This document shows positions 1 through 64,000 of a stretch of DNA of 64,000 nt, piece after piece. The position numbers and the translations under genes were made by a program. Source of the DNA: Styela clava. Its lineage: Eukaryota. Positions within the stretch are counted from its first letter, which is position 1, and each line of letters opens with the position of its first letter. The notes beneath the pieces were generated by a model. It saw nothing but the letters and a program-made list of their open reading frames with translations. It ran no database searches and had not been told where the DNA came from. The DNA lies in contig NC_135257.1 in the NCBI RefSeq assembly GCF_964204865.1, forward strand, positions 7,316,001-7,380,000, written 5' to 3'.

Positions 1-2423
1 TATCTTATAGCTTTATTTAGATTCTTTTAAAAATCTTGGGTTAATTAAGTACATATGCAGTTTCTGTGAAAATTTTTAATCTGACTCGCTCTTTTCAAAA
101 ATCTGAACTTGATACTCCGACGAGTTCAGCACTTCGACTCCGACGCCAACATCAAACTCCGGATTGGTATAATAAAACACGATTGAAAAACATTTTTAGC
201 TGTAGAGTCCGACTCAACAGCTCTGATTATATTCATGACAGTACTTTCGGCTTCTTCGTATCGTGCTCGCTGGCGACAGCAATCTCCAGCCTACATCTTG
301 TGTGTGTCGGTTTGTCAGCGACTCTCAATTTTGTGTCGTTGAGTGGGTAATTCAGCTATTTTTGGCGATATGTTCACCCCTATTTAATTTGTATTGAAAA
401 ATTTCCGATTCAATGCAGCATTGACTCAAAAGAGTACCGTCTATAATATTTTTCAATTAAATAAAATTATTCTGTTATTTTCAGTTTTTTGAATGTGATT
501 ATATACACCGTTCGTGACAAGAGTTTCAGAAAAGCTTGCAGGAATGAGTTTCCAAGAATTTTCAGAAAAAAGAAAAACAATGTAAACATGCGCAGAAAAA
601 TTGAAATCAATTCTACAAGCTCAAATGTATTATGAAGCATTTCCTCGGAAGCACCATGAATACATTCATCACTGATGATATAAATGCATGGAAAAGACAG
701 CAAATGATGTGACTATAGTATCGTTAATGCCGATCCCGGAATCTGTTATAATATCTGCAAGTAGGCCTACAACAACTGCATCAAACTACAATCGCCATGG
801 ATGTATTTTACGTAACTTTGATGATGAGTATGTCTCCAACTATTGCTTTTACATAAAACATAATTATCCAAACATAACAATTCCATTAATAATGCCACAA
901 AATGACATCGAGTACAACAACTTGTATCTTCAATCCAGTTTTTCATAAATATACAGTAGTTAAATAACATGACAGCGAATGAAAACATTACTCCATTGAG
1001 TTTTAAAACGATCTTAGTAAACGGTATTCTGCCAACCATTCATTCAACTTTGTGGATATCCAATTTATGTAAAAGTGTTTACTCAGTTATTTCTTTGTTA
1101 GAATTGACAAATAAAGTTTCTGATTCTGATGAGTTTTTTATTTGGTTATTTAAATTTTCGTGAAGAAGTACAATTACAAATTTTAATTTGTTGATGGTTT
1201 ATGAACTATTTGTTTTATTATAATGTGAACCCACAATGTACTATTATTTGAAAGTTTTTCTTCTTTCCTTCATTATGAGACTAAATAAAAAATAGACACA
1301 ACAAAATATTCTGTAAATTTCTGAATAATTTATTGCTGACAGTATTATTATTTTACAAATTCGTTTGACGATCAAAAAAAAAATTACAAATAGGAATCAT
1401 AGTTATTACATTTCTATTCTGCAAGAATGCTTCCTGTACTTGGTCAATCATGCCTTGAATATCCATAATGTTATGAAAGGTTAAGCACAAAATTAGTTCA
1501 AAAATAAACTGAAATATAAAGTGAGCAATATGAAGAAAAAAAGTCTGAGTATGGAAAAGATGAATAATAGTGAATAGCAATGGAAAGATAGGGTAAATAA
1601 TAATAAGAAAGAAAAGTTATACCAGTACATTTGAATAAACCATTCAAAACTGTTTCTAAATTAGGTACAATATTTATCATAAAATAATAATTTTCTAAAA
1701 TGAAATGAAAACCACACTTATGTCCATAAATGAAAATGTAAAGATATTTTGAAATTTAAAACAACATCATTTTACATTCCATGGATATATATTCCTTATC
1801 AACTCGTATTTCTTGAAACCGAAAATTCATATATTCTGGGTATGCATTTGATTAAATATCGATAAACCATTATGTTTGTTTGACAAAGTGGAAACTTCAA
1901 TATTTAATCTAAAAAACAATTTTAAACTTTTTATATCGTCTCGAAGTAATCAATATTCACATTTCTTACTACATACGTGATAATGTTGAAATTATATTTG
2001 ACAACATACAAGAAGTTCATACATGTATCAACTTCAATCCTATATCAATGCCCATGACGCCCTAATAAAAAAGCAGTTTTATCGTCACAAGTTGCAACGT
2101 TGATAACCTTAACAAGATGTAGTATTGCTCTATCTTCGTGTGTAGCAAATTGTCTTTCTGATCCCATGGGAGCAATATTCAACATTTTTTTTATCATATA
2201 TTATTTTCTATTTAGTACATTCGTCAGATTCTGAATATAAGTTTTAACTGGCAAAATGGAATAACAGAAAACATTGTGTGATAGGAGCACAGTCTTGTAC
2301 ATATTTCACAGTTAGTGCCTTGTATACCTCTTCGATACAACATCCAGATCGCCTGCGACCTCCTTTCTCTTTATACCATCCGTTGTACTACTACATAAAA
2401 CATGCTGGTATATTACAATTACA

Positions 2424-5400
2424 TCATTGTATGACGACCCTCGATGTGTCAATGGTAGCTTTTATGAAAAGCGTATTATTCTTGATGTAATTGTTGTCTT
2501 TCAGGTCTTTGTGTGTAACAAACTTTGGATAACCAAATCCGAGATTAGAACCGTCGACATCGGAATCTTTTCGACGAATTTCTGGATCTTGGAAGTTTTT
2601 CCAGTTTGGATCAGGAGTGAATGTTACATTTATATGACTGCGTTTAGAGGAAAGTGGATCTCCCTGCAAGTATAAAATACAAAGTACATGAGATTGGCGT
2701 TTAAAATGGAAAAGTACAATCAATATGGTTTAGCTTGGTATATGCAAGAAAAGTAGACGAGTATTTGAATAACTGGTTAATTCAATTTATTACAGTATAA
2801 TATGAATGGATCCACATTAAATTCAAAACTTATGCCAAATTTTACAGCACGTTGATTAGATTTTGTAAAAATCACTAGAAAATGTTATAGGAAACATACA
2901 AAAAAAGAAAACCCATAAGAAGACAATATTTTGGCTACGTCATGTCAGAAAGTAATATTCATTGAAGAATCAGCACACGTCAAGCCAATTGTTAAGCACG
3001 TTCCATGTAAATCTCCTCACTATTAATAAAGCTACTTAGCTAAATTTACAAATTTACCTGATCAAGTATTGTGAATGTAATATCATGAGAAAACGGCCAT
3101 TCCAAGAGAGAATCGTATTCTCCATTCAGAACTCGAACATACAAAGACAAGTGCGATCCGTGACCGCCACCATTGCCATTGAGAAAGGCTGATAACTGAA
3201 GTTTATAGCCGTGTCTGTGGGTGTAAAACGGCGGGCTGATCAGCTCAGCTTCTGCTTGGTCTTTTTGAGCTTGCTGGAGAGATTTTGTATATTCTGGTAT
3301 TCTCCACAATAATACACCGTTGTGGCTAACAGTTAAATCGCTGACCTGAAAGACAAAAATACAGGTTTAATTATAATATATTGGAACAAAACTCACAAAA
3401 TTTCTTCATCAATAATTGGTAAATGCGGGCGGGCATATATCAGTAGGGATATGCAAGTATGTATGCACAAATAAATAATCAGTTGGAAGAAAATTCCAAA
3501 CCTGTGTGTACACTCTTATATACTGTATATGCGAAACATTATGTTTCTCAACCATTCGGAAAAATGTAAAATAGTGAATGGTGTTGTATTTTACTCAGTG
3601 AAATTGCAATTATATATATTTTGCGAAATAGTAGAACCACTTGGATAATTCTGAATCGATATTATTTACAATGCAAAATCATTTAACATTAAGCAATATG
3701 TATGTGTACAATAGACATCAGTATAAATCAACACCCATGTTGAGTTTTTAACATCAGAAATTTGCATTTAACGCCCCCCTGTGCATCTGGATTCTTTTGC
3801 CGGCAATAGAAACATATTTGCATATACAAACCTGTTTTTGTAAGGTTTCGATTTGTCTCTTCTGTGTTCTTACAAGTTCAAACATAGTTCTCATGTGCAC
3901 GTTCTGATTTTCTGTTAAATGTCTATCGAGATGATAGCGAGGACACTAAAAAATATATAAAAATAAAAAAGATAAATTTAAATAATAAAGATAAAATTTA
4001 TAAAGATAAACAAATGAAGAATAGGATAAATCTCTCATTTTTGGACACGAAAGAGACCTATGGATCGTTTTCTTATTACGTCGTCGTTGTTGTCGTGATT
4101 GTTGATAATTTTCTTATTGTTGCTGTGAAAAAATCGCTTTTTCCATCAATTACTGGGTGAACATCCATTTATTTATTACTGCTTTGAAAGATGGTGTTGT
4201 CGCTAGTTTTCTAAATATGGAAATGGAAGCAAATAACAACTCAGCAAATCACATAAAAGCTTATACCCAGAAATTGTAAGTTACGCAAAGAATGGCAGTG
4301 GGTGTTCAGTTTTGTACATTATGATAAAATTTATATAAAAGAGGGTTGCATAATAGTTTAACCTTTCCTTAGCCAAATTGTCACCTATTGCATAAGATGA
4401 CAAAATATAATTACACCGATGACAAACCGAACCGAAGATAAGATCGTGGGAATATTTTTCATAATATGAAATAAAATAAAGAATTTTACACCGCACAATC
4501 CGCACTGTATGTAGTACAAATTTATGATATAGGATTTTATTAAAAGTTTATATTATTCTAAAGACCTAAACTAATTAACGATTGCATCATTGGGATCAGA
4601 TTCTTATCAGCATGTCGCCTCGCCTACCACAAACAAAAATGTTATGAGAAACTTATATTTTACCAGTGGACTGATTACCACTAAAACTAAGAAATAGGTG
4701 ATTGACACGACAGTCCTCCAGGGCTGGTCGGCGAGTAGTAATTTGTTCATTTATACGCACCGCACATGTTTGGTCAATACATGGCTCACGCTGATAGATA
4801 ACTGTTTGTGATTTCTATTCACCAATTTTTCAATGTATCAAATATAAAACAGAAAATATTAGTACATGCCGATGAATTACGCTGGTCAGCGCTAGGATCA
4901 ACCTATATGTACGTATATCACTGGTGTTTTTTATCGTTATCTATACAACGTCTATGCCATTTGTAGTATGCAATTACTAGTAGTTTTGTTAAATTTTACC
5001 AATATTTTTGACTTCTTTTAAACTCTTAACTCCTTTAAAAATGTATTATCTATTATCAGCAACATGGGCAAATTTAGCAATATTTTCCGCTTGATACTGT
5101 TGACTGACCCTTTAATTAGGTTTTAAGATACACAAAAGAGCGTTGAAATTATCTTTCGATAATGCATATTTCTGTTGGATATTCGCAGCTGGCTAATGGG
5201 TTACTTCATTCGCATGTTAAGTACATTTTTTCGTGGTAACGATTTTGAAAACGCAGATAGTGAAAAATATTTTGAAGACTGGCTATGAATGACAAACCTC
5301 ATCCAAACAAGTCTGTATAGGAAGACAATTGGGCTCGATACCAGAATGGTCAACCTGGTACCCATAAAAGAAATACATCATCACACTTCATTTAAACACC

Positions 5401-8400
5401 TTCAACCGCCATAGAAGTAGGCCATTCGATTATATGTGATATTTCTTTTAAGTTCCCTCGCAAAAAGTAACTGTTATAATTAATTAACGAATAGAGCACG
5501 CGACAGGTTAAACCACTAATTACAATTGAAGCACGCTTAACGCAGACCTAAGAATGGGAATTGTAGACATTCCGACCATAAAATGAGTCTTAGGAACAAT
5601 TAGGTGTGTTGCAGGCGTCAAGACCACGAGAAGGAATCAGTAGAAAGAACTTCACGTACTTCTCGTGATAATACAAGTCTTTAAAGTCGTTCATGACTCA
5701 ACGCTTAAATCACCAAGCCATTCTTATGCGCAGAATTGCGGTCGATAAAAAATAACCGTCGATAATCTGGGCGACGATTATTGTTGATACAGGGAAACCG
5801 CTGTATAAAAATATTAAATTCCTTATTATTCCAATATCTAGATTTGTTTACATTTTACATTCGAAACCGTTTGATAAGAATCCTATCATAATAAAAACAA
5901 AACTCTCTTGAGTATATTATTAATAATGTAATTTGCAAGGCTGAACAAATATGGGCGCTTGAAGATCGTCCTTGTATTTGGTATTTTATCCATCTATCAT
6001 ACTTGTATTCAGTATTTCAGCAATATCTACAGGTTATAGGTGGTAAGGTGGGCGTCACGTTTATGTATTCTGGCAGACGACCCCTAACGAAGCAGCTTCC
6101 TACAATAATACTGTCGCAAATAAAGTTTATTTTCGCTCACTAACTTTAAGGTTTTGAGGGGGGCACAGGGATACAAAGTTGTCTTTTTATTGGTTAAAGA
6201 TATTTCCAATTACTTGTCGACGTTTATGCTACTTGTTCCAGCTTTTACCACGTTCACTAGCTAGCGGAAATAGTTTCGCTACAGCGAAATTGGGAACCAT
6301 AACAAAGAAATAGCGATTTTTTTATCAAGATAGCGCAGACCGACAACAAAGAACACCACCCCCGCTTGCTCTCACCACTACTGTTTAATTACAAATTTAT
6401 GTCCCGGAAAGAAACAATGCCAAATGATGACAATTTTAGCACTAACGGGCCAGAATGTTTTCGGCTGTTACAAGGTTACAGAAAAGTCGACGACATTTGA
6501 CAAATTAAGCCTACAATAAAGGCGTTTTAAGTTGAACTTTAAACAACTCAAAATTACCACATCATGATTCTTGAAATCAAGAACGACAGCTTAAAAACGA
6601 ATATAGGTCAAACCTCAAAATTAATATTTATTAATGTCGAGAGGGCACCATTTTGGATGTAAATATTTCGCTTTGGCATAGGGCATTTTTAATCGACGTT
6701 TGTAAAACGATGGCAAGCGATCGTTTACGTGACACTAAAGAACAAAGTTCGAAGGTTAATCTTCAAAGCGCTACCGGTTACAGAATTTAACTGTTGTGAG
6801 GTCAAAACGGGAATAGCGAAAGCTGGAGAACGATTTCTAAAAAAGTTTCACAGTTTGGGCAAACATCACCAGGTTTATTGACATGTGCTGACTGCAATTG
6901 TGATAGCCTAGAGAGATCTGACCGAAAAATGCGTTTCACCACATGATTGGTCAGATATCTATTTATACAACAAATACCACATAGTGTAGGCGATCGGGTA
7001 TGACCTACGAATATTTGAATAGATTTTTTTCAATAACTTTCAAAATCTATCCAGAATTGAACATAGTAAAATACATAATAGATATGTTGAAATCAGACTA
7101 GGGTCTTTTGAAAAGTATATCCATTGAATTTGATCAAGTTTGGCTCTGCCGAATTAATATATACCTAAACCGACAAGTCGTTGTTTTGAGAGCGTAGGGA
7201 AACTCACTTGAAATGTGCTCTATGGTGCTTGAAAAGTACGTGTGACCAAGTGGTATTGGATAATGATTATCCGCATAGTATATGAACTACTTACTATTTT
7301 GCTATTGTTAATAGTATAAATAATGATTTTAATAGTGACAGGAAACGTTCAAATCCTAGAATTGTCTGTTTGAGATAAATTGAATATTATTGAAAAATTT
7401 ATTAAAGGTCCAAAAAACGGATATTGGTGTTTTTTTCTGATGATTGATTATAAATGGATCTTCTACAAAGACAAGCAGAACGTGGAACGTCTTAAAACGC
7501 CAAAGCGTGCCAATCCAAAACAAACCTATTTAGTGAGAGATTCAAGGAATGTGTTCAATTTTTTAGATTTTAAAACCCATTTTGGTGGCGCTCATTCACT
7601 TTCAAGTTACAGCACATGAAATATTTGTGACAATGTTTTGGTTACTCCAAACTCTTGAAAATGTAATTAACTACGTACAATCGGCGTCAATAGGGCAAAT
7701 GCTAACACAGCTGGCGAGCGCCTGCGTGGCAAACAATCCATAATACTACAATCGTATTTCATGACAACTCTGAATAGGTACTGAATTTTTTTATCAAAAA
7801 TTTATGCCTGACCGGATTTGGCCCAATAATATTGCACTAGGAGCAATTTGAACATCGCGTAAACCTCAAAAACTTATCAGCAATAAAGACTGATATGATA
7901 GTGTTTCGTTCAACAAATGAGGTAATAAGATGTTGATGTTAACAAGAAGCTATCCGTGGTACAATCCGTACTAAAATTGAACATTGAATGCCATCGTGAA
8001 GTCTTATGAAGTGGTTATTCTACAATCATAGCGTGATGTAGCGCATCCACTCGACCCAATTATCACACGCCCCTTAAATGTAAAATGCTTTGTTTGATGT
8101 GATTAATAACTTATCCCTCTTGTGACTATAATTAATCTGATTTGAAAAGTGGCGTCATGTTAGATTATGGGTCATCTTAAAGTTTATACATGTAAAGGTT
8201 TTATGCTGATTTGTTAGTGTCGTTTAAATACATGGATTAAATTCTCCAGTGTTTTTGATGAATAATATTGGCACAATGGGTTGGTAACTTGTGTATGGGA
8301 CACAGCTATGTAGCTGAGTGAAGATGTTAATTTATAATCTCTAATTTTGATTGTTATTTATTATTATCAAGGTTTCATCTAGTGAAAGACATAGCTTCAA

Positions 8401-11400
8401 TGAAAACTCCAATTTATATACATTGCTAGCAAACCGAAGTACTGTAGAATTACTTTAGCACAACGTAGTCACTCTCAGAACCTTATTTGTCAATAAAAAT
8501 TGATTATCGCCTTACCTTATGCTTGCATCCGACTTCTTTGTACGGGCATGCTGTAACAGCTGCTTTGCAATGTTCTTTCATGTGGATCTCTAATTCCTCA
8601 CGTGGAATTTTAAGGACATCACAACGATTTGGACAACTGATTGGATAACGAGGGCAATTCCCAAAATGAGTCTGAAATATGAATATACGTTTTAACGTTT
8701 GATAGAATAAAAAGAGTTTGTCATTAAAGTATATACGGTATACATAAATTTCCTCACAAGCAATGTGAAAAATTCCGCAATGTTATCTATATGACATTAC
8801 TGAGGAGTTTTATGTATAGCAATTTGGAAACAAGCTTAATCGTGTGCAACTACAAGTTCCTTATTTCGAGTAAAAGCAACCTTGACTCGGAAGTATTCAC
8901 CTTCAAAATATCAAAATTGAAGTCTTTATCGCAGTGTGGACATTTTGTTGGTCGTTTAGGGCAATCTCCGGTGCTGTGTCTTGCCAGATACTTTCTGAGC
9001 ATTTTAGCTCCGCATTTGTTTTCGCAATGTACGCTTTCCATTGGGCAGTTTCCTTCGTGATCCTCAAGCTATAGAAATAAGAAAAAAGTTTCGTTAATGT
9101 ACATGAGCATATGACAGCTACTTATCCCTACGAAAGATTTATTTTCATGTGTAGCGTACCCAACTTATTACATCATAGACATTTATAATCCCATTTTTTT
9201 CGTGAGACATACATTTTTATAATAGAAATTAAAATTAACGATCGGTTTCCAAGTCATTAGTTAAAGTTGGTTGTGGTTGTTGTGTGTTAGTATTGTAGTG
9301 GTTCGAATACCATTTACGGACCGTTGGCTTTCTTTTTGTGGGCAATTCGACTCGACCGTGGCCTTGAACAAGTATTTAGTATGACGTGACTTCCTCGAAT
9401 TGCTTGATTGACTTTGAAAAGACGATCGAATCAAATTACAAGTTAAAAATGATAGTCAGTGTCAGGGAGTGATGTTTTGGCCTGGTTAAAGTATCCACTT
9501 CATTTTTAAAATCGCTGAACCTGATACAGTAGGTATTCATATAAAATACAGAGAATGGTGTTTCAATCCAGTGTTACACAGTGCTGCACAAATGCACATG
9601 TTTTTAGATGATTCCACGTGATTTTCTAGGGCGAGATATGTAGGTTAACAACTAAGAACGACATACCTGTTCTCCCGAAAAATCCTTCGAACAAAATTCG
9701 CATGTTACTCTTCTCTTCACACACACATATTCCAGATGATCGGCTAATTTTGAAGCTCGCAAGCGAACACCGCATCGATTTGGACAGTCAATTTCACTGT
9801 GACTGCATTTCACGATATGGTTCTAAAACGTAAAATTTTTGAAAAATGAAGATATTGATAAAACGAGTTAAAATAGGGGTTGTTGATAACTATGAGAACT
9901 TTATATAAGAGTATGTGACAATAAAACAGTATAAACTCATTTTGTAATATGGTATTGGAATCTTGGTGAAACCTATACTAAGAATCCAATCCTAATTTTT
10001 ATGCTTCATATAAAACTTTTCACTTGAATCTTTTTCAACTATGTTTGAATTGTGAACCCTTTTCATATGTGGATCGAATGCTACCTGAGGTGCGTAACAA
10101 ACAATAGTTAGTTCACTATACGACACCACAAACGCGTACCTTAAAAATTCACAAAAATCACCTATTTCTTAATTGAAAAATTTGAGTAATCTAATGTTTT
10201 GCCACAAATAACATTCATTGATAATGCACCAAACAGCCAAAGTTTTCCATTTTTATGAACGTGATGGAAAAACTGGGAGAAAATAGAAAACAACTTTAGC
10301 GACAATACAAGGACAGTCTTATGACTGGCGATACATGATGTGCGTTTCTTATATAAAAAGAGAAATGAATTAGGATTTTAATATAGTGACGGCGAATCTA
10401 TATCAAATGACAAACACGATTCAGACAGGGCGGGGGAGTAATACCCGACGATTTGTCACTCCGTCACAAGCTGGCGTCATGTGCGTCACGTAAAATTACG
10501 CAGATTTGACGACTAAAAAACAAAAATATTCTAATTTAAGTATAAATAACAGATATGACATCGCGATTGACTACCTATATTTAGTAGTATCAGTTTACAG
10601 AGCTAATTAATAACTTAGTTTCCAAACATTGGCAACAAATTCACAACACCCTCAACACGTCTATTCCGCATTATTACAAATAGATGACGTCATAAATGTC
10701 CATCCTTAAGGTCATTGCTTTAAAATCTGTTTTTTTTTATAAGAGGCAAAATTTTTATACAAAGGGACTGAGTTTTATTGATAATACATTATTACAAAAA
10801 GAACAATTTCTGTGAAAGATCACACAATGGAGAAGACACAGATTGCCAAGTTCGCTATAAATATTTAATATTTCAATTGTCGGCGAGTGTTTAATGTTAC
10901 CGCAACACGTTCATTAAAATTCCTTCCGTAGAATACATTAAAAAATTATCGTTCGGAGTTATATTGTAGTATGCATGGGCCAAAGTAAACTCGTACTTCA
11001 ATAGCGCGAAATATTCCTGGCCATACTATTGTAGAACAAGACTTGATTATTAAATTAAATTTCTTGAAAATAACCACAAAATCGGCCGACGTCGCTTTGA
11101 TCTGTTTTACACCTGTTATTTGCATTTCAACGCCTTGCTGCTCTTTGCAATTTTGCTATATCCGCACACAAAATTAGATTATTTGAGCCATGAGTTCCAA
11201 TATTAAGAATTCAGCTTTACCAAACTCACGATAATACCATGTTAGTCAGTGAATTACCTAAGAGAGATAGATTAATATGGCATCCTTTATTACGCCTTTA
11301 CTTTGCCAGTTTGGGAAATGTTCTATATTTTTTGAACGTAGCAAGTTTCGAAATTATGAAACATTTCTCGTTGAAGAATACAACTATGTTCCGAAATATT

Positions 11401-14400
11401 GAATAGAATTGTCATTATAATATCCGAGACTGAGTATTTTCCACGATGAGGCGACCGTGTAGACATGAGGCATCCATTGATTGAAGCAATTTTCAAATGC
11501 TAACTACGAATATAGGATTGTTTAGAAACAAAACACCGCATAATTTGACAAGGAAATATGATATGGTTTTGAATTATCATTTACAGCATGGAGTCATATT
11601 TCTAATAACAATGACGCCTCCCAATTCTTCACGTTACACGTTTTGCCTAAACGTAGGTATTTACAATATAATAAAATAGGAAAAGTGCCTTCGAGAATTA
11701 GCGCCAAAATATGAATGATGAAATTTGAACAGACTTCTAATATGGATCAGTGAATTATATATGAATGCAATATATATTGTTCCATTTGATACAATGGTAG
11801 GTTGACAAACAAACTTGGGTCGAGCATGTAATAGAAAATGAGATGTTTACAAAACTTTACAGTCGTCTACTTAACTATGGTCGAAACTGGAAATTCATCT
11901 TAACAAGTTTAATCCAAAAAAGACAAGAAAATCCCAATCTACAGTGTTTGATATTTTCTCAGTAGTAAACCGCCTACTTTGTCTAGTTACTCAAATGCTA
12001 AATACATGGTATTCAAGTTTTGTTGTGGTTTTCACTTGGTATTTTAACATGAAAATTGCTTCCGGAAACCGAATCGGATAAATATTGAGTAGTCAATTGA
12101 AACAATTGCAATAAATAACAGAATGCAGGAAATAGAGAAATGCCGCTGACCAATTATTGAGTTTATAACAGTCCCCTAAACATATGCAGCAAAATGTGTT
12201 TCCCTCATTATAAATATAAATTGTATCGTCAAAATCAAGTTATGGATAATCAAACATTTTTATTGCGGGATTCGCATGTCTAGCACTGTCACTTTAAATT
12301 AAATTCAACTATTTATCAGGGCGTATTGGGCGTTTTGTTAGTAAAATATCTGGTCATTAAATCAAATTATGAAAAGTAATAAACTATCTTACAGAGCAAT
12401 AAATTACAACCGAGGCGATGGATTTCACCTGCAACTTTCAATTCAAGTGGCTTCGTAAAATTGCTAGGGGCAATGAGGTCAATATCGTGGAGTTTCAATA
12501 TGGAAAATACCTTCAAATTGTGCAGTTTCCCCGTCCATTTACATCCGACAGAATAGTTGGAACAATGTGTTGTCAAATTCATGATTTCACCTTCGAGGTC
12601 TGGGTCTGGATAAATCTGAGAATTAAATAAAGAGACACTGATTAAAATGGTGCATTCGCAAAGAAAACTATTTTAAATATTTATTCAAACATTCAAGTGG
12701 GAATTTACTTTGGTTCGTGCATTCGTTTCATTTATTTTATTACAAGGCTTGTTGCAAGCATTACACTTCGGATCTCGAAAAAAATGTCCTTGTCTAATCC
12801 TGTCCTGTCGTTAAAATTACACTTTATTTCGCACGTACAGTAACGAGCTGTTGCTATAGCTTCTCTGTCAATAATATAACTCCCTGTGGAAGCCATTTGA
12901 CAGGCAACACCTTCGATCCGCGGGCAAACTTATAAAATTAATGATTCACATAACCCTTACAGCTTTATGGCTTGTCGTACAAGAGTCGTAAAATCGTGTA
13001 AACTAAATCTTTGGATTTTTACGATGACGTTCGGCATGTGCAACCTAATCTTGGATTAAAAAGATAAAGCTTTTTATCGATTCATCTTTCAGATCTGGTT
13101 GCTACACGTTACAATCACGTGCTTTGTGTATATTGTGCTAGAAAAACACCACTGCTTCTAAACTTGATAGAAAATGGCACCATAACATACTGATAAGCGA
13201 ATTTCCATTCAATTCGTTACTTTTTTCACTAAGTTGGTATGTTTTATTAATCGGTCATTCTGCACACTACGATGCAACACTACCCAAGATATAGGGTATA
13301 TCGCTACAATAACGGTCCTAACACAGACTTGTATTTGACAACAAAATAACTTTCAAATTGCTTAATTTCATTGAGACTTACATTGAAATAAACCACTGAC
13401 ATCTCTCGGTCATTCCTTGCTAAATTAAATTTAAATGGACGTACTTCGAAAGCAAAATATACACTTTATAGGTATTCCAACGAAAAAATAATAATGTCTA
13501 AACAGATTTGAAAACAATTGTGTAGGGCAGTAATTTACACATAAAAAATCTATATTTTGAAACAAATCTCGGTAACCATATGTCGTTACATGAAAAGTGA
13601 CATGCGTTAGGCGATTGTGTTGCAACGGTGTGCCAGGTAATTGCATATCACAGATACCTTGATGTCTCGAGGGACAGGTCTGATAACGCTGTAGAATAAT
13701 TTGACTAAAAACGATTTCCAAAGCGTGATTTGAACTAATAAGGCATATGGCTTACGAGTCCGCAAACTACGTAGCATGTAATGGTATTAAAATTAAAGCA
13801 TCTTCTGTTCAGCCGCAAAATTTCGCTTTTTTAAACATTGCTAACCGTGACGAACTCCTTGAAATTTATGTGAAGTGATGACACGAGTATGCTAAACAGA
13901 TGTAACTCGAAAATTTTTTTCACAATTTTCACCAGTTTTTTTTTTATCAAATTTGCAAATAAAAAATTATTAGGGAAAAGTAATTGAAAGAATAATCGCA
14001 AAACAATATCATTGTTTTATTATTCAAAATGTTTAATAAACATGAGCAAAATCTGATTTATTCGGTGTCGATCAAAACGTCATTATCAATGTATGAATTA
14101 TTCTTTTAATAAAGCCTGCGGGGGTTCAACAATCAAAAAGAAAATGCTTTCATCCTTTCATCATAGGTTGTATTTACCAAGTATGATGGACAGATTAATA
14201 AATCAAAATACCATCACTATCCATAGCAATTCGAAGTAAATCACGAACTAAAACGCAAAAGGTTAGTAACGAAGTATATAACACAAGTTACATTCTGGCA
14301 CAATATGCACCAAATACATGGCGCGTACCCCGTAGTTCAGTTAGGCGAAATGCTTCGCAAAAATAAGCTAAATTTTACGGAATTTTCACAGCGGTAACGA

Positions 14401-17400
14401 CGAAAGTGGGCGGTCTGGCAGTGACGCAACATGTGGTTAGTGACAGCGTAGGTTCGGAATTTCAATTGCCGGTGTGTGATTTTGTTATTATTATACATTG
14501 CGAGTATATATCTGAAATCAAAATAATATTTCCGATTCACAATGTTGGTGTAATATTTCAATTTCTGGTATAAGATTAACACCAACTACCACTAACAAAC
14601 GAATTAATGACTCCAGCGACAGTGTTATATAATCAAGAGTGATCTCATTTAGTATGGGTCAAGCCCATTCCGGGCATTGAGATACCTTTTACCGGCGATA
14701 CCTGATAAGAAGAATGCATTTAGCATGCTCTATCAACCGCATAATCCCAATAAGGTTGCGGATCAACAGGGACCAGATCTGTTGAACAAAGAATGTTGGA
14801 TAACGATATTGCATTGAACTAGTGCCAAAACCATACGGGTAAAAAAGACGCCATATTGGCTATAGGTATTTGTACACGGGGATTCGAAGTCCTAATTCGA
14901 GTATACTGGAAAAAAAGTAGATATGAATATTTACATCACTGCCATTTACAAACTTTGAGTTAGAAAAATGCCTGGTTACGACATCGTTTATTTATATCCT
15001 CAAACATAACTTTAACAAGTTTACATTATGTTCACCGTTACATCACCTCCCTAACATGCAAATCGCTAGTAACACGAATACTCAGAAAATTATTACAGCG
15101 CTGAAATCAGATAAATTATAATATTGCCGCGCCATGGTAACCATGTATAAGCCAACATAGGACTGTGACCACAAACTAACCCGCTTGTTAAACATATTAT
15201 GATAAACGATGCAAAACTGCAAACAAATGTTGTCACATACCCCAAAATACGTTGGCGAATAAACTACATTTAGTGTCGAATTGCTGACTTACATGTGTTT
15301 TGGCATTAAATCCTTTGGTTTTTAATGAATATTTAGATGTAAAACAAGGTCGATTATCCAAATTTTATGAGTCACAAAATGAAAGCGTTTACAGTAACAG
15401 ATTAGACTAAAATGATCAGCAAAATGTACAGTGCCGGTAGCGTACTACATCTTCTTCCTCCGATGACACTGATGTAAACAAAAGAACTACCGGTTACCAG
15501 CTGTGGGTTACAGAATCACCATGGAAACGTATTGTTGAATGCCCGCTGCAATGGCCGCTACCGGTCACTTAAAATTTGCGTTGGACGTCACCGGTATTGT
15601 CCAGCGGTTATTCACGCTTATACAAGTGGATTATTGAAAGCTACTCGCGGCCTTAGGATGCTTATTCAGGGGGCGTTAGCCTACTTAAGCTTAAGATGAC
15701 TCACTATGTATTGAGTACATATTACTATACGGATTTTGATACCCTTGGTTTTAACTTCAGTAGGCGGTTTAAGACGTTGCCTGTTGGTAAAATTAAATCA
15801 CTTAAACATTTCACCAAATGAATCAAGACGAGGGTCACTATAATCACAACCGTTTGTCAATATTTTTATTTATGAATAGTTCATGCGTAAAAAGCACTGG
15901 ACAGAATTGAATGTAAAACAAATGCATGTCCAGATTAAAGTCCAGCCCAATGTTATTTGTGTATGTGCAGCCGATACACTATGTAGAACGAACATTTAGT
16001 TAAGACCGGGAGCAGTTTAACATTTATTTCGCATAAATACAAAGTTCATGACAAAATACCAAATGCGTTTTATATTGACGTAAATTCTATGCGAAACAAA
16101 GAAAGTTATCATTACGCCACCAGCTATCTTATTCCCTGATTGCAAATTACCCGGGTATTATATTCTCATAATGATGGTAATCGAAACCGTTTACAAACGT
16201 GTGTTGGTCAACTTCAAGCTGTCGTAATATATAATTTCACATAAACGGCGTTTATTTATTAAAACCGAGCAAATAACGGTACTGATTATCGTGTTTGACC
16301 TAACGTATTTGATGGAATTTTAGATCTGAAATTAATATAAGGATTCGATTTCAAGGAATGCGTGGGAATTTAAATTTCATATCATACAATAGACTGTGTC
16401 AATACTTCATTGTCTATAATATACCGTGCGAATTCAAAATCGGGAAATCTAAACCGATTTAAAAATCTCAATTTTCAATTATTATTACCAGTCAGGCAGT
16501 CATGCTAACTATTTGTCATTTTAGTATGTTTCATATAATTTGATACAATGATAAAATACTTTGTTAAACCTTATAGCATTTTTTAAATAGTCTTAAACGG
16601 GCCATATGAGATTGATATGAGAAAGAAGCGAATTTGGATAGATCGAATGAATACAAGGCAAGCCCAAAGCTCAATATAGAACAAAGAATTCGACATTTAC
16701 AATGCACTTGTATTTTCTTCGTAGACCATGGCGCAGTACTCTTGACCCCAGTGTTACGTTACATTAATCACGAGGTAGAATTTCTTCCAACAAAGAAAAA
16801 GACATACAAGATATATAGCCTATTAAAATTTTGGCAATACTCCTATATCAAAATTCCTTAATCAGGTGTTCTATTGGAGTTCGCTTGTACGGGGGTCGAC
16901 CTTGCGTTTTGTTGGGGTTATCGTGACCACAAAACCAAAAATTACGCAAAGCGTATATGACGACCGGTTAGGAAATCGCACGTAAATGTCAATTACGTAC
17001 ATTGTACCTTAACGACATAATAACCCTAGAGCATGAGTTGTCAGAGGAAATACGATAAAACAATAATTTAGTTAATTTACGGAAGCATAGTTATTTATCA
17101 AGATTGATCGTTGGGAGTTGAATTTCGCCCACGTATCGAAACTTTTAAATCAAAATTTGTCGGGCACCATACAAAGTTGGAAAATTCATAGGCCACGTCA
17201 AATTGAAAATGTACGAACTTTAGCCGATGGACAGATTTAATTATCATTCCATTTAGAAGCAATAGCAGATCATTACCGACCACGCCAATTTTCCAACAAC
17301 AGGGAAATCACGACTCTATATGAGTCGTGAAACAAGATAACGTAGTCAAATATGTATCAAAGTTATTGGTCATCCAATTAGACCCATTGAAACACAAAGA

Positions 17401-20400
17401 TGACCTGCCGAGTTCGCAAATATTCGAGCAAATGACGCTCTAACTATACATGAAATGATCATACTCATGGAGCTTACCGGTGCCGGTCCCGATCCCGTAC
17501 AATAAAAAACGACTCACAAAATTATCGGGTAGACAGTGCCACACGGTCGCGTTTTAAGTGGAATATAAATTTTTCTAAACGATGTCGAATTTTGAGTCAT
17601 TGTTGAGTTAAATGATAACAGCAGGAGTTAAGTTATCTTATGATTTATTCAGAGTTAGAAAATACGATTTTTCATTTTGAATCGTGTAGCTTTTTATTAT
17701 CGAACACATTATTAATAATTCACATTGTCAAATTTGTGTATGTAATTATGATATTAGATTATATTTTATTCTTAGGCCTTTTGTCATGAAAATTTCGGAA
17801 GAGTCACAATGGAAAGATGTTTAAAATGACAACTAAACCTTAAGCAAAACGTATCGAATATAGTGAAAGCAAACAATGAATTGTACAGAAAACGTATGAG
17901 AATTTTAAACGTTCCGTTATTATTGCTCTGAAAATATCACACGGAAATCCACTCAAAAAACGCCGCACTCACTGAAGCAATGTTTAAAGCTTGCCCAAAA
18001 TGCTCATCAATATTTAATATTACTTGTGTGGCTTATCAAGTGCCAATCTTAACATAAGTTTTCCAAGTCATTTTAAATTCTTTGTTAACTTGTCAGAAAA
18101 TCACTAATACTACATTATGTAATATAAGTTTTTCGTCGGTTTACCGATGGCAATTATGCTCAAACATAAAGCTGCAATTAGTTACCTAAGGCAGCAATTA
18201 TAAAAACCATGGTACTAAACGAAGATGAAAAAGGTCCAAACAATTAATAAAATTTATCAGTTTGTTAAAGCGATTTGTGGGTCAACTTGGGTTACGTAAT
18301 GAACACATTTAGCTTCGACAATAACCAAATATGACAATAAAAAGAGTTACGTCGCGTCCGGTTACATGATACTCTTAGGCTAAGTAAAGTATAATTAAAA
18401 GCTTTTAGAGGCATTACAAGAAAGTGTAGACTAGACGGTTTCAATGAAAGCGACATCACGTAATACGCCGGTTACGCCAAGCTGAAATTACGGATTGTGG
18501 CAGAACTGGCATGGACATCATCACTTCCTGTGACGCCTGTGCCAATTTGCGATTTTGATATGATGAGACGCCGCAATAAACAAAGACCTAAACAGATAGT
18601 GTTTCCATCTGTATACAGTTGAACACGGTAGCAATGGATGCCTGAAATCTAAAACATTTCTCATATATACAAAACCTATTATTGGTCACCCATGTACATC
18701 GAACGCTATGGCACCAAAAGATTCCGAACCCGAGTGCTTTTAAACAGAATTGTACTGAAGTTGAAATAACACAAATTAGTAACTAAAAAATGACTTTTTT
18801 CAAACAATGGATTGGGTGGCAGCGTGTCTACTCCCCACTGATGTTCAAGTAATCTTTAAATCTTGTTACTGAAATAAACCGGTACCAGTACCTAATACCT
18901 TGGCCTTAAATATTAAAAAAATAAGCGTTTACCTTTGCAAAGTCGAGAGACAGATGATCCACTGGGCAGTTGAATACTCCAGCTCTGTAAAAGAATAAGA
19001 TATATTGAATATTTTTCAAAATATAATTTTTTTTCTAAAAATAATTCTTATCCTCATTGCAAATGTTTATTGTAAGACACTTCCAGAAATGAAAAAAAAA
19101 GAAGAATTGACCCAAATCTCGATTTTGTCAGAAACTGTGATAGATAAGAATGAAATACGATATAAGTGCGAAATAATACAATTAAGTGAATTCATCATTG
19201 AAAATCAGACATCGACATGAAACTAGTCATAGTATTATGCAGACTTGAACTGCAAAAAATGAAAACAATACATTTCTCAATGCCAATCTCGTTATACACA
19301 TTGCCGTAAAATGATTCACACTTCCTACTTAAAGATTAGTGTTCGAATTACCAATGAAAAAAATTAGACGAAAACAATATTTTCCAGCTTCGTTAAGGGC
19401 AAATGAATAATTCTCCTAGTTCTTCCTTCAACAAGAGCCCATCCAAAAACAATAACCAAATCACGAAGAAACTTTCTTGCACACCAACAACTAGAAGTAT
19501 TTGATATTTATCAAGTATTTGAACTAAAACGCATAACTAAGACAACGCAACTAACATAGAGTTCAAATCTGATGAATAAGTGGATAGGAATGTAATATAT
19601 AAACTTATATTCACCTTAATTAACAAACAAACGGACAAATCCGCCAGTAAGCTGTGAAAAACCATTTACGTTTAAAAATAAAGCGGGACGCCAAGTTTAA
19701 CTAACACATTATGACTTAAGCTTCTTGAAAGTTATTTATTAATCAAAAAAGGAAATGAATGCAACGATATGTGTGATACCAATAGTGAGAATATACTAGA
19801 TGACTAATCCGACATAAATGTTGTTACATCGAAGGCTAGGGAGCGGTTGTACATAGGTGCGAACATAAGTTGACGTAACCGGATTCGCAACGTATTTCAC
19901 ACAGAAACAAAAGTTAGCAAAACATTTTCATATTTCATCTGTTGCATTACTTTCACAATTACAAATGATTTCTTGAAATTTTTGGAATTAACGTTCGCCT
20001 TAGTTGTTTTGCTCTTCACCAAGCGCGATACGTCGCTTGGGCGGTCACACACATCAAAAAACTTCTTCGAGGTAATCAAAGAAATAATTCAGAGGTAGAT
20101 TCATTTACTTTATCATAAAAAAATCAAACGTGTATAATATTACTTAAAGGGAAATTATACTTATAGGAATATTTAGGCCTTGTCAAAGAACAATGTGTGC
20201 AGTAAAAACAATATACCGGTAATTCGAGGTTATTGTATAATAAGTGCAACTATTCAAGGGTAAACCACAATAATGATGATAATTCCAGTCGAAGCTCAAA
20301 GTTTGTAACAAAGAAACACAAACCATGAATATATACATATTACAAACAATAAGTATGGCTATAATTTCATGAAAGCCGGCGCAGCCTAAAGCAAAAATTT

Positions 20401-23400
20401 CATGGTTGCATGCACCGTGGACCTTTAAACCACATTCTGCAATCTTTACGCCGAACGTAAACAAAAACACGTGAGGCGGAAATATTCGACGGCATTAATT
20501 GAGCGAAATTTGATATGGCACAAGACACCACTTCGAAACAGTGTGGATACCTTTTCCTGTCACACGTTCTAACATTTGAAATTGTAATATTCTAGGCTAA
20601 ACGACGTGTGGAAATCGAAAGCGATCAAAATAGATGTAAACGATTATTTAAATAGAGTATATTACCATGTACGGTAAGATTATACTACAGTCAGCTATAC
20701 CGCATGTATTGGTAATACAAATATCGATATACTAACATCTGAAATTCTTCCTGTACAACCGATGAGCAGGATGTATGAAACTACAAGCTAATGGCTAATA
20801 CTATACTGTCAACTAATAATAAAATGGTCCCTTTTCCTAATCCCGCAAATTTGAGGAATTTTTGTAAAAATTTCCGACAATAGAGTCACCCAAACCAGAC
20901 ACGTGACTCAAAATATTAGTTATATCCTTAAATAGTTGACCTTTCAAAATTTAATAACCATTCTCCATCAACAATTAGTCATCTTTAAGATGATACTATA
21001 CCCACTTAATCTTATAACGCCTGATTCAGAGCCCTAGTGCGGCCCATTTAAGGCTCAAGGCTGTTATAATTATAAAAGAACTCAGCTATCACAAATGGAG
21101 AAATTAAAAATTAATACACAGCAATAGTCTAAGTTTTACCGCCCGATGATAATAGTCGTAAAACCACAAAATTGACATTTGTGACGCTGATTTTCTAGAA
21201 TATTACATTACCAGAGGATGTGATCTAATAATTTTACGGTTGCTGGATGAGGAAGATCGAATTACTAAAATTTAAAAGTAAGACTTGATATTTTCTTAAA
21301 ACAAGTTTAACCAGACATGAGATGCTTTTTCGGATTTCCTGGAAAAGTCCATCGGGCAGTTTACGATTGAGGTATAGGGAAGTGATGGGCATATCGATTG
21401 TTTTTATTTCGAAATTATACACAAACGGAAAATAATACCACATAGCCCATACTAAATTTATTTAACAAAAGACCATTTTCAATTAAACTTGTAAAGAATA
21501 AACTGACTCAACACGTAGAAAAGTCAACATCAGTTCGCAATATTGATGAAATACTAAAAAATTACATCACTCAGAACAGTTAGATTATCCTATCATGAAA
21601 TTTAGTTGGGTCACGATTCATGGGAAACAACAATCACCGTTCAAACACATGTATATATGAATCGTTTAAAAATTAATTGAAAATTTTCATATCACAAATT
21701 TTCTTGTTGTTTCATATATACCGTAACTATGAATAAGATAATACTATATTGAGCTGGGCAAAGATATTCATCACTATTTATAATTATTTTTCTAACTTGG
21801 ATGTCAGCCCATAAGCCTAATTATACACAAATATTTATAGGAAACCGTCTAAATCGAAAACAATATTCCAAATTAGACTCATGACAGTATATGTTTCAAT
21901 GATCCATCGACCATCAATTCAAAATAACTGATCAGTGCAAAATATCGTTGACCCATTCGAGAAGTATGTTAATCAAAATTGAGTCGTTCTGGTGAAGGAT
22001 TGGAAACGGGGATTTTTATGCTCAATGTTTGAATATGGTTCTATCTATCGTATAAAAAAAAATTTTCAAACGAATGCTCGCACCTGACCACACCGACCGA
22101 ATATTCTAAAATTGTCCTATGCCAAGCAAGATCAAATAAATTGTCTGACGATTCCACAGCAATGCATGCTTCATGCATGAATGTGACTTTACCACGTTAC
22201 GGACTACAAATAAATTTAGATAAATCCAATTGCGGAAATCTAAATTGAATAATCAAGATATCCTCCATATTACTGCTTCTGTTAAGTCGGATTGAAATCT
22301 TAACAGTTGACGGCCAAAACAAAATATCGCACGGCGTCTATACCATAAACCAAAACAAGTCAGACCAGTTTAACATGAAATTAAACTTATCCGTATCTAC
22401 CCAGCGTATCAGAACCGCATTACGACAGCGTGACATGTGTATTTGACAACTTGTTTTACATTAATATACCAAAATACATGAAACCTACTAACCTTGATAA
22501 GATATCACACAATGGGGTTAGCTTATGAAACCGTGGGAAACTAATGATAAACTATAAACAAGTATACAAACAGAGCCAAAGTTAATTATAATCTTACTTT
22601 GGCAACAACTCCCACGGGTCGTCTTAACTAAACAGGCTATACTTTATTGATGGCCTCGAGAGGCTCATTTGATCAAAGTTGATACCTTCTGAACCTTGTT
22701 AATATTGCTAAATTTAAGTAATTGATCACATTTGGTTAACTGAACTCGATTTGCATATTTACAGTTTTGACTAAATGCAAATGAAGAATGATATAGAGAA
22801 AATGAATCCCTTCAAAATTGAAAATTTAGATTGACAGCGTTAGAAAATTTACTATAATTTTGATTAAGAGGCTTCCCTCATTTACAATTGGAAACTTTAG
22901 AACTAAAAAATAAAGTATGTATACAATAAAACAAAGCGGGCGTGAAAAACATTGCTTTTGGACACAATAAAAAATAATGTCAATTTCGCAAGTCAACACA
23001 AATTGCAATTACAATTAAATTATGTGTGGCTAGCAGCAAGGTTCGGTGTATTTCACTGTGATATGAATAGCACGTATGACACTGAATATTATTCCAAAGG
23101 TGACTGTAATCAATGATAGATTCAATAGCGTTTGAAAACATCTGGAGAGCATCTTCTTGTATATGTTAGGACTTGTAAACCAAACTAGACATATTGTAAC
23201 GCCGCGTGGCTGTCGATATCAACAAAAAAGTTATTGTTAGTTAGTAATCCAAGACTTTTGTCGGATACAAATGAAAAGACTTTAGTAGGTCGTGCCCACT
23301 CTGTTGTAAACGATTCTTTGGACGCTTTTCCCCGTCCCATCCATTTCAAAACATTGTTAAAATCAACAATTTTGATTATTATTGCTCTGTAGGTATTGTA

Positions 23401-26400
23401 ACCAAACGAATCATAGAGAGTGGTAAGGCGATACTTTTGTTAGTAAAGAACAGCTGGTCATCAGGAAAAGGACGTTAGGTTTGTTGATGGATCACATCGT
23501 TCTTTTCAATCACACCACTCGAGGTGGCCGCCGTTTCTAACGGTATGGCCATTACACCGTATTGATATGAACAATTCATACATTAAAAATACAAAAGTGT
23601 TCAAACATTGAGTACAATCACGAAAGCTTACATATATAGACGTTAGAAACACCATGTGGTCCAATGTTGAAAAAACATTGGTGAAAATATTCATCACGTT
23701 ATATCTACGAACGTGCCTATAACTTAGATACCGTGATTATTGGATTCTGGCATTACGGATATAATAACGGCCCATCCCCTGGCTCACCTTGGAGAACATT
23801 TGTAGGGTCAATAGATAAGCTATATAAACATAAGCATGCATCACTATGTATACCCATAGTAAATACACCAAAGAAGAAATAGACAAAGTTTTTGATAGCT
23901 TCTTCTTGTGTTCTTTGTGTCATTAGTACATTATTTGTTTACGATATTTTTGTGTGATTATGACCAGTCATTCTTGTCAATGCAAATTTTATTTTCAACA
24001 TTCCCTAAAGTAAAATTGTCTTGGCACATGTGATTTACACCAAAACAGATGAGACGATGTATCCATATTTTCAGCATCATAAAGATTCAAAACGACTATC
24101 AAGAACCCGACCACCAGGACTGTGGCCTTATTGTTTTGTCATTAATACCAACCAAAGCCACCAAAGCGAGCAATAGCAAAACATTTTAAAGTATCTTCTA
24201 CTTTTTCTAGATACTTTGCTTTTAGTTTTTAATGTGAGCAAACTATACATGGCCTAGAAAAAATAAGTGAATTCGAGTAGTTGCAATGTGGGTGTATCGA
24301 ATTACTGGCAACAAGTCACTACTGTGGTTTGGTGCGTTTCTAGTCATGATATTGGAATGCAGAGTGCGTGAGGTGTACTGTTACCTTTTAGAAAAGTCAG
24401 ATAGAATGTGGGTGAGAGAAGGTTGACTCAGAAAACAAATTTAAAGTATCATTTTCAATCACAAACCAATTATTTCAATGAACCAAAATATACCTGCATT
24501 AATGGACAATATTAGATTTCTTGCAGAAAAAATGTATCCCCAGTTCCTTATTTGTATTGCCATACGAGTTTGCAATTCTCTAACTAGCGATGGTCAAACG
24601 TATATTTAGTTGGCTACAAGTGACTGCAGGACAAAAGAGGGTTTAATAGAGGGTAAATGATGCAGGGGCTTTCAATTGTAGTAAAGCGTGATGTGCGACC
24701 CCATACACATTCACTTGAATAAAGAGATTACAAAACAAAAATCGTACCCTATTCCCCAAAAGCTGTAGGCTGAGTTACGTGGGTGGCAAGTCATTTCAAA
24801 TTATTTTTATGTAGGCTAATGTAGGTGTTGATGCATATACAGACTGCCAAGCGGCAAATGTGTTAAATTTTCGATGTGAAAGATGTTCAAGCTCGGTCTT
24901 TGTTAGAAGTTTGCTGTTTTAGTGAATGGACACAGATGAGTGGATTTGCAAAGATAGAAATCAACCTCTTCGACAAAAGCATTTGCCTTCATTCCACCTC
25001 CCTATTATTAACAAATTTATGGTGTTTATTTGTAGATAACGTAGTGTTTATATTTTATCTCGACTTTAAGATATCGTTTTACCACCGTTCCTACTTTACA
25101 AGGTTATTTTGCATTTAAATAAGACTTTATTAAAACTTTATATTTGATAGGAAACCATGTTGCAATCTCAAAACACAGACGTTAAGAGACTTTTGATGTA
25201 AACTCAAACAAATAAATTCGGTAGATGACTGCGGTCATAGGCCCAAGGTAATGCTTAGAAAATGGAGCTTATACATGACTTGACCGTTGCATATTTTCTA
25301 ATGTGTAAAAAATCAATATTATCCATATGTGCAAAGTGCAATTTTCATACGAGTCAGCCCTAATCACTATAAAGGGATTTTGTTGAAATAACATTAGTGT
25401 AACTGAACCCGAACTCATTTATAATGCATGCTTGTTAGTCTTGTAATTTACTCACTGATTCGATACGGCTCAGACTATATCGATTTTTAAATACATTCAC
25501 GTTACTATTTTCATTCAACGATGTTGAAAATGGAAATTATAATTCAAATTAACACGATTCTGGGCTTATATGGGACGTTTTAATCCCAGGAGGATATATC
25601 CATCCGCTTAAATTCAAGCCATCATGATTTAAAACCTGTTATTAATACTGCTTTTACACGAACTGAAAAATCATTTGGAACAAAAGGAAGGGAAACATAT
25701 TTGCGGAAATCCTATATCCATGTTATTACTTTGCACCGTATGTTGATCACATCCACTTTTGGATGATTCATTTAGGTTTATCCGGACCCAAACTAAATGT
25801 ACTAACCATAATAGCACGCAATGTTCGAGTTTAATTTTGCAAGTAACCAACATATCTTTGCATTGATAAATATTATATTAGTACGTAATTATTCAGTCAT
25901 AATTAATAAGCATGCGTAGATAATTTAATCGCATTGATAAGCTACAATAATATCCATGATATTATTAAAAACCGTTAATAGTATTTCATGTCATATCGGT
26001 ATGAATCAATATACGAAAGGCCGGTAATTATTGTAATAGGCAACGATCATAAATACTATTATATTGTAATCCATACACGTTTTAAAATTTGCTCTCGTAT
26101 AATTTTTGTACTACGGGTGGTATTTATATATTGTTGAAAGTGTATAATATGTTGATTGCGCAATGTTGGGGAAGCTATAGTATATAAAGTATGGCGGAGC
26201 TATACTTTAAATCACAAACAACATGTTCCGTACACTATATTGATACACATGTTATTGTGTTTAATCCCAGATCATTTTGATAACCCATACCGACATATCA
26301 GTAGCGCATTATTTGTATTGTTGGTATTTTTTTCCACTCCCATTTAAAAGCATCTCCATTGTTGTAAGAAATGTTTTAATAACATATTAAATTATAATTC

Positions 26401-28708
26401 TTACTCGCGTCCGTATCAGAATTGAATTCCTAACATACCTGTGTCAAATAATTCCTATTGATCAGATAGGGCATTTTTGTGTTATGTTCTATTTAAATGT
26501 ATCGCATGTTTTGATTTGCCCGTCGTTGATGTCTTTACTCGAGAGCCGACTTACTCGACACCTATTAAGGTCAAAATTAACTAAATCGAAATAAGGTTTT
26601 CAAATCTTGTATTATCAAAACAAAGTTCATTCTATTACTAGGATATACGCAATCAGCGAAACTCATCCCTAGCTTTATGAACAATTTTTTTTTGGATTGT
26701 AAGTAATTATACTTGACAACACCTTCGTCAGCAATGGTGGCACGCGTTTCTTTTTAAAGCGGCTTCTAATCGAGACTATTTACATATGAACTTGAGCAAG
26801 CTCGCTAGGTATGAAAACGTTCACCAGACTTGAAAACATTTTATCTTGAAATAAAATCGCCGGTAAATTCGTTATTGACAAGTTGAATCCCAGATGTGCC
26901 AGGCACAAAAGAACAACATACATAGCACATTTGCTGACTTTAGTAAACGAATCGTGCATACACAAGTCACGGTAATCTAATTAATACTTAAGTTCAAATC
27001 CAGCGAAACTTTCCGGTTATAAACAGTGGCTCTACTGAATAACAAACGATTTAAAACTACGATCTTATATTTTGTATTTCAGATTTTTTTAATAATGCCA
27101 ACTCCAAGTAAAACCCCACCTTCATGACGGTAGTTTTTGATGTAAAAGGCATTCCGATTCTGAATACTGATAATATTATTTCATTTTTTTGCAATTTGCC
27201 TGGCGCCGTACATCACGTTGTGCAAAACATCAAACGAATGTAATCCAGGGGACATGGGATTTCAGTTCAGTTGTGTGCAACAATCGAACCCAGATCCATA
27301 TAAGTAACAACTAATCGGCTTAAAAGAATAGATCATGTGTCACTTCGGGTAACAAAAAATAACAAAAGGCACGTGATAGACGGGCTTGTGATTATCCACA
27401 CAGACAATTTACTTTATACTCTAACTTTCTGATTAGTTAAACGCGAAAAGATCGAAATGCAGACTGAAATTAATTGTCTGGTTCTAATACTATTAAATGA
27501 CTAAAAATGGCAAAATTTAGAAGACAGTTGCCCGAATTCTTGAAACCTCTGTTTCAAATGAAATCAATTATAAAATTTTTCCAAATAAATTTCACGAGAT
27601 ATGGTACTCGGGTGGCCTATATGCACTCACTGTAACGTGAATATTTAAATACGCTGTTACAATCATGTTTTCATTGATTTCTGTTTCCAAGTAAAATAAA
27701 AGGTGAAATGTGAATGAAAACCCCGCGGCATACAAAATTCTAAAAATGCACTTGCGATGCGTGTCGCAATTAACCCTGCACAGACAAGCCTAAACACGCC
27801 TGGATATGCGCCAGTAACTACAAGCATTCTTTGTCTGGTTTTCGTGGGGAAAAGAACTTTTTGAAAAATGATCATATGCGTTCACGGTAAAAATTGGTAC
27901 AAGAAATAATGAAACTGCCAAAATTCTTCGAATTTTGCTAATTACTGTTTGTTTTATATTTTAATACATGAGCAGCATCTAGATGAAATCTAAATTTTTG
28001 GTCACGGTTATTCTTATTACTTATTTTAACAAACGGTCGGTACGAATCAAGTGGCAGAAATAACAAACTTGGTTAGGCTAATATTATCCCGTCAAAACTA
28101 TTTTTTCAAATACTCTGAATTTCACGCACGAGTGTGAATATTTCTTTCTCCGAATATTGAAATCGACTCCAATAAATTGGTTAATGTTTTACTTTTTATT
28201 TATATATATGCGAAGTTCTATTTGATCGGCTGTTATTGGCGCCAGAATGAAACGGCGGACATAAAAATATACCTGCAATTAAATATGGTATGCCTAGTAT
28301 ACACAATTAAAATGCAATTTAGCCATGTACATTTGTCATATTTAATATGCCCAAACCTGTTTTCATCAATAAATTATACAATAAATCAGAGAACGCGCGC
28401 AATGTCACAATAAAAGTCGTGGTCATATATATAATTAGCACTATATTTATTAACAGCAACATGTGTAACAATTGACTATAAAATGACAATAAATGGAACA
28501 AGTAACCGCTTCTTATCAGCTCCCTAATCCAATCATGAAGGCAATAAAAATATAGTTCAACTCACCCAAGGAAATCTTGTAGACATGTGTCACAAAAACG
28601 GTGCTTGCAGGTTGTAATTTGGACGGGGTCCTTTATCGGCAGATGACAGAGAGGACATTGGTGCCTCTTACGTACTTTATCAACAAATTTCATATTATAA
28701 CCCGGCAT
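2424..28708 (-). CDS. TRAF4: TNF receptor-associated factor 4 (RING C3HC3D, TRAF zinc fingers, coiled coil, MATH/TRAF-C domain), 473 aa, 9 coding exons
   Basis: Exons (minus): 28566-28708, 18933-18984, 12511-12615, 9667-9822, 8901-9068, 8516-8671, 3832-3945, 3058-3345, 2424-2663. All introns are GT-AG and phase-compatible; total 1422 nt, ending in TGA. Translation: MPGYNMKFVDKVRKRHQCPLCHLPIKDPVQITTCKHRFCDTCLQDFLGAGVFNCPVD (TRAF4-type RING ending CPxD) ... CENKCGAKMLRK ... FYTHRHGYKLQLSAFLNGNGGGHGSHLSLYVRVLNGEYDSLLEWPF ... TFTPDPNWKNFQ ... LGFGYPKFV. These motifs match vertebrate TRAF4. Confidence 0.96.
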
Positions 28709-30652
28709 TTTGGACGCCAATGTTTGAAGTACGCTGGACATAAAGAGGTTTGAATTTACCCCTAAAAATGCAGATATATCCTCGATAAAATTATACTATA
28801 TATAGCAATATTAATAAGCTTATTTCTAAGAAATAAAGAGATGCATCTTGAATCGAATATTGACATATTTAATATCTCGATCGATATACTAATAGCTGCC
28901 GGAATGTTACTGAACTATTGAATTTTTTTCAGTAATTTTATCTACACGGCACAGAACTCTCATGCTCACCAACTTCAAATCACCGAGTAGGCTACTAGAG
29001 TAGCTAACTTAGTTAGTAATTTATGAAGCTACCGTACAGGTTGTCACTGGCGATTAACACTGGGCTAGCTCTGAACTTTACATATATTACTAGCTGTAAT
29101 TATTCCACAGCTGCTAACACAAGTACGCAGCAACAACAAGTATTTGAACATTATATTGTTGTTTCGTTTCGCTTTCACACTTCCTGCATCAGCTTTCATG
29201 ATAACAATGGCTCTGCAGCAAGTTCCGACTGCGTAACATTAGGAAATCGCACCCCGTCAACAACAAAAGGAAGTGACAAATGTAAACCTGAGAAGTAACT
29301 GTCGCGAGAAATAATTTGGCATCTGAAAACACTATTCAATATTCGCTATCCATCATTTAATGTCGACACACCTTTAGATATTATTTCACAAAGCGATCGC
29401 ATCTTCGCTGTCGTTACGCCGCACAAAGCGTGACTAGCAAACCCGTACGTCGACTTTCTCATACGCTGCGAATATAATGAGAAATACCGAAGTACATAGT
29501 CCAAGTACGAGTTACCCAAAATTCCCCAACGCTTAGAAAGGCCATAATTCACTAAACATGCGACGTTTAACTAAATAAGATAATAGTCAATGACGTTCGG
29601 AATGTCCACTTCATTTTATTCAAATCACGGCTGGATATTTTTATCATGAATAAGAAGAAGAACTTGTTTGGCACTAGAAACTCAAGTAAACATACCCTTA
29701 AACTAACCACGATTACCTATATTATTTAAAATAAGTTCATTTTATGTAAGAGGAGAAAGTACACAAACAGGCAGACAGTCTGCACCAAATGACTAAATAT
29801 GCAACAACCCGCTGTGAGAGCAAAACCAAAATGCCAGTGCTAGAGTTAACTCTATTAAATGTCTGCTTTCAGGCTATTATTGACATTTTTACGCTAATCA
29901 CAGCTGGAGCTCCTTACAAGTCCACTGCGTTTCTCTGCTATCTGAGGCTATTAAAATTCCCATGTGTAGTGTATATTAAATCCCTATTTAAGACATCCGG
30001 ATGAGCGTAAAAAGCTACATAAATAACGAGCTTTGCAATTTTCAGAAACCCATGATAATCCGTTTCAAAATTAGGTCACCACCGCGCAAATAAATTGATT
30101 CCAGGTTTTGATATTCTCGCTTTGCGTCTCCAAGTGCTGAGCGATTCAAAGTAATAACGCCCCCGCCATTCTGTGTCTCAACACCCATTATTTCCACACA
30201 CACGATAGGTCGAATAAATAATGAGCAAACACAAAGGATACGAGGGTGTGCATTACGATTCGCTGGCCTTTTCATACAAAGGTACCACGCAGCGTTTTAC
30301 ACACTACGCCTGCGCACTGTTTGTAATATTTGCCTTCGGGCGTCCCTTCTTCTTGTCAGTGCGTGACGAGCGATCGGGCGAACCCTTCGTTTGAGCTGAG
30401 ATCAGCTGAGCGGGTGCGTATAGCTCGAAGTTCAATCGTGAATGCGATGAAATCCAACAGCGCCACCACAGTATCTAAAAAAAATAAATGCGATATCAAG
30501 TAGTGCGGGTTTGGAATCTTACGCAGTAGACCGGTACTGCAGTCTTCATGACTTCGATTGGATCGAAATTCCAATTTCAACTTATTTTTTAGGTATATGT
30601 CAACCAATAAGAATGTTGCTTTCATGATTACAATTTCCTATTATAACTTAAG

Positions 30653-31296
30653 TAGGATTACCATATTTTTTTTTCGACTTCAAAGCGGGACGACTCCTGT
30701 AACTTTACAGTTTCCGATTTTACTGCATAGGCCTACGCCCTACATTTAAGCCATCCCGGCTGTCTTCATTGATCATAGAGTGTCATCGAGAGTTCATGCG
30801 CATATTCTATGGCTCTATGCTGTCTATATACCAAGTTCAGGTCAAAAAATAGAAAGGAATAGACGCTAATGGCTAACGATACAAATGATCCGAATTTAGA
30901 CTTTTTTTTATGTACAGCGGGAGGAATAAAGAATAATGAAATAGTCTGCCGTTTTGTAGCATTGAGAATTTACTTATTCGCCCGAGCATGCTTTTCTGTA
31001 GATAACACCTTTAAAAAAACGTTGTTCAATGTTACATTCACGCGTCCGAACAGGACCAATTGGAATTGGTTTTACATGTGATACGTTCGCTAACAATGTT
31101 AGCGGGAAACAACGAAACAAACAAAATAACGCATTCACCTTCAGTAAGTACGCTAGCGTTGCGCTACACAGCAACAACAGTAACGAGAGCATGTTCGTGT
31201 ATGATGCTGGATGGCTGAATGCAAAAGCGGGACTTTTGGCTGACTTGTCGGGACGGCGGGACAAGACGCTTAAAAGCAGGACGTATGGTGGGCTTA
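30653..31296. mobile_element. Non-autonomous hAT-type MITE, older copy (same family as 52150-52664)
   Basis: Termini TAGGATTACCATA ... TATGGTGGGCTTA with internal GCGGGAC repeats. It aligns by eye along its length with the 52150 copy. TSD is degenerate (AACTTAAG/ATTATAAG). Confidence 0.75.
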
Positions 31297-31529
31297 ATTA
31301 TAAGTTAAACCCTTGAATAAAGTTATCAACTATATATACTGAATTACCGGTAGGCAGTAAGTATGTCATACACGCGGGTGTAGTGGAAATACAAAGAATT
31401 ACAGAAATTGACAAACGAGGGCATTCCAGGTCCTACATCGTCCTCAAAAGCAGACTAAAATAAAATACAAGTTGTGTAGGCCTATACATTTTAAAGAGAG
31501 ATTCATACATTTGGGACAAATGTTAGAAA

Positions 31530-31810
31530 GGATTCGATTTACATATTTAACCCGAGGGGGAGGAAATCCAAAAAGAGGGCTTAATCATATGACGAACCCC
31601 AGCCTCCCGCCCGGTTACCGTCCCGTCGACTATGGGATTAGTTAGTCAGTTATTTGTTTTCAGATGCATGAACTTGATGACGGAAAAAGCCGTGCCCACC
31701 TTACGGCGGCGAGGAGCCCAGCAATCCGCTCGCACACCCACGCGGGGTAATCAGAGGTGCGGTGGCGAGAGTATTCCTAGCGATTAGTGCCCCATCGCCG
31801 AGCCGAAACG
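31530..31810 (-). mobile_element. tRNA-derived SINE copy (B-box segment deleted)
   Basis: The reverse complement shares TAGGAATAC..TCGCCACCGCACCTCTGATTAC..GCGTGGGT and CTCGCCGCCGTA.GGTGG with the copy at 48878. Its 3' body (ACTAACTAATCCCATA ... TAAATATGTAAATC) is shared with the 39930-40480 copy. Confidence 0.75.
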
Positions 31811-32054
31811 TACGACAATTGTTGATACGACATTTTTAAGACAGCTTTTCTCAAATAAGGATGTGGGATGCGTCCTTGTATTTCAATGCCCTCTTGTTAG
31901 CCATTCCTTTCCGCGGATGCTCCCACTAATCCAGTTTTGAACCTCAGCGTCCACTCGAAGGACCATCGTGGCGCACTTATAGCTGTAACCCATGTCAGAC
32001 CGTACCCCAACCGGTGTTCCGATATAGCGTTGAACGGACTGAAAGCATCTAAGG

Positions 32055-32470
32055 CAGGGATGGGCAACCTTTTCCGGCTCGCGTGCCAAAATCGACTAAA
32101 TTTAATGACAAAATTCTTCCGCGTGCCGACCAAAATTGTCGAGAGCTCACTCAGTTGTGACGTCATAATATATTTCTTTGAAGCCATATGTCTTGAAAGA
32201 ACAAAAAGGGTTTAAATAAATAACGGATTGCTACCAAACAATAATGATTAAACGGTCGCAGAGTTTCAACAGATAATTCAGAGTGAACAAAAAGGGTTTA
32301 AATAAATAACGGATTGCTACCAAGCAATAATGATTAAACGGTCGCAGAGTTTCAACAGATAATTCAGAGTCTTGAAACTTTTTTCTTGAAAAAAAAAAAC
32401 GATTTCGTTTCTGAAGCCTCGCTCGCGTGCCGAATAAATGGGCTCGCGTGCCAGGGGTTGCCCACCCCTG
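32055..32470. mobile_element. hAT (Buster/Charlie-type) MITE
   Basis: TIR CAGGGATGGGCAACC / GGTTGCCCACCCCTG. Perfect 8-bp TSD ATCTAAGG at 32047-32054 and 32471-32478. Subterminal CTCGCGTGCC repeats. Confidence 0.9.
32199..32370. repeat. 86-bp tandem duplication (2 near-identical copies) inside the MITE
   Basis: GAACAAAAAGGGTTTAAATAAATAACGGATTGCTACC...GATAATTCAGAGT starts at 32199 and again at 32285. Confidence 0.9.
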
Positions 32471-34133
32471 ATCTAAGGCTACAATTACTAACTAATATTG
32501 GGATTGATATGCACTAAAGCAGCAGAATTAACAGCAGCCCAATGCGCCCAACAAAAATACCTGAATGAACAAATAAAATAGGTCATGGAAGGACTCTTTC
32601 CTGTTTGACATGGTATACCCGACTCAACAGGATATCATTTCCATGATTTCTACCAGCAAAAATATACTTATCAGTATTTTATAGAATGTTAAACGTTGTT
32701 GGTTTCAGGATTAAATTAATTCCCTTCTAAAATCAAGGCATTCAGTTTTAAACCATGCATTCATCAAGCAATAGAGTTATTACAAATTTATACGCTTCTA
32801 GTTCAATGTGACAAAACGGTACTCGGTAAAATTTTGCCAGGGATCGCTTTTGCATAATCGTGAAAAATTGTTCAAACTTTCCCAAACATTTGGGTCTACC
32901 GCGCTTGGGAATAATTTGACCTATTTCACTTGATGACATTACACCAATATATAAGCTTCAACATATGGAAAACAACTCCTGGGTAGATGATTTATTCCGG
33001 ATATTATCAAATAGGAAATATTGTATTCATTCTGTTCATATTGCCAAGCTTAAAAATTAAAAAAAGTTGACTCCATAACATAGGTCATTACAATATTAAG
33101 AATATTATGCGAAAAAGTTACCAAAGATAAACGTACACAAAATAGAAATGCAACCTAATATATTGAGGATAGTTCATCACGTTGTTGGAGGTAAGATACC
33201 ACAGGCAGGCACAAATACAGTCACAAATACAGTGGATGGACGCGTTTGGAGATATATTAGTAACAGCAAAAGCTTTGTTTGCTTTCGCAAAGTAGGAGGA
33301 CCAGGAATTCCTCTTCAATATTGACAATGAAGTTATATCTGGAGAACAAAGCTAATTTGTGATAAAAATTACTCGGTGGCGTTATTATCATTTCCGAGTT
33401 GATGATGAATGTATTTATGCTAAATTAATTCTTACCAAACCAGTGATAAGTAAGTGCATTCCGTGCAAACTAAGCTGCTAAAATCCAAGGTGAAGATAGA
33501 ATATGTTATAAAACAAAATTGACAAAAATAATTAGTGTGACAATAAAATAATAATGTCACAGCATAGTAAATGTACAAAATCGTTCCCTAACTAATAAAA
33601 ATTTGAAAAATTGATTATTAACTGTATGTGATCAGCAGTAAAAAAAGTATTTATCAAATTAAAATTTACAGCACAGTTATAGCGACAAAAATAGACATAA
33701 AAATGTGACATGAGAAAGTACGAACCTTCAGGAGTTTGGTAGATGGACAAACACAGAGGTGAGATAATCATAATACAGTAATCAACACATTCCTTTGTTG
33801 ACAGATTACTTGGACTATAGAAAATTTGGAATTTATCATGTGTAGGCAATGTATACCGGATTACACCAAAAAACAGAAAGACCAACTAGTTATATGCTCA
33901 GAGTTCCTAACCCCAAGTTCTGAATAAGTGCATATGGAATTCAGCATAAAGCATGATTCACACTTTACACAGTACATAACAAAAAAAATCTGGTCCATAT
34001 ATATATATATATATATCTACTGACATGAAATATAAAAATATTGCAACCTAAAAGGCTGGATATGTGTGTGCGTGTTTAGCAACTCAAAAGAATTCATGAC
34101 TTGATGTTTTTAATTACAAGAGTTGGAGTATTT

Positions 34134-37100
34134 TCAATCATCAGATCTATACTGTGGGTGCTCTTTCAGCCAGTCATTCAATTTGCTGGGAAAATCCGTC
34201 ATCACACCCGTTACACCTAGTTTTTTATATGCTCGTTTGAAATCTTCTTCGTCATTGAGCACCCACAGGTAGACCTATGAAATAAATACAAAATAAAACT
34301 AAATATAATCGTCGAACGAAACTTTCGATGAAACAACACAAAGGTATATTTAAATTAGCATGTAAATGTAAAATTGTTATTTCCACTTCCAATGTTAATC
34401 ATTGTATTGCATGTATAGTGTTAAAGATAGTTGCGTCAGTTAGTAAAGACTTGAATAAAACTTCCTAATATAGAAATTTCTGCAACCAATAAGATATATG
34501 CAGTGGTAAAATTTAATAATTCTTATGCATACCCACATACACGTTAAAATTGTAAAAAACCTTCTCAGAGTGGTTCAATTTTATACAACAAACTTTCCCA
34601 ATGAACCAAACACTATAATCTCTATGACTATGAGTTTAATCCTACATAACACACATAATATACCATACTCACATTGATTCCTCTGTCTTTGAGGTGTGTG
34701 AATAACACATTACTCATCAGAAGAAAATCAATAACAGCAAACAAGGCTCGTATGCCACAAGACTCCGTCATTGATGGATTAAATCTGAAAAGGAAGAGGT
34801 TATGCTTGATTGCAGCAGCGTACGTGTGAGTAGGCACAGACCATATCGATGTTTTTATACCAGAATAGTTTGTTGTGATTTCTGACCAAATTCCTTGGCT
34901 AAGAACTAATGGGTTGACTTTGCCTAAGCAATTGTTATAATAACCCTTTCCTATTTTTCAGCAACATCTTGAGGTATGCCAAATTCATGGCCCACCTCTG
35001 GATGTAATATTTCAAGTGCAATATCAAAGTGATTATTTGTATCAAAGCTTGTCTAGAAATGTACAAATTTCATTTAAAAAATCTCCACCCTAAAAAACTA
35101 ACTCACACATACATCCCTGAAATATTCTAAAGACATATTATACTAAAATACATAGTGTACTGGTACGGTGACCGTACATTTGAACCCATGTACATTTGAA
35201 CCCATGCGTATATCCACGGGTTCAATCTATATGCGGGTGCTAAAACCCATGGGTTATGGTTAGTATGGGTTTAACTATCCGTGAAACAAAAAAAATTCCA
35301 TAGGTGCAATAGCATACAGGTGCAATTGTCATGGGTTCAAATGTACGTGGGTTCAAATGTAATGGAACCTACTGGTACTTATATTAGTACTAAACTTCGG
35401 CAGTGCATTATATTCTAACATCTATAAATATTTACTTACGCTTTTCTTGCTATATTAGGCATTATTACAGCAAAACAGGATTCTTTGATAGGTAGGAATG
35501 GTAGGAGTCCAAGATAAAATGTAAGCACTGTGAGTGCAACTCTTTTCATTGAAAACACAAGAGGTATATTTGGATTCTGAAAAATTGTAATTGTACAACT
35601 TTAATTAAAACAAATTGCTGAAAAAACGATTCACCCAATGTATTACTGTATCAATTCTACATCTTGATGCACAAACTATTTTATTATGTAGGTTTAATAA
35701 TAATCTAAAATGAACCATCTTCAACATAGAAAACTAGCACTAAAAATACTGTTCTTTTGTCCCAGGTTTGTAATGAAGACATCCCTTCATAACCGGCCTT
35801 ACAATATATTTTAAAGTTGGATTTTGAATTAAGAGATTCGAGAATTTGCTTAAAGCAATGTCATACATACTCTCTCAAAAAAGGTTGTTCATACTCACTC
35901 AAAGGTAAAGGAGATATATATCTGAGCAAATTTAGGGGAACCATTACATGCAAAGAGTAACTGGTGTGTTATATGCCAGGTAATTGGCGCCAGGCAAATT
36001 GACTCAAATTACGATGGTTCTGATAATTCAGGTGGGATACATAACAACCAACTTACTGTTTTATACAATTTTGAAGTTACTTTGTTTGAAAAATTTCCCC
36101 ATGGTGTAATCTCTTCTCTGTTAAATTTCCTGATCAGATTATTTGTCTGAAATTGATACAAATATTTTTCAAGGAAACAATATTCACTTTGATATTGGAT
36201 AAATCTTATGCAGCTTTGAATTGGCGGTCGACACTAAAAAATTCCTTTTTCGCAAGCTAATTGATCAGTAAGAGCAATAACTCAGTAAAAAGGGATTTTA
36301 GAAACGACAAGGCACACAACAGACTACACTGTGAATAATTTTTTGTCCATACTCGATAAAGTACATTTATAATAAGCACAAATATAATTTACGACTGAAA
36401 CATTTACCTCTTGAATCAATTCCTCATCATATATTTTGACATCAAGATGAATCGGAGTGTTTGGAAACTCCTGGAACACATCTTCCAGTTTTTCTATTTG
36501 CAAAGCATTCCCCTCGTGATGACAAGTTGTGTGATAATGGAATGTGACTCCCAATTCCTTACTTAACAATGGAAGATCCTGTTCAAAAGTCGATCAAAGA
36601 ATTAGTATTGTTATGAAATGAAGCCTACCGTGATGAAGGTTATTTTTTCAGAAGATTTTGTAACTTAAAATTAGCAAGGGTGCAATACTCAAATAATGGG
36701 AAAAAAAAACTTTTAATTTTTCAACCAATTTTCAACATTTTCGAAAAACAACTACCAGTCTACCACATTTTTGAGTTTGACACATATTTACAAAAGTCGG
36801 TAATATCCCATTATAGATAAAAAAAAGTTTAATTTCGTCAACCATTAATTGACCTTACCTAATTCCGTAATAATAATTACTGGAGTGACAGTAAATTTAA
36901 TAAAAGATGTGCATATTTTATCTACAATTGTTGTCATTATAGAATGTTAGATATTAAATATCTTGCAGAATCAACAGGGGATACAAATTTCTAATTTATT
37001 TTCAATGTATACATTTGGTAAGCAACTATTTTTTACCTCGTATTTAGTATCTTTGATATGAACATCTTCCCCTGTGGTCCTGAGTAAATGATTATCATGA

Positions 37101-38066
37101 GACACAACAACAACTTTATCCGCAGTGAGGTGAACATCCAACTCCAACATCTGTGTACCACATTCCATTGCACTGAAAAAAAAAACAGTATACAAAACTA
37201 TACATTCTTAAAATTTACGTCTAATGATAAATTCATCGTTCCAATTTATTTAATTTGACGATCATTATGCAAAATAGAAATAAGCCTGATTACGAACACT
37301 GCAATATAGCTGCAAATTTTTCCTACATATAAAATAAATTTGAATTACGGTAAGTCCGGTTCATTTCATTTAATAAATGAAAATTTTACTAGCATAAAGA
37401 GTACAGTAGTCTATTTTAAATAACAACTTGAAATGCACAATTCTAAAATGCAGACCCAAAAACTCACTTTCTATATGCATTACAAGTGTTTTCTAATTTT
37501 TCCGCAGCTCCTGAATTGAAAGTTATAATATGATTAAACTTAATGATAGATTACACATTTGCTTTCCTAACATCCTTGATATAGTAAAAAGATAGCGATG
37601 ATTTATTTCCTAACACTGCAATACAATAACAAAATACACAAATACTGAAATAGGTACAAACATTGCAGTGAGAAATAATGACAATAACTTTTGATAATGG
37701 TAAGGGATGAGTAAGCTAGCGGAACTCTGGCTTGGAGGTCATGATTTTTGGCTTCGAATCTTTGTGTTTCACTGAAAACTTTCAGTTTTTAACATTTATT
37801 AATGCACTGATGACGATTCTATACATAAAAAATTCCTAGAGCTCAAGTAGAATAGAGTTAAATATAATAATAATAAAGTTATAACAGTTAACGATACGGT
37901 ACCGAATATTGTAAAATAACATACCTCCTCTGTGACTAATGTGTGAACATTTAAAGAGTAAACGTTTCTTCTTATATATGATAGGACATTTAAGAAAAAA
38001 AATTGATGTCAATATATATCCTCCAACACCAGCAAGAACATAATATCCAGGGTTAACGCCAGGCAT
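34134..38066 (-). CDS. GDPD1: Lysophospholipase D GDPD1/GDPD3-like glycerophosphodiester phosphodiesterase (GDE4 family), 323 aa, 8 coding exons
   Basis: Exons (minus): 37925-38066, 37468-37510, 37037-37172, 36408-36578, 36057-36146, 35440-35576, 34673-34784, 34134-34274. GT-AG introns, phases consistent, 972 nt. N-terminal hydrophobic segment followed by ISHRGGAAEKLENT, MLELDVHLTADKVVVVSHD, FPNTPIHLDVK, WGNF, HLKDRGINVYLWVLNDEEDF, GVTGVMTDFP, which are GDPD catalytic motifs of the GDPD1/3 subfamily. Confidence 0.93.
35167..35369. mobile_element. MITE with 9-bp TSD (Mutator/MULE-like) in GDPD1 intron 6
   Basis: TSD TACTGGTAC at 35158-35166 and 35370-35378. GG...CC termini. Inverted, tandemly repeated TACATTTGAACCC subterminal motifs and a central GGTTATGGTTAG motif. 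Confidence 0.85.
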
Positions 38067-38153
38067 GTTGAAGCGCTTTATCGAAATGGCTTTGTGCTGA
38101 AATAAATGGCGCACAAACCTTTTTGCACGCGCAAACAATATCTGCCGAGTCAT

Positions 38154-38251
38154 AGTGGTGACTAATGGGAACGCATAGAACTTTCTCCCTCAATCAAAAC
38201 AAAGTGGTGACTAATGGAAACGCATGGAACTTTCTCCCTCAATCAAAACAA
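38154..38251. repeat. 49-bp tandem duplication just upstream of GDPD1
   Basis: AGTGGTGACTAATGGRAACGCATRGAACTTTCTCCCTCAATCAAAACAA at 38154 and 38203 (2 mismatches). Confidence 0.9.
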
Positions 38252-38262
38252 TTCAATAGGTA

Positions 38263-39722
38263 CCGTAAAAGCGCCTAACTTCGGACAGTCCCTAACTTCG
38301 GACAAAATTTTTGAACGGCCATATCTTAGCTAAAACGCGCCGTATATTGCTAATTTTAATTATTATAGGTTGTGCTGTTATATCTACATCTATTCTCATC
38401 TTTTTTAATGTTGCATAATTCTTTTTTTGGTAAAAAAACGGAAATTTTGCCGAAAATTGACTGCCCGGCATTCAACGGCGCAGAGCGTCGCTCCTACTGA
38501 AGCTATCGTCGTCAAAATACCATCATTCGGTAGAGGGCGACAACAATGTATATAATTTATTTGAGTGATCGCAAGATGTCGTACGAGATTTAAATAAAAT
38601 CTAAAATTCTGAATTATAAATTCCGTAAGAATATTAAGATTTCACGCAGCGTCAAAAATTACGTCAACCTCACGTAGATTATTTTTCGCTCACTTCCGAA
38701 ACGACGTCACACTACGTCGCGGAAATGAATTTTGACGCCAGACACAACGGAGCCAATATGACAATTTCCGTTAAGATAAAGACGGCGTTCCAACGTAATA
38801 TTTTTGTATTTTGTTCGGTCATGTATGAATATATGCCAAAATTACATTAATGAAAATACATGTCACACTTAATCGATGACGTTAAAAATCGAATATATAA
38901 AACTATGATAATTCCAACGTCCATATGGCACAGTGCACTGCACTTAACCATTATTTTATGATTAGTAGTCGAAATGACAGTTATTGAATACGGCCTGGGT
39001 GAATTTTATTCACTCGAAATTAAAAATAAATTTAATCTCCAACAAATAAACGGGACCTACATGTTTACAAGATTAAGTTGAATTTTAAATTAAACTTCAC
39101 AATCGGATTTACCGTGTGTTTGATATAAATTATCATTTATAAAGATAACCGCGCAGAATAAAAAAAAGCTATCTGTCGAGAATATTAATACTTCAAAGAC
39201 TTCGATAGAAGCCCGTTAAAATACTTCATTGTGGATTGAAACGGTTTGCATCAGATATATTTACGTATGCATTTCCTGATTAAAATGACTAACGTGTTAT
39301 TATACTCGTCTGAAGTATCGAAAATAACGAACGAAAGATGTAAACATAGGACGACGGAAGTTTCAAATAATGCATTTTCGTCGTGACGTCAATGTTACGT
39401 TACGACGACGATCGAGCGTCTTATCCTCACGCAACGACGTGATTACCTCATCCGCATCGGAAGCCTCTTTCTCTCTGTGCGTCGCGGTTACGCAGTGAAG
39501 AAAATGACTGTCCGAAGTTAGGGCAGTGAAGGATAACGGTCAAATGGCAAGAAATATCGATTATTTCAATAGTAAAAATAGTCCAATTGAACCGAAATTT
39601 GCAGGGAATGTAAATTACCGCACGAATGTTTTACCGAGCAATTTTGGCGCCGTTTGGACAATAAATGGCCGAGTTATTGACGAAAATATAGTAATTTTGT
39701 CCGAAGTTAGGCGCTTTTACGG
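38263..39722. mobile_element. Non-autonomous Tc1/mariner/pogo-superfamily DNA transposon, 1.46 kb
   Basis: Perfect 25-bp TIR CCGTAAAAGCGCCTAACTTCGGACA / TGTCCGAAGTTAGGCGCTTTTACGG flanked by a TA duplication (38261-62, 39723-24). Extra internal copies of CCTAACTTCGGACA at ~38291 and, inverted, at ~39509. No transposase ORF seen. Confidence 0.9.
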
Positions 39723-39929
39723 TAAATCAACTGAAATAACCGCAATCCGCGCATTTATGCGAGTTCTCGTTACAGAATACAGACGTGGCACGGCAACTGG
39801 AGACGTGCGAAGAAATGTGAACTTTTCGCACAATCTAAGCGAGGCCTTCTCTCACTTTTCAATAAGACTACCCACAAAGCGCGGCCAAATTGAATTTCGC
39901 TATCAGCGATGCGAAAGCGCATTGCAACG

Positions 39930-40480
39930 TTACACCTCGGCGGTGTGGCGATCAGGAATACGCTTGCGACAGCACCTCTCATTACATCTCGTGAGGGTTT
40001 CAATATATTTGCGCGAGGATTTCTGGACTCTCTCCGCCGTAGGTTGGGTGGGTCTCACACTCTGATCATACTAACTAATATCATACCGGTACCCAACATG
40101 GACTGTACCAGTGCCGGAGTTCGCTATATAATTAGGACGTCATAACGGCTTTCCGGGCCTCCAAAGAATGAATATCCAAATCTCATGTTACGAGGACAAG
40201 ATCTCAAGCATTTATCGGAGGGTACCACCGCGCATCCTGCTAATTGCAGGAATGCGCTTGCAGTAACTCTAATACGAAATTATCGATTTTTTATGTATTT
40301 ATGGTGGGGATCCACTGACAGGCTCCATAACACCAAGAGGTCAGGTCCATATGCAGCTGAAAGAAATAACAGGCTAACTAACCCCATAGACTACCGGCAT
40401 GAACTTGTAAACGAACAATAGTCCGTGGGACACCTTATGGATTTTCTTCTCTGCGGGGTAAATATGGAAATTCTATACTA
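39930..40480 (+). mobile_element. Diverged SINE copies (same family as 31530 and 48878)
   Basis: AGGAATACGCTTGCGACAGCACCTCTCATTAC, GAGGATTTCTGGACTCTCTCCGCCGTAGG, GGCTAACTAACCCCATAG and GGGTAAATATGGAAAT match parts of the other copies. It appears to be two partial units. Confidence 0.55.
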
Positions 40481-41664
40481 AATAAGTCCAAATCTTTATT
40501 GTCCCAACTATGGATATTACCAACTCATATCTCACATAACCACCAAAATGGGCCTACACATTGCGTATCAATCAAACAATTCAACACAAATTCACCTGTA
40601 TTTTACATCAAAATAGAGAAGTGCACCCTACGAATAACGTACCCCATATAAGAAAGTACAAATATAAACAGTGTAATCGATAGAAAAAAAAACAGGATAC
40701 AATCTTACCATATATTAACAATTTTGTAACAAATATAGAATTTCTACAAAAGGAGTAATGTCATGGTAATAAAAAATTGATATTCGAAACAAAAACTGAT
40801 TAACTCGATAGCTGTATCATCAAACACGAATAGGAAGAAAGCCACAAAGTTTTTACAAAAATACTTGGGCTTACTTATGGAGGAACAATATACATATTAG
40901 TGAAGGATTAGTTGGCAAACAAGTGAAAAAAATTCCAACTATCAAAAATATTGAATGCTTTTTACAGTCGAGGTAAAGAAGTTAATAACAACAAAATACT
41001 TGGTTATATATAAATATCCATTTAGAAAATGAGTATGATATCATGAGATAACCATAATAAATAAATCATACAGATAATTCCAAATTTACCATACTACGGA
41101 ACAATTTTTCCAGAAGCATTCTCCTAAATCCACAGCTTCCATTAACTTGGACTGTGTCGTTTACACTTAATTTTGTTAGCTGATATGTGCTCGATATTTA
41201 AAATGTACAAACACCATAGAATATGAAAAATCATGTCATCTTCACTTTCAAAATTACAATTTTTATAAAAAGATTAAGCGTACACAATACAATCTGAGTC
41301 TCAAAGACAAAATATTAAAACACCAGGCTATACTTACAGAAAGTATGTTCACAAAAGACATGTTTTTAAATAAAAAAGATGATTCCAAGGTACTAATGTG
41401 CACAGTAATGAAATTTTATCAATATAACCTTTCTTTCCAAATTACTGCATATACAGACTCCTATTAAAACAGCAAGTATTTTTTGGAGAATGATGTAGAG
41501 ATCAATCGTATAAAGAGTATTTTCAACCCAAACATCCACAAATCCTGCGGGAGATTGGCACCAAGGAAAACCAATTATTTTTTTCAATAAACACTAAAAT
41601 TTTCTGTTTTTATTCACATTTTTAATTTATATCATCACTTTGAAGTTCCATTAACACTCTATAT

Positions 41665-41959
41665 CAGTGGTTCTCAAACGATGGGGCGTGGACAATTTTT
41701 TGAAGGAGCATGGAGCTAATTCAAAATAAAATTATTTGTTAGATTTGATCTTGCCCGCCTCATTATGTTTTTTAAACTTTTCATTCATTTCATAATTTGA
41801 GTTCCATCCATGTGTTTTCAACACGTTTTTGAATAAACATACTTTCGCCTTACTATCTGTTATTTGTAGATTATTGTTAGCTAGGCATTTTGGAGATAGG
41901 GTGCGAGACTTGACAAATTCTAAAAAGGGGGCACAGCTTAAAAAGTTTGAGAACTACTG
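41665..41959. mobile_element. hAT (Buster/Charlie-type) MITE ~160 bp 3' of the SPEF1 stop
   Basis: TIR CAGTGGTTCTCAAAC / GTTTGAGAACTACTG. Perfect 8-bp TSD CTCTATAT (41657-41664, 41960-41967). Confidence 0.9.
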
Positions 41960-42121
41960 CTCTATATCAAAACAGTTGCAACTGAAAAGCTGAAGAAATG
42001 ATTACAATTATAAAAAGAGGAAAGTTTGCTCTAATAATGCGATCACCTCCATCATCAGATAAAATAGAAAGATATGAAATTAAAAATTGAAGACAATAGA
42101 AATAGGAACAGTCAAATGATA

Positions 42122-45100
42122 TTAATGGGTAGCTGAATCAAATCTGCTTTGCCTCTCTTGTAAATCCTGTATTCTAAGATCTTTCAGGCGAAGGAGATGC
42201 TCAAGACGACTGATCTTTACCTAAATATAAACGATCACATATTTCAACATTAGACAAAATACAAACTATCACAAAACAATGTTATTAATGAAACATAGGA
42301 CAAACAGCAAGAACACGAGTTGGAAATGTCTATGCATGAAACTAAAAAAGCAATGCAAAAATGAAAAGTAGGTACAAGTCAAGCTATGTTTTATATAAAA
42401 TCCCAATGCTTGTATTTAATTAATTCAAACTATTATTATATGTATGAAATAAATTAAAACCTTCTCTGACATAATCACATCTATTATGCATGTATCATGT
42501 TATAAATTAATGAACTGCAGATATACCAATTAACTGGAACCATAATAAAGGGTAAATAATATTATATAAATAGCTTGAAAGAGATTGGGAATATCATTTG
42601 TGCATCAATTTACTCACCTGGAGAATCTGAACAGTTTCCATAGATGCTAAAAGTGCTTGTTCCTTTTCTTCTAGTATCAACCTTGTCTCAGTATCAAGCA
42701 TATCAAGGTTCAGCTGGCTCAAAGGGACTGGATTCTTAACTATATACTCAGGAACCTGTGGAAGTAAACAAGAACCAATTAATAAAAACTAAATATGTGG
42801 GTGCAGTATGCTGGGGTGTTTGAATTTAATATTCGAATATCCTTTTTAGTATTTATGAAAATATTGAATATCGCGTAAATAAAATTTATGTGGGAGATTT
42901 TAGAATGTATTCAGAATTCCAGATTTGTATATATTTTCTTAGAATTTAATTGAAATAGGCAAGTATTTAGTTATGTCTATCCCTGGCAGTATGTTTTACC
43001 AAATTTCTAATGATTAATAGCAATGATCAAAGCAAGCTGATAACAATAGTATGGATTATCATTGTAGTGCACACATGACCTCTATTGCACTATGCAAGAA
43101 AAATCAATGTTTCAATTACATTTAAATAATAATTCAGCAATGACAGGGCTTACTCTACTCAAATAATCCTTGAATTGAGAAAAGGGACTTCAAAATAATT
43201 TGGGTCTGTGTGACAAAGTACTTCTGGTTGAATAATTTCGAGTATTTTCAATGGAATGAATTAATACATCCTTACAAGCAGGTGTTGAAGTCAAATTAAA
43301 AGTGGGTTGTCTCAGTAAATATTTTAAGAGTTTTCAAGAGCTCCTATGGTTTAAATATCAGACAAAAACTAGACTTACAACGTTACAAGCATCAATCATT
43401 AAGTAAATAGACATGAAATGAAACAAACATAACCATGTCCACTGGCCCTTCAGATAGTGGAGAATAACAATAAAAAATTGTAAAAAAATATTGCTTAGCA
43501 TACTTTCAACAGAATAATTATAATAACAAAGATGTTAAAATAAAGGTAGCTGTAGGTAGAGAAATCAGATCATATTAGGATTAGAGTATATTGGCCCATT
43601 TTCCACTTCTTGAGCTTCAGTTGTATCATTTGGTTCTTACATCACGTTTCAGTGATAACATAAAATTTTGATAGTCTTTTTGTTAGCAAAATATGACCAT
43701 GTGGAATGGATCGTGAACGGAAAAGGAAAAACAATGGATTTCCATAGAGTCTATAAATTCAAATTCATGTGAGAACTATCCAGAATGTATAAAATGGACT
43801 GAAAACATTATGTTAATTCAGCCACAAGTAAAAATCAGGCATCATCCAGGTGAACAATACATGTAAAAATACATAAGAAACAAGGTATTATAATACCGAG
43901 TCCCGTCTTGGTCGACTGACCATGCTTTCTCCAGTCCTGCTATCAACATCTGGCCCACTCGATCTTGCATTATAATATGGTCTTTCTTGATAACCTGAAA
44001 AAATAATTGTGAAGAAATATAAAATTTAAAATAAATTTATCATTTAAGTGCTCATATGATATGCATGTTTAAAAAATTTCATTGTTGAAAATGAATAAAA
44101 TACTTTCTAACTGAAATGAAAAAATGCTAAAATAAACCATATTATAAATTAGCAAGTATACCTCCTATCTTGCTTCCTGTCTTGATGATGTATTCTTCAA
44201 TTTTCTGCCATAAACCAAACAAGAACACTTCCATCACTCGTGGTTTACATTCAGATATCTCTTGCATTACTGATGCGGGTATAGTGAAGTTCAATTTCGA
44301 CAAAACCTAAAGAAAATTAAAATTCTTCAACTAAAAGCTAGTAATTTCATGAAATATTAGTTTAACGTTTTTCAGAGATGAAAAATATGAAATTCTAAAT
44401 CCAGGGCAATATTCACTTGTAGGATGATGATGTAGATATAATAATTTTGATATTTAAATTGGATATTGAAATTTAAGTTGGAAACGAGAACAATATATTA
44501 ATACAAGCTTATATAAATAATTGAATCAGAACATATGCTGCAATGTATAACGGAGATATTTTAAAACGTTTAATGATGCTTAATTTGATAAATATGTAAT
44601 AATTTTAATCGAGTCATTTAACACCAATTGCAACCGGTCTACGTCCCCATATTAGATGTCAGCAGATTTTGGAATCAGTCTGATATAATGTTCAGATTAC
44701 TTAAATAGCAAATTTGCTTTCTTTGAATATTTAAAAGCATCTATTCCATCTATCATGTACCGGTATCTGATAATGTAATGATGCAACACATATCAGTTTG
44801 AATTTTGAGGCAATTTATATATCAACGATACAGATGAAAAAGCGGAATTGAATTCGTTTTGCATATATTCCATGTATACTAACATGGTCGAAAAGCTCAA
44901 GACATGGCAAACTTAATTAAAGATCATAAGTTTGAAACTGCAATTAAAAACACATCTGTCCTCTGCTTTATATGTAAGATGTTCAAACTGTAATTAAACT
45001 GAAAATTTGGTAGTCAAAAAATTTTACAGCCATCAATAACATCGAAGAAGGTTTATATATCACTGACTTACTTTTCTATTCAGTGTTTGCCAGTTGTTGA

Positions 45101-45296
45101 GTTTTTGATTTGTAGAATTAGCACTGGTGTAATTATGCATTTCAACAAGCCGTGGAATAAAATGCCTTACAACTTCAGCAACCAATATTCCATCACTAAA
45201 ATCTCTTGCAACAGACTTTTTCTTTCTACTCAATGGAATCACGTCGATCCATGAGTAGAGTTTTTGCAATTCTACTTCACTGAGTTCAGAATTCAT
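42122..45296 (-). CDS. SPEF1: Sperm flagellar protein 1 (CLAMP): N-terminal calponin-homology domain, C-terminal coiled coil, 234 aa, 5 coding exons
   Basis: Exons (minus): 45072-45296, 44162-44306, 43897-43994, 42618-42755, 42122-42220; 705 nt ending in TAA. LYSWIDVIPLSRKKKSVARDFSDGILVAEVVRHFIPRLVEMHNYTSANSTNQKLNNWQTLNRKVLSKLNF is the CH domain. EEKEQALLASMETVQILQVKISRLEHLLRLKDLRIQDL is the SPEF1 C-terminal coiled coil. Extra small exons in the 42756-43896 intron cannot be excluded. Confidence 0.93.
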
Positions 45297-46174
45297 GTTT
45301 CAGTATTCAGAACGTTTAAACTATACCTAACAGGTACTATCTAAATTGAATGTGATATTTATGAATATCATAAAACAATTCATTTTGTGTAATGCAGAAC
45401 TTCTCCCACATACTGACATAGTAAAGACCTTGGAACTGGTATATAATAGTCAAATCCATATATTAGCTATACTGGCTATGCCCATAAGTAAAGATTTACC
45501 TAGTTTGGATTTTCATATTTATCTCAAGGTAAGAAAAGTCAATGACAATAAAGTTCAAGCCATGAATTCCTGGCTACCAGTACCAGTTCAATTTAGCTGG
45601 CTGGATAAGGAAAAAAGAACTAACACACAACACAAGATAATGTTTAGGGAAAAAATAATGTTTCGGTCACACACGCACAGTCATTCATGTTTCAAAATGT
45701 TGTTGATAAAAAGACTTAATAATGACAAGGTAAGCCTATGGCAATATGTGCTAGCTTCTGAGCTTGTTGCCAGCTTATTTCAACAATACACAAGACAGAC
45801 AGAGTAGGTATGTTAGAAAAAATCTAACGTTCATCTGATTTAAAATAAAACTGCGCCAATGGATAGAGCTAAGTGAAAATAAGAAAACAATACCAAGTTC
45901 GGAACAAAAAGATATTGTGAACAGAAAAACTTAATGAAACAAAGTTTACAAATTTTTTTAAATAAATTAGCTGCTTTTTAATTAAATTATGTAAGAGGAA
46001 GTCTCTGAATTTCACCTAACCTCTGGTCGGCAGCGGCCTCCACTACGCAAGTCCACGAGTACGCAGTAATCAACTGATTTATCACTTTTCATATCCGACC
46101 TTATTTAATGAACAATTTATTTACCATTCAATATTCCTCAACTCGTAAGCAATTACAGCAAAACAAGAGAGATC

Positions 46175-46188
46175 GTTGCGAGGGAAAA
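46175..46188. promoter_or_regulatory. Candidate degenerate RFX X-box ~0.9 kb upstream of the SPEF1 ATG
   Basis: GTTGCGAGGGAAAA resembles the X-box GTTGCYAKGGMAAC and lies in a CpG-containing segment 5' of a ciliary gene. The match is imperfect. Confidence 0.3.
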
Positions 46189-46935
46189 TGCCGGCGTTCA
46201 ATCAATAACCTATGCGCGATGACAGACTCGGGCTAAGATCATATTAATTGAATTATTATGTACAGAATTATGCCTTGAATTATTTTGTACGGTTTCGTGA
46301 AACGTCTGTGAATTACCTTTTTTTAATAAAAATTTTATCGAATATTAGTAAAAACACATATCAATTACTAATCTCTCGATATGTGTCAAATCTATGGAAT
46401 ATCGGGACTATTTGAGAATTTTATTCTGACAACTATCATTGAGGTCGTCGGAAGATCGTCGCAAGTCAGTGCTGGAGTGGTGTATATTAGTTTTACAGTG
46501 GTTCGTTGCGGCCTGCGGATAATAATTAACAATGTTCTGATTAAACAAACTGCATAAAAATCGGTAAGTATGAAGTTAAGAAAGAAATACACATGTTCAT
46601 ATAAATGTTATTAGTGTCCAAAGACAATATCATTAATCTGCATTACGTATAAGTTGAGCGTAATTTTTAGAAGCATCGAATGTTATGAAATTATGCGCTA
46701 ATGAAATAATTCAAATACCAGGACATAGTCGTGTATTTTATTTACATTATGTCAAAATTTCATGAAATTGCAAGCTTATGTAGGCGATTCGTAGTCGTTT
46801 TTATCAGCGCTATTCCGACCTGACGTAACGCTACGCCTACTAGAAGTACGTTGGGTACGAAACTAAACGAGACCCAAGATTTGCTCGGGACATAAACTTG
46901 CCAATCAGCCAATGCTGCAATGACCAACGAAAACT

Positions 46936-47421
46936 AGGTCTCGTGTAGTTTCGTATCTAACGTACCGGTACTATTAGTGGGCGTAGCATACCGGTAACAG
47001 TTTTTTGACATGTCAATCCTAACCCCCACCTGACTACGCCATCCAAAAATTACTCCATTACGGTACGACATCACAACCATGTCATAGAGCTTGTCAAATA
47101 TATGTACGATCGCCGGAAATGGCATCGACGCCGACGATAACGAATTTGCTAACGCCAGTGATCTCTCTCATATTGGGATCGTTGCGAGGAGAAAACTAGA
47201 GAGATACTGTACCGGTACCGGTAGCTGTTCGATTTTGGGTGCTGGTCTGCGCGTCTTGGATGACAGGTCGTATAGTTTGAAGGGCTCTATTACGTCTCTG
47301 TGACGTCATTTTTGGATGGCGTAGTCAGGTGGGGTTTAGGATTTACACATGAAAAAATTGTTATGCTACGCCCACTAGAAGTACCGGTACGGTACGTTAG
47401 GAACGAAACTACATGAGACCC
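46936..47421. mobile_element. Foldback MITE with ~115-bp TIRs (superfamily unassigned)
   Basis: GGTCTCGTGTAGTTTCGT...GTGGGCGTAGCATA...CCCCACCTGACTACGCCATCCAAAAAT is matched in inverse by ATTTTTGGATGGCGTAGTCAGGTGGGG...TATGCTACGCCCAC...ACGAAACTACATGAGACC. A second right-end fragment lies at ~46830-46876. Confidence 0.8.
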
Positions 47422-48877
47422 GGAAACTCCACACCCCTCAGCTTATCAACTAAGCTTATTAAAAGCTATTATATCAGAAAATGCTGCAACGACTGAGAAA
47501 GTATTTAAAAGGCATTGACAGCTATCATATCGTTATCTCCATACCTATGTAATTGTAAATCCTATCCTATCCGACATGTAGCGTACAACTGTTTCCGTGT
47601 TTTTGTTTTGGCGTGGGCTCGATAACAACGACAGTGTCTGACGCGCTGCTGCCTCTAGCGATAAGACGATACAAATTCAGCAACACAAAATCACATTCAT
47701 TGATTTTCGTAAACAAGTGGGCTTTGCATCGTTTCGATTGTTGGACACGAACTAATTGAACATTATTTTTGTTGTAGTTTTCTCTGGAATTGATGTTTCC
47801 CTGAGCACCGGTTTCCTTGTTTATTTCCGTAACAATGGCCGATCAGCTAAAAGTCAGCGATGACATAACAATTGGATTTGTGAAGTTGATCAGACACTTC
47901 GTTCGCTCAGAGCAAAGACAATGCATATCTATGCTCAGAGCCTCAGACCATATGCATTGTCTCTGCTCAGACAGATATTCAAGCATGGTTGTAAACATTG
48001 CCTCATTTTTGCGGTTTTGCGAGTTATTTGTCAGTTTTTAGGTGTTGTTTTTTCTAAAAATGACCTGTGACGCGCTTCCACGTTTTGGCTTCTGTTTTAA
48101 ATAGAAAATTTAAAGCACTTCTTTTCGGCAACTCGATTACGACACTCGACTTCCAACACTCAACTCGGGGATCTCTCGCAACACGCACCTACTACTACTT
48201 CTCCAAGCATCTGCCTCATTTTTGAGTTAAGTTATTTTACTGTTTTGATTTTATGCTTTTATAACTTCGCTATTTTAATACAACAAAAAACTTGCACATT
48301 TTACTAGAGACTTGAAAGAGGACAAGAATAAGGAAGCACAGTCTCGGCACGCGGAGTTTAGGGAACAACAGCAAGAACCCTACACGTGTAAGCGGTACGT
48401 AGTTGAATATATTATTAAACATAATGGTTTTGGGCATGTAAATCAGTTTGCAACTGTTAACTCTTTAAAACACAAGCCAAATAAGCATCCAAAATTTGTC
48501 AATAGTAAAGTATAGGGAGAATATTTCTCGTATCAAGGGTAGACCAATCCGATCCCAAATTTTTGGGACTGTTCATCGTAGTCTCCCATCCACAATGCCC
48601 AAATTTTTGTGGGTTGGTCTGTCTACCTTCCTCCGGACCGGATTGAGCAATAATGAATCCATCGATTCTTGTTTCGATTGTTGGGCACGAATTAATTGAA
48701 GATAATTTTGCGAAATTTTTCTCGCTCCGCAATAGACCCATCGATCCATGATGCGCAAATATTTTTTGTTTGTACCTTGCTTCGTGTATGACTGAACTGA
48801 ACAATGGTACTGCACTTTTCCTCATAGTCTATCATTCACAATGCCGAATTTTTTTTTTGATTGATCTGTCTACATTT

Positions 48878-49330
48878 GGCGCGACGGGTCGCTCATCGTG
48901 CTAAGCGTTAGGAATACACTCGCCACCGCACCTCTGATTACGCTGCGTGGGTTCGCAGGTTCGAATCCCGTGCAGGGGTGGTTATGTGCAAGAAGATTGG
49001 TGGACTCGTGTGATGTTTTGGGTATTACCAAATCACCAATAGACAGAAATATTACAGTTTATTATACTGCAAAGTAAGGCGTCAGTATATCGCAGCTTAA
49101 CGCTAGACAGTTCAAAAACAAGAATGAGTAACAAACACGCAGACAGGTAAAAGCAAGGAGCAATTACGAGAACACAATTATGACATCATGATCACAAATC
49201 TGGTGCGTGTTAAAAACAACAAGCTATGACGTAAATACACAACAGACTTCTCGCCGCCGTAGGGTGGTTCACGTAAGCGTTGGTCGGTTACGGCTTCCTT
49301 CACCACTAAGTCCATCACCACTAAGTCCAT
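48878..49330 (+). mobile_element. tRNA-derived SINE, interrupted by a solo LTR and 3'-truncated
   Basis: Pol III B box GGTTCGAATCC at 48958-48968. The body continues after the insertion (GACTTCTCGCCGCCGTAGGGTGGTTCACG...). Homologous to 31530-31810. Confidence 0.8.
49009..49244 (-). mobile_element. Solo LTR (236 bp) inserted in the SINE
   Basis: Minus-strand termini TGTTGTG...CATCACA (TG..CA) with AATAAA ~40 nt from the 3' end. It splits otherwise contiguous SINE sequence, with a near-duplicated target GACTC/GACTT. Confidence 0.7.
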
Positions 49331-49504
49331 GTCCAGACATACATACAGACAGACAGATACCTATCAACATACTTACCGATTAAAATCGATAAGTAATAAT
49401 GCTCTCGTTTGCAGCTGGAGCCCCCACAATATTCGAGATTACGAGTACGAGATTCCTCTAGTTGGCTCTCGAACTACTAGATTAGTTTATTACTACCACA
49501 AGAT

Positions 49505-49772
49505 TTATTACTTATCGATCTTAAGATCGGTAAGTATGTTGATAGGTATTTGTCTGTTTGTCTGTCTGTCTGTTTGTATGTTTGTCTGTTAGATGAACGC
49601 GATATCTCACGAACGCGTGGTTGAATCTGCTCCAAATTTTGCATGTGCATGCATCTTACCTCGGACCAGAAGCCTATAGATTTTGGGTTAATTATGTCGT
49701 ATAATTAGCGAGTTATTAACTAATTACCGATCTAAGATCGATAAGTCTTCGGTCTCCGATCGATATTCTCGT
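49505..49772 (+). mobile_element. Helentron-associated non-autonomous element (HINE/DINE-1-like), copy 1
   Basis: T-rich ends, subterminal inverted repeat ACTTATCGATC / GATCGATAAGT, (TCTG/TTTG)n microsatellite, 3' stem-loop TCGGTCTCCGATCGA. An inverted 5' fragment lies at 49334-49399. Confidence 0.7.
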
Positions 49773-50858
49773 TTATTACTTATCGATTTTAATCGGTAAG
49801 TATGTTGATAGATATTTGTCTGTTTGTTTGTCTGTTAGATGCACGCGATATCTCACGAAAGCGAGATTGAATCTGCTCCAGATTTTGCATGTGCATTCAT
49901 CATAAGTCCCAATGAATTATGGATGAATTATATAGTATAACTAGAGCTGCTTGCAGCTTTAACAGGCTTCCCGCGTAATGCAGCCATGTAATAGAATGAG
50001 TCGCAGCTAGAGAACTTTTTCTCTGTAACTCTTCTGGGTTCGTAAATTGACGCGTATTTGACGGGGGAACATAGCAGAGACTACGCGGATCACTCATGCA
50101 TGACTTAGTCACGTGACCGGGAGTGCTACATCAAAAGGCTAACATAAGTTGTGGTGGATCAACCGACCTCAAATACCAAGTTTAAGTTCTTAATATTCAA
50201 TAGTAATTGAGAAATGCGAAAAAAACTGAAAATTATGCTATGTGCACTGGAGCGTGAAGCCGTGATCAGTCATGCATTAAGTCTGCAATTTATGATGGGG
50301 AATTTATTATCTGCATGTGATGTAAATTTCAAGTCTCTAAGTAGTGTCGTTTTCGAGAAGAAGATGAAAATGTAAAATCCTATATTGCTCACTGGAGCGT
50401 ATCGCCGAGGTCAGTCATGCGTATCCTTGACATATTGTATCCGGAATATGTCCATTAATCATTGTTATGAACTTCAACCCAATACCATGTATCAATTTTG
50501 AGAAATCGCAAAAAAACTGAAGACGCGTTTTGCTCACTGGAGGGTGAAAGCGTGGTCAGTCATGCATAAAATTTGCATTTTATTGCTAGCTGAGAACTTC
50601 TGCACATTTGAGGTGAATTTCAAGTTTGTAGGACCAATTTGAAAAAAAAAATAATAATAAATAATAATAAATAAATAATAATAATAAAACACAGGAATAC
50701 AATAGGTTCCCTGCTGACAAGCAGCGGGAAGCCTAATTAGCGAGTTATTAATTAATTAGTGATGGGACACAATGTGTCACTATGGAGTAAGAGCGCTGTT
50801 TTGGGGATCCCCTGACTTTCGATCGATAAGTCTTCGGTCTCTGACCGATATTCTCGTT
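49773..50858 (+). mobile_element. HINE/DINE-1-like element copy 2 (tandem with copy 1, interrupted by another element)
   Basis: Same 5' end as copy 1 (TTATTACTTATCGAT...GGTAAGTATGTTGATAG). It resumes at ~50735 (AATTAGCGAGTTATTAA) and ends GATCGATAAGTCTTCGGTCTCTGACCGATATTCTCGTTT. Confidence 0.7.
49941..50734 (-). mobile_element. Second HINE-like family nested in copy 2, with internal ~145-bp tandem repeats
   Basis: Inserted at an AA/TT site without a TSD. Subterminal inverted repeat AGGCTTCCCGC / GCGGGAAGCCT; (AAT)n tract at ~50650-50686. Repeated CACTGGAG.GT...GTCAGTCATGC units at ~50244, 50386 and 50532. Confidence 0.65.
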
Positions 50859-51174
50859 TTATTGTTTATTCTTCCTACTTTTTTCCCCCAACTGTTAGAC
50901 TAATTCTCTCTACTCCAACCCTCCAACTTTCGTTGGAGCGGAATTATTTAATAATATTTCTTCCCAACTTGCTGACAACACACACCCGTCGTTGTCGGGG
51001 ATATTATTTTCGCTAGCTGGCCTCGCTACTCTTTCTTCAGACTCAGCTCCACCGCCTGCCTGACTTTGTCGGCTCTTGGGCATACCCACCCTCTCCTCTC
51101 TACCGGCTCTTCTTTACTTGAATGCATGCGTCGACCTCCTCGGATATTCTTTTCGTTAGCTTCCGAACTAACCT

Positions 51175-51305
51175 GCACTCTTTCTCCCTCCTCGCTGGCT
51201 CTGGAGCCCCTTCCATTTTCTTTCGACCACCTACCCACCCCTCTTTCTCCGTCCTCGCTGGCTCTGGGGCCCCTTCTATTATTCCTTCAACCGCCTACCC
51301 ACTCT
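51175..51305. repeat. Pyrimidine-rich ~63-bp diverged tandem repeat (2 copies)
   Basis: TTTCTCC.TCCTCGCTGGCTCTGG.GCCCCTTC.ATT...ACC.CCTACCCAC occurs twice within a C/T-rich stretch (51020-51330). Confidence 0.7.
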
Positions 51306-51394
51306 CTCGTCCGACCCCCTTAGAGCAAATTTAATTCTTTCGGATCTCTTCGCTAGTTCGAAACATCATTCGGTACCATGTCTCAAAATTAGAT

Positions 51395-51465
51395 TTCCTC
51401 TGCGGGAATCGAACCTCGTCCTGCGTATTACCGCGTGTCTATGCTTCGTTTGCGCCACCGTTACC
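51395..51465 (-). mobile_element. tRNA-derived SINE head or tRNA pseudogene fragment
   Basis: Minus strand GGTAACGGTGGCGCAAACGAAGCA...GAGGTTCGATTCCCGCAGAGG has an A-box-like and a B-box motif but no full cloverleaf. Confidence 0.5.
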
Positions 51466-52149
51466 TGTTTGGACGAGCGAAATTGAAATCTTACTTAAGT
51501 AACACATTTTTATCGACGTCACACTTTGCAATCCCTGACATGGCTTCGAACAATATTACGCTAATATGCTGCGTTGGTTGGGAGCATATTCATCCAGGTG
51601 TGGGAATGTTGAAGGAACCCGTTTTCAATTTGACATATCATTCGCTTTAATCAACTACTGAATACGAGCTTGCCTGTAAAATCGTTGGATCTTTTGAAAA
51701 TGACGATTTCCCGTTTTCAATCGGGGATCAACCAAAGAATCGGAATTTTTAGTTCAAAAAAGCTAACAAAAATTCTGCTTCATTTTGAAGAAGACTTTTC
51801 TTGTGGTTGTTTGGTTGCTGGCTGTGGTTGTTGATCTGACAATAACACTGCATAACCCGGTTTTCGAATACATGTATTCGATTTTCGTTTGTGTATGTAT
51901 TTTCAAATACCCATGAACCAGGCTGACGATCATACAAAATCCAGGTAACACTGCACGTATGCCGAGTTGTAGCAATTCCTTCTGTTAGTTCGTTCCCTTA
52001 ATTTTTTTCAAGGGTTTGGTCAAATATTGTCTTCATACATTGGAGAAAAGAGTAAAGCTTGCACCTTTTGAGAGGAGTCGAAATTGTGCAAGGTGACCCA
52101 AAACAGATCGATCGAGGAACAAAGTTTTACAATTATTGTTACCCTTACC

Positions 52150-52664
52150 TAGGGTTACCATATTTTTGTGACTTCAAATCGGGAAGCCTCGAAAGACAAC
52201 GACCCCTTAGCTTCAAATTTTCCGATTTTATTACATAGGCCTACATTCCTACATTTAAAGCTGTCTCGGCTGTCTTTATTGACCATATTGTTATCGAAAT
52301 TTCATGCGCATATTCTCTGTCCAAAAATCGGGTTCAGTTCGAAAAATAGGAATAAATAAAAAAAAAAAAAAAAAAAATAGGAAGGAATTGACGTTAACGA
52401 TACCGGTACAAATAATTCGAATTTAGACTAATCAGTATTGGTTTTACATGCGATACGTCTGCCCTCAATAGGAATTAGCGGGAAACGAACGCATTCACCT
52501 CCAGTAAGTAGGCTAGCGCTGCGCTACGCAGAAACAACAGTAACGAGAACATGTTTGTGTATTATGCTGGAAAAGCGGGACTTTTGGCTGACTTATCGGG
52601 ACGGCGGGACAAAACGCTGGAAAGCGGGACTGTCCCGCTTAAAGCGGGACGTATGGTAAGCCTA
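52150..52664. mobile_element. Non-autonomous hAT MITE
   Basis: TIR TAGGGTTACCATA / TATGGTAAGCCTA. Perfect 8-bp TSD CCCTTACC (52142-52149, 52665-52672). GCGGGAC subterminal repeats. Homologous to 30653-31296. Confidence 0.9.
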
Positions 52665-53875
52665 CCCTTACCGTTGGGCTTTAAATTTTATGGAATTGAG
52701 AATGAAGCAATTATAATGTTTAATTGAGGCGCGACAAATCGTTATAGCCGAATATTTATCCGACAAATCTAAATGTTTTATTTCCAATAATTTTTCAAAG
52801 CCCAAATATGTTATAATCAATTTTTTAAAGCGCTATTTCAACCCATTAAGGTAAGCCAACAAGACCATACCGCGACAATGCAATACTTTCACGAGCAATA
52901 AAGTAATTTAGTCCGATGAAGTATATTGATTTGAAAAATTCCTTTTAGCCGTCAAAAACAAATTCAACAATCATACGTCGATTTATTTCTAAAGTATACC
53001 TTCTAACTCTCACACTCTTCCTATTTCCTTTATTGGGCGCGAAGTGGGCCTATGGATGTTTTTATATAGTTCAAAAATGTATGCAGGCTCCATGGGATTC
53101 GTTTTCTGAATTAAAACTTTTGCACCTCGTAAAAAGAAATACTTACAACAAGATGATCAACATAATTACAAAAGAATCCCTATGTACACTGTTTCTGTCG
53201 AAAAACTGTGAAGAGTTAACGATCCGGTAAATACCGAGAAGATTATCTCACCACGGCAAAAAGAATAATTTTAGTTATCATCCATATATTAAATTATCTT
53301 TTGAAACATTCTAGATCAGATCAAAGAGCGAAATATCGGTATATTATAACCAATTCGTATATCACAGAATTGGCCCATACCGATTGATTGATACATCTCT
53401 AATATACACATATATATATATAGATTACCACTAACAGTGCATTACAAACGAGAGCACAAATTACTTCTTCGATATTTGAACAATTAGGGATGAAAAATAA
53501 ATGTAGCAAAAAGATAAATAACATGGGTCGTACACAATAAAATAAATAGTGAACATGTTTTTTCATATGCATTCCAAGTATATATTTCAAAGTAGCTGAT
53601 TTTCTAACTTCTACTCTATTTTTTCGCGGACTTATATACAGGGTGATCAGACCAAGTGTATACAAATGTTAATTAAGATATCTACAATATAAATGTAAGA
53701 GAGAAAGAAATTATTTTGCAAAAATAGCATTATAAAGATGAAAAGTAGAATTCATTGTTATTTTGCGATATATTCTCTTCTTTCCTTCACTATTTGATTG
53801 GAACTTGACTGCACGAGGCACGTATGGTTTCTTCTGAAATTTTATCCCAACAAGCCATCAATCTATGCCTCAGAG

Positions 53876-54406
53876 CAGTTGTTCCCAACCTGAGGTGCGC
53901 GCACCACTAGTGGTACGCAAGCAGCTTCGAATTATAGCAACAATTAACTTTTGTATTTGCTGAACAGCGTATACAGCGCTACAAATTCTTGTTTTTATAG
54001 GTCGGCTTCTTCGTTACTGTCCACCAAAAACGGAAGGGACATGTTCTCGGCCATGTTTTGCGTGTACGCCATAATGTGTCTGCATTAATAAATCGGCAAA
54101 TGAGGGAGCGTTCGTGATAGCGGCTCGCACTGATCAAAGTGTTTTCGTCCGAGGTTTTGGACAATTTAGTGGTAATGATAAGATGTATTGTTACCTAACG
54201 TGCAAATTGGCAAAAACATGTCCACTTCGTTTTAGGTGGACAGTAACGGGCGAGAGTGATGTCTAAAAGACACGAACTGGTAGCGCTATAAACGCCGTAG
54301 CGAATACGAAAGTTAATTGTTGCAATAATTAAAAGCTGCTTTCGTACCACTTGAAAAGCTCCCGCGTATCACTAGTGGTGCGGGTAACTCGGATTGAGAA
54401 TAACTG
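53876..54406. mobile_element. Older hAT-type MITE
   Basis: Imperfect TIR CAGTTGTTCCCAAC...GCACCACTAGTGGTACGC / GCGTATCACTAGTGGTGC...TTGAGAATAACTG. TSD not preserved. Confidence 0.6.
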
Positions 54407-54413
54407 CTATAAG

Positions 54414-54681
54414 CAATGTTCCCTCTAATTTTTTGTAGTATGTGTGCGCAGAATCTTTGGTGTGTGCGCACTTTTTTGAAAATGACTAATATTTGTGCAA
54501 AAACCAATGAAGAAATTTTGGCGTTCTAACCGGGTAATGGGTGGGCCAACAACAAACTTTCTCAACCTGCCGACCGAGCACATTGTTACATTACATCGAA
54601 ATACGTCTGTGCGCAGTAAATCTATGCGTGTGCACAGCCTCTGAAAGCTGTGTGCACGCGCACACCTTAGAGGGAACACTG
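54414..54681. mobile_element. hAT MITE inserted at the end of the previous element
   Basis: TIR CAATGTTCCCTCTAA / TTAGAGGGAACACTG. Perfect 8-bp TSD GCTATAAG (54406-54413, 54682-54689). TGTGCGCA subterminal repeats. Confidence 0.9.
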
Positions 54682-55335
54682 GCTATAAGGCATAGATTGA
54701 TGACTTGTTGGATCAAAATTTCAGAAGAAACCATACACGTGCCTCGTGCAGTCAAGTTCCAATCAGACCAAGGCGTGTAGTGAAGTCAAAGGGGGGATAT
54801 ATCGAAAAATAACAATGAATTCTGTTATTTATCTTTATAATGCTATTTTCCGCGAAATATTTTTTTTTTCTCTTCTACATTTATACTGTAAATATTTCAA
54901 TAAACATTTCCACACTTGGTCTGATCTCCCTGTATAAGCGATGGAAATTTTAGATCATGCTGTATATACATCATGCTGAATTTGTATTACAACAACTTTG
55001 GGTCTCGATTAGTCCGAACGTATATATACTGCCATTGGGTAACGCACAATAGTTTATTAGCATTTAGCTCATTTGTATCATATAATTAAAATGATAAAGA
55101 TTATGTGCTTATCGGAACCTTTATCTTATCTTTATTTAATAAATATGGATTTATATCCAATATTTTCTTTTCTTGAATGCAGTGATATATGTAATCCTCT
55201 CGAACAATTGGAATCTAGAAAACATGTGAATGTAACGTGAGAATCGGGCACAGCACTGGTTGACAGCTCTGACAAGTACAATACGGTTATGCTTGAAAAA
55301 ACTGACTATTTTAAGGGAAACTTGGCACAAGTCTA

Positions 55336-58300
55336 TTATTCACAATGGGAATGTTTTTCCAGACTTGCCAATATTGAATAAAAGGATAGATTATGGCGGT
55401 GTATAGTATACTCAAAAATACAAACTTGAGCTCTTTTAGAATCCCGCACCAATACTGTATTTTTCTTGAAGTCTTTGTCTGAACACACTAAAAATGTATT
55501 GTTGAATACCGTGTTGACGTTGGGCACTGAAAATAAAACTTTGTTGTGATGATGCAGACATAAATAATGATTCGTACACAAAAACATGCAGTTATACACA
55601 CGGAAATTATCGTTGAGTGCCACTGATAAAAGTTAAACCATGCAAAGTTTTCCTGCGGCGTGTGATGAAGTATAGCATGTTGTAATTCAATTCGATACTA
55701 GTTTTTCTTAATCAAATTTTTAAAACGAAGTTTACATGGGACATCCTGGAAATCAAAATAATTTAAGCTAAACTAGTTATTTCGTTATACAAAATTTAAA
55801 CGTTACCTGGTCTTCCCCCACATCTGATGATCAAATCAGACATCGTTTCTTGTTTTGCGCCAACTTTCTTATCACGTAACGCTTCAGACACAAGAATGTT
55901 TTGAGCTTTGAAAACACTACAATAAAACAGTCTTACTTTATTCGCTGATTACGTCTAGTTCATTTAATGGGTGCGTAATGCAAAATTTAAATATATAACT
56001 CATTTTTTGTATTATTGCATATAAACTTTGTGTGATACCCATGTATCAAATCACAACTCTGTTTAGCTGTTTGCTAAGACTCTTGCATCACTCTCTTGGA
56101 ACTTTACAGTCAACTATCATTATGCAATTTACAAGTGAACCATTTCACATTACATATATATTCATATGGGCCCCTACAATGAAATGAACAACAACCTTGG
56201 AGGAAACCAATTAGAGATTGTTTTTAATATAATTGAGTTGAAGCGTTAATTAATAGAGGTGAATGCATAACTGACAAATTAGTTTCAACACGATATGCTG
56301 TCAGCCAACCTATTTACCTCGTAGTTTGAAACGTTTTCTTCTCCTTCTTGGTGCGTTTCACGATCTGAAGGTGAAGAAATTTACTCCGTTTATTTAGGTA
56401 TTAAATTCACTAGATGTTTACCAAACAAATTTAGGAGATTACTCACAAAAAAAACGAGACTAACATGTTGTGGAATAGTAATTCTAAAATTTTCTAACAT
56501 ATAGCATTCAATAATCAACCCACCTTTTCATATTGTCTAAGCTTCTTTTCAATTCCAGGAGGCAAATATGGCTGTTTAATTCTTGGATCAAAAACCCCTT
56601 TGGCTGTTGGCATTTCTGTAGCTATGGAGGATTGCATTGCAAAAAGTCTACCAAGACTTTCTTCTCTGTAAGTAGAAATAAGCAAACTATTTTCCATTGA
56701 AAATTTTCTAATTTTTGCCGACTTGAAACTTGAATGTCAGAAACATCCAATGAATAGAAATTGATCTTCAAGGAAAATATAGCCTAGTTTCGTATTGATA
56801 CCTCGTTAATTCAAAAGATAGCAGTCGTTTGCGATTGAGTTTATAAAGTTATTCCAAATAGCAACTCAATGATTTGAGTGATGTTTAGTATCAGATATAC
56901 AGCTCTAAATTAAAATCGGTCCACTCGACTCAAGTTAATCTGGTGAATAATTTGTATTGCTTACGCAAACATTTATCACTAAAACCCAAGATCTTACAAT
57001 CTTTATAAACGTACGTTTTAATAGTTTTTCCAAAATTAAGTTTCTTTATCCAGCCATCAGCATCATCGTTGAGTTGTTTTGCATATTTACTGCGATCTCC
57101 TAGAATAATCGTATATTGTTTTTTAATTTCATTGATTTCTAAAATTGCATCTTGGATTGCCTTCCCATGTCCTTTCATATCTTCATTGCTATATGAAAAT
57201 AAAGTTGAATTTTTTGATGTACTGGTTAATTTCACTCTACATCAGTGCTCTTCAACAGGGGTTCCGCGGAACCCTAGGGTTGCTATGCAGTGGGGTTCCG
57301 TGAGTTTATAGGGTTCCTCAGGGGTTCCGCGTTTTTTTTTTTCAGGGGAAATCATTTCTTGCTTCAGCATGTTGATGCGTCATTATAAATATACTTAGAC
57401 CACCGTGTCTCATTCAAACTCCCAAGTAGGCCAATTCGTTAAACAGGAGGTTTAGTCACAGTGCAGTTAATGGACAAAACAGAAATATTTTCGGTTACGG
57501 ACAGTGCAGTTAATAGACAAAACAGAAATATTTTCGGTTGTTGCGTCACTTTAGTCATTGTTATGCAACAAACAAGAACGATATTGTTGCCCATAGTTAC
57601 ATGATGTACAAAGTATGTAGATATTGATTGGGTTTCTACAAGACCAACTACTTTTTCCATTTTCTATGCTTTTGCGTCGGTGGATCCGTATGCATAGAAT
57701 GCAAAGATGCTGTAGCAAGAGTGGAGATAACTATCCTGAGTAATTCGATAAATAGCCTTGCTGGTTGCTGCACACTACTAACCCAAATATATTTCTGTAA
57801 CGTTTCGTCTGACCAAGGTCAAACTTCCTCAGACATGCTTATTTTAACTAAAGCAAGAATAGCAATTGTATAATTTACCATTCTTGCTTTAGAAATATGT
57901 ATGTCTGAGGAAGTTTGACCTTTGCTCAGACTAAACGGAACCGGAATATATATGTGTTAGTGTGCAGCGAGACTCTTTATTGAATTACTCAGGATATGTA
58001 GATATTGCTCGAGACAAGAGAGAGTATATACTACAAAATAGAGTTGTTGTTCAGCTTTTCGTGTTACGAGTATTTCGTGTTTTTTTTTTATTCTGTTAAT
58101 TGGGGTCCCATAAAAAACGAAAAATTATATCAGGGGTTCCACAATAACAAAAAGGTTGAAGAGCACTGCTCTACATATAATCGGAATTGTAAACTTAACA
58201 GTTATATAAAAAAATCTCATATAGGATTTTTAACATAAGTACAAAATGCTGTATATATATACACACAGCATAACCAGTCGGCAGCCAATTGGATAGGCCG

Positions 58301-61300
58301 ATTATGGAGCAAAATATTCAATATTTTAACGCAACATTCGTTATCTAAAATATGATTTTAGGCGAACATAGAGATATAGCCTATAGTGCCCTAGTTGATT
58401 TAGACTAGAGTACACAAGTATTGCCAAATTGCTACAAGCCCAACTTACATAATATAATATTCAGCGTTATTTATTCCGATCATGCACATTTTTCTGTATT
58501 TTTCTTCAGCAATACAAACGAGAGAAGTCTGAGCTTCTATCCAATTGACGTTAACTGTTTTTTGAAAAATTGTGAACGACGATATTTCGTCCATGATACT
58601 TGCTTCGTGACCTGAAATTTAATACAATTTACAATATACAATACAATGTACAATATTATAATTTTACAATATTTCTTTCCGATGTCGGCAATACTAATAT
58701 TTTTCATGTAGAATTATCGAAATTTGACTATATGGTTATATTTTGGCCCTCCCTTTTAAAAGCCTACTACTACAGCAAAACCATCGTAAAACTATAAATC
58801 GATATCAGATTTTAAAATTATATTGCTTATCGTTGGTTCAGACCAGATTAGTTTTTTTATTTCCAACAGACTGTTCGTTCAGTCTATTGTCTTCTATGTT
58901 AAATCAGTAATATGTTTTTACCCTTTCTCTCTCCCGTTTTTTCGTTTTTGCATTCGCTCAAAGTTTTTGTGCATAGGATCACAAAATCATCTATATTCTG
59001 TTTATTCATCTTGTCGTCAAGATAACTGACTTTTATATCGACAATATGCTGCTCATCCAACTCCTGTGTAGAAAAACAGATAGATATTCATTCTAAAAAA
59101 GGATTACATTACCCCAAATTGTTTACTTTTCACGTTGCTTTATAACGTTGGAAACATTTAGTTTAGACCAAACAACATAGCCTACCTCCAATTCGTTCTG
59201 AGGCAACACGAGTGTAAATGGAATATGCTTCTTGGTATCTTCTGGCATTGCATGTATGAAGTACTTCAGCATCCTTCCAGAGGATTCCTGTAAATGTATA
59301 TTATATATTCATAATATATTTGTTTTTATAATATATTGTATTCAATATGGCCAATCCGGTGTTCAAAACAAAAACCCAATGATGTTAATGGATCAATACT
59401 GTGTTTCAGATCTTACCACCTAATCAAATTAATACGATTCCACAAAAATTCCAAAATGTTAATCCAGTCACACACAAAAACATAATCGCTGGACAATGAA
59501 TTAGCACATGTCAAACTGGAAACAAGAGTTTACTTGAATGAATAGTCTAATGATTTATTCGCTGATGACTACACAAATTTTCATATACATTTTCTAGTTT
59601 TCGCAAAATAATATTTATATATGCACTCATCATGTGGACATGCATTCATGATGCAGTAAAATGGCAAAGGAAAGAGCCAAATATTTGCCACATAATGCAA
59701 TTTTTTGAATTTGACAGAACATCTCATTGTAGTTCTCATTGTGATTCGGTCATATGTGACTGATGTTGAATCGTTGGCGCAAAAACGTCAAAACCTTTGT
59801 AATTCAATAACACAAGGAAAATAATCCTATCACAATTACCAGTAAATGTTTTCCAGAAATGTGATTCTCATCGAAACTAACTCCTTTCAAGCAGTTCATG
59901 TCGATACTGACATCGGTAACTCGAGTTGTTTCCCTGGAAACATTGTACAAAGTTTGTGTTCTATTTTTTATTGTTATCGGTATTGAACAAGTACATTATA
60001 CCCTTCCCAAAAACAAACAAAAGTCTACGCGTCTATGGTTACGAAGCGAGTTCGTAGATACCTGTTTATGCAAATCAGAAAAGATAGCAAATATTATTGA
60101 CATGATTGTGTATAATTGCTTTTATATGTACCTAAGAAATACAGGTATTAGCATGTCAGCCTCAAATTCCTCTTCTTCGTTCAACCAATAAAACGCATCA
60201 CTTCCGAGATGTCCTGCAATCTGAAATATAAAAAACAATTCCGTCGAAAACGAAAGGCTAGTATTTCAAAATCAAAGAGTTGATATTGTAAAAAAAAAAT
60301 CAACCCAGATTTTAAAATATCTCGTAATTTACTCGAAATTAGATCAATGTACACCTATATGCTAAGAAAAAAATGAACGTGTATGTTGCTATCTATTGCC
60401 AGTGGCGCATCTACGTAAAAAGGCGCCCATGTCAGAGTTTGAAAATGCGCCCCATTGTTGTCGGATTGAGATATTTGTACGTTAAAATTTACGTAAAAAT
60501 AGGAGTTTCAATTATTTCCATTCGGAAATTATTTTATTGAAATATTTCATTATTAAAACATTTCGCCCTTTTTGCGTTTCAATCCAAACGGCTGCTATAA
60601 CCTAGATAGAACACTGTCTATAACAGCCAAATCTGACGACTTGAAAGAAGATGAAAATCGAGTAGGGGGCTTTTGTTAAAAGTTTCATAGCTGGCTATTG
60701 ATTTAAATAATTGATGTAGCTTCGGCCATATTCTGTCAATGAATGATTTATATTATATCAGTGGACCGTAGCAAATTGTTTTGGCTAATTGGACTATTAT
60801 CAAAACCATTAGCACTCCTAGTTCCTATTAAAATCTGGATAGAACTTTTGCAACGTATCAGTTTACCTCGTTCAGCAACACTGGTGCGTATTGACCGATT
60901 GTAAATGCGGAAATCGGTACACAGCTAGTTTTATTCATTGTCTTCTGATAATTTCTGTATTTGATGACAAGTTGCTCCGGATCTGTTTCACCCAAATTGG
61001 CCATTCCGTCCGTGAATACAATCATCAAATCTCGATCATGCTTTCCAGAATCCCTAGATAATAAGGTACGTTACAAAAACGTAAGAAAACGAAACTGTAA
61101 ATTTGTTTTATGGAAGCTCACTGTTTAAGCACATGTAATCCTGTCATCAATCCAATTTCAAGATTAGTTTGACCTCTTGTATGAAGACTTCTAATAACAT
61201 CTTTTGCTTTAGTCTGAAAATATATATATACAGATATACGTACAAACATAGATGGTATGGCCCAATATTATTTCATTGTGTTTACTGTTGAATAATGGTC

Positions 61301-63325
61301 GTAACAAATTTGTTAAAAATACTATACGAAATCGACCAGAAACCCAGACAATACATTGTACCCAAGCCTAGATTTGGTTTAATGCCAATTTTATAAGAAC
61401 ACAATCTTTTCTGTAATCGCTTTTACACAAACAGAAGCTCACCCAGAAAGCAAAAGTTATTCATACTCAGATACGTACCCGGCCTGTACACAAGACCAGG
61501 TAAAGAAACTAAACTTTGTGTAAACATAATATCGCAATATATAAATTGTTTATATAGCGGACCGATTCAATTATTTTAAAATACTCTGAATAATAACCAA
61601 CCTTAGCGGCATTGTTCATCACAGTCATCTTCATATCTGTATTGACATCATGAGAAAACGTAACTATGGCGAGTGAATCTTCATTAGCGATGTTTTGAAC
61701 GACCAGTTCCGCGAATATCTAAAAATAAATCATAATAAAATATTAGATTTTCTCCATGCGTTTGGCTGTTATTCAAAACGTTGCCATTTTTTAGTAGTAT
61801 AGTAGGTCGGGGTAGTTCGGACACCCGGGGTATGATGGTCAGTCAAAATAAAATCCTCCTACTAGCGACACCTCGCGCTTTTTCGTCGCTCAAAACGCAT
61901 CGCGTGAAAGAGCGACATCATGCGAACAACGACAGAACCAAGATTTTACATTCCAGGCTCGACAACTTACAAGGCGGTGCTTTTTGGGGAAAGTGTGTTT
62001 TTGTTGGGTCAGAAAAACGTCAAATTATAGAGTCCCATGGTGGCGAAGAATAATTTTAGCCGGAAAAGTCTGCGAACTCGGTTCTATTTTGTTTATTTGT
62101 TGAAAGTAGTTGCATTAGATCGAATAAATTCTTTAGCAGACTGCCAGTACTCATATTTGGATTGGCAGGGTCACTTAAGAGGTAGGGTGGATTTTGAGTG
62201 GGGGAGGGGGGAGGATTTTTTTCAATATAGTCTGTTGGGAATGTCAATGGCCCGTCGTCATCGAAACTTATAAATAATTATTTTTTGGGAATTAGTTCCC
62301 TTTTACAACAAAGATCAAAAGCACACTCATCGCCATATTTATATTGGGTCTCTTAGAAGTTAAGCCCGGCGTAAAATTTCATCTTACCCCGTCAAATTAT
62401 TTTTTTCATATGCGTATAAAATACGCCCAAGGTTATGCCAAGAAATTACAAAATAAATACTTCTAGAGGTAGTCCGTGTAAAGAAGATATAAAAATTGCG
62501 GTTGAAAAAGCGCAAACTAAATTTTAAATTTCTAGTTTTCCTAAATCTGTTCAAGCTCTTTCGAAAATTGCCCTGTTATGTCCTTTATGGGGTAAGACGG
62601 ACATACTTTTTAATATGCAAGAAAAGTGATCTGTTTAAAAAAAATTTAAGAGACATAATCCTGGGCCATCTAGGCGTTGACCGAAGTCTTATGACCGAAA
62701 TATTAGACACCATCAAGTTAATTTTGGTGTGTGTCCGTCTTTCCCACAAAGTGTCTAACTTACCCCGATATTTTTTTAGCTGAAAATCGGGCGTAAATTC
62801 CGATTCGTTGCTATGGCAACAATGTGCAAATGTGGCAAGATAGCTGGAGGGTGGGTGCATGAATCAATCGTAGAACGAATGCAGCTGCGACATTATTTGA
62901 AGAGTTATTCAAAATAACTTATTAGTGGGTCCGACTTCCCCCGACCTACTATATAGTATGACCTTGACTCTGTCAAGTAAAGATTCCGATTCTTTGCCTA
63001 CGAGACTGTCCATGCTGCCACTCACGTCAATTACAAGGACGTAACGTAAAGGTAGCCGGCGTTGAAGTTTTGTTTCAATAGCCGATAATTCCATCACGAC
63101 TTCAACGATCTAAAATGTTTAAATTCAAAAATTAATTACGTCTAACGTTATGTATCGTCAGCAACCAATGCACTATACTCCCAGTCTCAGGTACGAGGAC
63201 AAGATACATTTTACTTCAATGCTTACCTGCTTTTGAGTAACTTGACAAAAATATTTGGTTTGAAGTTGATCTTTGCTTTTGGTGGTCGAGACTGCCGTAG
63301 CACCAACTGCTTGTGTTTTCGACAT
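55336..63325 (-). CDS. Intracellular von Willebrand factor A domain protein (MIDAS) with Vwaint-like C-terminal region, ~660 aa
   Basis: Phase-compatible GT-AG exons (minus): 63227-63325, 62963-63109, 61602-61718, 61122-61213, 60867-61053, 60132-60220, 59840-59933, 59186-59287, 58922-59063, 58449-58611, 57015-57188, 56524-56665, 56318-56364, 55807-55916, then a final exon starting at 55622 (stop at 55336 if unspliced; 3' end uncertain). An in-frame TAA lies upstream of ATG 63325. VWA motifs: YVLVIDVSGSM (DxSxS), SLAIVTFS, GQTNLEIGL, MIVFTDGMAN, PISAFTIG. No signal peptide. Confidence 0.85.
57732..57996. repeat. ~265-bp imperfect inverted repeat (foldback) inside the hAT element
   Basis: TATCCTGAGTAATTC..GCTGCACACTA..GGTCAAACTTCCTCAGACAT..CTAAAGCAAGAAT is mirrored by ATTCTTGCTTTAG..ATGTCTGAGGAAGTTTGACC..TAGTGTGCAGC..GAATTACTCAGGATA. 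Confidence 0.9.
57790..57840 (-). ncRNA. Candidate minimal type I hammerhead ribozyme (Penelope-like element type)
   Basis: Minus strand: UGU-CUGAGGA-A-GUUUGAC(CUUG)GUCAGAC-GAAAC-GUU-ACA. Both conserved core boxes are present, with a 7-bp stem II closed by a CUUG loop, palindromic AACGUU at stem III and a short stem I (UGU/ACA). Confidence 0.65.
61800..62951. mobile_element. Non-autonomous pogo/Tc1-type element (1.15 kb) filling most of vWA coding intron 2
   Basis: TIR TAGTAGGTCGGGG.AGT.CGGAC.C / inverse ...GTCCGACTTCCCCCGACCTACTA, flanked by TA. Internal GGGGTAAGACGGACA-type repeats at ~61827, 62589 and (inverted) 62752. Confidence 0.8.
62807..62820. promoter_or_regulatory. Consensus RFX X-box motif inside the transposon
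   Basis: GTTGCTATGGCAAC is a near-perfect palindrome matching the canonical X-box. Function is untested. Confidence 0.4.
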
Positions 63326-64000
63326 TTTAATGTTAGCTTTTAATTTATCACACTCCAATAATTACGATCTACATTATGGAGAACAAAAAAAAACAGCCTT
63401 TTATCGATTCAATCATCTTAAAGTAATAAAAATGCAATGTCGATTTAGCCATTAGTTAAGAGAAAAGCCATTTTCTCCAAAACAACAATAAAAACCTCAG
63501 CGATAACAATTTGGCAAAACTATCCATCGCCCATTTCGTGCCCAAAAATGCATCATCATTAATGTTAGACCTACATGGACGAAAGTACTGAAGGGAAACA
63601 TTTTAACATGATGAGCAAAGCAATTCTGTTTTTGCCTTCTGAGGCCTTCTGCTTTTGCGTGGTCACTCTACAGTAATCACCAAATCTATACAACTCTTGC
63701 ATAGGAAATGACCAAGTGCGCAATTTGATACTAGGGAAATCTACAATTGCTATTTCCTGAATCCCCAGTGTGAAACTATTGCTTTGCAAAACTTAAATCT
63801 GCAAATCAATTTCTTAATGTACAGTACAGCAATGGATTTTTTCATCCATTTTACCCACTTTGAGTCATATATGCAAAATAATCACTAAACTGCCCTTTAC
63901 AGCTCTTTTGAGGAAGAAATTGTACGACTACTTAAAACATTGGATGTATTTCAATGGCTTCAGTATCATTCGACTAAGTAATTACCGATTATAGGCTTAA

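Follow-up and report, generated by a model that had tools for sequence, protein, structure and literature searches.

A Penelope-like element fragment with inverted hammerhead motifs, multiplied as cargo of a likely hAT MITE in the genome of Styela clava

Minimal hammerhead ribozymes of Penelope-like elements (PLEs) have been described as dual motifs that lie ∼100-700 bp apart on opposite strands, with cleavage that is absent from monomers and weak in dimers (PMC4209133); the dimer work of Lünse et al. is cited here by way of PMC6765202. PLEs with an inverted 5' copy and a one-sided tail of 30-40 bp are described in PMC8557442 and PMC3846280, and according to PMC11167929 the tail is linked to reverse transcription that starts at two internal sites. 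The formation of inverted PLE ends is treated as unsettled in both PMC8557442 and PMC11167929. Here we describe a locus of Styela clava in which a pair of such motifs lies within a MITE that itself occupies the intron of a host gene.

The window, by which we mean the whole stretch of 64,000 nucleotides analysed (G000:C9:7316001-7380000), belongs to a genome of 377 Mb. Elsewhere in it, minus-strand exon-like frames at 2427-3366, 8507-9068, 28565-28795, 36012-38189 and 45063-45299 resemble, by their motifs, putative TRAF-type, glycerophosphodiesterase and calponin-homology proteins. The foldback of about 265 bp that the initial annotation placed at 57732..57996 is present, with an energy of -134.9 kcal/mol (z -16.1) that none of 200 shuffled sequences equals. 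Its left arm contains, on the minus strand at 57796..57835, an intact minimal type I hammerhead motif laid out exactly as had been claimed: a CUGAGGA box (57832-57826), an extra A after it (57825), a 7-bp stem II (57824-57818 with 57813-57807), a GAAAC box (57806-57802) and a GUU triplet (57801-57799), closed by a stem I of 3 bp (UGU/ACA), with a predicted cut site between 57799 and 57798. The right arm carries on the plus strand, at 57902..57942, a motif that is degenerate, again as described, with CTGAGGA at 57905, TAAAC at 57932 and GGA as its triplet; G12 and U16.1 are altered, 1 nt has been inserted in stem II, and the cleavage triplet is gone. The left motif thus has the CUGANGA and GAAA boxes and an NUH triplet, and the right one departs from this consensus at G12 and U16.1. 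The sole other CUGANGA...GAAAC match in the window, at 8800 on the plus strand, is chance-like.

The arms are copies of a PLE terminal repeat set head to head. When the genome was searched for the left arm, the 40 candidates scored of 1343 contained 51 matches, several of which are paired in direct orientation at a distance of 3.4 kb and have an inverted copy upstream. One of them, L031, is a 4409-bp insertion with a 14-bp duplication, in which a 977-codon open frame lies between two repeats. GIY-YIG is above the Pfam cut-off in this frame, and both RVT_1 and GIY-YIG are above it in the frames of L032 and L040, which are 99% identical to L031; in the Pfam scan RVT_1 was not reported for the L031 frame itself. 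Both window arms map to the L031 pLTR with 88-90% identity, in agreement with the assignment to PLE termini made previously, and the intact left motif differs from that of the full-length PLE copy by a single loop-II base. Between RT and EN, the L031 frame has at residue 844 a Cys motif that agrees with the Neptune/Nematis zinc finger as defined in PMC8557442, and by this linker zinc finger the element would be of the Neptune/Nematis type. Near-identical intact PLE copies occur in the genome. In L032 (1307-9004), L173 and L174 the arms continue across both the repeat junction and the hammerhead site and reach the preceding unit; the template was therefore longer than one unit, or circular, and uncut at the hammerhead. 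Beside the PLE in L033, a minus-strand frame of 516 codons (1351-2898) has Pfam matches to YqaJ-like and alkaline exonuclease domains.

Covariance models were of little help in judging the motif. With the Rfam hammerhead models there was no match at E<=10 in the window (24 matches, none hammerhead), the check that the initial annotation had proposed, nor on the intact full-length PLE copy (2 matches, none hammerhead), and the scans returned only sub-threshold miRNA-like hairpin matches; because the intact full-length copy fails too, the negative result does not discriminate. The motif occurs in the pLTRs flanking the RT and GIY-YIG frame in L031, L171-L175 and L177, and a descriptor scan detects it within repeats belonging to four PLE families, with RT regions ∼100, 80, 69 and 63-65% identical to that of L031. 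Across eight aligned copies from the four families the boxes are invariant except at N7 and for one C3 change (L188), so that the CUGANGA and GAAAC boxes are kept among these PLE copies. Of 96 cells in the hammerhead pairing 97.9% are paired, as compared with 23-38% in slid controls, and double-sided changes occur in 4 of 12 pairs (stem I contributes one, stem II two, and the 15.2-16.2 palindrome the fourth), a number reached by 10 of 500 shuffles; a single divergent family (2 rows of 8) accounts for most of these compensatory changes, which therefore represent few independent events. In a folding model without tertiary contacts, the dimer hammerhead geometry scores -14.3 kcal/mol, and the most stable fold of the dimer -31.3 kcal/mol. 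Judged by its conservation and covariation across PLE families, the motif is a real PLE hammerhead.

The extent of the PLE insertion differs from that of the foldback. It is 368 bp long (57627-57994) and flanked by a 13-bp direct repeat, the target duplication, at 57614..57626 and 57995..58007. The arms had been recognised correctly in the foldback, but since the 13-bp repeat bounds 57627-57994, the coordinates 57732..57996 miss the tail of the left arm. This tail (57627..57732, minus strand) comprises 106 bp of 5' leader, is unpaired and present in the long arm only, and matches L031 3544-3649, the ends being r3649 and r3543. It is followed by the pLTR part of the left, long arm (57733..57868, minus strand; the long arm as a whole is 90% identical to L031 3419-3654), a spacer forming the hairpin loop (57869..57879), which has no PLE-reference match at that point, and the right, short arm (57880..57994, plus strand; 88% identical to L031 3428-3545). 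Compared with one another the two arms are 77% alike. With its pLTR homology, inverted arms, target duplication and one-ended tail, the insertion fits a 5'-truncated copy of an EN+ PLE.

The element that carries this insertion is a MITE of 926 bp (57243-58168) with 14-bp inverted ends (57243-57256 and 58155-58168) and a perfect 8-bp target duplication (57235..57242, with TA at positions 4-5, and identically 58169..58176); the insertion divides it into a 5' part with subterminal GGGGTTCC repeats (57243..57626) and a 3' part (58008..58168). A 43-bp tandem duplication at 57458-57539 is peculiar to the window copy among nine aligned. The first 23 bases of the MITE have 77 exact occurrences in the genome, compared with none for a control. 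At 40 further MITE loci we found 25 duplications with at most one mismatch, with T at position 4 in 25/25 and A at position 5 in 23/25, and the target is thus nnnTAnnn, the Buster type as delimited in PMC3517528. Short inverted ends, an 8-bp duplication, lack of coding capacity and many copies are the features expected of a hAT MITE.

No parent transposase of the MITE was found among the 150 hAT candidates scored of 1855, and 50 hAT loci compared with the MITE show no homology to it. A promising candidate at L212 and L264, which is 4912 bp long, has the MITE's own ends and includes a 750-codon frame with hAT domains, was rejected as the parent: five other copies of its transposase share only the inner 2.75 kb and have different ends, and since this inner segment has its own ends the transposase belongs to a different hAT, nested in an element of the MITE family. 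A PDB search with the hAT frame of this nested candidate gave no match. Assignment to the hAT group is thus based on the ends and target site, and the carrier is likely a hAT-type MITE; of the earlier description as a duplication-flanked hAT element, the inverted ends, the 8-bp duplication and the nnnTAnnn target stand, and a transposase partner is missing from the 150 candidates scored of 1855. L212 (568-5470) and L264 (676-5587), at G000:C9:6.654-6.666 Mb, are near-identical MITE-family elements, each with its nested 2.75-kb hAT, and the nested hAT family has several open frames of 787-788 codons elsewhere. Within a 4276-bp MITE-family element at L285, a frame at 3184-3993 presumably resembles, by its motifs, the endonuclease of a non-LTR retroelement. 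Nested elements are common in this MITE family.

The same insert is found in other MITE copies. The left MITE-PLE junction is spanned by 5 of the 40 matches scored (of 551 candidates), the remainder matching one side only, and five composites is a lower bound. The insert and both of its junctions are common to all five. Four are each flanked by a perfect 8-bp duplication of their own, the fifth, L052, being without its left end, and as no two of them have similar flanks, segmental duplication was rejected as their source. They are 92-96% identical in the PLE part and 93-96% in the MITE part. The 13-mer duplicated around the insert is single in three empty MITEs, L058, L059 and L063, the clean cases among four non-composite copies aligned; the fourth, L061, has a deletion at the 13-mer site. 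From the empty MITEs together with five composites in unrelated flanks, it follows that the insert entered a MITE and was then multiplied as cargo, as the initial annotation had suggested, with at least five filled copies and with empty ones. We consider it very probable that what the window contains is a PLE fragment of the ordinary two-armed kind, which a likely hAT MITE has carried passively into at least five sites. Filled and empty sites are both present, and the locus thus offers a clear example of how a DNA transposon can multiply a piece of a retroelement; in the literature searched (main texts, with few subscription papers) we found no report of a PLE hammerhead pair inside a MITE. 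In the L052 composite (G000:C17:18.749 Mb) both arms have the same two changes, one of them at core G5, and the central spacer is gone, which is likely a case of arm-to-arm conversion in the palindrome.

The composite as a whole lies in a host intron, 57189..58448 on the minus strand. Contigs from two of four runs (X1 and X6, from two studies and presumed to be RNA) join 57188 to 58449 with GT..AG borders, so that the intron claimed at 57189-58448 is supported, with the qualification that the animals sampled may lack the insertion. The description of the host as a vWA gene fared less well than its intron: Pfam vWA_Ro60 is below the cut-off (E 0.027) and the top Atlas score is 0.90, to VWA clusters, and by these similarities the host is probably a vWA-domain gene. 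Since the intron is spliced on the minus strand, the intact motif lies in the sense of the pre-mRNA, as had been claimed, and the antisense arm is made before it. The evidence from the runs consists of contigs, from which neither cut ends nor strand nor editing can be read, and the MITE contigs derive largely from other copies.

Folding models bear out the suggestion that the upstream antisense arm would sequester the intact motif. Stem II has a predicted probability of 0.96 when the left arm is folded by itself and of 0.00 within the foldback, MITE or intron, and imposing the hammerhead fold is predicted to cost 40 kcal/mol, or 38 in the nascent transcript. In these models, masking would follow from normal PLE geometry. 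Because a lone minimal hammerhead is inactive as a monomer (PMC4209133), there is probably little to mask, and the pre-mRNA, which holds one sense copy, offers no partner for a dimer.

An alternative reading sees in the composite a self-masked ribozyme cassette that is being maintained: the hammerhead spread by the MITE would be kept inactive by the antisense arm and, once released, could cleave the host pre-mRNA. The position of the intact motif on the pre-mRNA strand behind an antisense arm that is transcribed first, the strongly predicted masking, the spread of the cargo to five sites and the survival of an intact left motif in the window beside a right motif with several changes are all in keeping with such a device. 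The copies themselves point the other way. In the ten MITE-borne arms, differences from the majority affect 17/400 cells of the 40-nt motif and 32/780 cells of the flanks (Fisher p 0.88), or 15 distinct changes at 40 positions and 22 at 78 respectively, counts that are not independent since the arms share ancestry. The 11 core bases are altered at 7/110 cells, only two of the ten motifs are fully intact (those in the left arms of the window copy and of L054), and three of the five composites have none; outside MITEs, all 11 core bases are kept in 43/48 motif copies from 30 loci, many of them younger. The geometry also recurs independently of any MITE, since free short foldbacks with two intact motifs are present at L126 (326 bp) and L267 (322 bp). 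Added to this are the release cost of 38-40 kcal/mol, a single sense copy with no dimer partner in the same RNA and monomers that were inactive in PMC4209133, and a MITE family that carries other, unrelated nested elements. Since the ribozymes decay at the background rate, the hammerheads in the MITE-borne copies are likely passive passengers rather than parts of a working device, although weak selection may act on the one intact motif of the window. We give the idea of a maintained cassette next to no credence, and as a ribozyme device the locus has no importance, its parts and inverted arrangement being known and its copies decaying.

A role for the hairpin as double-stranded RNA, whatever the ribozyme does, would be of another kind: it could matter as a source of small RNAs against an active PLE family, or as an editing or splicing signal. 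Some ∼120 paired bases (z -16) in a transcribed intron, the near-identical intact PLE copies in the genome, and the L052 arms, where pairing has been kept by the same two changes in both, speak for it. The window arms, just 77% alike, have changes that mostly differ between the two, and identity between composites is much the same in the PLE part as in the MITE part (92-96% vs 93-96%), and we hold a function of this sort to be improbable.

We also compared the ends of PLE insertions in this genome. Among 36 family-1 loci, chosen by similarity to the repeat in a way that favours two-armed bounded insertions, 16 have two opposite arms bounded by an exact duplication of 9-14 bp; the other 20 have one arm or no exact duplication of at least 9 bp. 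L036 and L037 are one duplicated event, and there are therefore 15 independent insertions. Measured from the hammerhead cut, the far end of one arm lies at 161-174 nt and that of its partner at 44-60 nt (21 nt in the duplicated pair) in 16/16, and in 14/16 the tail is 103-127 bp long, about 115 bp. A second family, 69% identical, has four bounded insertions among seven loci, all with ends at 160-167 and 46-50; a third has none among ten loci, with most ends near the same two places. The first ATG is near +200 from the hammerhead cut. An apparent insertion with two short ends, at L034 (2202-5170), was set aside as an inverted duplication that includes flank. In the literature searched, which included few subscription papers, we found no report of a long tail or of a strict pattern of one long and one short end, and supplements may give longer tails; nothing relevant was found there on twin priming in Penelope. 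This census is the more useful result of the analysis, since 15/15 independent insertions and 4/4 of the second family predict how PLEs make their inverted ends, and the intact open PLE frames make an in vitro test of end formation possible.

We suggest that Neptune-type PLEs may prime at two fixed sites that lie ∼50 and ∼165 nt beyond the hammerhead cut, each serving one strand of a staggered DNA cut, in which case every insertion would have a long and a short end, with a tail of ∼115 bp, three times the size published, and short insertions would be born as self-masking hairpins, one of which was multiplied by a DNA transposon; we regard the chances of this scheme as even. At the present locus the PLE enzyme would have made a 13-bp staggered cut in the MITE, and copying of the RNA would have started at two fixed internal sites, ∼55 and ∼160 nt past the hammerhead cut. 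Both copies would have stopped ∼25-35 nt upstream of the motif and then joined, leaving one hammerhead per arm as a by-product. A transposase would later have moved the MITE, with the composite copied to at least five sites, and in the host pre-mRNA the antisense arm, being made first, would pair with the intact motif, which would likely never cut before the intron is spliced out.

The two arms could instead derive from a single cDNA that folded back and copied itself, its ends being trimmed by the endonuclease, with no change to the cargo history. In short copies the starts of the arms nearly coincide (r3419/r3428 in the window, r3438/r3438 in L126, r3504/r3506 in L108), the long arm of the window starts at an 8-bp palindrome, and self-priming at palindromes is argued for in PMC3846280; such symmetric copies are fitted as well by fold-back self-priming as by two primings, and it remains a rival. 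In L036, L040, L043 and L044, however, between hundreds and thousands of bases separate the start of the short arm from the stop of the long arm, which is impossible by fold-back, and two internal start sites, on both strands, are shown in vitro in PMC11167929. We therefore consider a fold-back origin rather unlikely.

The motif resembles the minimal hammerheads of PMC4209133 in its 7-bp stem II, the unpaired base between 9 and 10.1, the G10.1-C11.1 pair, the palindromic 15.2-16.2 without a loop III, its presence in both pLTRs and its opposite-strand pairs; it differs from those of the Schistosoma families in a stem I of 3 bp, where their core has 4-5 bp, and in that the pair sits in a MITE. 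The MITE resembles hAT MITEs such as Mar, as presented in PMC3517528, in short inverted repeats starting with CAG, an 8-bp duplication and an nnnTAnnn target, and differs from them in that a subfamily of at least five copies carries a retroelement insert and that no parent transposase is among the candidates scored. Non-LTR retrozymes (bioRxiv 10.64898/2026.07.22.740005) are likewise non-coding, PLE-derived and equipped with a type I hammerhead, but they consist of head-to-tail tandem units, whereas the units here are head to head, with one motif per strand, and are moved by a DNA transposon; lacking head-to-tail hammerhead units, the window insert is not a non-LTR retrozyme. With the EN+ PLEs of PMC8557442 and PMC3846280 our elements share a single frame that joins RT to GIY-YIG at its C terminus, partial tandems, an inverted 5' arm, a short target duplication, a one-ended tail and a Cys motif between RT and EN, and they differ in a tail of 103-127 bp (14/16 loci), compared with the 30-40 bp published there. 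PAc/Poseidon of Anolis (PMC11167929) is similar in that its ends occupy two fixed positions downstream of the hammerhead and in the cutting and extension of both strands. That study saw no difference between the strands in where copying starts, whereas the sites in Styela clava lie before the first ATG (∼+200), are ∼115 nt apart and are used once each in every bounded insertion.
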